Shown here: in pieces, positions 1 to 64,000 of the stretch
How positions within the stretch are numbered: position 1 is the first letter of the stretch
How the letters are laid out: each line of letters starts with the position of its first letter
Assembly (NCBI GenBank): GCA_951406725.2
Contig: OX597826.1
Coordinates: forward strand, 27,652,001 to 27,716,000
DNA length: 64,000 nucleotides
Origin: Octopus vulgaris
Lineage: Eukaryota
Direction: 5' to 3'
The notes under the pieces: model-generated
Database searches by the model: none
Seen by the model: the letters and a program-made list of their open reading frames with translations, nothing else
What the model was told of the DNA's origin: nothing
Made by a program: the position numbers and the translations under genes

Positions 1-106
1 TCTGTTGGTCTTTCTGTCTGCGTGTCTGCTGCTCCGTTTTTCTTTCCCTCTTCGACTCCCACCTCTCTCTCACTCTCTCTCTAATTCTCTCTCTCTCTCT
101 CTCTCA

Positions 107-143
<37 letters not shown>

Positions 144-263
144 CCAATATATTTGTTGTCTGCATGTATAGAGACATTCAAACGCACATTTGAAGATGAT
201 GATGATGAACATCATCATCATGGTCATAACGATGATAGTAATCATGATCATGGTGTATCTTTA

Positions 264-318
<55 letters not shown>

Positions 319-426
319 ATATAAAGATACCCCACGGTTGTGTATGTGGGAGTGTTTGTGTAAACATAAATATGCATCTATCTAACTATCTATATCTATC
401 TATCTATCTATTTATCTATCTATCTG

Positions 427-495
<69 letters not shown>

Positions 496-508
496 TTGTC
501 TATCTATC

Positions 509-1135
509 TGTGGCTATGGCGAAAGAGTGTATCTGGTGGACGCGTCTGAAAGGATTGGAGACAAGCACTTTCCTCTCTGATCAACCTCTCATCAAATTCT
601 TCAAGTACCACTTGAAAAGGAAAGTGAGAGTAGAGAGGCAAGTTTTGTCTAGCGAACGTTTTAAAAAAGATGGGTGAATGTAGCAAGGATGGCACGTATG
701 AATGACAAAGCCACCTTGAGCATAATCCTATGAACCCAGAAATTGAAAACAGAGGGTTACCCACTTGCAAACAAATGTGGTAACATATAACAATATTGAC
801 CAAGGTTAAGGTGGTCTTTTTCGTAGGCTTTTCTTCCCACGGATAAACCTTACTTGCTTTCCCCTTTACATCATACATCATGACACTGTGATACACGATC
901 CCTATTGATCGTTTTTTTCCTCTTTTTTCTTCTTTTTTCATTTTTCTTTTCTTTTGTTCCTTTTCCCTTTTTCATTTTTTCTTTTCCTTTTTTTCTTTTT
1001 TTTGTTCTTTTTTCCCTTTTACGATCCCTTTTGATCGAAAACCTACGCCACCTTTTTTTTTCTCCCCCAAAAGAAAAGCTCTACCTTGTAACTTGTCCCA
1101 TCTGTGTGCAGCCCTGTGTGTCCAATAAATAAACT
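509..1135 (+). mobile_element. 5'-truncated Tx1/L1-clade non-LTR retrotransposon 3' end (ORF2 C-terminus + 3' UTR), inserted in (TATC)n
   Basis: Encodes AMAKECIWWTRLKG...FFKYHLKRKVRVERQVLSSERFKK/RWVNVARM (frameshift in an A-run), typical of Tx1/L1 ORF2 C-termini. Followed by a T-rich UTR and AATAAA at ~1124. (TATC)n on both sides. Second copy at 38419-39050. Confidence 0.7.
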
Positions 1136-1230
1136 TATCTATCTATCTATATCTATATCTATCTATATATATATATATAAACATACACATACGCATACAT
1201 ATGTATGTACTCATGTGTGTGCGACTTTAT

Positions 1231-1440
1231 GTCTGTGTTTGTCCTCCCACCATCACTTGACAACTGATGGTGGTGTGTTTACGTCCCCGTAACTTAGCAG
1301 TTCGGCAAAAGAACCCGATGGAATAAGTACTACACTTACAAACAATAAGTCGTGTAGTCGATTTCTTCGACTAAAAATCAATTTAAGGCGGTGCTCCAGC
1401 TTGGCCGCAATCATTTGATTGAAACAATAAATAGAATAAA
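1231..1440 (+). mobile_element. SINE family A (octopus OK-like), 3' half
   Basis: GTGTTTACGTCCCCGTAACTTAGC...AAGGCGGTGCTCCAGC...TGAAAC, shared with copies at 20033 and 45116. Confidence 0.8.
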
Positions 1441-1457
1441 ATTATGCACATATATAC

Positions 1458-1522
<65 letters not shown>

Positions 1523-1908
1523 TACTCGTATGTATGTATGTGTGTGTGTATGTATATATATATATGTATATGCATGTGTATATATATATATATATGTATA
1601 AATATATATATATATATATAATATATATATATACACAAACACACACATATATGCATACACATGTATAAAATTATTTCCTGATATTTGAAAAATTTCGGGA
1701 TATACAAAAATAAATTAATTAAGGTGATTAATTATATATAAAATATCTTTGAGAATGCAGATTAACAAAGACATTCTTAATGTGTATTTAAATTATGTTT
1801 GCATAATTAATAAAATTAATTAAAAATTTTTCTTTTCAATATATACTAATATGCATTATCTCTCTGTCTTTCTCTTTCTCTCTGTCTCTCTTAAAGATTT
1901 ATATATAT

Positions 1909-2015
<107 letters not shown>

Positions 2016-2479
2016 TAAATATTATAGATATAGATACAGATATGGAGGTCATGTTTTCCAGTTTATAGTCTGTTGCGATGGAGTTTCCCTAGTCAGACGA
2101 CTTTATATGAGAAAATTTCTTTTCATATAATTATTTTTCTCTCAGGGATATTCTCGTAATTTGAGGAATAGTTATGCAAGACATATATCTCTTGAAACAG
2201 GTCTTAGATTCAAGTTGTTAAGCCTTCACTCACTTTTCAGCTGTGATCTTTGAAACTAGATATGGCTCAATTGTTTTGTTGTAGATCAGTATGTATATTT
2301 TCGTGTTAATAATTTTCCGTTTAAAAGGATTACAGTTGCAGGAGTTTGTATGCTGTGGTACTCCACCCGCTTCTAACTTAATGATAACTATCTTAACTTT
2401 GACTAAGCATATAACGCAAAAATGTGTCTAGGAATTTGAGGATTTTAAAAAATATCAGCCTCTCACCTTGCTGTGCTAC

Positions 2480-2654
2480 TGCCTCAGTCGCCGTTTGCCT
2501 TGCAGTAGCGTGTCCACCTCCCGGTCGTTTCGACCCGCACGGTTCCTCCGAGGATGCGCTTCGCCGAGTGTCCGAGGCGGCCGGTACGTTCACTGGGAAA
2601 AAATTAGAGTGCTCAGAGCGAGCCCCGCCGGCTTACATACGAAAAGCATGGAAA
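2480..2654 (+). pseudogene. Degenerate 18S rRNA fragment (V4 region and following conserved block)
   Basis: GC-rich island. GAGTGTCCGAGGCGGCCGGTACGTTCACTGGGAAAAAATTAGAGTGCTCAGAGCGAGC...GCATGGAA resembles the conserved eukaryotic 18S block TTACTTTGAAAAAATTAGAGTGYTCAAAGCAGGC...GCATGGAATAA. The 5' boundary is uncertain. Confidence 0.7.
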
Positions 2655-2720
2655 AGCACCTTGCTGTACGACAGTCTCAGAGGGTACAATCGACAGCATT
2701 TAGAAATCGGTATTTGTCTG

Positions 2721-2946
2721 GAGCTGGCAGAAACGTTAGCACCCCGGACGAAATGCCTAGCGGTGTTTCGTCTGCCGTTACGTTCTGAGTTCAAATTCCG
2801 CCGAGGTCGACTTTGCCTTTCATACTTTCGGGGTCGATTAAATAAGTGCCAGTTACGCACTGGGGTCGATATACTCGACTTAATCCGTTTGTCTGTCCTT
2901 GTTTGTCCCCTCTGTGTTTAGCCCCTTGTGAGCAGTAAAGAAATAG
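2721..2946 (+). mobile_element. SINE family B (tRNA-like head, GCCTTTCATCCTTTCGGGGTCGAT central domain)
   Basis: GAGCTGGCAGAAACGTTAGCAC...GAGTTCAAATTCCGCCGAGGTCGACTTTGCCTTTCAT; many copies in the window. Confidence 0.85.
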
Positions 2947-3719
2947 GTACTTGTCTGGAAATTAAGCTGGTTTCTTACAAATCCTACGATCTATGGACTT
3001 CTAAAATTAACACAGCACCATTCATTTTGGAGGGAGGTGATGTACTAAAACTGATTTCAGCACTTCAAGGGTCCCTGTTTTATTGAAGAAACAAAAATGA
3101 TTCTTACTAGATTTGAATTAGAACGTACGGGAACTAAAAAAAAAAAAAAAGAAAAAAAGTGGCATCTTGTTCTCCTCTGATACAGATGTATTAATAATGT
3201 TTTATAGCAAAGCTGCGAGACGAAAACCTTGAAGATCTAACCGATTATATTGATTGTAGTTCTTGACTGGCATTGAATTACCAGCAATAGGAGGGAGAAA
3301 ACCAAAGTTGAACGTGGAAAATTTCGAACTGAAAACCTAAAATCGATGAAAGCTAAATCGATGAAACAACCATAAGACGTGTGTTAAGTTGCCGAATTTG
3401 CTAAAACATCGCCATTTTTGTAACAATCATAATCGAATATGAGATATATTTCTATCTGCAGGATATGCTTGTATATATTACAAATTAAGAAATACGGTTG
3501 AAAAGATTAAGAAATAAAAACGTGACTCAGAAATTTGTAGATAATTATTTGGAAGCAAAAAAGAAATATAAAATTAACAACTTTTGACCGATAAATAGTA
3601 TTTCTACGGTCCGTTTCAAATCACTGCATTCGGTGATATTTTTATTTTTAAATTATTTTGTTTTTCTCCATATATATATAACGCTTGCACTTCTTACAGT
3701 AAAATAATAAGACAAGAGA

Positions 3720-3778
<59 letters not shown>

Positions 3779-3792
3779 GAGAGAGAAAGGGG

Positions 3793-3825
<33 letters not shown>

Positions 3826-3995
3826 AGAGAGAGAGGGAGAGAGAGAGGGAGAGAGAGAGAGACATACATGCATACATATATACATGCATGCATATATAAA
3901 TACATATTTAAACAGTCACACACACACATATAAGTGTGTTTGTGTGTGAGTGTTTGACTGTGTGTTTGCATTTATTTGTGCATGTATGTCTATAA

Positions 3996-4055
<60 letters not shown>

Positions 4056-4302
4056 GTAGTTATCTACGTATGGGTGTGTATGTATGTATATGTGTATGAG
4101 TGTGTATGCATATATATATTTTTTATGTGTACACACACATACACATAAACGAACACACATGCACGCTCACACACACGCCCTGACATAGTATCATATAAAA
4201 CGGCATGCGAAAATCTTACATGGTAAAGATCCAGAGTTATTTCTAGGAGTCAGCAATTTATTCTACGACATTATATGCTTGTGTGTACAGACACACACAC
4301 AG

Positions 4303-4357
<55 letters not shown>

Positions 4358-4364
4358 TATATAC

Positions 4365-4419
<55 letters not shown>

Positions 4420-4500
4420 ATAGGATTAGCTCGTATACGAGTAGGTATATATTTGTAAAAAATGAAGTTCGAAAATGCTGCTGTATTATACAATTTTTAA

Positions 4501-4570
4501 TTTTTATATATACATTATAACATGTTTCAGTTCCTGAAATGAACCTTATCAAAAAAAGTTATATATAAAA
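4501..4570 (-). ncRNA. Type I hammerhead-like motif with U3-A8 core variant
   Basis: Minus strand reads TTTTATATATAACTTTTT-TTGATAA-GGTTC(ATTTCAG)GAACT-GAAAC-AT-GTT-ATAATGTATATATAAAA. Stem I is weak near the core. Confidence 0.5.
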
Positions 4571-4932
4571 AGAGACAGCTCATGCCGTCAAACACAAGAA
4601 ATTCATTTATAATACACAACGGAGTCAGACATCTTAGAGTTCATGTATAGTTGATATATAGTTCATGTATAGTTGATATATAGTTTGAAGTATATGTTCA
4701 AAGTGTTCGATGCAGTGGCCCACGGTGGCGATACGTATTCAATACAAAAAACAGATCAAAGTGGTGGAAAGCGGTCAATACAGAAGATTGATGTTTCCGA
4801 AAGAGCGAGGAATTCATTTTTACCTTAAGCAATTGTGATGACCCATGGTGGAAGTTCGCTGGGTGGTTCTAGTGATTTTTTGTGAAATGCTTGGTTTTAT
4901 AATGCCTGTTAGGTGGTCAATCTAGCGTAGCG

Positions 4933-5265
4933 TGACGTCATCAATGTTTTGACCAATCGTTTCGTTAGGTGGCTTTAATCAAGTGGAACGGGACGTCATC
5001 ATTATTTTGACCAATCGCTGCATTATAACTCCCTCTTGTTTGTTTCCTGTCTTGACCAGTCGCTTCGTTAGTCAAGCATAGCGGGATGTCATCCAGATTC
5101 TGCCCAATCACGACTTATAGCTACATTAGATCTGCCCCCTGTCTGTACTTGTTAGGTGACTATTCAAGCAGAAAAGGACGTCATCAATATTCTGACTAAT
5201 GACTGTCCCCTGTTTGTATCCTGTCCATTCTAGCAGAGCTAGACGTCATCAACTTGTTGACCAAT
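4933..5265. promoter_or_regulatory. Array of five CRE-like (GACGTCA) + CCAAT modules with fixed 12-nt spacing in the PLE pLTR
   Basis: GACGTCA-N12-CCAAT at 4934, 4992, 5085 (GATGTCA), 5177 (CTAAT) and 5242. Confidence 0.55.
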
Positions 5266-5454
5266 CAGAATCGGGTCTGACCCTTAGCTGTATCGTATGT
5301 ATCAGGGTCAGATTTGCACGAAAGAATTTTTTTCCCTTTTTTTTTTTTTTTTTTTTTTTTTTACTAAGGCATATTTCCGTCAGAATGAGTGTCTGTTTGA
5401 AGTAGTGGCCGTGGTGAAATTTGGTTCTCCTTTTCGGAGGACTTATCTTTTGTT

Positions 5455-6117
5455 TTAGTATTCCTGGCCCAGGGTGTTTAAACTTGGTCTAAATGTTTTT
5501 ATGAAATATAGTTCTTTATTTTGGCGTTGTGTGAAGGTTGCGTTGTCACTGAATTTATAGAACGGGTTAGTTGTAAATTTCGGATTTACATTTCCAGCAC
5601 ATCTATCTATGTGTCCGCTGACCGGTATTTTGCGGTAATCAGGGTTTCTAATTTGTGATTTATGCACCGCCATCCTGTTACGTAAGCTATTTTTTGTATG
5701 GCCTATATACTGCCTATTGCAGCCTGCGCATGTTATGACGTAAATTAAGTTTTCTGATGCGCAGGTGAAGTTTGTTCTAATGGTGAACTGGTGGCCTTGT
5801 TCCAGTATAAATTCTGATCCTTCTTTCAAGATGACACAGATTCCGCAGTTGGGCCTTCCACATTTTCTAACTGCTGGTTTTGTGGTTGATGTTGAGTGCA
5901 GTGTAGCTTGGGTTAAAATCCTTTTCAAGGATTTTGGTTGCCGTTTACTTTTAATGATGGTGTGTGTTTCGAGGATCCGGTTCATCTTTGGGTCTCCCTT
6001 TAGTAGGGCTGTGCTTTGTAGTATGGTGTTGAAGGCCTCATTGTTGAGTGGGTTGTGTGTAGAGATGTAGGGAAGGGTTTTTAATTGTTCTTTCTTTTTT
6101 GGTTTTGTTTGTTTCAT
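5455..6117 (-). pseudogene. PLE RT-EN linker and GIY-YIG endonuclease fragment
   Basis: RKCGRPNCGIC linker (Neptune-type Cys motif), NLIYVITCAGCNRQYIGHT..LRNRMAVH...VSGHIDRC (CCHH), KELYFIKTFRPSLN. The ORF start comes from the flanking TA tract. Confidence 0.85.
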
Positions 6118-6400
6118 ATATATACATATATATATATATGTGCATATATATATATATATGCATGGTGTGTGTGTGTTTATGGCTGTATGTACGTATATTC
6201 CAAAATGTATATATACTATATATATACTATATATATATATACATACACATAAACACAGACAAGGTCTCTTTCACACACCAATACAGGCATGTACACATAT
6301 GTAAATGTGTATCATTATAGAAAGATATATATATATATAAATATATATAAACGCATGATATAACTATGAACATTGGTATATATAAGCATATACACACAAC

Positions 6401-6435
<35 letters not shown>

Positions 6436-6627
6436 CGTACATAGTGGATATGCATGCACATATTTCTTGTCTGTTTGCCGAAAGAAAAAAAAAATATATC
6501 AAAATGTATAATGATAAAAAGAGGAAAAATGATATTTGTATAAATAAAGAATATTAATAAGTTCTACTTACATACGTATATGCAACATACATGCATATAT
6601 ACAGATATATATATATATATATATATA

Positions 6628-6669
<42 letters not shown>

Positions 6670-6907
6670 CATATGTATAAGCATGTATATATATATACAT
6701 ATGTATATATGCATGTATATATATACATATACATATGCATGTATATATATATATACATATATATATACATATACATATGCATGTATATATATATACATAT
6801 GCATGTATATATATATACATATATATATGCATGTATATATATATATATACATATATATATACATATATATATACATATGTCTATATATGTATATATATAT
6901 GCATATG

Positions 6908-6950
<43 letters not shown>

Positions 6951-7670
6951 GCATATGTCTATATATATATATATTTACATGCATACACACATTTAGGTAT
7001 GTATATGGCCCTACTCTCAGGACACGCGTTAATGTGCAGATGTATGTGTGTGTGTGCATATATGCGTAAGGTGCGTGTTGTCCTTACGTTACTCCCTTGT
7101 CTATTTCTGCGTGTATGTGTGCTTGTGTGTACGCCTGTGCATGTATGTGTACGTGTGTATGTATGTGTCTCTCTCTGTGTCTGTGTATTCGCCTGTTCGT
7201 GTATGCGGATGTGTCTTTGATTCCGTATATAATCCCTAATAAAGCCGCTCCAATCCCCAAATACGATAGTTGAACACAGATCAATTTGTCTTTGTCAATG
7301 ATGGTTATCTTTTTTGTTCGATTCTAATCACTGTTCAATCGATTATTTACCAGTTTTCTCGTCATTCTTATTTCCGCCTCCTCAATCTCCCCTCCACACC
7401 GCCACCTTACTCTCATTTGTACAACGTCACTCCGCCTCCTCCCCCGCATCCCCCTAGCACATTCACTTTATATTTTATTTATTTGTCTTTCCTTGTTATT
7501 CTCCATTATATATATATATTTTTTCTATTTTTCTTTACTAAGGCCCCCTCCATACATTCGCTTACTCTCCTGATTCTCCCCTTAGTTTCATATTCTATTT
7601 AATTATTCTACACACACTATTTTACACATACACTAAAAACACATGTATACACACGCAAATATATATATGA

Positions 7671-7710
<40 letters not shown>

Positions 7711-7783
7711 GCATACATATATTTGCTCATAAAGCATACAGACGCACTGACACACATGCAAATATACATATACATGCATACAC

Positions 7784-7848
<65 letters not shown>

Positions 7849-8009
7849 CAAATACATCCGGTTCGGAACAAGCAAAAGGAGAGACATAGAATAAGCACCA
7901 GATTATGACGATGTGTAACTGGAGTCGATTTGTTCGACTAAAGCTTTGCTGCGGTTCACTGTCCGAAACAAGTACGAGAATGAAATATATATATATGTAT
8001 ATATTTATG

Positions 8010-8042
<33 letters not shown>

Positions 8043-8207
8043 GTATATATATATATGTATATATATATGTATATATATATGTATATATATATATGTATAT
8101 ATATATAATAATATATGTATGTATATATATATATATATATACTTATATATGTATATATATATATATGTATATATATGTATATATATATATATATATATGT
8201 ATGTATA

Positions 8208-8247
<40 letters not shown>

Positions 8248-8327
8248 CATATGCATACATATACATACGTGCATTTATATATATATATATATTTATATAT
8301 ACATACATATGCATACATATACATACA

Positions 8328-8376
<49 letters not shown>

Positions 8377-8741
8377 TATTCTAAGTGCGACATAATTTCG
8401 TTATTTTGCGAATCGCTTGTTTTGTTACACTTTCTATGCAGTTGTTTCGTGGTTTCAAACCTCACCGAATACAAGAGTTTTTTTTTTCTTTTTACTTGTC
8501 GTCTGCTAATTGTTAGTCCCCTTTCCGTAGGTACATGCATGATCACATAACATTTAATTATTTAAAACATACTCACATATATATATATATACATACATGA
8601 GGGCTTTGCTTGTGGCTGTAATGGTGACCAATGAGGCCAACTCTTGATTTACTTATACGTTCGTAGATATTTCAGATCACGCTTCCCCCATTCACTACAG
8701 AACAACGTAACTACTCTTTTTTAACCCCAAGAGAACACTTT

Positions 8742-8826
8742 CTACAGCTGGTTAGCGACTCGACCTGTGTCCGATATACTGAAAGCAGCTGTATTTCAGG
8801 GTATTTGCCCTTCCTCAGTACTGGAC
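8742..8826 (-). ncRNA. Degenerate hammerhead-like motif (PLE pLTR remnant)
   Basis: Minus strand CTGAGGA-AGGG(CAAATA)CCCT-GAAA-TACAGCTG...CAGCTGTA; cleavage-site register imperfect. Confidence 0.4.
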
Positions 8827-9028
8827 ATTTTCCCGCTAGAGATGGCAGTTGTTCGCCCTAGCTGGCAATATATAGGAAAATAAGCGACATTCAGCTGCTG
8901 ACCTTACAACAAACAAAATAGCAAGTTCAAAAAGGGGTTCACTTTTTCACTGATTTTTAGCTTTACATTAACATCCGCTGGGAAGCTAATTTCTCCAAGT
9001 GTGCACAGCTTCTCTATATGTATGTGTG

Positions 9029-9363
9029 TGAAGGCGCATGGCTCAGTAGAAAGAGCATCGACCTTACGACCGTGAGTTTGTGAGTTCGAATCCCGTACCG
9101 GGCTACGCGTTCTGATCTTGAGCAAGACACTTTATTTCACGTTGCTCCAGTTCACTCAGCTGTAGAAATGTGTTGCGACGTCACAGGTGCCAAGCTGAAT
9201 CAGCCTTTGCCTTTCCTTTGGAAAACATCAGTGACATGGAGAAGGGAGTCTGGTATGCATGGGCGACTGCTGGTCTTCCATAAACATCCTTGCGCGGACT
9301 TGTGCCTCAGAGGGTAACTTTGTAGGTGCAATCCCATAGTCATTCGTGACCGGAGAGGATCTC
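9029..9363 (+). mobile_element. tRNA-derived CORE-type SINE (family C, octopus OR-like)
   Basis: A box TGGCTCAGTAG, B box GTTCGAATCC, then CTTGAGCAAGACACTTTATTTCAC...CACTCAGCTG; followed by (TATG)n. Confidence 0.8.
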
Positions 9364-9684
9364 TGCTCCGCATGTATGTATGTATGTATGTATGTATGTA
9401 TGTATGTATGTATGTATGTATGTATCGAAAGCCAGAGCGCCAGAAATTATCAAAATGATACTCATTTCTGGTGTGAAACGTAATACATGTAACTTAAAGT
9501 TTTGTATAACAAAACGTTTCAGTTCTCTTTTGTCCATCCGCTGTTATTATGGCATGGGCTTCCTTAGGTTAGTATAGCCCTTCCCATAAAGATTTCAATA
9601 AAAATATAATTCGGTTAGGCTTGGATAAATTGCTTGTGAAAATACGTGCTCACACATCAAGAGACGAAGAAAATAATACTAAAG

Positions 9685-9855
9685 TAGGAACTAGGCTAGT
9701 CGATTATATCGACTCCAGTGCACAGCTGGTACTTATCGTATCGACCCCTAAAACATGAAAGGCGGAGTGGACCTCAGCATGATTAAAACTCAGAACGTTG
9801 AGGAAAGAAATGTTGCTACGCATTTCGTCCGTTGTGCTATTCTGCCATCTCACCG

Positions 9856-9858
<3 letters not shown>
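9685..9858 (-). mobile_element. SINE family B, diverged
   Basis: Reverse complement of the family B consensus (GTCGATTATATCGAC...GGTACTTAT...ATGAAAGGC). Confidence 0.7.
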
Positions 9859-9859
<1 letters not shown>

Positions 9860-9954
<95 letters not shown>

Positions 9955-9998
9955 TGATGATGATGATGATGATGATAATAATAATAATGATGATAATG

Positions 9999-10063
<65 letters not shown>
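9860..10063. repeat. (AAT)n/(GAT)n microsatellite; left target of the R4/Dong insertion
   Basis: Direct observation. Confidence 0.95.
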
Positions 10064-10066
<3 letters not shown>

Positions 10067-10210
10067 GATAAGAAAGGAATAGCTACTATGAAGGAAAAGA
10101 TAAGAAAGGAATAGCTACTATGAAGGAAAAGATAAGAAAGGAATAGCTACTATGAAGGAAAAGATAAGAAAGGAATAAGCTACTATGAAGGAAAAGATAA
10201 GAAAGGAATA
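10064..10210 (+). repeat. 32-bp tandem reiteration (4 full + 1 partial) of the LINE 5' truncation end
   Basis: GCTACTATGAAGGAAAAGATAAGAAAGGAATA at 10082, 10114, 10146 and 10179, plus a partial unit at 10064. The last unit is in frame with the LINE ORF. Confidence 0.95.
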
Positions 10211-11635
10211 TTATAGGAGAATAAGGCTTGTACTGAAGACTGAACTCAACTCCAAAAATTGCATTGAGGCCATTAACACCCTGGCACTTCCAGTAGTCCA
10301 GTACAGTTTTAACATCATTAACTGGAACCTTACGGAACTCCAACGCTTGGACAGGAAGACAAGAAAGTTACTGACATCCAAGAGCATGCACCACCCTAAG
10401 GCAGATGTAGACCGCTTGTACCTACCTAGAAGCAGCGGGAGGAGAGGAATGATGCAATTAGAGCTGTGCTATAAGACCTCTACTGTAGGAATGAACAGGT
10501 ACCTATCTAGTACAAAGGACTGGATGCTGCGATTTGTGTGCGAACACGAAAGCAGCAAAAAGCTGCATTCTATTGTCAAGGAAGCTTATAAGTTCGAAAG
10601 GGAACTAGACGTTAACCTTGAATCAGATGAAGAGTCGGAAACCACTGCTACCAAGCAAGCAAAGCGAATCAAGCAGACTGCAAAAAAGAACGGGCAGAAT
10701 CAAATTGAGAGGAGGTGGAGCCAGAAGCCCCTGCATGGACAATATATTCTCCGAAGCCAAAATGCTGATGTAGACCAAGCAACAACCCATCAGTGGCTGA
10801 AGAGCTCTGGATTGAAAGCAGAGACTGAAGGCTTCATAATGGCAGCACAAGATCAAAGCTTGTTTACCAGAAATTACCAGGCTAACGTTCTCCGAAACGG
10901 TACTGACCCTAAATGCAGATTATGTGACACATTTGACGAAACAATAGACCACCTCGTTTCGGGATGTCCTGTGCTGACACCAAACGAATACAAAAATCGC
11001 CACGATAGGGTAGGACAGTATATACATTGGAAAATATGTAAACACTACAAATCCGACACTCCTGCTAACTGGTATGAACACAATCCTCAGCCAGTTGTTG
11101 AAGGTAAAGATGTCACCATCCTCTGGGATTTTCCAGTCAACACTGACAGAACGATCAAGGCTAATCGACCAGACATAATTATGAAAGACAGGGAAGAAAA
11201 TACCTGCAGACTAATAGAAGTAAGCGTCCCCACTGATAAAAATGTATCTGTCAAGGAATTTGACAAACTTAGTAAATATAAGGACCTGGAAATCGAAATA
11301 CAGAGGATGTGGAATCTTAAAACAAAAACTGTTCCTGTTATTGTAGGTGCCCTAGGTATGATAAAAAAAGGGATGTCAGAAACACCTAGACAATATCCCT
11401 GGAAAACCATGTCTCAAGGAAATCCAAAAGATTGTGCTAACAAGTACTGCCCACATCCTTAGAAAAACCCTATCAATGTAAATGTTTGTTTTTGCATTAC
11501 ATTGAGATATATCTCTACTTCCCCTCCCCAAGCTTTCAGCTATATTTCAACAACTCTTAACCTTCACTTGCCCTAGGGCGCTGGGTGTGCTCCGGCAAGT
11601 GATTGCATCAAACATGCAAATTAAAAGTAAATGAC
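10179..11635 (+). mobile_element. 5'-truncated R4-clade (Dong-like) RLE non-LTR retrotransposon in (TAA)n
   Basis: ORF motifs given in the next feature; short 3' UTR ending in an AAT tract; (TAA)n on both flanks, as known for Dong. Confidence 0.85.
10185..11481 (+). pseudogene. R4/Dong ORF C-terminal half: RT thumb, CCHC zinc knuckle, restriction-like endonuclease
   Basis: HHPKADVDRLYLPRSSGRRG, AAQDQ, CRLC..DETIDHLVSGC, RHD, RPDII...LIEVSVP, K..KY, VIVGALG. A +1 frameshift near 11363-11372; the shifted frame continues CQKHLDNIPG..EIQKIVLTSTAHILRKTLSM* (stop 11479-11481). Confidence 0.9.
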
Positions 11636-11690
11636 AATAATAATAATAATAATAATAATGATGATGATGATAATAATAATAATAACAATA

Positions 11691-11837
11691 ATAGGGGCTG
11701 CAATAAGGGTGGAACACTTGCAGAAAAAAGCACTGCTTGGAACCCCTCGAATTCTCCAGCCGGTGCTTGAAACATAATGGGTGTTGCCATCGTTCACTGG
11801 TAGTGGACAGCTGACACAGCAGTATATTTAGCTATTA

Positions 11838-11838
<1 letters not shown>
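11691..11838 (+). mobile_element. Second, different R4/Dong-like 3' terminal fragment in the same (TAA)n tract
   Basis: Translates IGAAIRVEHLQKKALLGTPRILQPVLET*, matching the R4 C-terminal LQK.ALLGTA.ILR.VL pattern; short UTR then (AAT)n. Confidence 0.7.
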
Positions 11839-11905
<67 letters not shown>

Positions 11906-11907
11906 TG

Positions 11908-11962
<55 letters not shown>

Positions 11963-12034
11963 TGATAATAATAACAATAATAATAATAATAATAATAATG
12001 ATAATAATAATAATAATAATAACAACAACAATAA

Positions 12035-12085
<51 letters not shown>

Positions 12086-12119
12086 TAATAATGAGGATGA
12101 TGATGATGATGATGATGAC

Positions 12120-12176
<57 letters not shown>

Positions 12177-12215
12177 GGTGGTTGTGGTGGTGGTTGTGGT
12201 GGTGATGATGATGAT
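11839..12215. repeat. (AAT)n-(GAT)n-(GGT)n compound microsatellite
   Basis: Direct observation. Confidence 0.95.
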
Positions 12216-12602
12216 TCTCATTTGAATACCGATAGAATATCGAACATATCGTGGTAATTATTATAATTTCAGGGTAAGGTTTTCAAGCGATTTTGTTTTC
12301 TTTGCACAATACAAATTGTGCAAATGTTTGGTGAAGTAAAGCATAAAACAAATAACAAGAAATTCAATTCCAAAATAGCGAAAACAATTTTCGAAATTGA
12401 TAAAAGAAAACAGCATGTATGCCTGTATGTGTGTCTTTGTGTCTGTATGCGGTCACCCATACATATGTGCAAAATCTAGAGACACACACACATATGTATA
12501 TATTAAAAATTGCTTTAAGATACATGGCCTATTCTATAAATACGTCTGTTCAAGTATCATAACAGCATGAAGCTATTAGTAGCTCTTTCGGTTGTGTATT
12601 TA

Positions 12603-12650
<48 letters not shown>

Positions 12651-12657
<7 letters not shown>

Positions 12658-12764
12658 ATCACGTGACCAACCAGACCATCAGATGTTGTTACACATCGCT
12701 GGTCACAATGCGTTCGCATTGTTTTAGCCTTCGAATGACGCCACCCCGCTGGCTAAGCGAGCAG

Positions 12765-12768
<4 letters not shown>
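12651..12768 (-). mobile_element. Short RTE-like LINE 3'-end element in (TA)n
   Basis: Near-identical reverse complement of 47134-47245; resembles the 3' end of the RTE remnant at 39085-39150. Confidence 0.55.
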
Positions 12769-12827
<59 letters not shown>

Positions 12828-13185
12828 GCACACACACATATATTCTTCCCTTCCACTTCTCCTTCTTCTACTTTTTCTTCCCTGCCAAGAATTCACAGCG
12901 ACCTCGAACCCACAAGAGTAAACAAGAGAGACAGAGACAGGCAGAAACAAAGAAAATGCCCCTTGTATTTGAAAACAATTCAAATATTCTTTTTAAAAAC
13001 TCTTCATATAATTTTTGCAAAATTTAATTATTTTCCATACTTAGAGTTGAAAAAGTGTCAATGAACGAAACCGGTACTGAAATTATTTTAGCATATTCTA
13101 TCTTGACTTTTTTCCTTATATATATGTAATATACATAATACATAAACACATACACACTCAGACATGTGATATGTGTATAATATAT

Positions 13186-13299
<114 letters not shown>

Positions 13300-13686
13300 T
13301 GCATGTGCTTGTACAAGAAGATGTATATACACAGACGCGAATTATAAATGAAATGGTATGCGTATTAAATTAGAAGTTACAAGCACACGTATATATTCAC
13401 ACACATATCCATATAAGTATCAGCTACATACACGCTCCAAGTGTAATTGCATAAAAGTGTTTGTATTGTATTTTTATTAGTGGAATATCGAAAACTTATC
13501 GATATACCTCCATCTTCATCATGATGATTTTCATCATCATCTTCACCGCAACTATCATCATCAATGTAAACTGAAAATTACTATGGCAATCACGAACAGC
13601 ATCGAAATCTTTGTTTCTGCTAGTTTAGAATGACACCTCAGAGGACATGTGTACATTTATTAGTTGCATGTATATATATCTATCTA

Positions 13687-13775
<89 letters not shown>

Positions 13776-14040
13776 CATACATATATATATATATACATAT
13801 ATATATATAGATATATATACACATATATATATGTACATATATATATATGTACATATATATATGTATATATATACATGTATATACATATATATATGTATAT
13901 ATATATACATATATATATATATACATATATATATGTATATATATATATTTATATGTATATATTTATATATATATAAATATATATATATATGCATACATAC
14001 ATACACACATACATATATACATACATACATATATATATAT

Positions 14041-14232
14041 TCTTTTAATAATTTCAATTTAGTTATTTGACTGCGGCCATGCTGGAGCACCGCCTTTAAT
14101 CGAGAAAATAGATCCCAGGACTTATTTCAGTTTCCGTCTGCCAAATCCATTCACAAGGCTTTGGTCGGTCCGAGGCTACAGTAAAAGGCACTTGCCCAAG
14201 TTGCCACAGCTACTTACCACACAGCCACTCCT
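14041..14232 (-). mobile_element. SINE family A with two internal deletions
   Basis: Tail (GGCCATGCTGGAGCACCGCC) joined directly to head segments (TTCAGTTTCCGTC..., CTACTTACCACACAGCCACTCCT). Confidence 0.8.
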
Positions 14233-14511
14233 AATATGTATATATGTAAACACACACACACACATATATATGTGTGTATATACATATATGCATATATGTC
14301 TACATATGTATATATGTATATATGTACATGTATGCGTGTGTGGGGGCTCGCGCACACTCACGCAGTCACATGTACACGCGCACACATGCACATACACATA
14401 TATTTATGTATATACATGTATGTATATATTTCTATGCACTGTGTGATTGTGAGTATCGATAATAAGCACAACAACAAAAGTAGTAGTAGTAGAAGTAGTA
14501 GTAGCAGCAGC

Positions 14512-14563
<52 letters not shown>

Positions 14564-14581
14564 TCATTATTATCATCATCA

Positions 14582-14955
14582 CGGACCCAATAGTTGTGAG
14601 CGGATTTGATAGGCGGAAACTGAAAAAGCCCACACTATATGCGGATACATATATATATATCTATATATATATCTACATACATACACACAAATATGTGTGT
14701 GTGTATGCGTGTGCATGCGTGAGTGTGTGCGTGTGTATATATCTATGCCTGTACTTGTCTTCGTGTTTGTCTCTCACCATTTCATAAGCAATTCTCGTTT
14801 AATAGGCAATGTCTGTTCATGTCCACGTAACTTAACGCCCGGGGCAACGAAGACCGATAAAATAAATACCAGGCTTTTAAAAAAATACGTCCTGGGCACT
14901 ACTCGTCTGGTGCACCAGCATGGCCGCAATGCAATGATTGAAGCAACTGAAACAT
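14582..14955 (+). mobile_element. SINE family A, diverged, 5'-truncated
   Basis: GTGAGCGGATTTGATAGGCGGAAACTGAAA...CGTAACTTAAC...CCAGCATGGCCGCA. Confidence 0.7.
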
Positions 14956-14974
14956 ATAGCTTGATGTAAGATTA

Positions 14975-15410
14975 ATGATCACCATCATCATTTCTATAGT
15001 CTCTATCATCATCATCACCATCATCATCATCATCTCCATCACTATATTCATCATCATCACCATCATCATAATCATCGCCCTTATGATGATGATCATCATC
15101 ATCTTCATCATCATCTCCGTCCTTCTCTTCCCTTCGTCATTACCTTCATCCTCGTCTGCCTCCTACTCCTCATGACCATCGCTGTCTTTGTTGTCAACGT
15201 CATCAACACCAGTACCATCAACATCTTCATCATCATCGTTGATAATCTATATTATCATCATCATCACCATCTTCAACATCTTCATCCCCATCACTCGTAC
15301 AATTATCACCACCATCACTGCCACAATTATCTTCATCATCAGCATCATCACCACCATCCTCAACACCATCATCAACATCGTCATTATCATCATCAACATC
15401 ATCATCGTCG

Positions 15411-15445
<35 letters not shown>

Positions 15446-15449
15446 GTCG

Positions 15450-15483
<34 letters not shown>

Positions 15484-15620
15484 TGTCGTCGTCGTCGTCG
15501 TCGTTGTCGTCGTCATCATTATCATCATCATCATCATCATCATCATTGCATCATCACCATCATTACTATCGTCATGTTGGTCACCATCACCATCACCATC
15601 ACCATCACCATCACCGTCGG
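14975..15620. repeat. Degenerate (CAT/CAC/CGT)n triplet tract
   Basis: Direct observation. Confidence 0.9.
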
Positions 15621-16401
15621 ATATATCATTATTCATTATTCATAGACTGAATGAGATCGATCTGCTTTCTACCAACACAATATCTACGTATATAAAAAAA
15701 ACAAAATAAAATCAAGTTTGCAGAGTCGAACAACATTTTTTCTTGTTAATTTTATTTGAGATTTATTTATTTTTGCTCGTTTCGCTGTTTGTGAGGAATT
15801 GAATAAGAATTAAATAGATGTAACTACATTTCGGAATTTGGTTGGGTGAGGGTGGGGGTGAGATTCCCATGTATTTACTCTTTTTATTATCTTTTTTTTT
15901 TTGTTTTCCAGTTCCACAAGGATCATCTATGGCAATGCATTTAACTGGACCGCTTTTCGACAAATGTCTAATTGAATTCCATATTAGTTAGAGTTTGGCG
16001 GGAAAGCGAATGAGAATGGCCGTCATTTTTTTTCTCTCTCCCAAATGAATAATAATACATACGTAAATATCCATCCATATACGCATATATACATGTGTAC
16101 ATGCACATACACACAAACAAACACATACACACACTCACTCGTACACACACATACACCACACAAACGCGGCCGAACGTACACACACACACTCACAAATATA
16201 CACTCTCACACACACATATATATATATATATACATCTATTCATTACACCATATATGAATGCATACAATTATGTATTTCCCTATGCGCACACATGTACATA
16301 TGTAAATAAAATTATGCCTATATGTATTACGGCATATTTCTATAAAAGTATATGTATAGTGAGTGTATATACTTAATTATAATATTAAAGTAAATGCACA
16401 C

Positions 16402-16434
<33 letters not shown>

Positions 16435-16974
16435 CATATACACTTGCATATATACGTATATATATACATACATATATCTATATGTATATATATACATATA
16501 TATATGTATCTATGTATATATATGTACGTATATATTTATAAGTATATATATATATATATACATTATTATGTAAATATATATATACACAAATATATACATA
16601 CATGCATATATATATGTATACGTATACATATATATATGTATACGTGTACATATATATATATGTATATATATATATACATACAAATAACTTTTACGTCAAA
16701 GTAAACAACGGCATAATAACAATAACAACAACAACAACAACAATAATAATAATAATAATAATAATTAAGCATAGATACGAGTTCCCACCCCTTTCATATC
16801 TACACACACACAGAGGGTCGCCCCCCCTCCCAACATTACATTAATGCGCGTTTCTTTTTAATATTTTCTTTATTCCTCATTTTGTTTATTCCAAATATAT
16901 ACATGTGTTCCCTTTTCTATTTTTCTGTTTCCCGGCTTTTCACCTACCCCACCACATTTATTTATTCATTTATT

Positions 16975-16981
16975 GCTATTA

Positions 16982-17045
<64 letters not shown>

Positions 17046-17069
17046 TACTACAACTATTATTATTATTAA

Positions 17070-17165
<96 letters not shown>

Positions 17166-17400
17166 CGGTAGTAGTGTCAGCGGCAGCAGCAGCAGTAGTA
17201 ATAGTGGTAGTATTTTTCTTATTTTATCATCATCTTCATCATCATCATTATCCATATTATCATTGTTATTCTTATTAATATCATTATTAGTATTATTATC
17301 ATTAACATTATAGCTATAATTAGTATTGTTACTCTCCTTATTATGAGCGTTATCAATATTGTTAGCATCATCATCTTCATCACCATCATCAATTACGCTA

Positions 17401-17441
<41 letters not shown>

Positions 17442-17690
17442 GCTTCCATAATTCTTCTTCTTCTTCTTCTTCTTCTTCTTCTTCTTCTTCTTCTTCTTCT
17501 TCTTCTTCTTCTTCTTCCTCCTCTTCTTCTTCTTCTTCTTCTTCTTCTGCCCCTCCTTCCACTCCTTCTCCCCTTTCCTCTTCTCATCATTATTATTATC
17601 ATTATCTTTATCATTATTATTATTATTATTATTGTCAGTGTTATTGTTTTCGATGTTTTCGTTGTTGCTGTTGTTGTTGTTGTGGTTTTG
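16975..17690. repeat. (ATT)n/(AGT)n/(CTT)n compound triplet tract
   Basis: Direct observation. Confidence 0.9.
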
Positions 17691-18197
17691 GTCACAGTGG
17701 TTCATATTCTATGTACATAAATGCGTATTATAAATTAATGCTATCAAGACCGCTATTCGGAGAACGTAATGTTTATGGTATGAAGAATGCGCGATTCTCT
17801 ATTGAGATCATAATTGTATTTTTTTCCTATTGTCTTGTCTCGTTTTTTGCTTCCTCCAGTCTTGTTATTCTTTCTTTAACTTTTGTCAATAATATTCTAT
17901 ATATATTGTTATTCCTATGTTTTATTAATTTTACATATTTGTTTTGAATCTATATTTATTTATAGCGTTTCGTTTTTCGTTCTCTTTTTTCTTTTTCGTT
18001 TAAACAATATTAACAGCGTTGCTTCATTTATTGTTTATCTTATTGATATTGCATTACATTGGTTGGATTTTTTCATAATTACATTATTATTATTATTGTT
18101 ATTATTATTACTAGTTTGTTAGGAAATGTTGTTATTATAATTAATATTGATATTATTATCATTAATATTGATATTATTATCATTAATATTGTCATTA

Positions 18198-18930
18198 AGG
18201 CGGCGAGCTGGCAGAATCGTTAGCACGTCGGGCGAATTACTTAGCGGTATGTCGTCTGCAGCTACGTTCTGAGTTCAAATGCCGCCGAGGTCGACTTTAC
18301 CTTTCATCCTTCGAGACCGAAAAATTAAGTACTATTGGAGTACTCGAGTCGATGTGATCGACTATCCACCTCCTCACAAAATGCAGGCTTTGTGCCTATA
18401 CTAGAAAAGAATATTATTATTGTTATGATTAAGGCGGCGAAGTCGACTTTGCCTTTCTTTCTTTCGGGGTCGATTAAATAAATACCAGTTGCTCACTGGG
18501 CTCGATATAATCGACTTCATCCCTCTTCCCCAAATTGGAGGTCCTGTGCGTCCAATAGAAAGGATTATTATTATTAAGGGGGTGAGTCGGCAGAAACGTT
18601 AGCACGCCGGACGAAATGCGTAGCCGTATTTCGTCTGCCGCTACGTTCTGAGTTCAAATTCCGCCGAGGTCGACTTTGCCTTTCATCCTTTCGGGGTCGA
18701 TAAATTATTTCTAGTTACGCACTGGGGTCGATGTAATCGACTTAATCTGTTTTATCTGTCCTTGTTTGTCCACTCTATGTTTAGCCCCTTGTAGGTAGTA
18801 AAGAAATAGGTATTTCCTGTGCTGCAAGGTTCTGAGTTTAAATTCCGCCGAGGTCGATTTTGCTTTTCTAAATAAGTACCTGTTACGCACTGCGGTATTT
18901 CGTTTACCGTTACGTTCTGAGTTCAAAACA
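18198..18930 (+). mobile_element. Head-to-tail cluster of at least 4 family B SINE copies or fragments
   Basis: Heads at ~18198, 18432 (deleted) and 18578, fragments to ~18930; separated by ATT-rich tails. Confidence 0.85.
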
Positions 18931-20032
18931 CCAAGGTTAGATTAAGAGCGAGATTGTTGGATATTTCCCTTAGTCTCTGTTTTCTCTGTTGAGAAACCGG
19001 CTGATGTATTTGCTGAAATTTGCGTCACCTATGATTCTTGTGAGAGTATGTGTCTATTGGACGGATACTTCTATATACCGCCATATTTCAGTCTCGTTGT
19101 GTGTCTCTTTAGTCGTCGAAGCTACCCACGGCCGAAACAATAAACTCCAAAAGAGTACAAGCTCTGGTTTTTAGGAATTAGAAAGTATATTTGCTGATAC
19201 GTTCAGATGACGGCCAAATAAATAATAATCCATGTGGGGCACACAGAATAGCGAAATAATAACGCATCTATTCATTCTCAGTATTTTACGATGTGGTAGA
19301 ATCAAAGCCGAATATCTGATCGTTGTTGCTTTTCGCCACCGGAAGACGCCTTCTTCCGTTTAACCGATGTTTGTTTATAATACATGGCCAATATTTGTTT
19401 ATAATACAAACGGGACTTTGATACATCGCATTTGATACATTTTTACCTTGTCTGTTAAAGTTACCAGTTATCCCAACTGGAGCAATGAATCCACCAAAAG
19501 TACTTGTTCTAATTTATAGGAATTTATAAATTATTTACTGATCCATTCAGATGACTACCAAAGAGGTAATAATTTGTGGGGTGCAAACAGAATAGCGAGG
19601 ATCCAGTCAATGACGTATCGATTCATTCTTAATACGTCCTGACAGATTCGAACGTGAATATCTAATCGTTGTTGTTTTTCAACTCCGGAGAACGACTCCT
19701 CTCTTGAGGCGTTCAACTGATAAGACACACAAGGAGGTCGACACTGCAGCAACCCACGGATGTTATGAACAAACATCACCGATTGGAAATCAAGCGATTA
19801 GATATCCATTTTCTAATCTGCCTGAACGTGTAAAGATTAAATAGAGACGTTATCATTTTATTAAATTCTTCATTATTTGAAGAATTAATCGAAGTAAAAA
19901 CAAAATATATTTCAAAAGAAATATGACAAGAAAAGAATCCAGAGATAAGAATGTCATGTGAGGTAGATCTGGCTGTTATACTTAGCATATCTAGCAGCCA
20001 CATATAGGACTGCTCGTTGATTTGTACAGATA

Positions 20033-20136
20033 GGCGCAGAAGTGGCTGTATTGTAAGAGGGTTGCTTCCCGACCACATGGTTCTTCGTTCAGTCCCACTG
20101 CATGACACGTTGGGAACTGAAAGAAGCCCGTCGTGT

Positions 20137-20173
<37 letters not shown>

Positions 20174-20465
20174 CATAAAAAAATATATATGTGTGTATAT
20201 CTGTGTGTGTGTGTGTGTGCATTATATAAGTATGTATATATGCATTTGTATATGTGTTTGTCCCCACAACATCACTTGACAAGCGGTGTTGTGTTGTGTT
20301 TACGCCACCGTTATCTAGCGCTTCGGCAAAAGAGACCGATAGAATAAGCGGTAGGCTAACAAAGACTAAGTCCTGGGGTCGATTTGTTCGACTAAAAAGC
20401 GGTGCTCCAGCATGGCCGCAGTCTAATAACTGAAACAAGCAAAAGACTAAAAGACTAAAAGAATA
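20033..20465 (+). mobile_element. SINE family A, near full length with an internal deletion and internal TA/TG microsatellite
   Basis: GGCGCAGAAGTGGCTG...GTTCAGTCCCACTGC...GGTGCTCCAGCATGGCCGCAG...TGAAACAAG, AAAAGACT tail. Confidence 0.85.
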
Positions 20466-21009
20466 TAAAAATTATGAGAATGTGTTGGCGTTTGTCTGAA
20501 AGAAGAAGCAAGAAAGATTAGCAGCGAGTGAGAGACAACACGTACGTGTGCGGCGAATGTGTTAGTAGATATACATAGATATAAATATATAATTATATTG
20601 AATCAATATAAATCCTATTAAGGTGTATATAATTATTTTATTATATAATTATTATATTATTTTATTGTTGTAATTTAATTGAGTTCACCTAATTGCTTAT
20701 TGCTGTTGTTAATTTTCCTCTCGTTCTCTCCGAAATGATGATTAAACCAATTTTTGTAATAATTGCTTACAACGACAACTAAGTCGATTTGCATTTCAAC
20801 GGAAAACACAGACACACAGCACAACACATGCAAAGCACACAACGGGCACGCACGCAGACACACAGACACACACACACACATACACACACATCTACAAATA
20901 TATTTGTTTTGGTTTATACACACACATAATATGTGTGTGTGTAAGTTTATATATATATCTATTTGTATGCATATATTTTTATGTACGTATATATATATAT
21001 ACACACGTG

Positions 21010-21049
<40 letters not shown>

Positions 21050-21086
21050 TAAAAAACTTACTGGGAGAACAGAAAGGAAACAAGGA

Positions 21087-21144
<58 letters not shown>

Positions 21145-21207
21145 TTGTACAAATATCTGCGCATATGTTTTTATGAACATACGTATATTCGTGTAAAAGT
21201 ATATGTA

Positions 21208-21247
<40 letters not shown>

Positions 21248-21536
21248 GTATGTATGTATCTATTTATCTATATATGTATCTATGTATGTATGTCTAAGCA
21301 CACACATAGATGCGGCTGGCAAAACGGAAAGTCAAGAAGCTATAAATGTGTAATGAATTAATAAATAATAACTTACATCATCAACTTACTATTATATGTG
21401 ACCATTATTTACTTGGTGTCAAAGCAACTGCATACGTATGTTCGAATGTATGTGTCCATCTCTGTATGTATGTATACGTACGAACATATATGTATATATA
21501 TATATATATATCTACACTCACACACATATATATAAC

Positions 21537-21574
<38 letters not shown>

Positions 21575-22336
21575 GTTATATATATATATGTATACAAATA
21601 TGCATTTATATTCATATCGTTCGTTTAAATATTTATGGTAAGGAAATATTGTGATCTGCTCAGGGGAAGAAAAAAAAGGCGACGACTTTGAAGTAAGACC
21701 ATAAACTCGTTATTCCTTCCGCACTCTCAGGCGATAGCAATCGTAATTATTGAAAATGAGGATATTCTTCATTGCAAAAGGTTTTGTCACTCTTCTTACT
21801 GAGAAACAGAGCTCCGGGATATATTCCTTATGCGAATATATAATCTTCGTCTTTAGATTGAACTTTATGTGAGTATATATGTATGAATGGGCGGACGGAT
21901 TGATCAATGGATTAATGTTTATATGTATATGTGTGTATGCATGAATGTATGTTCGATACATATATATATATGTAAATGCGTGTTTGTATATAAATGTGTA
22001 TAGATATATACATACGCATATACATACACATATACATACACATACACGCACGCACGCACGCACACAAACACAAACACACATGTACATATAGAGTTGTATA
22101 TGTCTGCATTTATATATATGCTACTATATATACTCATATCTATAGAGGTATGTTATATAATTCACGTATGTTTACGCATACATATGCATGCATACATGCG
22201 TACACACGCACACACACTCGAACACAGACACACACACGAACACAAACACATATATATATATTGTGATGTTTTTTCAGCTTTAAAAACAAAGTATATATGT
22301 ATATATATACACGTATCTAAATATATATATATACAT

Positions 22337-22383
<47 letters not shown>

Positions 22384-22388
22384 CATAT

Positions 22389-22650
22389 TGAATGCGCGTG
22401 GCTTACTCGTTAGTATGTAGCACTCACGAACGATGGATAATGGCTTCAGTTCTGGGACCAGTGGTGTGTTCTGTTCTTGAGCAAACGGCTTCATTACGCG
22501 TTGCTCTGCGATCACTTCGACACCTGACGCCTGGTAGATTGTGCACCTGTTCAAGCAACATCGATTTGATGGAAAGCACATACACTTACTCACTATAAAC
22601 CAATCATTTGTGTCGGTCGTTCAGTAAAAACTGAACACTCATACGTCGTT
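22389..22650 (+). mobile_element. tRNA-derived CORE-type SINE, diverged subfamily
   Basis: GCGCGTGGCTTACTCGTTAG head and TTCTTGAGCAAAC core, similar to 9029 and 47697. Confidence 0.55.
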
Positions 22651-23186
22651 TCTGAGGTTTTGATCTTCAGTTTTTCGACACAACTTGGATATTGAAAATT
22701 ATGGTCTCCGATATGCAGTAATTGATGATTGCCTTGAGCAGAAGGTATTTAAGGAACCCTCTTCTAAATCAACAAGAATAATAACAGGACCATATTCGAA
22801 TAAATTAGGAGCTTTTCTTCCAAATCAGCTTCATTATGCCTCTATATCGGGGGCCACACAACCTAATCGGCGCAATTTATTTGCCTTCTCCAGCGATGTT
22901 CTAAATTAACCAATTTACTAATCATTCCTCTGCACTGTTCCTCCAACTGAAATTTTCGAACCGTTCTCAGTGTTACTTATATTTATTTTCCAGGACAGAA
23001 GCAGATTTCCAACATCAGCTGCATGTATGTATAGACTGTTTATATGCATATATACATAGATACACAAACACACACACACAGACGTATATATATAATATAA
23101 TAAATAATATATGTTTGTATGTGTATGTGTACATATATGTCCACGATATAACTGATATATATATATACATATATACATACATACAT

Positions 23187-23247
<61 letters not shown>

Positions 23248-23990
23248 CATTTAATATTAGAAATACGTGTAATTTTCTTTAAATTTAAATTTACTTCGTG
23301 AGGCGTGAAATTTTATTCGTCGCACTACTCTAATTTTTTCGTCCACTGCAGCAGCCTTATAGTCAATATTTACCAGGTCACACATCCAGACGGTTTTCCG
23401 CGTTATTGTTTCGATTTTTTTTATGCCATAAATTCGAACACACTGAATCTATGCGAATACTAGACACGCATTTCTACATCCAAATAAAGTAAAATAATTT
23501 AAACCCGAGATCTATAAAAATTAGTTATCTTCATAGTTCTAAGAAGTTGCAATAGAAGTTTATCAATGACTTGTTCTTAGATGCGCAATGGGAATTTCTA
23601 CAATTTATGAAACATAACTTATTTTGACGTAACTTTAACAGATGTGTGTTTGTATATGTGTGTGTGTTGAATTTAATGTCTCTTCCACACTTATTTTCAG
23701 TGCATCAATTCACTAATAAAGCAAATGAAATAATATGCCATGAATAAGATTATATAAACGAATAGGGTTATTTATATTCAGAAGAATACTTGGCGGAATA
23801 TCATCTGATGAAATGGTATGGCTGCCTAACAATGCGAATTTACGTAATGTTACTTAATATGTTATAGACGTGACTTCTATCCGAATAAATCACGCTAATG
23901 AAACGCAGGTAGTGATATTTTGAATTATCTTTGAAATATCCTTTTAGCATTGCTTAGTATTGTTCTCTGTTTCTGTTTAATATAACTATT

Positions 23991-24062
<72 letters not shown>

Positions 24063-24096
24063 GATTATATCTTTCTCTCTTTCTCTCTCTCTCTAG

Positions 24097-24154
<58 letters not shown>

Positions 24155-24185
24155 AAGATTATAATCTAGAGAGAGATATGTATGC

Positions 24186-24311
24186 ATATATAAAAAAATT
24201 AACAGAATGAGATAAAAATCCAAGGCTGTGAAAGATTTCAAAGGTTTATGAATGTTCTGAAATCTTTCACAGCCTTGGATTTTAATCTCATTCTGTAAAA
24301 TTTTTTATATA
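24186..24311. repeat. Fold-back inverted repeat (~54-bp arms, 17-nt loop)
   Basis: ACAGAATGAGATAAAAATCCAAGGCTGTGAAAGATTTCA pairs with TGAAATCTTTCACAGCCTTGGATTTTAATCTCATTCTGT. Confidence 0.9.
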
Positions 24312-24557
24312 TACACATGCTGATATATGAGCTGTTTTGGACTCCTCATCCATATTATCGCTGAACCTGGGGCTTAACTATAGTCCGTAATTCTCCATCA
24401 GTTATCGAGCATCGGTCATCAACTTCATCAATTCGTTTCCTGTTCGTTTTCACGTTCAGCCTACTTTAATTCGTCTATTTAGACATTTTTTTCATTTATC
24501 AAGTAATGGAATGAAACATACACCGAATTTTTAAATGTATGTATACACACATACACG

Positions 24558-24600
<43 letters not shown>

Positions 24601-24719
24601 ACACACACAGACACACACACACACACACACACACACCACACATACACATATGTATATGTATATATATATAGGGAAATAGATAGATAGATATTTAGATGGA
24701 TAGATAGATAGATAGATAT

Positions 24720-24796
<77 letters not shown>

Positions 24797-24805
24797 CAGA
24801 TAGAC

Positions 24806-24886
<81 letters not shown>

Positions 24887-25458
24887 GAGGTAAGTTGGAA
24901 TATCTGACGAAGATGTGTTCTTCGCCCGTGAAACTTTAAGTAACGTGGAACAAGTTTAAATTGTTGGTATTAAATGTACATAAGTCCAATTAATTGTGCA
25001 GTGTGTTACATTCTGATGCTTGCACATAAAAACTCAAACTCACACACACACACGCACGCACGCACATACATATATACACATACATACATGCATACATCTC
25101 TGTCTCTCTCGCTTGCTCTTCGTATATAAATATATGTTTTTATGTATGTATGTAACTGTATTTGTATGTACGTATGTATGTTTGTACGTATGTTTGTATG
25201 TATGTATATAAACATGTTCATGCACAGAAAGGCCATCAAAGAATTGCTTTTAAACCTACAAGCGAAAAGAGTCTGAGAAACAATTTAGATTTCCGGTTTT
25301 AGCGATTTCGGTTAATTAAACGAATGACTGTGATAAAGGCCTTATCATGAAGTCTCAGTTTATTTCTCCAAGCTGTATCATTCATTTCTGTCTGTCTTTC
25401 TTTCCTCATTCTTTCTCTACCTCTTCACGTCTCCCTATAACATATGTAATATACAATC

Positions 25459-25550
<92 letters not shown>

Positions 25551-25829
25551 TCAGATGCATTATACATATATGTATATTTACATATATACTATACACATAT
25601 GTATATAGTATATGTATATATACACACACAAATATATATATATACGTATTATGTAAATATATATGTGTATGTATGTGTGTATGCATTTATGTGTGTATCT
25701 ATGTATCTATGTATCTATGTATGCATACGTATTTATCTATAATTTGTATTATACTCTACAGTATTTGTAAGTAACCAGATATATACATACATCATTTACT
25801 TACAGATATATACATTAATGTTCCACAAA

Positions 25830-25877
25830 TCGATACGGTTTCAAGGGTTTCGATGCAACTACGTCGTCATCAGCGAG
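25830..25877 (-). ncRNA. Minimal type I hammerhead motif with intact core (PLE remnant)
   Basis: Minus strand TCG-CTGATGA-C-GACG(TAGTTG)CATC-GAAAC-CCTTGAAACC-GTA-TCGA. Confidence 0.5.
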
Positions 25878-26195
25878 GAAAAGAGATTTATATAGAACTG
25901 TTAATGTATATTCTTTATACTACTTATACAGAGAAAATCTGAAACATGAAAAACACTTGTTTTATAATTATGCGTGTGTGCGCATGTTCGAGTGTACATG
26001 TGTGTGTATGTAGATATATACATGCACATATATATGTACATGTACAAATATATATATATATATATGTGTATGTGTGTGTGTGTGTGTGTGTATGTGTGTG
26101 TATACACACATACACATATATAAAGTGAGAAAGAAATACGCGTAAGGAAATATTGGTGACGCCTTATTCAACTCAACTAGTGATCTATCTATCTG

Positions 26196-26234
<39 letters not shown>

Positions 26235-26255
26235 GTCTGTCTGTCTATCTGTCTG

Positions 26256-26334
<79 letters not shown>

Positions 26335-27338
26335 GCATGCACATACATATGTTTATACATATATATTTATAAATGATAAAGAGAGAGATATTTATAATTA
26401 TATATATACACACGGATATACACGCTATTCCTATGTATATCATACATCTGTATATTTCAGCGTGTATCTAAGTGTGTGTGAATGTGTGCGGGTGAGTGCA
26501 TGTGTATATAACATAAGTGTGTATATTCATGCACGTACTTTTGCATCTACGCGTAGATATATCTTACCATCGATCCCTGCAACGAAATCTAATTGACGAG
26601 AACAACACCAACAAAAACAACAGCAACAAACCCTATCTCAAGAGTTTTATTATAAACAAAACGTGAAGGTCAGTTATATTTCGTTAGAACAGATCTAGTT
26701 TGCTGGTCCTCCAGTGGAATCAAACTAGACGTACAAGAGTGAAAAATTGCCATTATTGGTGCCTTTGCTGACGAATAATGGCGTCATAGAAAGAATTTTA
26801 TGATTCTTCGATGCTTTATCTCTTGCAACATACTGTAAAGTTTTTAGGAAATTTCCCTAAGATACGCTTCAGCTGATATAGGCGAAAAATCTGTGTGGCT
26901 CCATGATGTTCTTCTCTCTTTTCAGTGCCAGAGCAAGCCGTGCGTATAAAAGAACTGTAATTATGTATTGTGAAAAATCCACATTTTTCGGAGATCCGTA
27001 TTCAGCGTGGCAAAACAAAGCAGAATGCGTGCCATAAATTAATGTTATTCCAACGTGGATGTTGTAATGTTTCTAAGTACAAATAGCCATTCTGCCATGT
27101 TTATATTTCCAAATAAATATACACAAAGCTCTCTTTATGCACACACACACACACACACACACAACACACATACGCACACACACACACGTGTATGTATATA
27201 CATACATATGCATACCCATAAATCTAGACGCAAACAGAAACACACACATACATATTCGGACACTCAGACACACATACACTATATATGCACATACGCAAGC
27301 GCCAAGTCATGGACAACCTTATGCATATAATCTATTTC

Positions 27339-27405
<67 letters not shown>

Positions 27406-27596
27406 TTCATATATATATTGCCTACCTATCAATCTATCTGTCTATTTATTTATCTATCTGTATATACGTGTGTGCGTGATTGTGTGTGCGTTTCTATACA
27501 TATATGGGAAAGAAACATATACATCCATACATACATACATATATACAAATATAACATATGTTTACATATGTGCATATGGAAATGTGTCTTGTTTGC

Positions 27597-27650
<54 letters not shown>

Positions 27651-27824
27651 CATATATATATAAAGAGAGAGAGATAGAGAGATAGATGGATAGAAAGATA
27701 GATAGATAGATATAGACTTTATTACATGAATATGTGTGTGCGTGTATATAAGTATATATATATATGTATGTATAATATATATATATGTATTTATGTGTAT
27801 ATATAATATATATATATGTATTTA

Positions 27825-27856
<32 letters not shown>

Positions 27857-28316
27857 CGCATTTATATACATATGGATATGCATGCGCATATATTTCTATA
27901 TATATATATATATATGCACGTATATGGATACAGGGATAGAAAATTTCAAACAACCTAACGCAATAGTCCTCTACATTACATAAATGGTCTCCAAACTCCT
28001 TTTATTATCCTCACAACATTCGCATGTAAACGAACATAAACGTACATCTCTGCTGTCTTGCAGTACAAACTTTTGCCTCTCTCTCCCTTTTTCTTCCTAC
28101 TCTCATCCCCCACTCTCTCATAAGTCTTCAATATACATATTTCCAATCTACTTAAGTGTATCACCGTTTCGCACATAAACATCTGTGAATTTATAAATAT
28201 ACTTTGTAAAGGGGATATTGCGATATATCTTCTCCAGCTCTAAGTGTCAGTGGAACAGCTCACTGGTTTCTGTCGCGCCTATTCACATGAATGTATATGT
28301 AACTACATATATATAA

Positions 28317-28380
<64 letters not shown>

Positions 28381-28501
28381 ATATGTATATATATAATATA
28401 TATATATATATGTATATACATATACATGTATATATGTGTGTATATATACATATATAAATATAGATAGATAGATGTATATATGTCTGCGTTTTTGTGTGTG
28501 C

Positions 28502-28542
<41 letters not shown>

Positions 28543-29139
28543 TACATATATATATATATGTGTGTATATACAAGTATATGTGTATGTGTGCGTGTGTGCG
28601 TGTATATATATAAATATGTGTGTATGTGGGCGTGCGTCTATGAATTTGCTTCGCATCACTCCTGATACGGAATCGTATGCTGAAACAAATATCGCTATAT
28701 TTCGGGACGGTCGTTTTTTTTCATGCCACATAAACACACGCACTATATATTCGTTCTTCACTTGTTTTCATTGCTTTTATTTTATCTTATCCTAAGTCCA
28801 GTGTCTGGAAATCTTTCACCACACACATGTGACCTCTTCAGCGACTCTTCCATCCCACGTATCACCTCCTATATGCATATTTATATATTTCTATGTATAA
28901 ATACATATATATGTACATAATATATAAAGATGTGTGTGGGGGTATGTGTGTGTATGTGTGTCTGTATACAAACACACTCACGTCAAAAGCCTTCGACCCA
29001 AGTACTGACTGGTACTATAATTCTGAAGATCGGAGGGACGAAAGGTATATGGGACGTCGTTTATATACAACTCATACTACAGACATACGGGTCTTCCATC
29101 CAATTCTCTAAAACAACTGAATTTTCTATTGTAATTTCG

Positions 29140-29450
29140 ATTTTTAACTATTTATATTTCATTCTTGTATTTATTTATTCAGTAATTATTATTCACAAAA
29201 TTTAAAGCAAAGACAAACCATTTTTGTACTTGTTGATATATTCCTTATGAAACAACCGTTTCCCTCCATGGATTTGGCAGCTCCATAAGATACGAAAAAG
29301 CTCAATACAAATAGAATGTAAGCTGTGTAGATGGCGCCAGATGCGGTATAAAAAAAAAATTCCAGTTGTTGATCTCTTGGTGTTAACCTATTTATAAATC
29401 GATTAAAGAAATATGATGTTTGTGTCTCAGAATTACTTGAAATTATTGTG
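29140..29450 (+). mobile_element. Fragment of the long-TIR MITE family seen at 39720-40590
   Basis: Colinear similarity with 40155-40480 (TTGTATTTATTTATTCA, AACAACCGTTT, ATACAAATAGAA, CTATTTATAAATC, GAAATATGATGTT). Confidence 0.65.
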
Positions 29451-30625
29451 GTATATCTCATCAAATGTTTCCGTTGCTAAAGAGATCGGTTCGAAACTGA
29501 ACCATGAGGTCCCCGGTTCGATTGAAGTACGCAGAGCATTGAGTGTGTCGAGCAAGCAATTTCCAGTGAAGTTTGCTGGCGAGAAACTGCGTGGAACCTC
29601 ACCATTAAGGGTTGACTTAATTGGCCAGCATATTTAAAATCTTCACGTGAATGTTCTTAGCTGAGTAACACGCCTTCTGCAAGGTTCTTTAGTCGATATT
29701 GTTTTCCTTCAACAAGCGGCGGAGATCTTAGAAAAGTTTTAAGGTTGCTTGACTTTATTCCTTTGAATATAAACCAGAAAATAATAAATGTGAAAGAAAG
29801 GAATAAACCAGAAGAACTGGAATCAGCGAAAGTATTGGTATCATGATTGAATTTTTAGCAAGAACCACCATATTGCGCTCAAAATACATTGTAACATCTT
29901 ACAAGAAAGAAGGATACGATGGATGAAGTAATTATTGACACAGTGTGACTGAAAAAATACGAACGAAGGAAGGGTCATGACTGGAATCATTTTTGCTGTA
30001 TAAGTGTCCTTGATTAGAGCTTACCAGTGGTCACGAACAACAAAAGCAACTGCAGTAGTCTTTTAAAATCCTGAAATCACTTTTTTGATACCGTTCGTAA
30101 ACCCTTTTCTCATAACGATTATAACAACGTAATCATCGATTTATTTTACAATATCAACAATCTCTCTCTGTCAAATCGATCATGCAGTAGAAGCAGTCAA
30201 GACATCGATAAACTGGCGAATGGGCACGAAATCACTCTGATAGACTGATTGATTTATTGACCGAACGATTGATCAAACAATCGATTGGTTTACTGGTTAA
30301 ACGGTTAACCATTTGATATTTATAAATACAGGATCAAAATAGAACCACTTCGTGTGTCTATTGTTGATGTAATGACCCACCCAAATTAAAAATATATTTT
30401 AACAAACGAGTTCACTTCAAGTAACTTGCAAGCCAAAACAGCTCTTTCTAAGTATATACATCAGTGTCAAATGTGTGTGTATTAACATTTGTGTGTGCCT
30501 CTTAATGTTTATTGTTGCGTCCGTGTGTAACATATTCGTCACTCTGTGTGTAGCTTTTCAGTTCTTTCATTCTTTGGAGGAAGTGGTACGCTCATTATCT
30601 CCTACTTTCTCTTTGTCTCTCTTCT

Positions 30626-30742
<117 letters not shown>

Positions 30743-30829
30743 ATCTATTTGTCTGTCTTCCTATCTATCTCTCAGTCAATCTTTCTATATATTTTTCTTT
30801 CCATGTATGTATATACGTAATATTATATA

Positions 30830-30887
<58 letters not shown>

Positions 30888-31679
30888 TATATACATATAT
30901 ATATATACATATATACATACAGGCGCACACAGACACACACACCCACCCACACACACACACACACATATAAAAAGATATATATATATAATAGCGTTTGTGA
31001 GTGTGTGCTTAACCACTTTTCTTTGTATTGTACTGTGACGGACATTTCATTTCTGCGAAATAAACACAGACGCAAATAATTGAATAACGGATTCCATTTA
31101 GATGGAGTTTATGTTTTGCTAATAAAAAACATGGCAGGATGAGGATTGGTGGGAAGCAGTGACAAGGGGATAAGCGTAAAGCAGGGGATTGGTAGAGAGC
31201 AGTGGATTAGTGTAGAAGAGTGAATTGGTGGAGAGTGGAGGAGTTTTGTAGACCAATTTTTGACTAATATCCATCGATTGGTCGAGAGTGATATATAGGC
31301 GCGAAGGGATGCGGAGTCGCTGTATCGTTAGAGCTTTGTGGTATTGCGCTACGTTTTTTACATCTAGAGTTTACATACCCCGAGAGATAATCCTTGCCAT
31401 ACATCTATCCAGTAATGTGTAGTGGTATCTGCCTGTCATTTTTCCGATAATACGAAGCAATGAGATCATGATAAATCTCATCTGGACAAATTTTACGTAT
31501 CACCGTGCGTCTCTCACCTAGGCCTCTCTGAGTTCAAATAAAAACAAGGCCAGTAAAAATGCCATCCCTGTGTGTGGTGAATTGACGTCTAACAGGCCGA
31601 AAAGGATACCTGATTAAAAGGGTAGAAGAAGAAGTCATAGCTGACACGTTGAAATATTAGTGGCATTCCTATAAAGCCT

Positions 31680-32640
31680 TATACAATAGACCTAAATGTA
31701 CCTTGTCCCCCCGTGAAAGTACCAACCAAGGTGAAACAAACTTGCGAGGCCAGCTACCTACTACTATTACCTCAATAGTCTCTGCATCTAGTTGTGTTTC
31801 ACAGAGGCGAAGGACAGCGAGCGATTCCCTGGAATACAAGTGCTCTCTGTCATTCGTCATCATAATCGTTTCATGTAAGCAGAAATTGTATTCCACTTTT
31901 GCTCATTACGCAAAGTCTGTATAATCTTTTGCAATCATGATTAACCCTGAACTTATCCCTTAGCTATGCTTCTAGCATAATGCTTCCCTTGTCTTTTTAT
32001 CTCTCTTTCTCTATTCTTCTGTCCGCTATGCCACCCATTTCTAGGATTTATTCCTGTTTTTTCTCCATAACCAGCTTCAATCTCTAACTGATTTATATAT
32101 TTCTTTTTCTCTATTCTCCTCGTACTTTTCTCCATATTTCAGAAACCCTCCTTCCGCAAACCCACCCCATTCTTTTGTTTGATTGTTTGTCGCTTCTTTC
32201 TCTACAGCCAGCAATAGTCCATATTGCCCTAACTTAACCCCTCCTTTCTTCCCTTTCTCTCACCCCTTCTACCTTTATTCACTTTCCCTGTTATACAGAC
32301 TTTCCCTTCCTCTTTGTATTTCTTTTTGTTCTTCCTCTATCTCTCTGTTACCCCCCCCACCACCACCACCACCATCACCACAAAGCCACTCACATTCTCC
32401 TTCTATTTTTCTTCTTCCTTTTCACTTCAACATTTAAATCTCTCGCAGTACTATGTGAAATACTTTTGCTAATTTTTTTTCTTGATGAAGGTAGCCGGAC
32501 TTATGGTAATATCTCTATGCGACTTTTTTGCATATTACTTTTCCTAATTAGGAAAATTATGATTATTATGTAATTCTGAACTTCCAGAAACAGCTGTTGA
32601 ATTAAAAAATCTATGTAATATCTCTATAGTATTCTATGCT
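31680..32640 (+). mobile_element. Highly degraded PLE 3' end (possible GIY-YIG trace, pyrimidine-rich UTR, long-stem hammerhead-like relic)
   Basis: CTL...QGET.L.. trace; TTGATGAAGG...CCAGAAACAGCTGTT at 32482-32598. Confidence 0.3.
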
Positions 32641-32740
32641 CTATGCGCGCTCTCTCTCTCTCTCTCTGTATACACACACACGCACGCACACACACACACA
32701 CACACACATATATACACACACATATATATATATACATATA

Positions 32741-32905
32741 TACGACAGGCTTCTTTCAGTTTCCGTCTACCAAATCCACTCACAAGGCATTGGTCGGCCC
32801 GGGGCTATAGCAGAAGACAATTGCCGAAGATGCCACGCAGTGGGACTGAACTCGGATCATGTGGTTGGTTAGCAAGCTACTTACTACACAGCCACTCCTG
32901 CGCCT
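32741..32905 (-). mobile_element. SINE family A, 5' half
   Basis: CTTCTTTCAGTTTCCGTCTACCAAATCCACTCACAAGGC...CACAGCCACTCCTGCGCC. Confidence 0.85.
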
Positions 32906-33159
32906 ATATATATATATATATGTATGTATACGCAAGTGTATCCATAAGTGTATAACTATATGTTTATTTGCATGACTATATCATTCATATTTCTCCTCCC
33001 TCCTCTCTCTCTCTCTCTCTCACCCTCTCTCTAATGACACTCCAATTTTTGTTTTCGTTCGGTTTCCTTGTATGTCTCCACTGTCCTGTTTTTTTGTAAC
33101 CAACATTGACCGTACGCAAAGTCCAGATGTTAATTGTTTTTTTTTTCAGGAGCAACTGC

Positions 33160-33348
33160 ATTCGAAGACTCATTGTCGTTAAATGCTCGAAATGAGGAGT
33201 AGATGGTAAACCGATAACTGATGAATGGTCGTTCTTTATGTAACTTATCCTGTTTTTCATTTGTTTTTCTCGTTGCTTGCGTATCAACTCATTTGTCTTC
33301 GTATTTCATGTTGTTTACGGTTTGTATCGTCCTGTGCTCATATATGCA
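33160..33348 (+). mobile_element. Short repeat (pLTR-like terminus), same family as 56570-56733
   Basis: GAAATGAGGAGT...AACTGATGAA.GGTCGTTCTTTATG...CGTATTTCATGTTGTTTAC...GTCCTGT shared. Confidence 0.6.
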
Positions 33349-33502
33349 TATATATGTGTGAGTATGTGTGTTTATGTACATATATATGTGTATGCACACA
33401 TATATATATTATGTATATTATCTTTTATATATACATATATATATATATATATACTAACACGTATATATATACGTATATATATGTAAAACATACTTACATA
33501 TA

Positions 33503-34610
33503 TCCTTTCTACTCTCGGCACAAGGGCCAAAATATTGGGGGGAGGGGTCAGTCGATTAGATTGACTCCAGTATACAACTGGTACTTAATTCATCGACCTC
33601 GAAGAATGAAAGGCAATGTCGACCTCGGCGGAATTTGAACTCAGAACGGAGCGGCAGACGAAATACTGCTAAGCATTTCGCCCGGCGTGCTAACGATTCT
33701 GCCAGCTCGCCGCCTTCTATAAACACACATACTCACATATATACTGTTAAACACTTCGCGCTGCGTGCTAACGTTTCTGCCAGCTTTACATACATACATA
33801 CATGCATGCATACATACATACATACATACATACATACATACATACATACATACTTACATATATACATACATACATACATACATACATACATTCATACATC
33901 GAAGTACTAATGTGTTTGCGTGCGTGTGTGTGTATGCGTATGTGTGAGTGTGTGTACAAACAACGCCAGTTTGAGATATTATAGACCAATTTAAAGCGGT
34001 GAGCTGACAGAATCGTAAACCTGCTGGACGAAATGCGGCATTTCGTGCATCTTTATGATCGGAGTTCGTATTCCACCGAAGTCGACTTTGCCTTTCATCC
34101 TTCAGGGTTCTATATAATAATAATTACCAGTTGCTGGCGTCGAACAAAAATTTAATACCAATATTATAACTCCTTTTGAGGCGGGGTGCTGATGGAACCG
34201 TTAGCACGCCGGGCAATATGCTTCCGCTTTCAGTTGAAATTTCGCGGATGTCGACTTTGCCTTTCATCCTGTCGGGGTCGATAAAATAGGCTCCAGCTGA
34301 AGAGTGGGGTCGATGTAATCGACTTACCTCTCCCGCGAAATTGGCTCCTGGTGCCGACATTTCAAACTAATGTTATAAATTGGTATCAAGGCGGCGAGTA
34401 TACAGAATCGTTACCGCACCGGACAAAATGTATAGCGGCATTTTTTTCCGACTTTCTCTTCTGAGTTCAAATACCACTGGCGTCGACTTTGCCTTTCATC
34501 CATTCGAGGCCGATTAAGTAAGTACCAGTTGAGTACTGCGATCGATGTAATCGACTCAGCCCCCACCCAGAATTGATAACCTCGAACCAAAATTTGGAAT
34601 AAATATTATA
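33503..34610. mobile_element. Cluster of family B SINEs (minus copy 33503-33716; plus copies at ~33995, 34178, 34390)
   Basis: Repeated GTCGACTTTGCCTTTCATCC and GAATCGTTAGCAC motifs. Confidence 0.85.
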
Positions 34611-34814
34611 ATTTGATATACACATTCGTTAAAAAAAACATTACGTTGAAATAACTATGAGTATAAAATATACAGGGTTTTGACGAGATTTTACGCTTTC
34701 TGTTTTTAGGAACAGCTTGATGTAATGGTGAACAGTCCATGATGTTGGAGAGCATAAAGATTAAGATTGTAGTTGAGAACATTTAGCTGACATGTAGGAT
34801 GGAAACCATTTAAA

Positions 34815-35112
34815 TATTGGGTTGTCCGGAAAGTTCGTGCCGATTTATAGTAGCTCACCTTTCGACTTATTTTAGAACATGGTTGAGTCCATAAAATAGG
34901 ATTTGACTTCACCTCCATTTAGGGCACAGTTTAAGCTATCTTTCTGTGGAAGAATTCCCATGTATTACTATGTGTGGGTCACAGTTGAGAAACACGTCAC
35001 TGATGTCTTTCTCTAACTCGAGCTGATAGCCAATATCAAAGAGGCGTTCGAAGAGTTACCCGAGGTCACAGTTTGTCTGGTTCCGGAATCATCTTGAGGC
35101 CGTGGTGGAAGC
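34815..35112 (+). mobile_element. Tc1/mariner relics: mariner-type TIR piece joined to a maT/DD37D-like transposase C-terminal fragment
   Basis: TATTGGGTTGTCCGGAAAGTTCGTGCCGATTT is a TIR-like start. 34954-35112 encodes PMYYYVWVTVEK...ELIANIKEAFEELPEVTV...FRNHLEAVVEA. Confidence 0.55.
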
Positions 35113-36153
35113 ACGGCTTCCAGATCGTTCCAGCCACTCTGAATAAACTCTTATTTCCCAGGCATGTAATATGAACAGCCAACGACATTGCAGGACAAAA
35201 AGATTAAGGTTGCAATTGATAACAAGCCAGCTAACTTGGAGGAAGGAAAGAGACGGCGCACAATGCCACGCACCTATCTTCTCCTTGTCACCCTATAAGC
35301 AGAAATGCATTTGTGCACAGTCACTTCCATTTTTCCTTTCTTCTCTCTTTTCTTTTCCCCTCGCTCTCTCTCTCTCTATCTCTTTCACTCTTCTTTCCTC
35401 TATCTCCACCTTACCTCTCTTTCTGTTTCTGTCCCTCTGCCCTCTACCAATTTTTCTAAACCTCACCCCACCCGTCAACAACCAGGTGACCAGTGAGCTT
35501 TTCAACTTCCTTAACTGCTGACTTTTTCAGCCATGCTTTTCTTAGCTTCCCGCGTTCACCACGTTCTACGTTGAGCTCTGCCCTTTTCACCTTTCGCTCT
35601 GCCCTTCATCTTTCCAGTCCTATAGGACATATTCCACTACGTTACTTATCCACACGTTTTGTCTTGTCTCAGAGCATCACGGCCTTTGTTTTGTTGGTAT
35701 AATGTATAATTTATTTTCCTTGTATATTTACATTTATACATGTGTCATATTCGTATTAGCTTTTCTCGCTGTCATCAACGTTCGCTCAATATTCCTTGTA
35801 ACTATTCGCTATTGACGCCACCAAAAATGAACAATATTATCGTTAAAGGTGTGACATTGTAATGGTTTTTTGGATGACAACTGACCAGGAAAAAGAATGC
35901 CTATGTCTTGTGTGAGACTTTTCCATTCGTCCCTTCACATGCTTCTGTTTAAATTTTGAAACTTATCATTGCTTACACATTCTATAGACATACACACCAA
36001 CACACACACACTCACAGAGACGCACACGCACACACACACACAGACACACACACACACACATACATATACACACAGAAAAAGAGGGGATAGAAAAATTGAG
36101 ACATAATTAATGGAATATATATATATACATATATATTGTGGTAAATACCTATA

Positions 36154-36312
36154 GGCGTAGACGGGGCTGTGTGGTAAGTAGCTTGCGTACCAACTACATG
36201 GTTCTGGGTTCAGTCCCACTGCGTGACACCTTGGGCTAGTTTCTTCTATTATAGTCTCGACCCGACCAAAGTCTTGTGAGTGGATTTAATAGACGGAAAC
36301 TGAAAGAAGCCC
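36154..36312 (+). mobile_element. SINE family A, 5' half
   Basis: GGCTGTGTGGTAAGTAGCTTGC...GGGTTCAGTCCCACTGCGTG...ACGGAAACTGAAAGAAGCCC. Confidence 0.85.
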
Positions 36313-36315
36313 TTT

Positions 36316-36353
<38 letters not shown>

Positions 36354-36401
36354 GGTACATATGTATATGTGTGTGTGATTTTATATTATATATTTGTGAG
36401 A

Positions 36402-36444
<43 letters not shown>

Positions 36445-36821
36445 GAGAGAGAGAGAGAGATTATATATTTAATATAATATCTAGTAACAAAACATGGTTA
36501 AAAATGGTGGAAGATATCAATAAGAGAAAGACGAACCAATAAGAATACAGAAGAAATTGGTAAAGATGGGTAATGAGAGGAAGAAGTGAGGCGAGTGTTT
36601 GCTGGATTGAAGAAAGAGACGCAAAGCAGCTATAAAAAGGTCTTGTAGATTACAGTTGATATAAAGATATTTTGATGTGCATATATTATTCATCGTATTG
36701 TCCGAAGTAGTTACGATCAACCTGTCCACGTGAAAGTGAATATCGATTAGCCTATCACATATTTGTGTGCGCGGGTGTGCGAGAATGTATAATTATAAGT
36801 ATATATATACATGTCTAAATA

Positions 36822-36870
<49 letters not shown>

Positions 36871-37252
36871 TTGCTATCATGTTAAACTGTCGTATGTCCA
36901 AATTTGGTCATGTGTGTTTTTTTTTCTATATTCAGTTTTGAATGCAATAGCTTGTTTTTTTTTGTCAAACTATCGTATGTCCGGGTGCTTCAGATGCCAA
37001 GATATGAAAGTTGTCAAAGTGTAGTACAACGGTTTAGCATTTTACAAAAGTGTATTACCATTGTCCCACATACGACTGTTTTGCAAAAATATTTTTTTGA
37101 CTGAAAATATCATACATGCATGGAGTTAGGACTTTATGCACGCAACAACGTATCATTGTTAAGCTGAAATTGTTGTTGGTGCAACTATATTTTCGTTTTC
37201 TGAAAAAGCAACTTTTTGGACTTATGACATTTTACATTTTGCATATTAGCAA

Positions 37253-37331
<79 letters not shown>

Positions 37332-37336
<5 letters not shown>

Positions 37337-37512
37337 TACGAATAAAACAAAAGACGAAGACAGGTGGTGTACAAAACAAATAGATACATTAGTATAACGC
37401 TCAGGAATAGAAAAATCTTTTACGTTTCGAGCCAACGCTCTTCTACAGAAAGGGACACAGAAAAAACAAGGAGAGAATAAAAATGTGTGTAGTGGCTAAC
37501 GATCTATCATAG

Positions 37513-37514
<2 letters not shown>
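37332..37514 (-). mobile_element. PLE pLTR remnant with degenerate minimal hammerhead
   Basis: Minus strand TTTCTGTAGAAGAGC(GTTG)GCTCGAAACGTA; related to 55305 and 58191; flanked by GA and TA tracts. Confidence 0.55.
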
Positions 37515-37559
<45 letters not shown>

Positions 37560-37706
37560 AATGTATGCATGGATGTATGTATGTGAATATGTATATATAT
37601 ATTTATAAGTATTATATATAGAGGAATATATAGACATATATATGCATATATAAATAAATATATATATAATATATATACATACAATCACACACACACTCAC
37701 ACACAA

Positions 37707-37737
<31 letters not shown>

Positions 37738-37820
37738 CACATATATATATATATATATATTGATATATGTTCATCTCTATACAAGTTATATGTGTGTATA
37801 TATGATATATTTATATATAT

Positions 37821-38038
37821 ACATTAATCAGAAAATTGAGAAAACCTCAGATTAACAAACATTGATTGGACCACATTTATAGCTTGTTTTTTAATACAAA
37901 GCATCACATAAAAACTACGTAAAACTTGTTACGTCACCTTTTTGTTATGTAATACTTTGTATTAACAAAAATAGTTATAATTGCGGTCCAATCGATGTAT
38001 TGTTTGGTATCAGGTTTTCTCCATTTTCTGATTATGTG
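37821..38038. repeat. Old imperfect palindrome (~100-bp arms)
   Basis: AATCAGAAAATTGAGAAAACCT/AGGTTTTCTCCATTTTCTGATT, GATTGGACC/GGTCCAATC and TTAATACAAAG/CTTTGTATTAA. Confidence 0.8.
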
Positions 38039-38377
38039 TAATTGTTTCCTGATAAATTCTCGTTTATCCTGTTGTTATCTGCACTCTACGTGCGTAGTGT
38101 ACCTGCACACCATTGCGAGGGGATAATACGGGTAACGGACACCGATAGTACATACGAATATTTTATCCCTTAGTCGGTTATTATAACTGCTAATTCTATT
38201 TGCACTAAATATGTACGTATGTATACACACACACACATATATATACATATATATATATGTATATATATATACATACGTACATATATCTGATGTATACATA
38301 TATATACATACATACATACATAAACATACATATATATATACGATATATACATAATACATATATATATATAGAGAGAG

Positions 38378-38418
<41 letters not shown>

Positions 38419-39050
38419 TGTTTCTTTATTAGCCACACAGGGCTGCACACAGATAGAACAAATTACAAGGTAGAGCTTTTCTTTTGAAGGTTTAAGAAAA
38501 AAAAAAAAAAAAAAAAAAAAAAAGGAAGGGGGAGTTTCGATCAAAAGGGATCGTAAAAGGAGAGAAAGAGGACAAAAAAAGGGGGGTTAAAAAAAAGGGG
38601 GAGAGGAAAAAAAAATTGATCAATAGGGATCGTTATCACAGAAATGTCAATATGAAGTGTAAAGGGGAGGACAGGTGAGGTTTACCCGTGGAAAGAAAAG
38701 CCTACGGAAAAGACCACGGTAACCTCGGTCAATGAAGTCACATTTTATATTTCTTTTTTTTTTTTTTTTTTGCAAATAAGCAACTCTCTGTTTTCGATTT
38801 CTGGGTTCATAGGACTATGCTCAAGGTGGCTTCGTCATTCATACGTGCCATTCTTGCTACATTCACCCATCTTTTTAAAACATTCGCTAGACAAAACTTG
38901 CCTCTCTACTCTCACTTTCCTTTTCAAGTGGTACTTGAAGAAGTTGATGAGAGATTGACTTCTTCAAGTACCACTTGAAAAGGAAAGTGAGAGTAGAGAG
39001 GCAAGTTTTGTCTAGCGAATGTTTTAAAAAAAGATGGGTGAATGTAGCAA
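38419..39050 (-). mobile_element. Tx1/L1-like 3' fragment (same family as 509-1135) with fold-back duplication at its 5' end
   Basis: Reverse complement of ~585-1135; 3' end abuts (GATA)n; 38854-38944 is mirrored by 38958-39050. Confidence 0.8.
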
Positions 39051-39084
39051 ATATGAATGTGTGTGCGTACGTTTGTATATGGGG

Positions 39085-39640
39085 GGGTGTCACAGTGTCA
39101 AGGCAACCAGATACTCTTACACACTACTAGTCACAATGTGCTTTCAGTTCTGTCTTGATTGCGCTATTCTTTTCTTTGTCTTGACCCAAATTACTCAACT
39201 AAACCGTCTTCACATCGTCCTGGATGCCTTCCAAAGTGGCTTTCGCACGTTCCTTGTATACCATTCTGCAACTACACGAATCGAGTTCTTGTCTGTGAAC
39301 CTTGCAACATAAACCTCCCATTGAAATTTCGGTACCCTGCAATCTCATCGTTCACTCCCTCTCCATTCTTAAATTATCTCATTTGTAATATACTCTCTTG
39401 GTGGTTTTCCTTTCATGGGTCATTCCGTATCCCTTTACGTCTACTCAATCGATGGTCCATCCTCCTTTTCAGAGTAGTCTATGTCTCAACTGCATATTAG
39501 AGCCTAGGTAGGACGGTGCTATTGAAAAATCTGGCACATATGGTTTTGTTTAGGTTTGTTTCGGGGACGTCCTTTATTGAGTTAAATGGCGCCCATCTAC
39601 TTTTTTCCCTTTCAGATTACAGCACCCGTATCTCCGTACA
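39085..39640 (-). mobile_element. Degraded RTE-clade LINE 3' portion
   Basis: Minus strand, with stops and frameshifts: ICARFFNSTVLP.L.YAVET, ..VARFTD, VAEWY.R.VRKP.WKA, corresponding to the RTE thumb motifs LFNSTVLPA.LY.SETW, GHVAR and EWYPR..KRP.GRP. Confidence 0.65.
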
Positions 39641-39719
39641 TGTTCCTTGTGTATCCTAAGTAGCTGTCCTGCTTTATTTCCCCCATGTTATTGCTTTCCA
39701 TCATTATTCATTCTTGTGC

Positions 39720-40590
39720 TACGACTTCTGATAGTGTATATTTTGTTTTCGTGCACTTCAGAAATAGACATAGAAAGGAAAATATCGCATAGCTAACACA
39801 CGGTAAAGTACTTGTAAACCTGTAATATTCTTGATTGTACAACAGAAACATCATATTCCTTCATAAAGAGATCGACAAAAACTGGAGTTTCCTTTTTCAA
39901 TACCACATCTGGTGTCTTCTATATAGCATGTAATATAGCAATCGTGCATTCTATTTGTAATGAATTTTTTCGTTTCTTAAAGAGCTACCAAATCTGTGGA
40001 GCAAACGGCATATGTCAATTAGACAAAAGTTACTCTGAAGATTGGTCCCCCAGCTAGGACTTCCGCGATACTCTTAAAAATCAGGAACTTTTCAGCACCT
40101 CATCGTACAACCAAATATATTACACGTTTACAAGCTACTGTTATAATTTGTGTTTTTAACTATTTATTTTTCATTCGTCTTGTATTTATTTATTCAATAA
40201 ACATTATTCATAAAATTTATTGCAAGCAAGTACAAACCATACTTGTAGTTTTTATTATGTCTTTATGATGCCCTTATTTAACAACCGTTTTCTTCCGAGG
40301 ATTTGGGATCTCTTTAAGAAACGAAAATAACCCTATACAAATAGAACGCACTACTGCTATATTAGATGCTATGTGGAAGGCACCAGATGTGGTGTTGATA
40401 AACTAAACTCCAGACAGCGATCTCTTGTTCTATTTATAAATCAATTACAGAAATATGATGTTCGTATCATACAATCAAGTATATTACAGGTTTACAAGCA
40501 AATAGTATACCTTACCGTGTGTTAGCCATGCGATATTTTCACTTTTAGGTATATTTCTAAATCTGAAAATATATGTCAGATGTCCAGTAG
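39720..40590. mobile_element. Non-autonomous DNA transposon/foldback element with long diverged TIRs (~280 bp)
   Basis: GAAAATATCGCAT.GCTAACACACGGTAA, CTTGTAAACCTGTAATAT and CCACATCTGGTG..TTCGTTTCTTAAAGAG in 39757-40008 are mirrored at 40285-40562. Confidence 0.75.
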
Positions 40591-41240
40591 TTCAAATCGT
40601 CGGTGCCTTAGTATTCTTTCATACTCTCAGTATTCTCCATTCTAACTCCCTTGCATTCAACTTTGTCCTTTGGCCGTTCAGAGATCCTTAAAGTAAAGAA
40701 CCAAACAAGTACGATGGATTAACTCTCACAGACACGCATCTCATTTCTCCCTCTCTCTCTCTCTCTGTCTCTCTCTTTCTTCCTCTCCGCTTTCTCTCTC
40801 TTCCTCGCTTGGTTAATACCTCCCTGTAGTATTTCTGAATCGGTCGTCTCCCACGCGTCTATTGTTATGCAAAGAAGACTGAAGCAGAACAATACCCGAG
40901 TAAATGAGAAGAGTGAAACTAGGGGCAAGGAATATTTACTGAATGAAAAATATTTCTACTGAAAAATCCTGAGAAATTAAATTATTGTGGGCCGACCAGG
41001 GGCAGTCATAGACTGGGGAGAACAATCGACTTGCGACACACTACATAACTGTATATATATGAATGAATGTGCATGTGTACGTGTGAGTGAGAGAGAGAGG
41101 AGGAGAGAGTGTGCAGGTATGAGAGGTATATAAGCATGCATGTTTTATAAGCACATATATATATATGTGTCTGTCTGCCTGTCTGTCTATCTATTTATAT
41201 ACTGTCTATCTACCTATCTATCTATCTACTTCTCTGTATG

Positions 41241-41367
41241 TATGTCTGGCTGGCTGGTTGGCTATCTATCTACTTGTCTATCTGCCCATCTATCTTTCTA
41301 TCTATCAATCTAACTATCTATCTATCTGTCTGTCTGACTGCCTGTCTGTCTGTTTGCCTGTCTATCC

Positions 41368-41420
<53 letters not shown>

Positions 41421-41502
41421 CCTATCTGTCAGTCTGTCTTATCTATATCTATGTATCTAGATAGACAGAAAGAAAGAAATATGTAGATAGATAGATAGAT
41501 AA

Positions 41503-41597
<95 letters not shown>

Positions 41598-41972
41598 TAG
41601 AAATATTAAGCACAGTCACGTAAAATCTAACAGTACAGATTGTTTTAATATTAATGTATAACTAGGTAGCTTTGGTGATAACATATATAAATGTATGTGC
41701 CTGAGTGGATTGTGTGTGTGTATGTTGTATGTGCATACGTGTACATATACGCACACAGACATGCATATGTGTTTGTGCATTGTATGTGTCCATACATATA
41801 TACAATTACAATACATTTTATCACACACACATTCTTAAATGTCTGTACAAATTTAATTTGTTTCAATGCGTACGTAACTCTATTTAATGTCTATGGTTAA
41901 TACTTCGTTATACACACAGGCACATACACACACACACGCACGCAGACAAACATACACACACACATAGATATA

Positions 41973-42012
<40 letters not shown>

Positions 42013-42042
42013 GAAAGAGAGAGATATAGATTTATATATATG

Positions 42043-42090
<48 letters not shown>

Positions 42091-42525
42091 CATATATATA
42101 AATCTATATCTCTCTCTTTCTATGTATATATATATATATATATATATATTCATATATCTATGTGTGTGTGTATGTTTGTCTGCGTGCGTGTGTGTGTATG
42201 TGCCTGTGTGTATAACGAAGTATTAACCATAGACATTAAATAGAGTTACGTACGCATTGAAACAAATTAAATTTGTACAGACATTTAAGAATGTGTGTGT
42301 GATAAAATGTATTGTAATTGTATATATGTATGGACACATACAATGCACAAACACATATGCATGTCTGTGTGCGTATATGTACACGTATGCACATACAACA
42401 TACACACACACAATCCACTCAGGCACATACATTTATATATGTTATCACCAAAGCTACCTAGTTATACATTAATATTAAAACAATCTGTACTGTTAGATTT
42501 TACGTGACTGTTCTTAATATTTCTA

Positions 42526-42607
<82 letters not shown>

Positions 42608-42670
42608 CATATTTCTTTCTTTCTGTCTATCTAGATACATAGATATAGATAAGACAGACTGACAGATAGG

Positions 42671-42711
<41 letters not shown>

Positions 42712-42832
42712 GGATAGACAGGCAAACAGACAGACAGGCAGTCAGACAGACAGATAGATAGATAGTTAGATTGATAGATAGAAAGATAGATGGGCAGATA
42801 GACAAGTAGATAGATAGCCAACCAGCCCGCCA

Positions 42833-42838
<6 letters not shown>
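41241..42838. repeat. 1.6-kb near-perfect palindrome centred on a (TA)n tract (~42048-42083)
   Basis: Arms are reverse complements, and the ORF track gives identical peptides on opposite strands (e.g. 41616-41828 minus and 42295-42507 plus). Differences are mainly microsatellite lengths. Confidence 0.95.
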
Positions 42839-42882
<44 letters not shown>

Positions 42883-43327
42883 GGTATGTATTTCTATATA
42901 TGTACGTATATATATATATATATATATGTGTGTGTGAGAGTGTGTGTGTGGACCATTTATTATAAATAGAGCGAGGTAAGGAAAGACAGTGAGGATTTCA
43001 TAGATAAACGCTTCTCTCTGGCTTTGGATTTCAGCCAATGTAATACATCGACCATTGGTCATGTGCCATATCAGTTTGAATATTGTTTAACAGCAGAAAA
43101 TGTTTCATGTGGTCATTGCGAGGCGGCGAAGCGGGGAAGATTACAGGCGTGCGTAATGGCGGCGATGTCGGCTGCGAAACAGCATCAATGAACGTATTCA
43201 GTTATGTCGGTTCATCCTAACAGTACAAAACTGATAGCTCTTTGTTGAAGCTTGTGTGGAGCTGATTGTTATGTATGTATGTATGTATGTATGTATGTAT
43301 GTATGTATGTATGTATGCGTATATATA

Positions 43328-43388
<61 letters not shown>

Positions 43389-44094
43389 GTGTATATATAT
43401 ATACATATATATATATATACACATATATAATTTCTGGGCTAGTTATGGCGGCAGTGGTGATGGCTGTGTTGAGTAAGTTGAAAAGACGGTGGTAGTTGTT
43501 ATAGTGGTAACTTTTGTGATGTGGTGTGGAGCCAGTGTCGCATTGGGGAGTCGATCGGGCGGCGCGGAGTGATTTCTTGTGTCTTTGGGTATTAGATTTT
43601 TGCCAATGAGTGGTGCTGTTGATTAGCAGATTTTTTTAATATTTTCTCATCTTGGGAGGGGGTGGGGGTACTGAATCGTTGGTAGATTTCTGATGTTTAT
43701 ACACACACACACACGCGCGCGCGCACACACACACACACACACATAGAAATGTATACATTTATATACATTTTTACACACATATATATATGCATGTATATAA
43801 AAGAATATATATACGTATATGTATGTAGAAATATGTGACTGTGTGTGCGCGTGTGTTGTATATATATATATATATATATGCATCTACATATGCATATAGA
43901 CTTCTATCTATGATGTATGTATATGCGTATGTGTTTATATGTAGGCATGTACGTTTGTGTGTGTGTTTGTATGTATTTAACTATCTATCTATTGTGTGTC
44001 TGTTTATATATCAATCCATCCATCTATCTATCTAACGACCTATCTGTCTGTCTGTGTATCTATCTGCCGGTCTATCTATCTATCTATCTATCTC

Positions 44095-44147
<53 letters not shown>

Positions 44148-44243
44148 GTATCTATGTATCTATCTATCGATCTATCTGTCTGTTCATCCATCCATCCATC
44201 CATCTATCCATCCGTCTGTCTGTCTATATCTGTGTGTCTTTGC

Positions 44244-44279
<36 letters not shown>

Positions 44280-44742
44280 ATGTGTGTGTGTTTGTTTGTT
44301 TGTGTGTGTGTGTGTGCATGTGTGTGTGTGTGTTTGTTTGTGTGTGTGTGTGTGTGCCGGTGTTTTGCATTTCTGAGAATCTGTGCGATGTTACGAGACT
44401 GTAAATGTGTGACTGTATGAGCACGTATGCACGTTTGAATATTTGTGTATGCGTGAGAGTGTGTGTGTGTATTTGTCTGTGGGTGTGCTAGAGAAGTGAG
44501 GGATGGTGAGTTAAGGTGGATATTTGTTGTAGAAGCGCTGAAGGTGTGGGGAGTGGGTGGGTTGATGAGTAAGAAAAGATGACCAGGAAAACAAAACCCC
44601 CTTTGCAATAGGCGAAGTCAACTAGAGGGCACAACACGAATAATTAGATCGGAAATGCCTGAGGGCTAATACATATGATGTTCCTGCTTGCACCTGTGAA
44701 TGCATAGTTGCACGCACAAATTTACACACTGGCACAAGCACA

Positions 44743-44790
<48 letters not shown>

Positions 44791-45115
44791 CACACACACA
44801 CACGCACGAACTGGCACAAACACACACACACACAAAAACACATGCACACACACACACAGGCACAAGCACACACATACACACAAACACACACACACTCACA
44901 CATGCACACACACACACGCACACACACACACACAGACACTCACATGAATACGAATTCCCACGTTGTCTGTGCCTGCGTGCGTGCGAACGTGTGTGCGTGC
45001 ATGTGTGTGTGCACCCACATGTATATGGAGGGATGTCTGTGTCTATAAGCTCATACACGTACGTACAGTGATACGTTTATGTGTGTATGTGTGTGTGTGT
45101 TTGTGTGTGTATATA

Positions 45116-45520
45116 GGTGCTGTAGTGGCTGTATGATATGCAGCTTGCTTCCCAACCACATGGTTGCGAGTTCAGTCCCACTGCGTAGCACCTTGGATAA
45201 GTTTCTTCTACTGTAGCCTAGGACCCACTAAAGCCTTGTGAGTGGATGTGGCAGAAGGAAACTGAAAGAAGCCTGTCGTATATATGTATATATATATGTA
45301 TATATATGTTTGCGTGTATATGTTTGAGTTTGTGCTTGTCGTTCCAACATCGCTTGACAAATGATGCTTGTGTGTTTACATCCTCATAACTTAGCGGTTC
45401 GGCCAAAGAGACTGATAGAATAAGTACTTGGCTTACGAAGAAGATTTCCTGGTGTCGATTTGCTCAACTATAGGCGGTGTTCCAGCATGGCCCTAGTCAA
45501 ATGACTGAAACAAATAAAAT
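45116..45520 (+). mobile_element. SINE family A, full length
   Basis: Head GTGGCTG...CCAACCACATGG...GTTCAGTCCCACTGCG through tail CCAGCATGGCC..CAAATGACTGAAACAA. Confidence 0.88.
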
Positions 45521-45539
45521 AATAATACATATATATATA

Positions 45540-45597
<58 letters not shown>

Positions 45598-45601
45598 GAT
45601 G

Positions 45602-45651
<50 letters not shown>

Positions 45652-45834
45652 AAGATAGATAAAACCGGGTTTTGATAGCAAGGGTGTGGACGTAGGAAAA
45701 AGTCAGACGAAAAGAGGAAGTACGAGAGAGCTTCAAACAAGTAGGTTAACGCGCGCGCTCTCGTGTTTGTGTGCGCACGCGCGCGTGTACGCAGGCGTGC
45801 GTTTGCCTGTACCAGTTTTTTTATCTCTATCACC

Positions 45835-45880
<46 letters not shown>

Positions 45881-46123
45881 GTTCTTGGCCACCAGAGAGA
45901 AAACAGGCCGTTTTTTATTTTGTTTTTTCAATTTTTTATAAATATTTCATAAGACGAAATACATTGAAACGGTAATATTAGTATTTCTGTTTCTACAATC
46001 CTTTATTAAATTCCCTCTTAAACTGAAATGTCTTAGACTTAATTCTGTGCTAATTCCACTTCCATCTTTTTTATATATAAAAAATTGATTTGTATATCTC
46101 TCTAATCTATCTCTGTGTATATA

Positions 46124-46270
46124 GGACGGGCTTCTTTCTGTTTCTGTCTACCAAATCCACTCACGAGACTCCGGTCGACCCGAGACTATAGTAGAAGACA
46201 CCTACCCAAGGTGCTACGCAGTTGGACTGAACCCGAAGCTGTGTGGCTCTTACAACAGTTACGCTTGCCT
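46124..46270 (-). mobile_element. SINE family A, 5' half
   Basis: GACGGGCTTCTTTC.GTTTC.GTCTACCAAATCCACTCAC...GGACTGAACCCG. Confidence 0.8.
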
Positions 46271-46325
46271 CAATATATATATATATATATATATATACAT
46301 ATGTATATATATGTATATATATATG

Positions 46326-46360
<35 letters not shown>

Positions 46361-46362
<2 letters not shown>

Positions 46363-46563
46363 GGTCCCGGGTTGATTCGGGGTTAACCACAGTAAGTAAG
46401 GTACTCAATACATAGCAGAGTAAAATTAATTTATTATATAGAAGGAGCTTCTACAGGACTAGTACTGTTTCATTCAAGAGAAATCTTCAGGAAGCACAGG
46501 AATCTTCCTGAAGATTTCTCTTGAATGAAACAGTACTAGTCCTGTAGAAGCTCCTTCTATATA

Positions 46564-46569
<6 letters not shown>
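46361..46569. mobile_element. PLE pLTR remnant with inverted duplication, giving hammerhead motifs on both strands
   Basis: Arms 46429-46494 and 46504-46569. Each reads (G/T)CTTC-CTGAAGA-TTTC(TCTT)GAAT-GAAA-CAG(TACTAGTC)CTG-TA-GAAGC. Confidence 0.75.
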
Positions 46570-46610
<41 letters not shown>

Positions 46611-46618
46611 ACTGTGTG

Positions 46619-46660
<42 letters not shown>

Positions 46661-46668
46661 CACACAGT

Positions 46669-46737
<69 letters not shown>

Positions 46738-46739
<2 letters not shown>

Positions 46740-46903
46740 CATACAAAATGGGACAAGAAAACAAAACATCCGGACAGTTAGGTGAAACAAAAATGGAACA
46801 ACAAAACATCCAGATAGACGATACAAAGAATACAAGGACGGGTCATTCGAGGTTTACTTTCCTCAGTCATGTACCATATTTTCTTCGCAATTTCGGCTGA
46901 TTA
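46738..46903 (-). mobile_element. pLTR-like remnant in (TA)n with degenerate hammerhead core
   Basis: Minus strand CTGAGGA-AAG(TAAAC)CTC-GAATGACCCGTC; flanked by TA tracts. Confidence 0.35.
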
Positions 46904-47047
46904 TATATAGAGAGAAAGAGAGAGTGAGAGAGTTTGTGTGTGTGACATAAGAGAGTTTGAGGTGTGTGACATATATATACATACATATACATATATATAT
47001 ATTTATATATATATATATATAAATATATATATATATACATACATACA

Positions 47048-47133
<86 letters not shown>

Positions 47134-47137
<4 letters not shown>

Positions 47138-47245
47138 CCTGCTCGCTTAGCCAGCGGGGTGGCGTCATTCGAAGGCTAAAAACAATGCGAACGCATTGTG
47201 ACCAGCGAGGTGTAGCAACATCTGATGGTCTGGTTGGTCATGAGG
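47134..47245 (+). mobile_element. Short RTE-like LINE 3'-end element
   Basis: TTGGCCTGCTCGCTTAGCCAGCGGGGTGGCGTCATTCGAAGGC...TCTGATGGTCTGGTTGGTCA; same as 12651-12768; (GAT)n tail. Confidence 0.55.
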
Positions 47246-47696
47246 ATGATGATGATGATGATATATATATTCATATATCTACTTGCAAGTTATATCTGCG
47301 CAATCTATATGCTGTAATTATTATAAACCATGTTATTTATGTTGTGAACAATAGAAAAGAACTGAATGCCGATTATAGAATAAATCTTTAACAAATCGAC
47401 CGTCATTATTTTTCAAGGTTACACCATTCCGTAGCTCAGAACCACAAGTCATCTCCAAAATCAGTTTATTGCCTCGTGCAGCAAATGTCTTTTCACTCGG
47501 TCTCGTCAATATTTGCAATTCTGTGGTTCTGCACTTGACTTCCTGAATCTTCTGCCATGACTGGCGATGTAATATTAGAACTCTCAGAAATCATGCATGG
47601 TTGCAAAATCTGGTATTTAGCATATTTCATGTTTCTTGGAATTTCCGTTCTTTTTTTTTACAAATCTGTTTCATTTCCATATTATTTAATTTACCT

Positions 47697-48005
47697 GTGA
47701 AGGCGCGTGGCTTAGTGGTTAGGGCAATCGGCTCATGATCATAAGGTCGTGAGTTCAATTCCCGGCGACGCGTTGTGTCCTTGAGCAAGACACTTTATTT
47801 CACGACGCTCCAGTCCACTCAGCTGGCCTGTATTTCATACGGCCGGCCTTGTCACGCACTGTGTCACGCTGAATCTCCCCGAGAACTACGTTAAGGGTAC
47901 ACGTGTTTATGGAGTGCTCAGCCACTTACACGTTAATTTAACGAGCAAACTGTTCCGTTGATCGTATTAGCTGTGACCCTCGTCGTCGCACCCGACGGAG
48001 TGCTC
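47697..48005 (+). mobile_element. tRNA-derived CORE-type SINE (family C, different tail from 9029)
   Basis: A box TGGCTTAGTGG, B box GTTCAATTCC, core TCCTTGAGCAAGACACTTTATTTCAC. Confidence 0.8.
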
Positions 48006-49150
48006 CATTTAATTTACCTAGGCTATTAATGTGTCCTAATTCCATTTTTTCTTGTTATTTCTCTTTATATTTAATCTTATATCTTCTGGAGATAAGGTCG
48101 ATGATGGCTGATAAGTCAGAAACATGTGTCAATCATTTTCCTCTTATCGCCAATAATAAATTTCCATCTATTAAATCTACTCAATGATTTAGTCGGCGCG
48201 GTGCTATAATAGTAAAATAGAAGACTCTTGCCCAAACTAGTACACAGTAGAACTAAACCCAGAAGGATATGTTTTGGGATCAAACTGCTTACCACACAGC
48301 CACACCTGCGTCTAGTATTTATCGATGTTTCAATAATACATTTGTACAATTTACAATTCATTGGTGTGAAATAAACATATTACGAGTAGTCGTGTGGAAT
48401 CTAAGCCAATTTATGACTGATTTGTCTTTTGGTTTTGTTTCAGCATAATCTAGCACAAGAACGACGGTCTAGTTACAGCTAGAAACCACATCTTTTAGTT
48501 ACCGACTGATGAGGGATGAGATTCCAGAGACACAAATAATTTTCTTTTCTTTTGTTGGCTTTCATTCGTTATTTGCACAGAAAAAATTCTTACACAAATT
48601 CTTTTATTGTCACACCTTTCTTTCTTTATATGACTGCTTCTTCATGTGCAAATATCTGTATGCTTGTGATGTTTGCATGTGAGACTTGTGTGTATTTGTG
48701 CATATACTATACTTCCGGAACAATAGTAGTTTATTAGGGCGGAAGGTTGGGAATTTTTCCCGTATCGTAGTACGATAAGCGGAAAAAGGTATTTTATATT
48801 TCACGGTTGGCAGCCAGCGTGGCCAGGTATGCGAATAAACATCCAAAAGGCAAAGAATAGAGTAGGTAAGATCTGGGTTAAATATGTTTCATAGTGAGAG
48901 GAATCTCAGAAGTGGTTAATATCCAAGTGAGGTGTATAACGCAGGCTACTCGCCAGGCTAAGGGTATCTTATAGTTCTATATTTAAGAGATGAGGAATTA
49001 TGTACGTTATTTACATTTGACGGATATTTGTCCTCATCTTATTTGTTGTTAACACACCGTTTCGGCTTCATGAGTTGTCTTGGGAAAATTCCAAATCGGG
49101 GTTCTCATTAGTAAGGTATTTTTCGATGTTATTATTAGAAAAATATTCAT

Positions 49151-49335
49151 CAGGAGTGGCTGTGTGGAAAGTAGCTTGCTTACCAACCACATGGTTCTGG
49201 GTTCAGTCCCACTGTGTGGCACCTTGGGTAAGTGTCTTCTACTATAGTCTCGGGCCGACCAAAGCCGTGCGAGTGGATTTGGTAGACGGAAACTGAAAGA
49301 AGCACGTCACATATATGTGTATGTATATATATAAA

Positions 49336-49405
<70 letters not shown>

Positions 49406-49495
49406 CGTGTGTTTGTTGTCTCTGATTGACAACCGATGCTGGTGTGTTTACGTCCCCGTAACTTATCGGTTCGACAAAGGGGTCGACAAAAGATA
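49151..49495 (+). mobile_element. SINE family A
   Basis: CAGGAGTGGCTGTGTGG...GTTCAGTCCCACTG...GTGTTTACGTCCCCGTAACTTA. Confidence 0.85.
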
Positions 49496-49789
49496 GCATG
49501 AGAAGTGTGAGGAATGTGTGCGTGTGAGAGTGAGTGTGTGTGTATGTGTGTGCGTATACGTGTGTATCTGTGTGTATGTTTTCTTTTCTCCGCCTACCAC
49601 TTAACGGTTCGGCAAAAGAACCGATGGTTTAAGTACCTAACTGTTAAAAGAAAAACTTGATGACTGTCGTCTGAAATGCTGAAGAATTGCTGAATTCACC
49701 TGTCTCATGACTCATCAATATGGTACATATATGCATATTTCTATATATATACACACACACACACAAAACACAAAAACACACTCACACAC

Positions 49790-49821
<32 letters not shown>

Positions 49822-49826
<5 letters not shown>

Positions 49827-51196
49827 TGAGTGTATTTTACCTTGTTAACAATTAACACGGATAAATGAATGAATAGTTACCAGGGCAGCAAAATCTCACA
49901 AGTAAAGATGTTGTAACTCCTTGTTTATAAAGGTTGAAACTTCGTGTTTACGTTGAATATTTGAATAATAGGAATAAAAAATGGAGTCAACGCAGGTTTA
50001 AACAAGTATTTTTTCTTTCTACATATGTTTCAAAAATTCCACTGATACTTATTCAAAAGAATAAAAGGTATAAACAATGCAATCTTCTCTTCGGGAAAGT
50101 GAAAAAACGAAACTTGTCAATACGACATTTTAGCAAAAAATGATGGATTCGTATAGCGATAGACAGAACGCTATTAATATTGTTTAAAAAAACGTTATAT
50201 GATATAACGTCATAAGTAGCTAACAGAAAGAGTAGGGATATTAATAGTGAATGTTAAATATAAAGGAAATTAAAGTCTAAACTATATATAATGATAGAGA
50301 CTACTTATATGCACTAAAAGTATGCTTTTGCCAATGCTTACATCTGTATGCTCGTTCTATAACCGTGTTTACTAGAGTATTTTTAGAAAAAATAATGAAA
50401 AATAGCTCAGAATTGCAGAGAAGACAGAATTTCTTGCCTTTGTCCTATGGTATCGAAATTGAGAGGATCAACCATTCCAAATGAAATTGTTCATTGTGGT
50501 CTTTTAAATTCCAAATCAGTTTGCTGAGACCGGTACTATTCCGTTTATTTCTATCCCTAAATGTTGAGTAATGGATAGAAATTCTCTTAGATAACTCTAA
50601 CGATGTGCTTCCAATGTAAAATCGTACTTTATTACGAGTACTGATTATACACTGGTATATAGAATTTTTAATCTTAGAGTTACTTGACATAAATTTAATT
50701 CTATTGGGATTGACTTCAGATACAATAACCTTGTTATTAATATTTCTAGAGGGTTGGATGGTAGTAGCTAAATTAATGTTAGTATTAGTAAATGTATTAA
50801 TATTTAACAGTTTGTTATTATGAGAAGATATAATTTGCAAGAGATTTTTTGTGTTTGAAAAACCTATCCTAACCTTATGTGAATTAATTATAGAGTAATA
50901 TCTAGAATTATTTGGAAAATTCCTAGCAATAGCTTGACGAAACAGCAGTGGGAGATTAGATTTAATTTGTCTCCCGTAAGGAATTATTAACCAAATATTT
51001 TTACTAGTATTCATAGCGTAATTACTTTTGAAGGTGTTATATTTACTTTTAGATCGGTAATAGGGGAATAAATAAGGGTTATCTGCCTTCATTCGCTTTG
51101 TATCGGTGCGTAAGTTATGTTTGTTATCAATAATTCTTTTACGACTAGAAATCATATCTACATTATTGAATTTACAATTAGACTGAGCAGAATCAA
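49822..51196 (-). repeat. Inverted 5'-truncated copy of the PLE (ORF from ~53294 + full pLTR)
   Basis: Reverse complement of 53294-54526 plus ~140 bp matching 51665-51806; junction GAATCAA|AATTCTG at ~51196. Confidence 0.95.
50009..50107 (-). ncRNA. Hammerhead fold (inverted arm copy)
   Basis: Reverse complement of 51521-51619. Confidence 0.65.
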
Positions 51197-51806
51197 AATT
51201 CTGTCTTCTCTGCAATTCTGAGCTATTTTTCATTATTTTTTCTAAAAATACTCTAGTAAACACGGTTATAGAACGAGCATACAGATGTAAGCATTGGCAA
51301 AAGCATACTTTTAGTGCATATAAGTAGTCTCTATCATTATATATAGTTTAGACTTTAATTTCCTTTATATTTAACATTCACTATTAATATCCCTACTCTT
51401 TCTGTTAGCTACTTATGACGTTATATCATATAACGTTTTTTTAAACAATATTAATAGCGTTCTGTCTATCGCTATACGAATCCATCATTTTTTGCTAAAA
51501 TGTCGTATTGACAAGTTTCGTTTTTTCACTTTCCCGAAGAGAAGATTGCATTGTTTATACCTTTTATTCTTTTGAATAAGTATCAGTGGAATTTTTGAAA
51601 CATATGTAGAAAGAAAAAATACTTGTTTAAACCTGCGTTGACTCCATTTTTTATTCCTATTATTCAAATATTCAACATAAACACGAAGTTTCAACCTTTA
51701 TAAACAAGGAGTTACAACATCTTTACTTGTGAGATTTTGCTGCCCTGGTAACTATTCATTCATTTATCCGTGTTAATTGTTAACAAGGTAAAATACACTC
51801 ATCTAT
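51196..51806 (+). repeat. 5' pseudo-LTR
   Basis: Direct repeat of 54058-54526 with a ~140-bp extension shared with the inverted arm. Confidence 0.92.
51521..51619 (+). ncRNA. Type I hammerhead fold with extended stem II (5' pLTR copy)
   Basis: CTTTC-CCGAAGA-G AAGATT G CATTG..ATAC..TTATTC(TTTT)GAATAA GTAT CAGTG G AATTTT T-GAAAC-ATAT-GTA-GAAAG. Confidence 0.65.
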
Positions 51807-51858
51807 TTATAATACTTTAATCAGGTTTATTAATAACCTGCTAACTGAATAGTTACAG
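51788..51858 (+). other. Probable 71-nt spliceosomal intron just upstream of the PLE start codon
   Basis: AG|GTAAAA donor, CTAAC branch point at 51841, TTACAG| acceptor, ATG 3 nt later. Confidence 0.55.
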
Positions 51859-51861
51859 CAT

Positions 51862-54045
51862 ATGGAGTTATTGAATATTAACGCATCTCTTAAGGACATT
51901 CCTATTCCACCTAAGAATGTTTTCCTCAAACAACTTGTCAATAAGATTAATTCATTCATCAACCGAATAAGATGGCTTACCTTTTTCTTTGACAAAAATG
52001 ACACTCAACAACACACTAATGATAAAACATCTGAGTTCAGCAAGTTATTTAAATCTAATAATAGTCCGCCGCCTAACCCAAGGTTGAAGCAATTTGAAGA
52101 TGATCTCTGGTCCATTGTGAGAAATGTAAAATTTCAACGGTCACCACTAAGAAATAAACATCTGAGGTATCTTCGCAACATCACCAAAGAAATCAATTCT
52201 ATGGATACTATGTTGGTTCAATCTGATAAGACTGGTAATCTGTACAAACTTTATAAAGACTATTATTTGGAATTACTTGAAAAAGAAATTCAGAAAAAGT
52301 ATAAAATTGCTGATAAAAGAATACTTAAGAAAGCCAACATCGAGGCTATGAAAATCATGGAGAAATATAACCTACAAATGAAGACAGAACCTCTTGTTCC
52401 TAAGCAACCTAGGTTTATTTTGAAGGATCACAAACCAAATTTTTTTACTAACCCATCATTAAGGCTTATCTGCCCTTCTAGCTCTGACATCGGTATCCTT
52501 AGTAAAAATATACTAGATAAATATATTCCTAATCTAATCAAAACATTAAAACTTAGATTATGGACTAATTCATTTGACGTAGTTGACTGGTTTAGGTCTA
52601 TTAACAGTAAGGTGAGTACGAAGTTTATCCAGTTTGATATTTCCAATTTTTATTCGTCTATTAATCCTATAGTACTTAATAAGGCACTTTGGCTTGCTCA
52701 TAACAAAGCTGGTCTCACCCGAGAAGAAATTAATGTTGTGTTGGCAGCCAGAAGATCTATTATTAAATTTGATGATAAGTTGTGGGTCCGTAAAAACACA
52801 CCAGATAGTTTCGATATACCTATGGGAAGTTCTGATTCAGCACAGATAGCTGATTTGGTCTGTATATACATTCTTTTTGAAATGGCTGAAGAGTTCCCTA
52901 ACATTTATGGAGGTCTATATCGTGATGATTGTTTACTTTACCTCCAAAATGTTTCTAACCAAAAGGTACAAAAAGTTAAGAACAGTTTAGTTAATTTTTT
53001 CAGTAGAATGGGCTTAAAAATCGTTTTTGATGACGATCTGACGAAGGCCAACTTTTTAGATATTACCCTTAATTTACACAGTGACTCTTACTTCCCATAT
53101 CATAAACCGTTGACCAATCTTAAGTACATTAGCAAATTTAGTAATCATCCTGGAGCAATTACTAAGAATTTAGTTAAGAATATTTCATTTAGATTATCTA
53201 AATTATCTGCTAATGTTGATATTTTCAATAATAACGCTGAATTCTATAACTCTGCCTTAATCAAAGCAGGTTATACAGAAAAAATTTTCTACATTGATTC
53301 TGCTCAGTCTAATTGGAAATTCAATAATGTAGATATGATTTCTAGTCGTAAAAGAATTATTGATAACAAACATAACTTACGCACCGATACAAAGCGAATG
53401 AAGGCAGATAACCCTTATTTATTCCCCTATTACCGATCTAAAAGTAAATATAACACCTTCAAAAGTAATTACGCTATGAATACTAGTAAAAATATTTGGT
53501 TAATAATTCCTTACGGGAGACAAATTAAATCTAATCTCCCACTGCTGTTTCGTCAAGCTATTGCTAGGAATTTTCCAAATAATTCTAGATATTACTCTAT
53601 AATTAATTCACATAAGGTTAGGATAGGTTTTTCAAACACAAAAAATCTCTTGCAAATTATATCTTCTCATAATAACAAACTGTTAAATATTAATACATTT
53701 ACTAATACTAACATTAATTTAGCTACTACCATCCAACCCTCTAGAAATATTAATAACAAGGTTATTGTATCTGAAGTCAATCCCAATAGAATTAAATTTA
53801 TGTCAAGTAACTCTAAGATTAAAAATTCTATATACCAGTGTATAATCAGTACTCGTAATAAAGTACGATTTTACATTGGAAGCACATCGTTAGAGTTATC
53901 TAAGAGAATTTCTATCCATTACTCAACATTTAGGGATAGAAATAAACGGAATAGTACCGGTCTCAGCAAACTGATTTGGAATTTAAAAGACCACAATGAA
54001 CAATTTCATTTGGAATGGTTGATCCTCTCAATTTCGATACCATAG
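51862..54045 (+). CDS. PLE polyprotein: reverse transcriptase + GIY-YIG endonuclease (727 aa; frame continues 47 aa past the UAG to 54189)
   Basis: SDKTGN, LKDHK, LRLICP, FIQFDISNFYSSI, IPMGSSDSAQIADL, GGLYRDD, NFLDITL, SNHP; EN: SIYQC..FYIGST..KRISIH..STGLSKLIWNLK. Confidence 0.93.
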   Translation: MELLNINASLKDIPIPPKNVFLKQLVNKINSFINRIRWLTFFFDKNDTQQHTNDKTSEFSKLFKSNNSPPPNPRLKQFEDDLWSIVRNVKFQRSPLRNKHLRYLRNITKEINSMDTMLVQSDKTGNLYKLYKDYYLELLEKEIQKKYKIADKRILKKANIEAMKIMEKYNLQMKTEPLVPKQPRFILKDHKPNFFTNPSLRLICPSSSDIGILSKNILDKYIPNLIKTLKLRLWTNSFDVVDWFRSINSKVSTKFIQFDISNFYSSINPIVLNKALWLAHNKAGLTREEINVVLAARRSIIKFDDKLWVRKNTPDSFDIPMGSSDSAQIADLVCIYILFEMAEEFPNIYGGLYRDDCLLYLQNVSNQKVQKVKNSLVNFFSRMGLKIVFDDDLTKANFLDITLNLHSDSYFPYHKPLTNLKYISKFSNHPGAITKNLVKNISFRLSKLSANVDIFNNNAEFYNSALIKAGYTEKIFYIDSAQSNWKFNNVDMISSRKRIIDNKHNLRTDTKRMKADNPYLFPYYRSKSKYNTFKSNYAMNTSKNIWLIIPYGRQIKSNLPLLFRQAIARNFPNNSRYYSIINSHKVRIGFSNTKNLLQIISSHNNKLLNINTFTNTNINLATTIQPSRNINNKVIVSEVNPNRIKFMSSNSKIKNSIYQCIISTRNKVRFYIGSTSLELSKRISIHYSTFRDRNKRNSTGLSKLIWNLKDHNEQFHLEWLILSISIP

Positions 54046-54057
54046 GACAAAGGCAAG

Positions 54058-54521
54058 AAATTCTGTCTTCTCTGCAATTCTGAGCTATTTTTCATTATTT
54101 TTTCTAAAAATACTCTAGTAAACACGGTTATAGAACGAGCATACAGATGTAAGCATTGGCAAAAGCATACTTTTAGTGCATATAAGTAGTCTCTATCATT
54201 ATATATAGTTTAGACTTTAATCTCCTTTATATTTAACATTCACTATTAATATCCCTACTCTTTCTGTTAGCTACTTATGACGTTATATCATATAACGTTT
54301 TTTTAAACAATATTAATAGCGTTCTGTCTATCGCTATACGAATCCATCATTTTTTGCTAAAATGTCGTATTGACAAGTTTCGTTTTTTCACTTTCCCGAA
54401 GAGAAGATTGCATTGTTTATACCTTTTATTCTTTTGAATAAGTATCAGTGGAATTTTTGAAACATATGTAGAAAGAAAAAATACTTGTTTAAACCTGCGT
54501 TGACTCCATTTTTTATTCCTA

Positions 54522-54526
<5 letters not shown>
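54058..54526 (+). repeat. 3' pseudo-LTR (overlaps the extreme C-terminus of the endonuclease frame)
   Basis: Near-identical to 51196-51664. Confidence 0.92.
54383..54481 (+). ncRNA. Hammerhead fold (3' pLTR copy)
   Basis: Same sequence as 51521-51619. Confidence 0.65.
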
Positions 54527-54560
<34 letters not shown>

Positions 54561-54563
<3 letters not shown>

Positions 54564-54930
54564 TTTTGTGCTTATTGCTTCTGTTGACAGTTCAAATACC
54601 GAGATTTGGAAGTGTTTCGCCATCTAAAGACTCTTTAGTGAAGTAGGCATATATATACCGAGATTTGGAAGTGTTTCGCCATCTAAAGACTCTTTAGTGA
54701 AATAGGCATATATATATATATATGCCTACTTCACTAAAGAGTCTTTAGATGGCGAAACACTTCCAAATCTCGGTATTTGAACTGTCAACAGAAGCAATAA
54801 TAAGCACAAAATGATATTCTTTGTGTCTAAATATGCTTTAGTTTTACAGAACTATTTTACTAATTAGATATAATTCCATCTCCCTAATTATACTGCGAAG
54901 ACCGTAGAATCGTAATATAATTTTTTTCAG
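54561..54930. mobile_element. Second PLE-type pLTR remnant: two minus-strand partial copies head-to-head with a plus copy
   Basis: 54561-54650 and 54658-54709 mirror 54722-54813. Degenerate hammerhead CTAAAGA-GTC(TTTAGAT)GGC-GAAAC...GTC. Confidence 0.65.
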
Positions 54931-55204
54931 TATTAATGCATATATATCTTTATCAATATCCCATTAATATCAACGATTGTCTTTTTTACCTTCACCATTT
55001 ATTTTGCTATCTCTCCTCTACTCTCTCATTTACTTTTTCACCAAAATTTAGCCACACACATACATGCATACACATATACATACATGCACATATATTTACA
55101 TATATATGCCTCTACGCTTGTATATCTATTTATGTAACTACCTATGTACGTATGTATGTATCTATCTCTATATATGTATATATGTATACATACATGCATA
55201 TATT

Positions 55205-55300
<96 letters not shown>

Positions 55301-55304
55301 TATA

Positions 55305-55495
55305 GTTAATTCAAATATACAAACAATTGAAATAAAGGGATAAAAAACGAACAAAAAACAACGAACGTGAGGATGTGCGAAAAATTAGCTTCACGATCGG
55401 TGAAAGGAGAGAGTTTAAGGTTTCGAGCATAGCTCTTCGTCGAAATGGAGAAAAGGAAAATGAAGGAGGAGAAGAAGTCACCATCGGGCCACATG
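55305..55495 (-). mobile_element. PLE pLTR remnant with degenerate minimal hammerhead
   Basis: Minus strand TTTCGACGA-AGAGC(TAT)GCTC-GAAAC; related to 58191. Confidence 0.55.
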
Positions 55496-56038
55496 TAATT
55501 ACACACACACATATACATAATTAGGAATAAAATATTCAAACCGAATATTCATAAAGATATTATTGTTGCTAATATTATCTACGATAAATATAGGTAATCA
55601 ATAATATCAGTAACAAAAATGCAGGCGGTTAACAGGCATTAAATAGCGCTATATAGCTATAAAACTTTTAAATTAAGGTTAAGCATCAAAGCGTTCGTAC
55701 ACCATACCTGTTAGAAATAGGCGATAGAACCCCAAACTAAGCCGCCGAAAAACTAAGAAGTAAGACAGAAGGTTAACGAATTCAATACATACCTTTGTAG
55801 ATAATGTAACTCAGATATTCGTTACCTAGATTTCGGAATTCTGGCCCTCTGGGCCTCAGTTCCTCATTATATATATATATATATTGCGTCTCGGGTCCTT
55901 TTCTGAGCACTTCTGAGTAGCGCCTATACAATCAACAAAAAAAATTACTATATATTTGTGTGTCTGTTAACCCACCATAGCTTGTCAACCGATGTTGATG
56001 TGTTTACGTAACTTAGCGGTTCGCCAAATGAGGCCGCG

Positions 56039-56069
<31 letters not shown>

Positions 56070-56434
56070 ACTGTATATAATAATGACAGTCTCAAATTTT
56101 GAAGCGACAATTTTTAAATATAAACAAATGGCCGAAAAGTTATGAGCTAACCTCGAGCTGAATCGAACCTACAAACCGATGATTTCATGGCTCTTTGCGA
56201 ATCTGATTGGCCAAATGCTCAGCCATCAATTTCAGTCAAATTTAGTTAACATATACATAAACTGTCTTAATACTACATAAATAATATTTTTATAAACACC
56301 CGAAAGCCTTTGCGAGTTACGAAGAGAAAGCTACTACGGAAGGCTCATAGTATCACTGTGCAATTACTATATATAATATATATCATAATGATATTTAATC
56401 TCCGATTTTGAAGCGACAATTTTTATATATGTGT

Positions 56435-56733
56435 GCATATATGGGTACAGGAGGTCACCAACAGTAAACATGAAATACGAAAACAATTTATTTCAATACA
56501 CAAACAACGAGAGAAACAAATGGAAAGCAGGACAAGTAACATAAACATCATCCCTTCATCAGTTGTCAGAAATGAGGAGTCGTAGATAGACAGCCGACAA
56601 CTGATGAAGGGTCGTTCTTTATGTTCCTTGTCCTCTTTTCCATTTGTTTCTCTCGTTGTTTGCGTATTGAAACATTTGTCTCCGTATTTCATGTTGTTTA
56701 CTGTTGGTGACGTCCTGTACCCATATATGCATA
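56435..56733. repeat. Imperfect ~300-bp palindrome of a pLTR-like terminus
   Basis: GCATATATGGGTACAGGA..TCACCAACAGTAAACA / TGTTTACTGTTGGTGA..TCCTGTACCCATATATGC; CCCTTCATCAGTTGTC / GACAACTGATGAAGGG. Confidence 0.85.
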
Positions 56734-56800
56734 TATATATTTGATTGAACGCCACGCATCTATTTCCAAGTTCCGTAAATAATAAGTTATATACTTTAGA

Positions 56801-56912
56801 CTTATAAGCGGTCGCCGTTTATTGGTTGTAGAAAATAGCCTGATACTGAGGGCTCATAAGCCCCCAGTATTAGACTGTTTTCTAAATCCAATACACTGTT
56901 AACACTTATAAG
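56801..56912. repeat. Loop-less ~112-bp decayed palindrome/hairpin
   Basis: ATTGGTTGTAGAAAATAGCCTGATACTGAGGGCTCA|TAAGCCCCCAGTATTAGACTGTTTTCTAAATCCAAT, with CTTATAAG at both ends. Confidence 0.8.
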
Positions 56913-56937
56913 CATACATCCTACACTTTTAAATTGC

Positions 56938-57010
56938 GTGCAGCTTGGTTTAACGGTAAAGCACTCCGCTGAACACTTTGAAGTCCGTGGATTCGAATCA
57001 CATGTCTGGC
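56938..57010 (+). mobile_element. tRNA-like SINE head (Pol III A/B boxes)
   Basis: TGGTTTAACGG ... GATTCGAATC; no convincing acceptor stem. Confidence 0.4.
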
Positions 57011-57104
57011 TGTTGACAAAGTTTTCCAAAGTGTAATTTACCCAATATTTTTGCTGTTTAACACAAAGTCTGTGTTCGAAAAAATATCATCTTGTTATTT
57101 GTAT

Positions 57105-57302
57105 TCTTTTATGCTTTAACTTGTTTTACTCATTTTATTGCAGCTATTCTGGAGCACCACATTTGTTCGAAAATATCGCCCCCCGAGACTTATTTTTTGT
57201 AAGCCTAGTACTTATTCTATCGGACATTTTAGCGAACCGATAAGTACAGGGACTTAAACACACGAGCATTGGTGGTCAAGCGATGGTGGAGAGACAAACA
57301 CA
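57105..57302 (-). mobile_element. SINE family A, 3' half
   Basis: CTGGAGCACC...GTAAGCCTAGTACTTATTCTATCGG...GAACCG.TAAG...GGTCAAGCGATGGTGG. Confidence 0.75.
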
Positions 57303-57327
57303 AATATATACACACGCATACATACAG

Positions 57328-57385
<58 letters not shown>

Positions 57386-57386
57386 G

Positions 57387-57457
<71 letters not shown>

Positions 57458-57462
57458 ATATG

Positions 57463-57505
<43 letters not shown>

Positions 57506-57539
57506 TACAGATATATATATATATACATTACAGATATAG

Positions 57540-57999
57540 GGTGAAAGATAATTAATTTAATAAAATCAACAAATTTCACCTAGCAGTATTTCGGTATGGA
57601 AAAGGACCATATTCGGTAAAAACTTATATAATTATAACAATAAGGGTTTTGCAACAAGTTGCTTGGCCACATACCGAAAATTTTAGAAATAGCAGCCAAA
57701 GGACTACTATTTCCTTTTTCTACAAAAATATGTCTCCACAGGCAACAATATTTGTAACTCACATATGCTAATTTCTTTCTTCCTCCTCCTCCTTCAATAA
57801 ATTGCTTTTAACAATTTTTTAAAATAACTTACCGGCTTTCCCTTCATCATACATGCAGTCATCACATATGTGAGTTACAAATATTGTTGCCTGTGGAGAC
57901 ATATTTTTGTAGAAAAAGGAAATAGTAGTCCTTTGGCTGCTATTTCTAAAATTTTTGGTATGTGGTCAAGCAAGTTGTTGCAAAACCCTTATTGTTATA

Positions 58000-58001
<2 letters not shown>
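57540..58001. mobile_element. PLE pLTR remnant with inverted duplication (arms 57631-57767 and 57865-58001)
   Basis: Near-perfect 137-bp arms. The spacer 57768-57864 recurs at 58446-58548. Degenerate hammerhead-like motif on the minus strand at ~57575-57622. Confidence 0.75.
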
Positions 58002-58067
<66 letters not shown>

Positions 58068-58190
58068 CATACGAGGGGCTTCATTCAGTTTCCGTTTAAA
58101 GAATCCGCCCACAAGATGCCACGCAGTGGTAATGTACCCGGAACCACATGGATGGGAAGAAAGCTTATTTTATAAGTATGTATATATATA

Positions 58191-58393
58191 GTTAATTCAA
58201 ACATGAACAAAGAGAAAACACAACAACGCGAGGACGTGGAACAAGTATAGTGTTATTGGAGGCTCAGGAAAGGAAAGAAAGAAGGAGGATTCAACGTTTC
58301 GAGCAGAGCTCTTCGTCAGAAACATAGAAAAGGAAAGGTCCAAAGAAGGGAAGCCGGAAAAAGAAAATCGCCAACCATACATACGCGGTCACA
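58191..58393 (-). mobile_element. PLE pLTR remnant containing an intact minimal hammerhead core (58289-58325)
   Basis: Minus strand GTTT-CTGACGA-A-GAGC(TCT)GCTC-GAAAC-GTT-GAAT, with a palindromic AACGTT stem III. Confidence 0.7.
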
Positions 58394-58399
58394 ACCTTT

Positions 58400-58715
58400 A
58401 TTCCTATTCACCTATCGCACTCTATCTCTCCACTTTTAGTTTACTGCTAATTTCTTTCTTTCTCCTCCTTCTCTTTCAATAAATTGCCTTTAACGTTTTT
58501 TTTTAAATAACTTACCGGCGTTCCCTTCATCAAACATGTAGTCATCACATTCGGTTACAATGTCTTATTGGTGCCTATTGTTTCTCTCTTTTTCCCTAAT
58601 GAGAAGATTGCGTTGTTTTACATCATTTTATTCCTTCTGGAATAATACCAATACTTTCTGCGAAACATATGTCAGAAGTATAAAGATTTGAATAACACCT
58701 CCGTTTAAACTCCAT
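58400..58715 (+). mobile_element. Diverged pLTR related to the intact PLE, with long-stem-II hammerhead relic
   Basis: TTCCCTAATGAGAAGATTGCGTTGTTT...TTATTCC(TTCT)GGAATAA...CGAAACATATGTCAGAAG parallels 51531-51612. Confidence 0.7.
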
Positions 58716-59767
58716 ATATATATCTATATATATATATATATACATACATACATACATACATACATACATACATACATACATACATACATACATACATACA
58801 TACGGGCATCTTTTAGTTTCCCTCAGCCGAATCAACTCACAGGGCATTTTTCGGCCCGGGGCTATATTAGGAGATGTTCAAGATGTCTATTATATTTTCA
58901 TTTTGTTATTAATATTACTTTTGGTGATTGGCGGATTCGATTTCAAAGCTTCATCAAGATAGACCGTAGCCAATTAGCAAAGAACTTTATTTGTAATTAA
59001 TCCGAAATCCACGGGGCTAATTCCGACAGTGATTGACGACGGAAAGATAAGGATGTCGAAGCAAGAAAAACAATTTTTAAGGCAAATATATACGCTACGT
59101 TTACATTCGGTTTCCTTGACAACCGAGTAATATTCAAATTATATCTGGAAGGGTTTTTAGGGATAATAAACAGTTGGAAATATTATCATTTAATCTCCAA
59201 ATAGAACTTAATCGAAGGAAATAGTAGAGTGGCGACATAAAAATTCTGTACAAGGAATACTACAGGCTATGACTAAGAGTACTTGACAAAAGTAACGTGG
59301 CCCAATTGTGCACTTGTTCCTCTTGAAATTGGGGAGCTGCAACATACAAGTACCAAAAACAAACATAGAAACGCGAGCAAGCGAACACATTTTTTCATTC
59401 TTCTTGAAGAGGATAAGAAAGGAGAAAAGAAATTTATAAAGTTTGACATCATAATGATGGTAAACAGGTAAACATAACGAATGAAATATTCTGCGCTAAG
59501 CTATATACAAGTTTGTGTGTATGTATGTATGTATGTATGTATGTATGTATGTATGTACGTATGTAAGAATATCTGTCTTGCTGTCTATCTACACACACAC
59601 GCTCACTCACACACGCACACACACATACACACGCTTGGGCACGTTAGAGAACACTTAAAAAAAAAGAAAATCGAAAGGTAGAACTCTAAAACTCGAATTA
59701 AAATTTATAACTGAGTAAGTTAAACATCAGAAGATGAGATACGCGTGCTCGGATAAAAATAATAGTA

Positions 59768-60351
<584 letters not shown>

Positions 60352-60599
60352 TGTAGGAGGATGGTTTCAAATTTTGGCACAAAGTCAGCAATGGTTTCGT
60401 TTCGTGTAGGAAGAACCACAGCGGACAACTATTCAAGTTGAGGATGGGCGAAAATGGTGAAGGGATGAATAATGATAGGAGGGTCTCTAGACGTAAAAGT
60501 CCACATGATTAGGGTGCACGAGCATAAGTTAAGGGGTTGAAAGTTGCCAAAAGTTTAGGATTTACAAAAAATAAAGTTTATCAATTACAAAAGTATCTC

Positions 60600-60952
<353 letters not shown>

Positions 60953-61639
60953 GAAAATATAGAAGGATTAAGTATGGAAATGAGTGGCAAGTTTCAAAAA
61001 CACAAATACTGGATTTCACCAAATATAAATTGACAAGTTGCTGACGCCGGTTTTATGAGAGAAACTAAAGTCAAAGGAGAATTGTTTGTTGTTTGTTTTA
61101 TATATTGCGTTATGTTATTTACTTGATCCGTTCTTTTTTGTTCTTCTTGAAGAGGACGAGAAGGAGAAAACTTTAAAACGTTAAGCATCATAATAATGGT
61201 AAACATTTTGTGGTACGGTAAGTGCGTACAAAGGTATGTATACCTACATACACACACACACACTCACTTATATAGCTTTTATAATAAAACAAAGTATGTG
61301 TGTGTGTGTGTGTTCCTTAAGGATTTGAAAACTGAGTTGCCTTATTTTGACATGAAGTATCAAAATATTTAGTAATCTTTCGGCTACCAAATAAAGTATA
61401 TTTTTACACAACTCTTTTTCACTACAAAAACATCCTCAAAATGTGGTTGGGTCGCACAATTTTGAGGTCTTCGGTAAGGAAGGCAACTATGCCTGAACAA
61501 TCTTTATGTCTTAGATAGAACATAATGAGAAAATGTTTAAAATACATGGAATTTTACCAGAGAATGCAACTTCGAATATATACCGTCAACATTATTAGTA
61601 TTATTTAGTAAATAACCTTTTAATGTGAAGTATGTTTGT

Positions 61640-62780
61640 GTTTTGTTTAGCCTAGAGTTGCCTCTGATATAGCAGATCCATTACATAGATATTTTTTCTT
61701 CCTGAAATACTGTAGTCCTGTCTTTCTTTTGATGAAAAGGTGAATGCTAAGAGATTTGGCTGCTATTTGTAGTAGCTCAAGTGTGTGAGTGTGCGTGTAT
61801 GTGTGTGTGTGTTTTGTTGTGGTGAAAAATTTTTTTTTTCTCAGAATATTTGGCATAATAACTTTTTAAGAAATCTGGATATTTTCCTTACTTCTAACCA
61901 TTCAACTTCAAATTACGAATATTCTTTTGCGGAATTTCTTGCAGTGTCCTGCCCATTATGCCGTAGAGCTGTTCAATATGGTTCATATTTGGTGACTTGT
62001 TTGGCCATGGAAGCTTTTGAATGCCATTCTCATCCAACAAATCTTAGGTCATTTTAACCGTGTGACAAGGAACTCCATCTTCCATAAATAAAAGGTCTTC
62101 TTTAATCATGTCACTAGTGAAGAAGATTGGAAGGCGTCTTTTCTGCAATATGGACTCATATTTATCTGAGTTTATGTTTTCCTCACCCTCCACCACCTCT
62201 GATCAATAATTGCTCCAAATTGCTCCCAGACCATCACAGAATAGCTGCCGTGTTTCATTATTGGCTGCAATCTTTTCACATCAAATTCTTGGTCACAGAG
62301 TCTCCAGACCCACACTCGACTACTGTCAGAAAATACAGCAAATCTAGACTCATCAGAGAATATAAGATTGACCCAAATTGCTAGCGGCCACTCCACCATT
62401 TCACTGGCCCAATATTTTCTCCGCTTGATGTTGGTTCGTCGAAGAAGTGGCTTCCTTCATGCTGATCTGCAATAGTAACCAAGATCTGCAATAGTAACCA
62501 AGCTGTTCTGGGACTAACATCAATTTGCTCTCCTATGTCAGAGGCCTTATAAGGAGAATTATCCTCCACACGTCACTTAACAAAGTGAAGGGTCCTGTCA
62601 GAGGGCCCTGGTTGATACGGGCGGCGTGATTTGGATTCCTTCTCCTCTTTGGTGAATTGCGCAATCACCCTATTAACAGTAGAAAGCGGAATCCCCAGGT
62701 TTTCTGCGATTTTACGCTATGTCCTCCTTCAGATTGACACACAATACGATCAACGCTTCTTTTGTACATGGTATGATTAA
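61640..62780 (-). pseudogene. Degraded Tc1-family (DD34E-type) transposase
   Basis: [18 protein letters not shown] (HTH), [21 protein letters not shown]...LQP.MKHG..SVMVW, FMEDGVPCHT, LPWPNKSPNMNHIE. Multiple frameshifts and a 19-bp tandem duplication at ~62463-62502. TIRs not resolved. Confidence 0.85.
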
Positions 62781-62931
62781 ACAGTTACATATAAAACCCG
62801 AAACATAAAAATGTCAATTAATAAAAAATATAAACCTTTACAAGTTAGAATAAACATAAAACCATGTTTTATGAGGTGTCTATTTACGTCTGTCTTGTTT
62901 GTGTTGTGTGTGTACACACACACATACACAT

Positions 62932-62993
<62 letters not shown>

Positions 62994-63044
62994 ACATATG
63001 TATGTATGTATCTATATATTCTCGCATACATTCATCAGCCTTTT

Positions 63045-63916
63045 CGTGTAGGTCTATGCTCTGGCGCTCCCGTTGATAACGGTGGTCTTCATTTTAAATA
63101 GCGTGAAACCACCAAGACATCTCGGAAGACAAATGATGAGAAAACCAGCAGCCAATGTTCCTTGTATCATGTTTTTGTCTCCCTTTTCTGTCCGTTAAGT
63201 TTTCGCCCAGTTTCGCGTATTCGTCCCTTCTCCGTCTAAGTTTTGAAATATTCATTGCAGCGCAACGCACCGTCATTTCTTTACTTAACTATAATAAATA
63301 TTCCCTGAATATTTGTAGTGCAACTCTTAGCGCTTTCTTCTCTCTCTGTTTTCCCTCCCCTCCTTAATTGCCTCCCTTGTATCCTATCCTCTTTCTTTGC
63401 CTTTCTGTTTGTCTTCTGCCTCTCTCTTTCCCTCTCTCATTCTTTAGTCCTTGTCGTTCTTTCTCGGTCTGCTCCTGATCAAACCAGACACGTTTTGTGT
63501 TCTGTCCGTCAAGGATTTATTCCATTTCTTTGCGCTACTTCACTCTGTCTGTCTTGATAATCGAAAAGGCTTTGCTTATATTGTTTTCGTGCATATACGC
63601 ATATTTATTCCATTTGTTTATTGTACGGCCATAAGAGATTTTCTATTGTATATGTACCATTCCTTGTTTGTTATATCCTGTCGTTATTTCTTATTGTACA
63701 TACAATGTTATTTTGTCCTGTCTTCGCACACATTCGTCAGTTACTCCTGTAGCTCTATCCTCTGGCTTTCCCGTTGATAAGAGTGGTCTTGGTTTTAATT
63801 AGCGTGAAACCACTAAGGCGTCTCGGAAACCAACTGATGAGAAAATCAACTGCAAATGTCCCCTGTATGGTGTTTTTGTCTCCCTTTTCTGTCAGTTTTG
63901 TTTTCGCCCAGATTAC

Positions 63917-63920
<4 letters not shown>
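63045..63920 (+). repeat. Pair of diverged ~170-bp direct repeats (63045-63220 and 63746-63920), pLTR-like
   Basis: TCCCGTTGATAA..GTGGTCTT..TAGCGTGAAACCAC..TCTCGGAA..TGATGAGAAAA..TGTTTTTGTCTCCCTTTTCTGTC..TTTTCGCCCAG in both. Confidence 0.75.
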
Positions 63921-63974
<54 letters not shown>

Positions 63975-64000
63975 ATGTGTGTGTCTGTGTGCGTGTGTAT

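Follow-up and report, generated by a model that had tools for sequence, protein, structure and literature searches.

A type I hammerhead motif, whose stem II region measures 56 nt and whose core has C instead of U at position 4, was located in the pseudo-LTR (pLTR) of a Hydra-like Penelope-like element (PLE), within the 64-kb stretch of DNA that was analysed as a whole (the window). In our preferred reading, to which we give a probability of roughly 0.58, this C4 is the majority letter of the element's family, the ribozyme is probably weakened by it, and cleavage is predicted to depend on dimerisation through stem III. The motif is a real, non-chance hammerhead homologue and not a new ribozyme class, and its two oddities, C4 and the long stem II region, have separate precedents.

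Anatomy of the motif and its host element

An exact search of the 64-kb window with the 99-mer of 51521–51619 returned matches at 51521 (+), 54383 (+) and 50009–50107 (−), the three copies that an earlier note on this DNA had described (Table 1). They were rejected as independent support for the motif because all are parts of one insertion. In copy 1, a 5-bp stem I (CTTTC, 51529–51533, with GAAAG, 51609–51613) leads into the core CCGAAGA (51534–51540; C3-C4-G5-A6-A7-G8-A9, with C4 at 51535), the stem II region (51541–51596, about 22 bp with bulges), the GAA of G12–A14 (51597–51599), a palindromic 8-nt stem III (51600–51607) and A17 (51608) of the GUA triplet. Stem I, the core with U4>C, the palindromic stem III and the GUA triplet were thus all located by sequence where the earlier note had placed them, and every stem II sub-helix that it named is present in the predicted fold; stem II is long as claimed, with 56 nt counted instead of about 57.

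Table 1. Positions of the hammerhead copies, the host insertion and the older relative in the window
Feature	Position	Strand	Remarks
Hammerhead copy 1	51529–51613	+	in upstream pLTR; predicted cut after A17 (51608)
Hammerhead copy 2	54391–54475	+	in downstream pLTR; identical to copy 1; position 4 at 54397; predicted cut after 54470
Hammerhead copy 3	50015–50099	−	in inverted 5'-truncated copy; identical to copy 1; C3 at 50094
Upstream pseudo-LTR	51196–51671	+	476 nt; 99.4% identical to 54058–54533
PLE ORF, RT and C-terminal GIY-YIG-type endonuclease	51862–54045	+	RWL and DKT motifs
Downstream pseudo-LTR	54058–54533	+	ends in (TA)n tract
Inverted 5'-truncated copy	49817–51196	−	matches 53294–54533 plus a stretch to 51811; (TA)n-bordered
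Old 3'-end fragment of related family, decayed hammerhead	58491–58739	+	68% identity over 253 nt

Sequence and predicted fold together give the type I layout, in which three helices surround the core and stem I is open-ended. C3, G5, A6, G8, A9, G12, A13, A14, A15.1-U16.1 and H17 are all as required for a type I hammerhead; the U4 of the CUGA turn is absent and is replaced by C at 51535 and 54397. For the 85-mer monomer, the minimum (−14.4 kcal/mol) has stems I and II formed and stem III open, while the fold forced into the hammerhead reached −13.3 kcal/mol. The minimum fold of the 99-nt sequence takes a competing register, and in contexts of 141–372 nt the pair probabilities were 0.02–0.08 for stem I and 0.49–1.0 for stem II.

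Such an arrangement could arise where an AT-rich hairpin and the word GAAAC happen to lie together in a 3' UTR, and the one core mismatch, the lack of an Rfam match and the whole-motif folding z-scores of only −1.5 to −2.4 would agree with this. The stem II hairpin (51542–51598) gave z = −2.99, one of 200 shuffles folding equally well. However, when both strands were searched with a relaxed descriptor that permits one core mismatch, as the earlier note had proposed, four matches were obtained in the window, three of them being copies 1–3, against 0.23 matches per shuffled 64-kb window, and none of 30 shuffles equalled the motif. Related elements also carry a hammerhead in the corresponding region, and U4 is present in a minority of the family and in an old relative. 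Chance is thus an extremely unlikely explanation, and the claim that the PLE pLTR carries a variant of the type I hammerhead is borne out by anatomy, by position in the pLTR and by the shuffled controls.

The host insertion carries (TA)n at both ends and consists of a partial tandem with an inverted truncated copy; its unit measures 2,862 nt and holds a single ORF. Besides two terminal letters at the (TA)n start, the arms differ at two positions, which indicates that the insertion is very young and that its copies are not independent. The ORF has the DKT motif and an RWL that is a variant of RWK and, by inspection, its C-terminal GIY-YIG-type domain is without CCHH; the stop cuts off a CxxC/CxH tail that reads on in frame to 54189. 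No Pfam match was obtained in the ORF at E ≤ 0.01. The unit below 3 kb, the single ORF, the (TA)n target and the partial tandem are all Hydra-clade features, and the RWK-type and DKT motifs, the GIY-YIG without CCHH and the CxxC and CxH (beyond the stop) are as described for this clade. In contrast, the CxCX5C linker of Hydra-clade PLEs is absent from the window ORF. A CxC..C linker was found in 83 of 91 relatives, and the Octopus sinensis fragment P0030 is also cysteine-free there; judged by these sequences, the missing linker looks like a lineage trait. The host element, which shares motifs with the Hydra clade and is without the linker, is best described as Hydra-like.

Protein comparison gave 29 homologues of the ORF at 28–39% identity, an Argonauta protein among them, and nearer PLE fragments in Octopus sinensis (P0030 and P0031, 43–50%). 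The latter carry the names 'DDB_G0288805-like' and 'myb-like protein I' and look like mis-annotated fragments of the window PLE lineage. These similarities point to an octopod as the likely host. In a FastTree tree restricted to the relatives retrieved, the window ORF grouped with P0001, P0002 and Argonauta P0009 with a support of 100. A premature stop, present at 54043–54045 and at the corresponding site of the inverted arm, truncates the endonuclease tail of either arm. The family's contig depth has a different reading there almost throughout, and the stop-bearing window copy probably was mobilised in trans or acquired the change as it was copied.

Position 4 in the family and in an older relative

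In order to follow position 4 through the family, four of the 24 listed public runs were aligned to 53980–54525; three of them are contig sets, and the fourth, raw-read run X22, in which 3 of 12.9 million reads matched, was left out of the counts. At position 54397, T made up 29373 of 184434 summed contig depth in run X6 (16%, 34 contigs), 6407 of 21154 in run X8 (30%, 30 contigs) and 273 of 1062 in run X4 (26%, 4 contigs). C4 is the majority letter, with 70–84% of summed depth in the contigs of the three runs, a rough share that counts contig depth instead of reads or copies and favours reference-like sequences, as contigs unlike the window copy drop out. These data show that C4 is a family trait, and a private decay of the window copy was ruled out. 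Sites 54222 and 54340, like the stop at 54045, are essentially private to the window copy or its sublineage. Simple CpG decay was also ruled out as the source of T, since among the 12 CpGs of the stretch C>T was listed only at the position-4 CpG and the G of that CpG had no listed G>A.

Elsewhere in the core, no position was variable at 4% or more among the variant rows listed for the X6, X8 and X4 contigs. Position 54476 is T in 53–96% of contig depth, which gives a sixth stem I pair. Within stem II, the rows listed for the family contain a single substitution, located in a bulge, and a single deletion, located in a run of AA. Overall, variant density in the motif (2/85) was not significantly below that of the adjoining UTR (14/248; Fisher p = 0.38). 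Three X6 contigs with loose ends behind 54440 appear to represent a sister subfamily, which has C11.1, a shorter stem III and GUC and seems to retain the long stem II on its 3' strand.

The absence of significant excess conservation would agree with a dead C4 form, that is, an ancestral long-stem hammerhead inactivated in one master copy that rose to a high copy number as a passenger, cleavage being irrelevant for transposition and only the U4 minority able to cut. The same explanation draws on the instability of stem I in longer contexts and on a substitution that comes on top of an already slow ribozyme class (parts of PMC4209133 covered), and further on published observations, in the parts of the papers covered, that insertion in vitro is independent of the ribozyme (PMC11167929) and that Naiad elements thrive without canonical hammerheads (PMC8557442). 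On the other hand, the lack of variation at the other core positions among the rows listed, the stem-I-extending letter in many contigs and the viroid U4C hammerhead that stayed functional in vivo (PMC3088659, in part) are not expected of it. We consider inactivation of C4 doubtful, though a serious possibility.

A diverged relative had been proposed at about 58590–58677 as evidence of structural conservation. The relationship is real (Table 1) and its GUC was found. Its core (58596–58602) reads CUAAUGA, in which U4 is kept and G5 is changed to A, the usual hammerhead-inactivating change. The stem II region is 59 nt long, the 8-nt stem III is the same as that of the window motif, and GUC is followed by (TA)n; in stem I, the pair beside the cleavage site is broken. 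When the 16 pairs of the lower stem II were compared, with a 4-pair helix of the relative ambiguously aligned, seven were broken, four had one-sided changes that still pair and five were unchanged. The apical hairpin, which had been thought to differ in sequence, proved to be the window sequence plus one C–G pair and was therefore rejected as covariation; outside this added pair, no two-sided compensatory change was seen in the two alignable sequences. With a decayed core and seven of 16 lower pairs broken, the relative does not support the structural conservation that had been read into it. Since it has U4 together with a 59-nt stem II, it suggests, on sequence grounds, that the long stem II is older than C4. 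A weak match (62%, E = 0.018) lies at 55511–55623 (−), and a 97-nt direct repeat (57772–57867 and 58455–58550, 89% identical) overlaps the 5' end of the old relative.

This succession bears on the explanation that the long bulged stem II forms a new tertiary contact or a protein-binding site that rescues C4, which would turn the motif into an efficient ribozyme with a new architecture. The prediction of stem II is stable throughout the tested contexts, the length of this stem is kept in the 68%-identical relative, where four changes on one side leave the pairing intact, its variants among the rows listed are those two described above, and tertiary contacts are able to offset core variants (PMC3088659, in the parts covered). 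However, the older relative has the long stem with U4, hence the long stem did not arise to rescue C4; in addition, no complement between loop II and stem I was found, and covariation was not seen in the two-sequence comparison. A rescuing stem II is consequently quite unlikely. The wider proposal, that an octopod PLE lineage has acquired a new architecture with stem II as a functional module, and that C4 was favoured as a down-tuning which spares tandem transcripts and aids amplification, is in our view speculative and unlikely.

Comparison with related loci and published hammerheads

Related elements were represented by 77 metagenome loci, drawn from the best 80 of 376 confirmed stretches. 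A hammerhead-like motif was found on the coding strand in 58 of them, giving 52 distinct motifs; several of the 19 loci without one end near the ORF. The stem II region measured 10–25 nt in the 49 distinct motifs with a canonical core (median 18 over all 52), and C4 occurred in none of the 52 distinct motifs. An ACA/ACT-type stem III of 8–10 nt was present in 47 of the 52 and the GUA triplet in 42. Three long-stem matches among the relatives (51, 61 and 68 nt; L062 and L066) were discarded as alternative pairings, having mismatched cores and a canonical short motif alongside. Measured against these loci, stems I and III, the triplet and the position of the window motif are ordinary, whereas the length of stem II and C4 are outliers.

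The earlier note had expected standard hammerhead models to miss the variant. No hammerhead was indeed present among the 150 of 606 Rfam matches in the window that were listed, all of them microRNA models on repeats or hairpins, and none among the six local matches at the motif. Rfam likewise found no hammerhead in relatives with textbook short motifs (4/4 at E ≤ 10 and 6/6 at the gathering threshold). The miss is thus true but not special to the variant. Such motifs will be undercounted by descriptors that prescribe CUGANGA and allow only a short stem II. A two-part family motif gave no match in metagenome contigs and none in viral contigs; its one match in prokaryote genomes was rejected as chance, lying on a contig of 45% GC without further similarity. 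A protein search of viral contigs left 0 of 103 stretches confirmed.

Hydra-clade PLE hammerheads, in the parts of Craig et al. 2021 (PMC8557442) covered, share with the window motif the type I order, the place in the 3' UTR/pLTR, a stem I of 4–7 bp, a palindromic ACA/ACT-type stem III, a GUA, GUC or GUU triplet, a DKT host element and the (TA)n target. By contrast, all 26 Hydra rows published there have U4 and, by our own count, a stem II region of 12–26 nt, as opposed to C4 and 56 nt in the window, and the motif of the octopus family Hydra-1_Obim is a short one of another kind. Long spacings are nevertheless described in the same parts of that paper. In the deviant hammerheads of spike-moss PLE-X1, the core halves are about 54 and 48 nt apart (own count), and in the 'half-cores' of Naiad, Octopus and Euprymna included, which are without an established fold, the spacing is 35–50 nt. 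Unlike the window motif, both belong to unrelated PLE lineages, have the canonical U4 and combine a short helix with a large loop where the window has a continuous bulged helix.

The minimal PLE hammerheads (Cervera and de la Peña 2014, PMC4209133; review PMC6765202; both in part) also have a weak palindromic stem III, predicted dimer action and low expected activity, and they tolerate core variants, as in the U3-A8 family of Schistosoma. A 'large' helix II means 6–8 bp among them (PMC4209133), compared with about 22 bp in the window, and the covered parts of PMC4209133 describe no family with U4>C. The core substitution itself is identical to that of the viroid U4C hammerhead (Ambros and Flores 1998, cited in the covered parts of PMC3088659), which had lower activity in vitro, yet enough for infectivity. 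In the viroid, however, it is a variant of a monomer-competent ribozyme, whereas in the window's family, a multicopy retroelement of animals, C4 is the majority letter. In the openly accessible text passages searched, a PLE hammerhead combining C4 with a long stem II was not reported; Lunse et al. 2017, or supplements and figures, may include similar variants.

Predicted mode of action and other features of the window

Cofolding of two copies was predicted to give a double hammerhead at −38.4 kcal/mol, against 2 × −14.4 kcal/mol for the monomers, and the self-duplex of stem III was predicted at −7.0 kcal/mol. Together with a stem III that is short, palindromic and placed in a pLTR, this agrees with the dimer-type action that the earlier note gave for PLE pLTR hammerheads. 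PLE hammerheads are described as slow and dimer-dependent in the parts of PMC4209133 covered.

According to the preferred reading of a weakened, dimer-dependent ribozyme, a transcript through both pLTRs would pair two motifs 2,862 nt apart as a double hammerhead. Slow cuts after 51608 and 54470 would then free a 2,862-nt unit RNA with the whole ORF, possibly assisted by the element's protein, as in the anole PLE, where hammerhead cleavage required it (PMC11167929, parts covered). U4>C would lower the cleavage rate, as reported for the viroid hammerhead. The long stem II probably predates C4, and C4 probably spread as a young subfamily amplified strongly, since transposition probably does not depend on efficient cleavage. 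As C4 is the majority in the family data, the family likely multiplied with the predicted weakened ribozyme. By analogy, the observation that insertion in vitro is not impaired by mutation of a PLE hammerhead (PMC11167929, in part) fits amplification of a C4 subfamily. The hammerheads of pLTRs may serve to process the RNA used in transposition or may be mere passengers (PMC8557442 and PMC11167929, in the parts covered); coexisting U4 and C4 forms provide a natural allele pair for asking if cleavage rate affects PLE amplification. At the window locus itself, a transcript reading through from upstream would enclose copy 1 in a hairpin of 616 nt formed with the inverted arm.

Several other features were observed in the window. 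Short-stem hammerhead-core remnants of another repeat family, with a stem II region of 12–13 nt, lie at 58319 (−), 37448 (−) and, by eye, about 55400–55460 (−). The 89 nt of 46455–46543 form a near-perfect palindrome, either strand of which contains CUGAAGA...GAAAC. Directly after the 3' (TA)n of the insertion, a 260-nt palindromic element (54558–54817) contains, by eye, a hammerhead-core-like word with G5>A. At 41501–42622, two arms of 561 nt that are 93% complementary form an inverted repeat without a spacer. Two further ORFs are, from their sequence matches, remains of other retroelements: a GIY-YIG fragment at 5455–6270 (−), with E = 8.9e-07, and an ORF at 10179–11462 (+) whose weak similarity to zf-RVT does not reach the curated cut-off.
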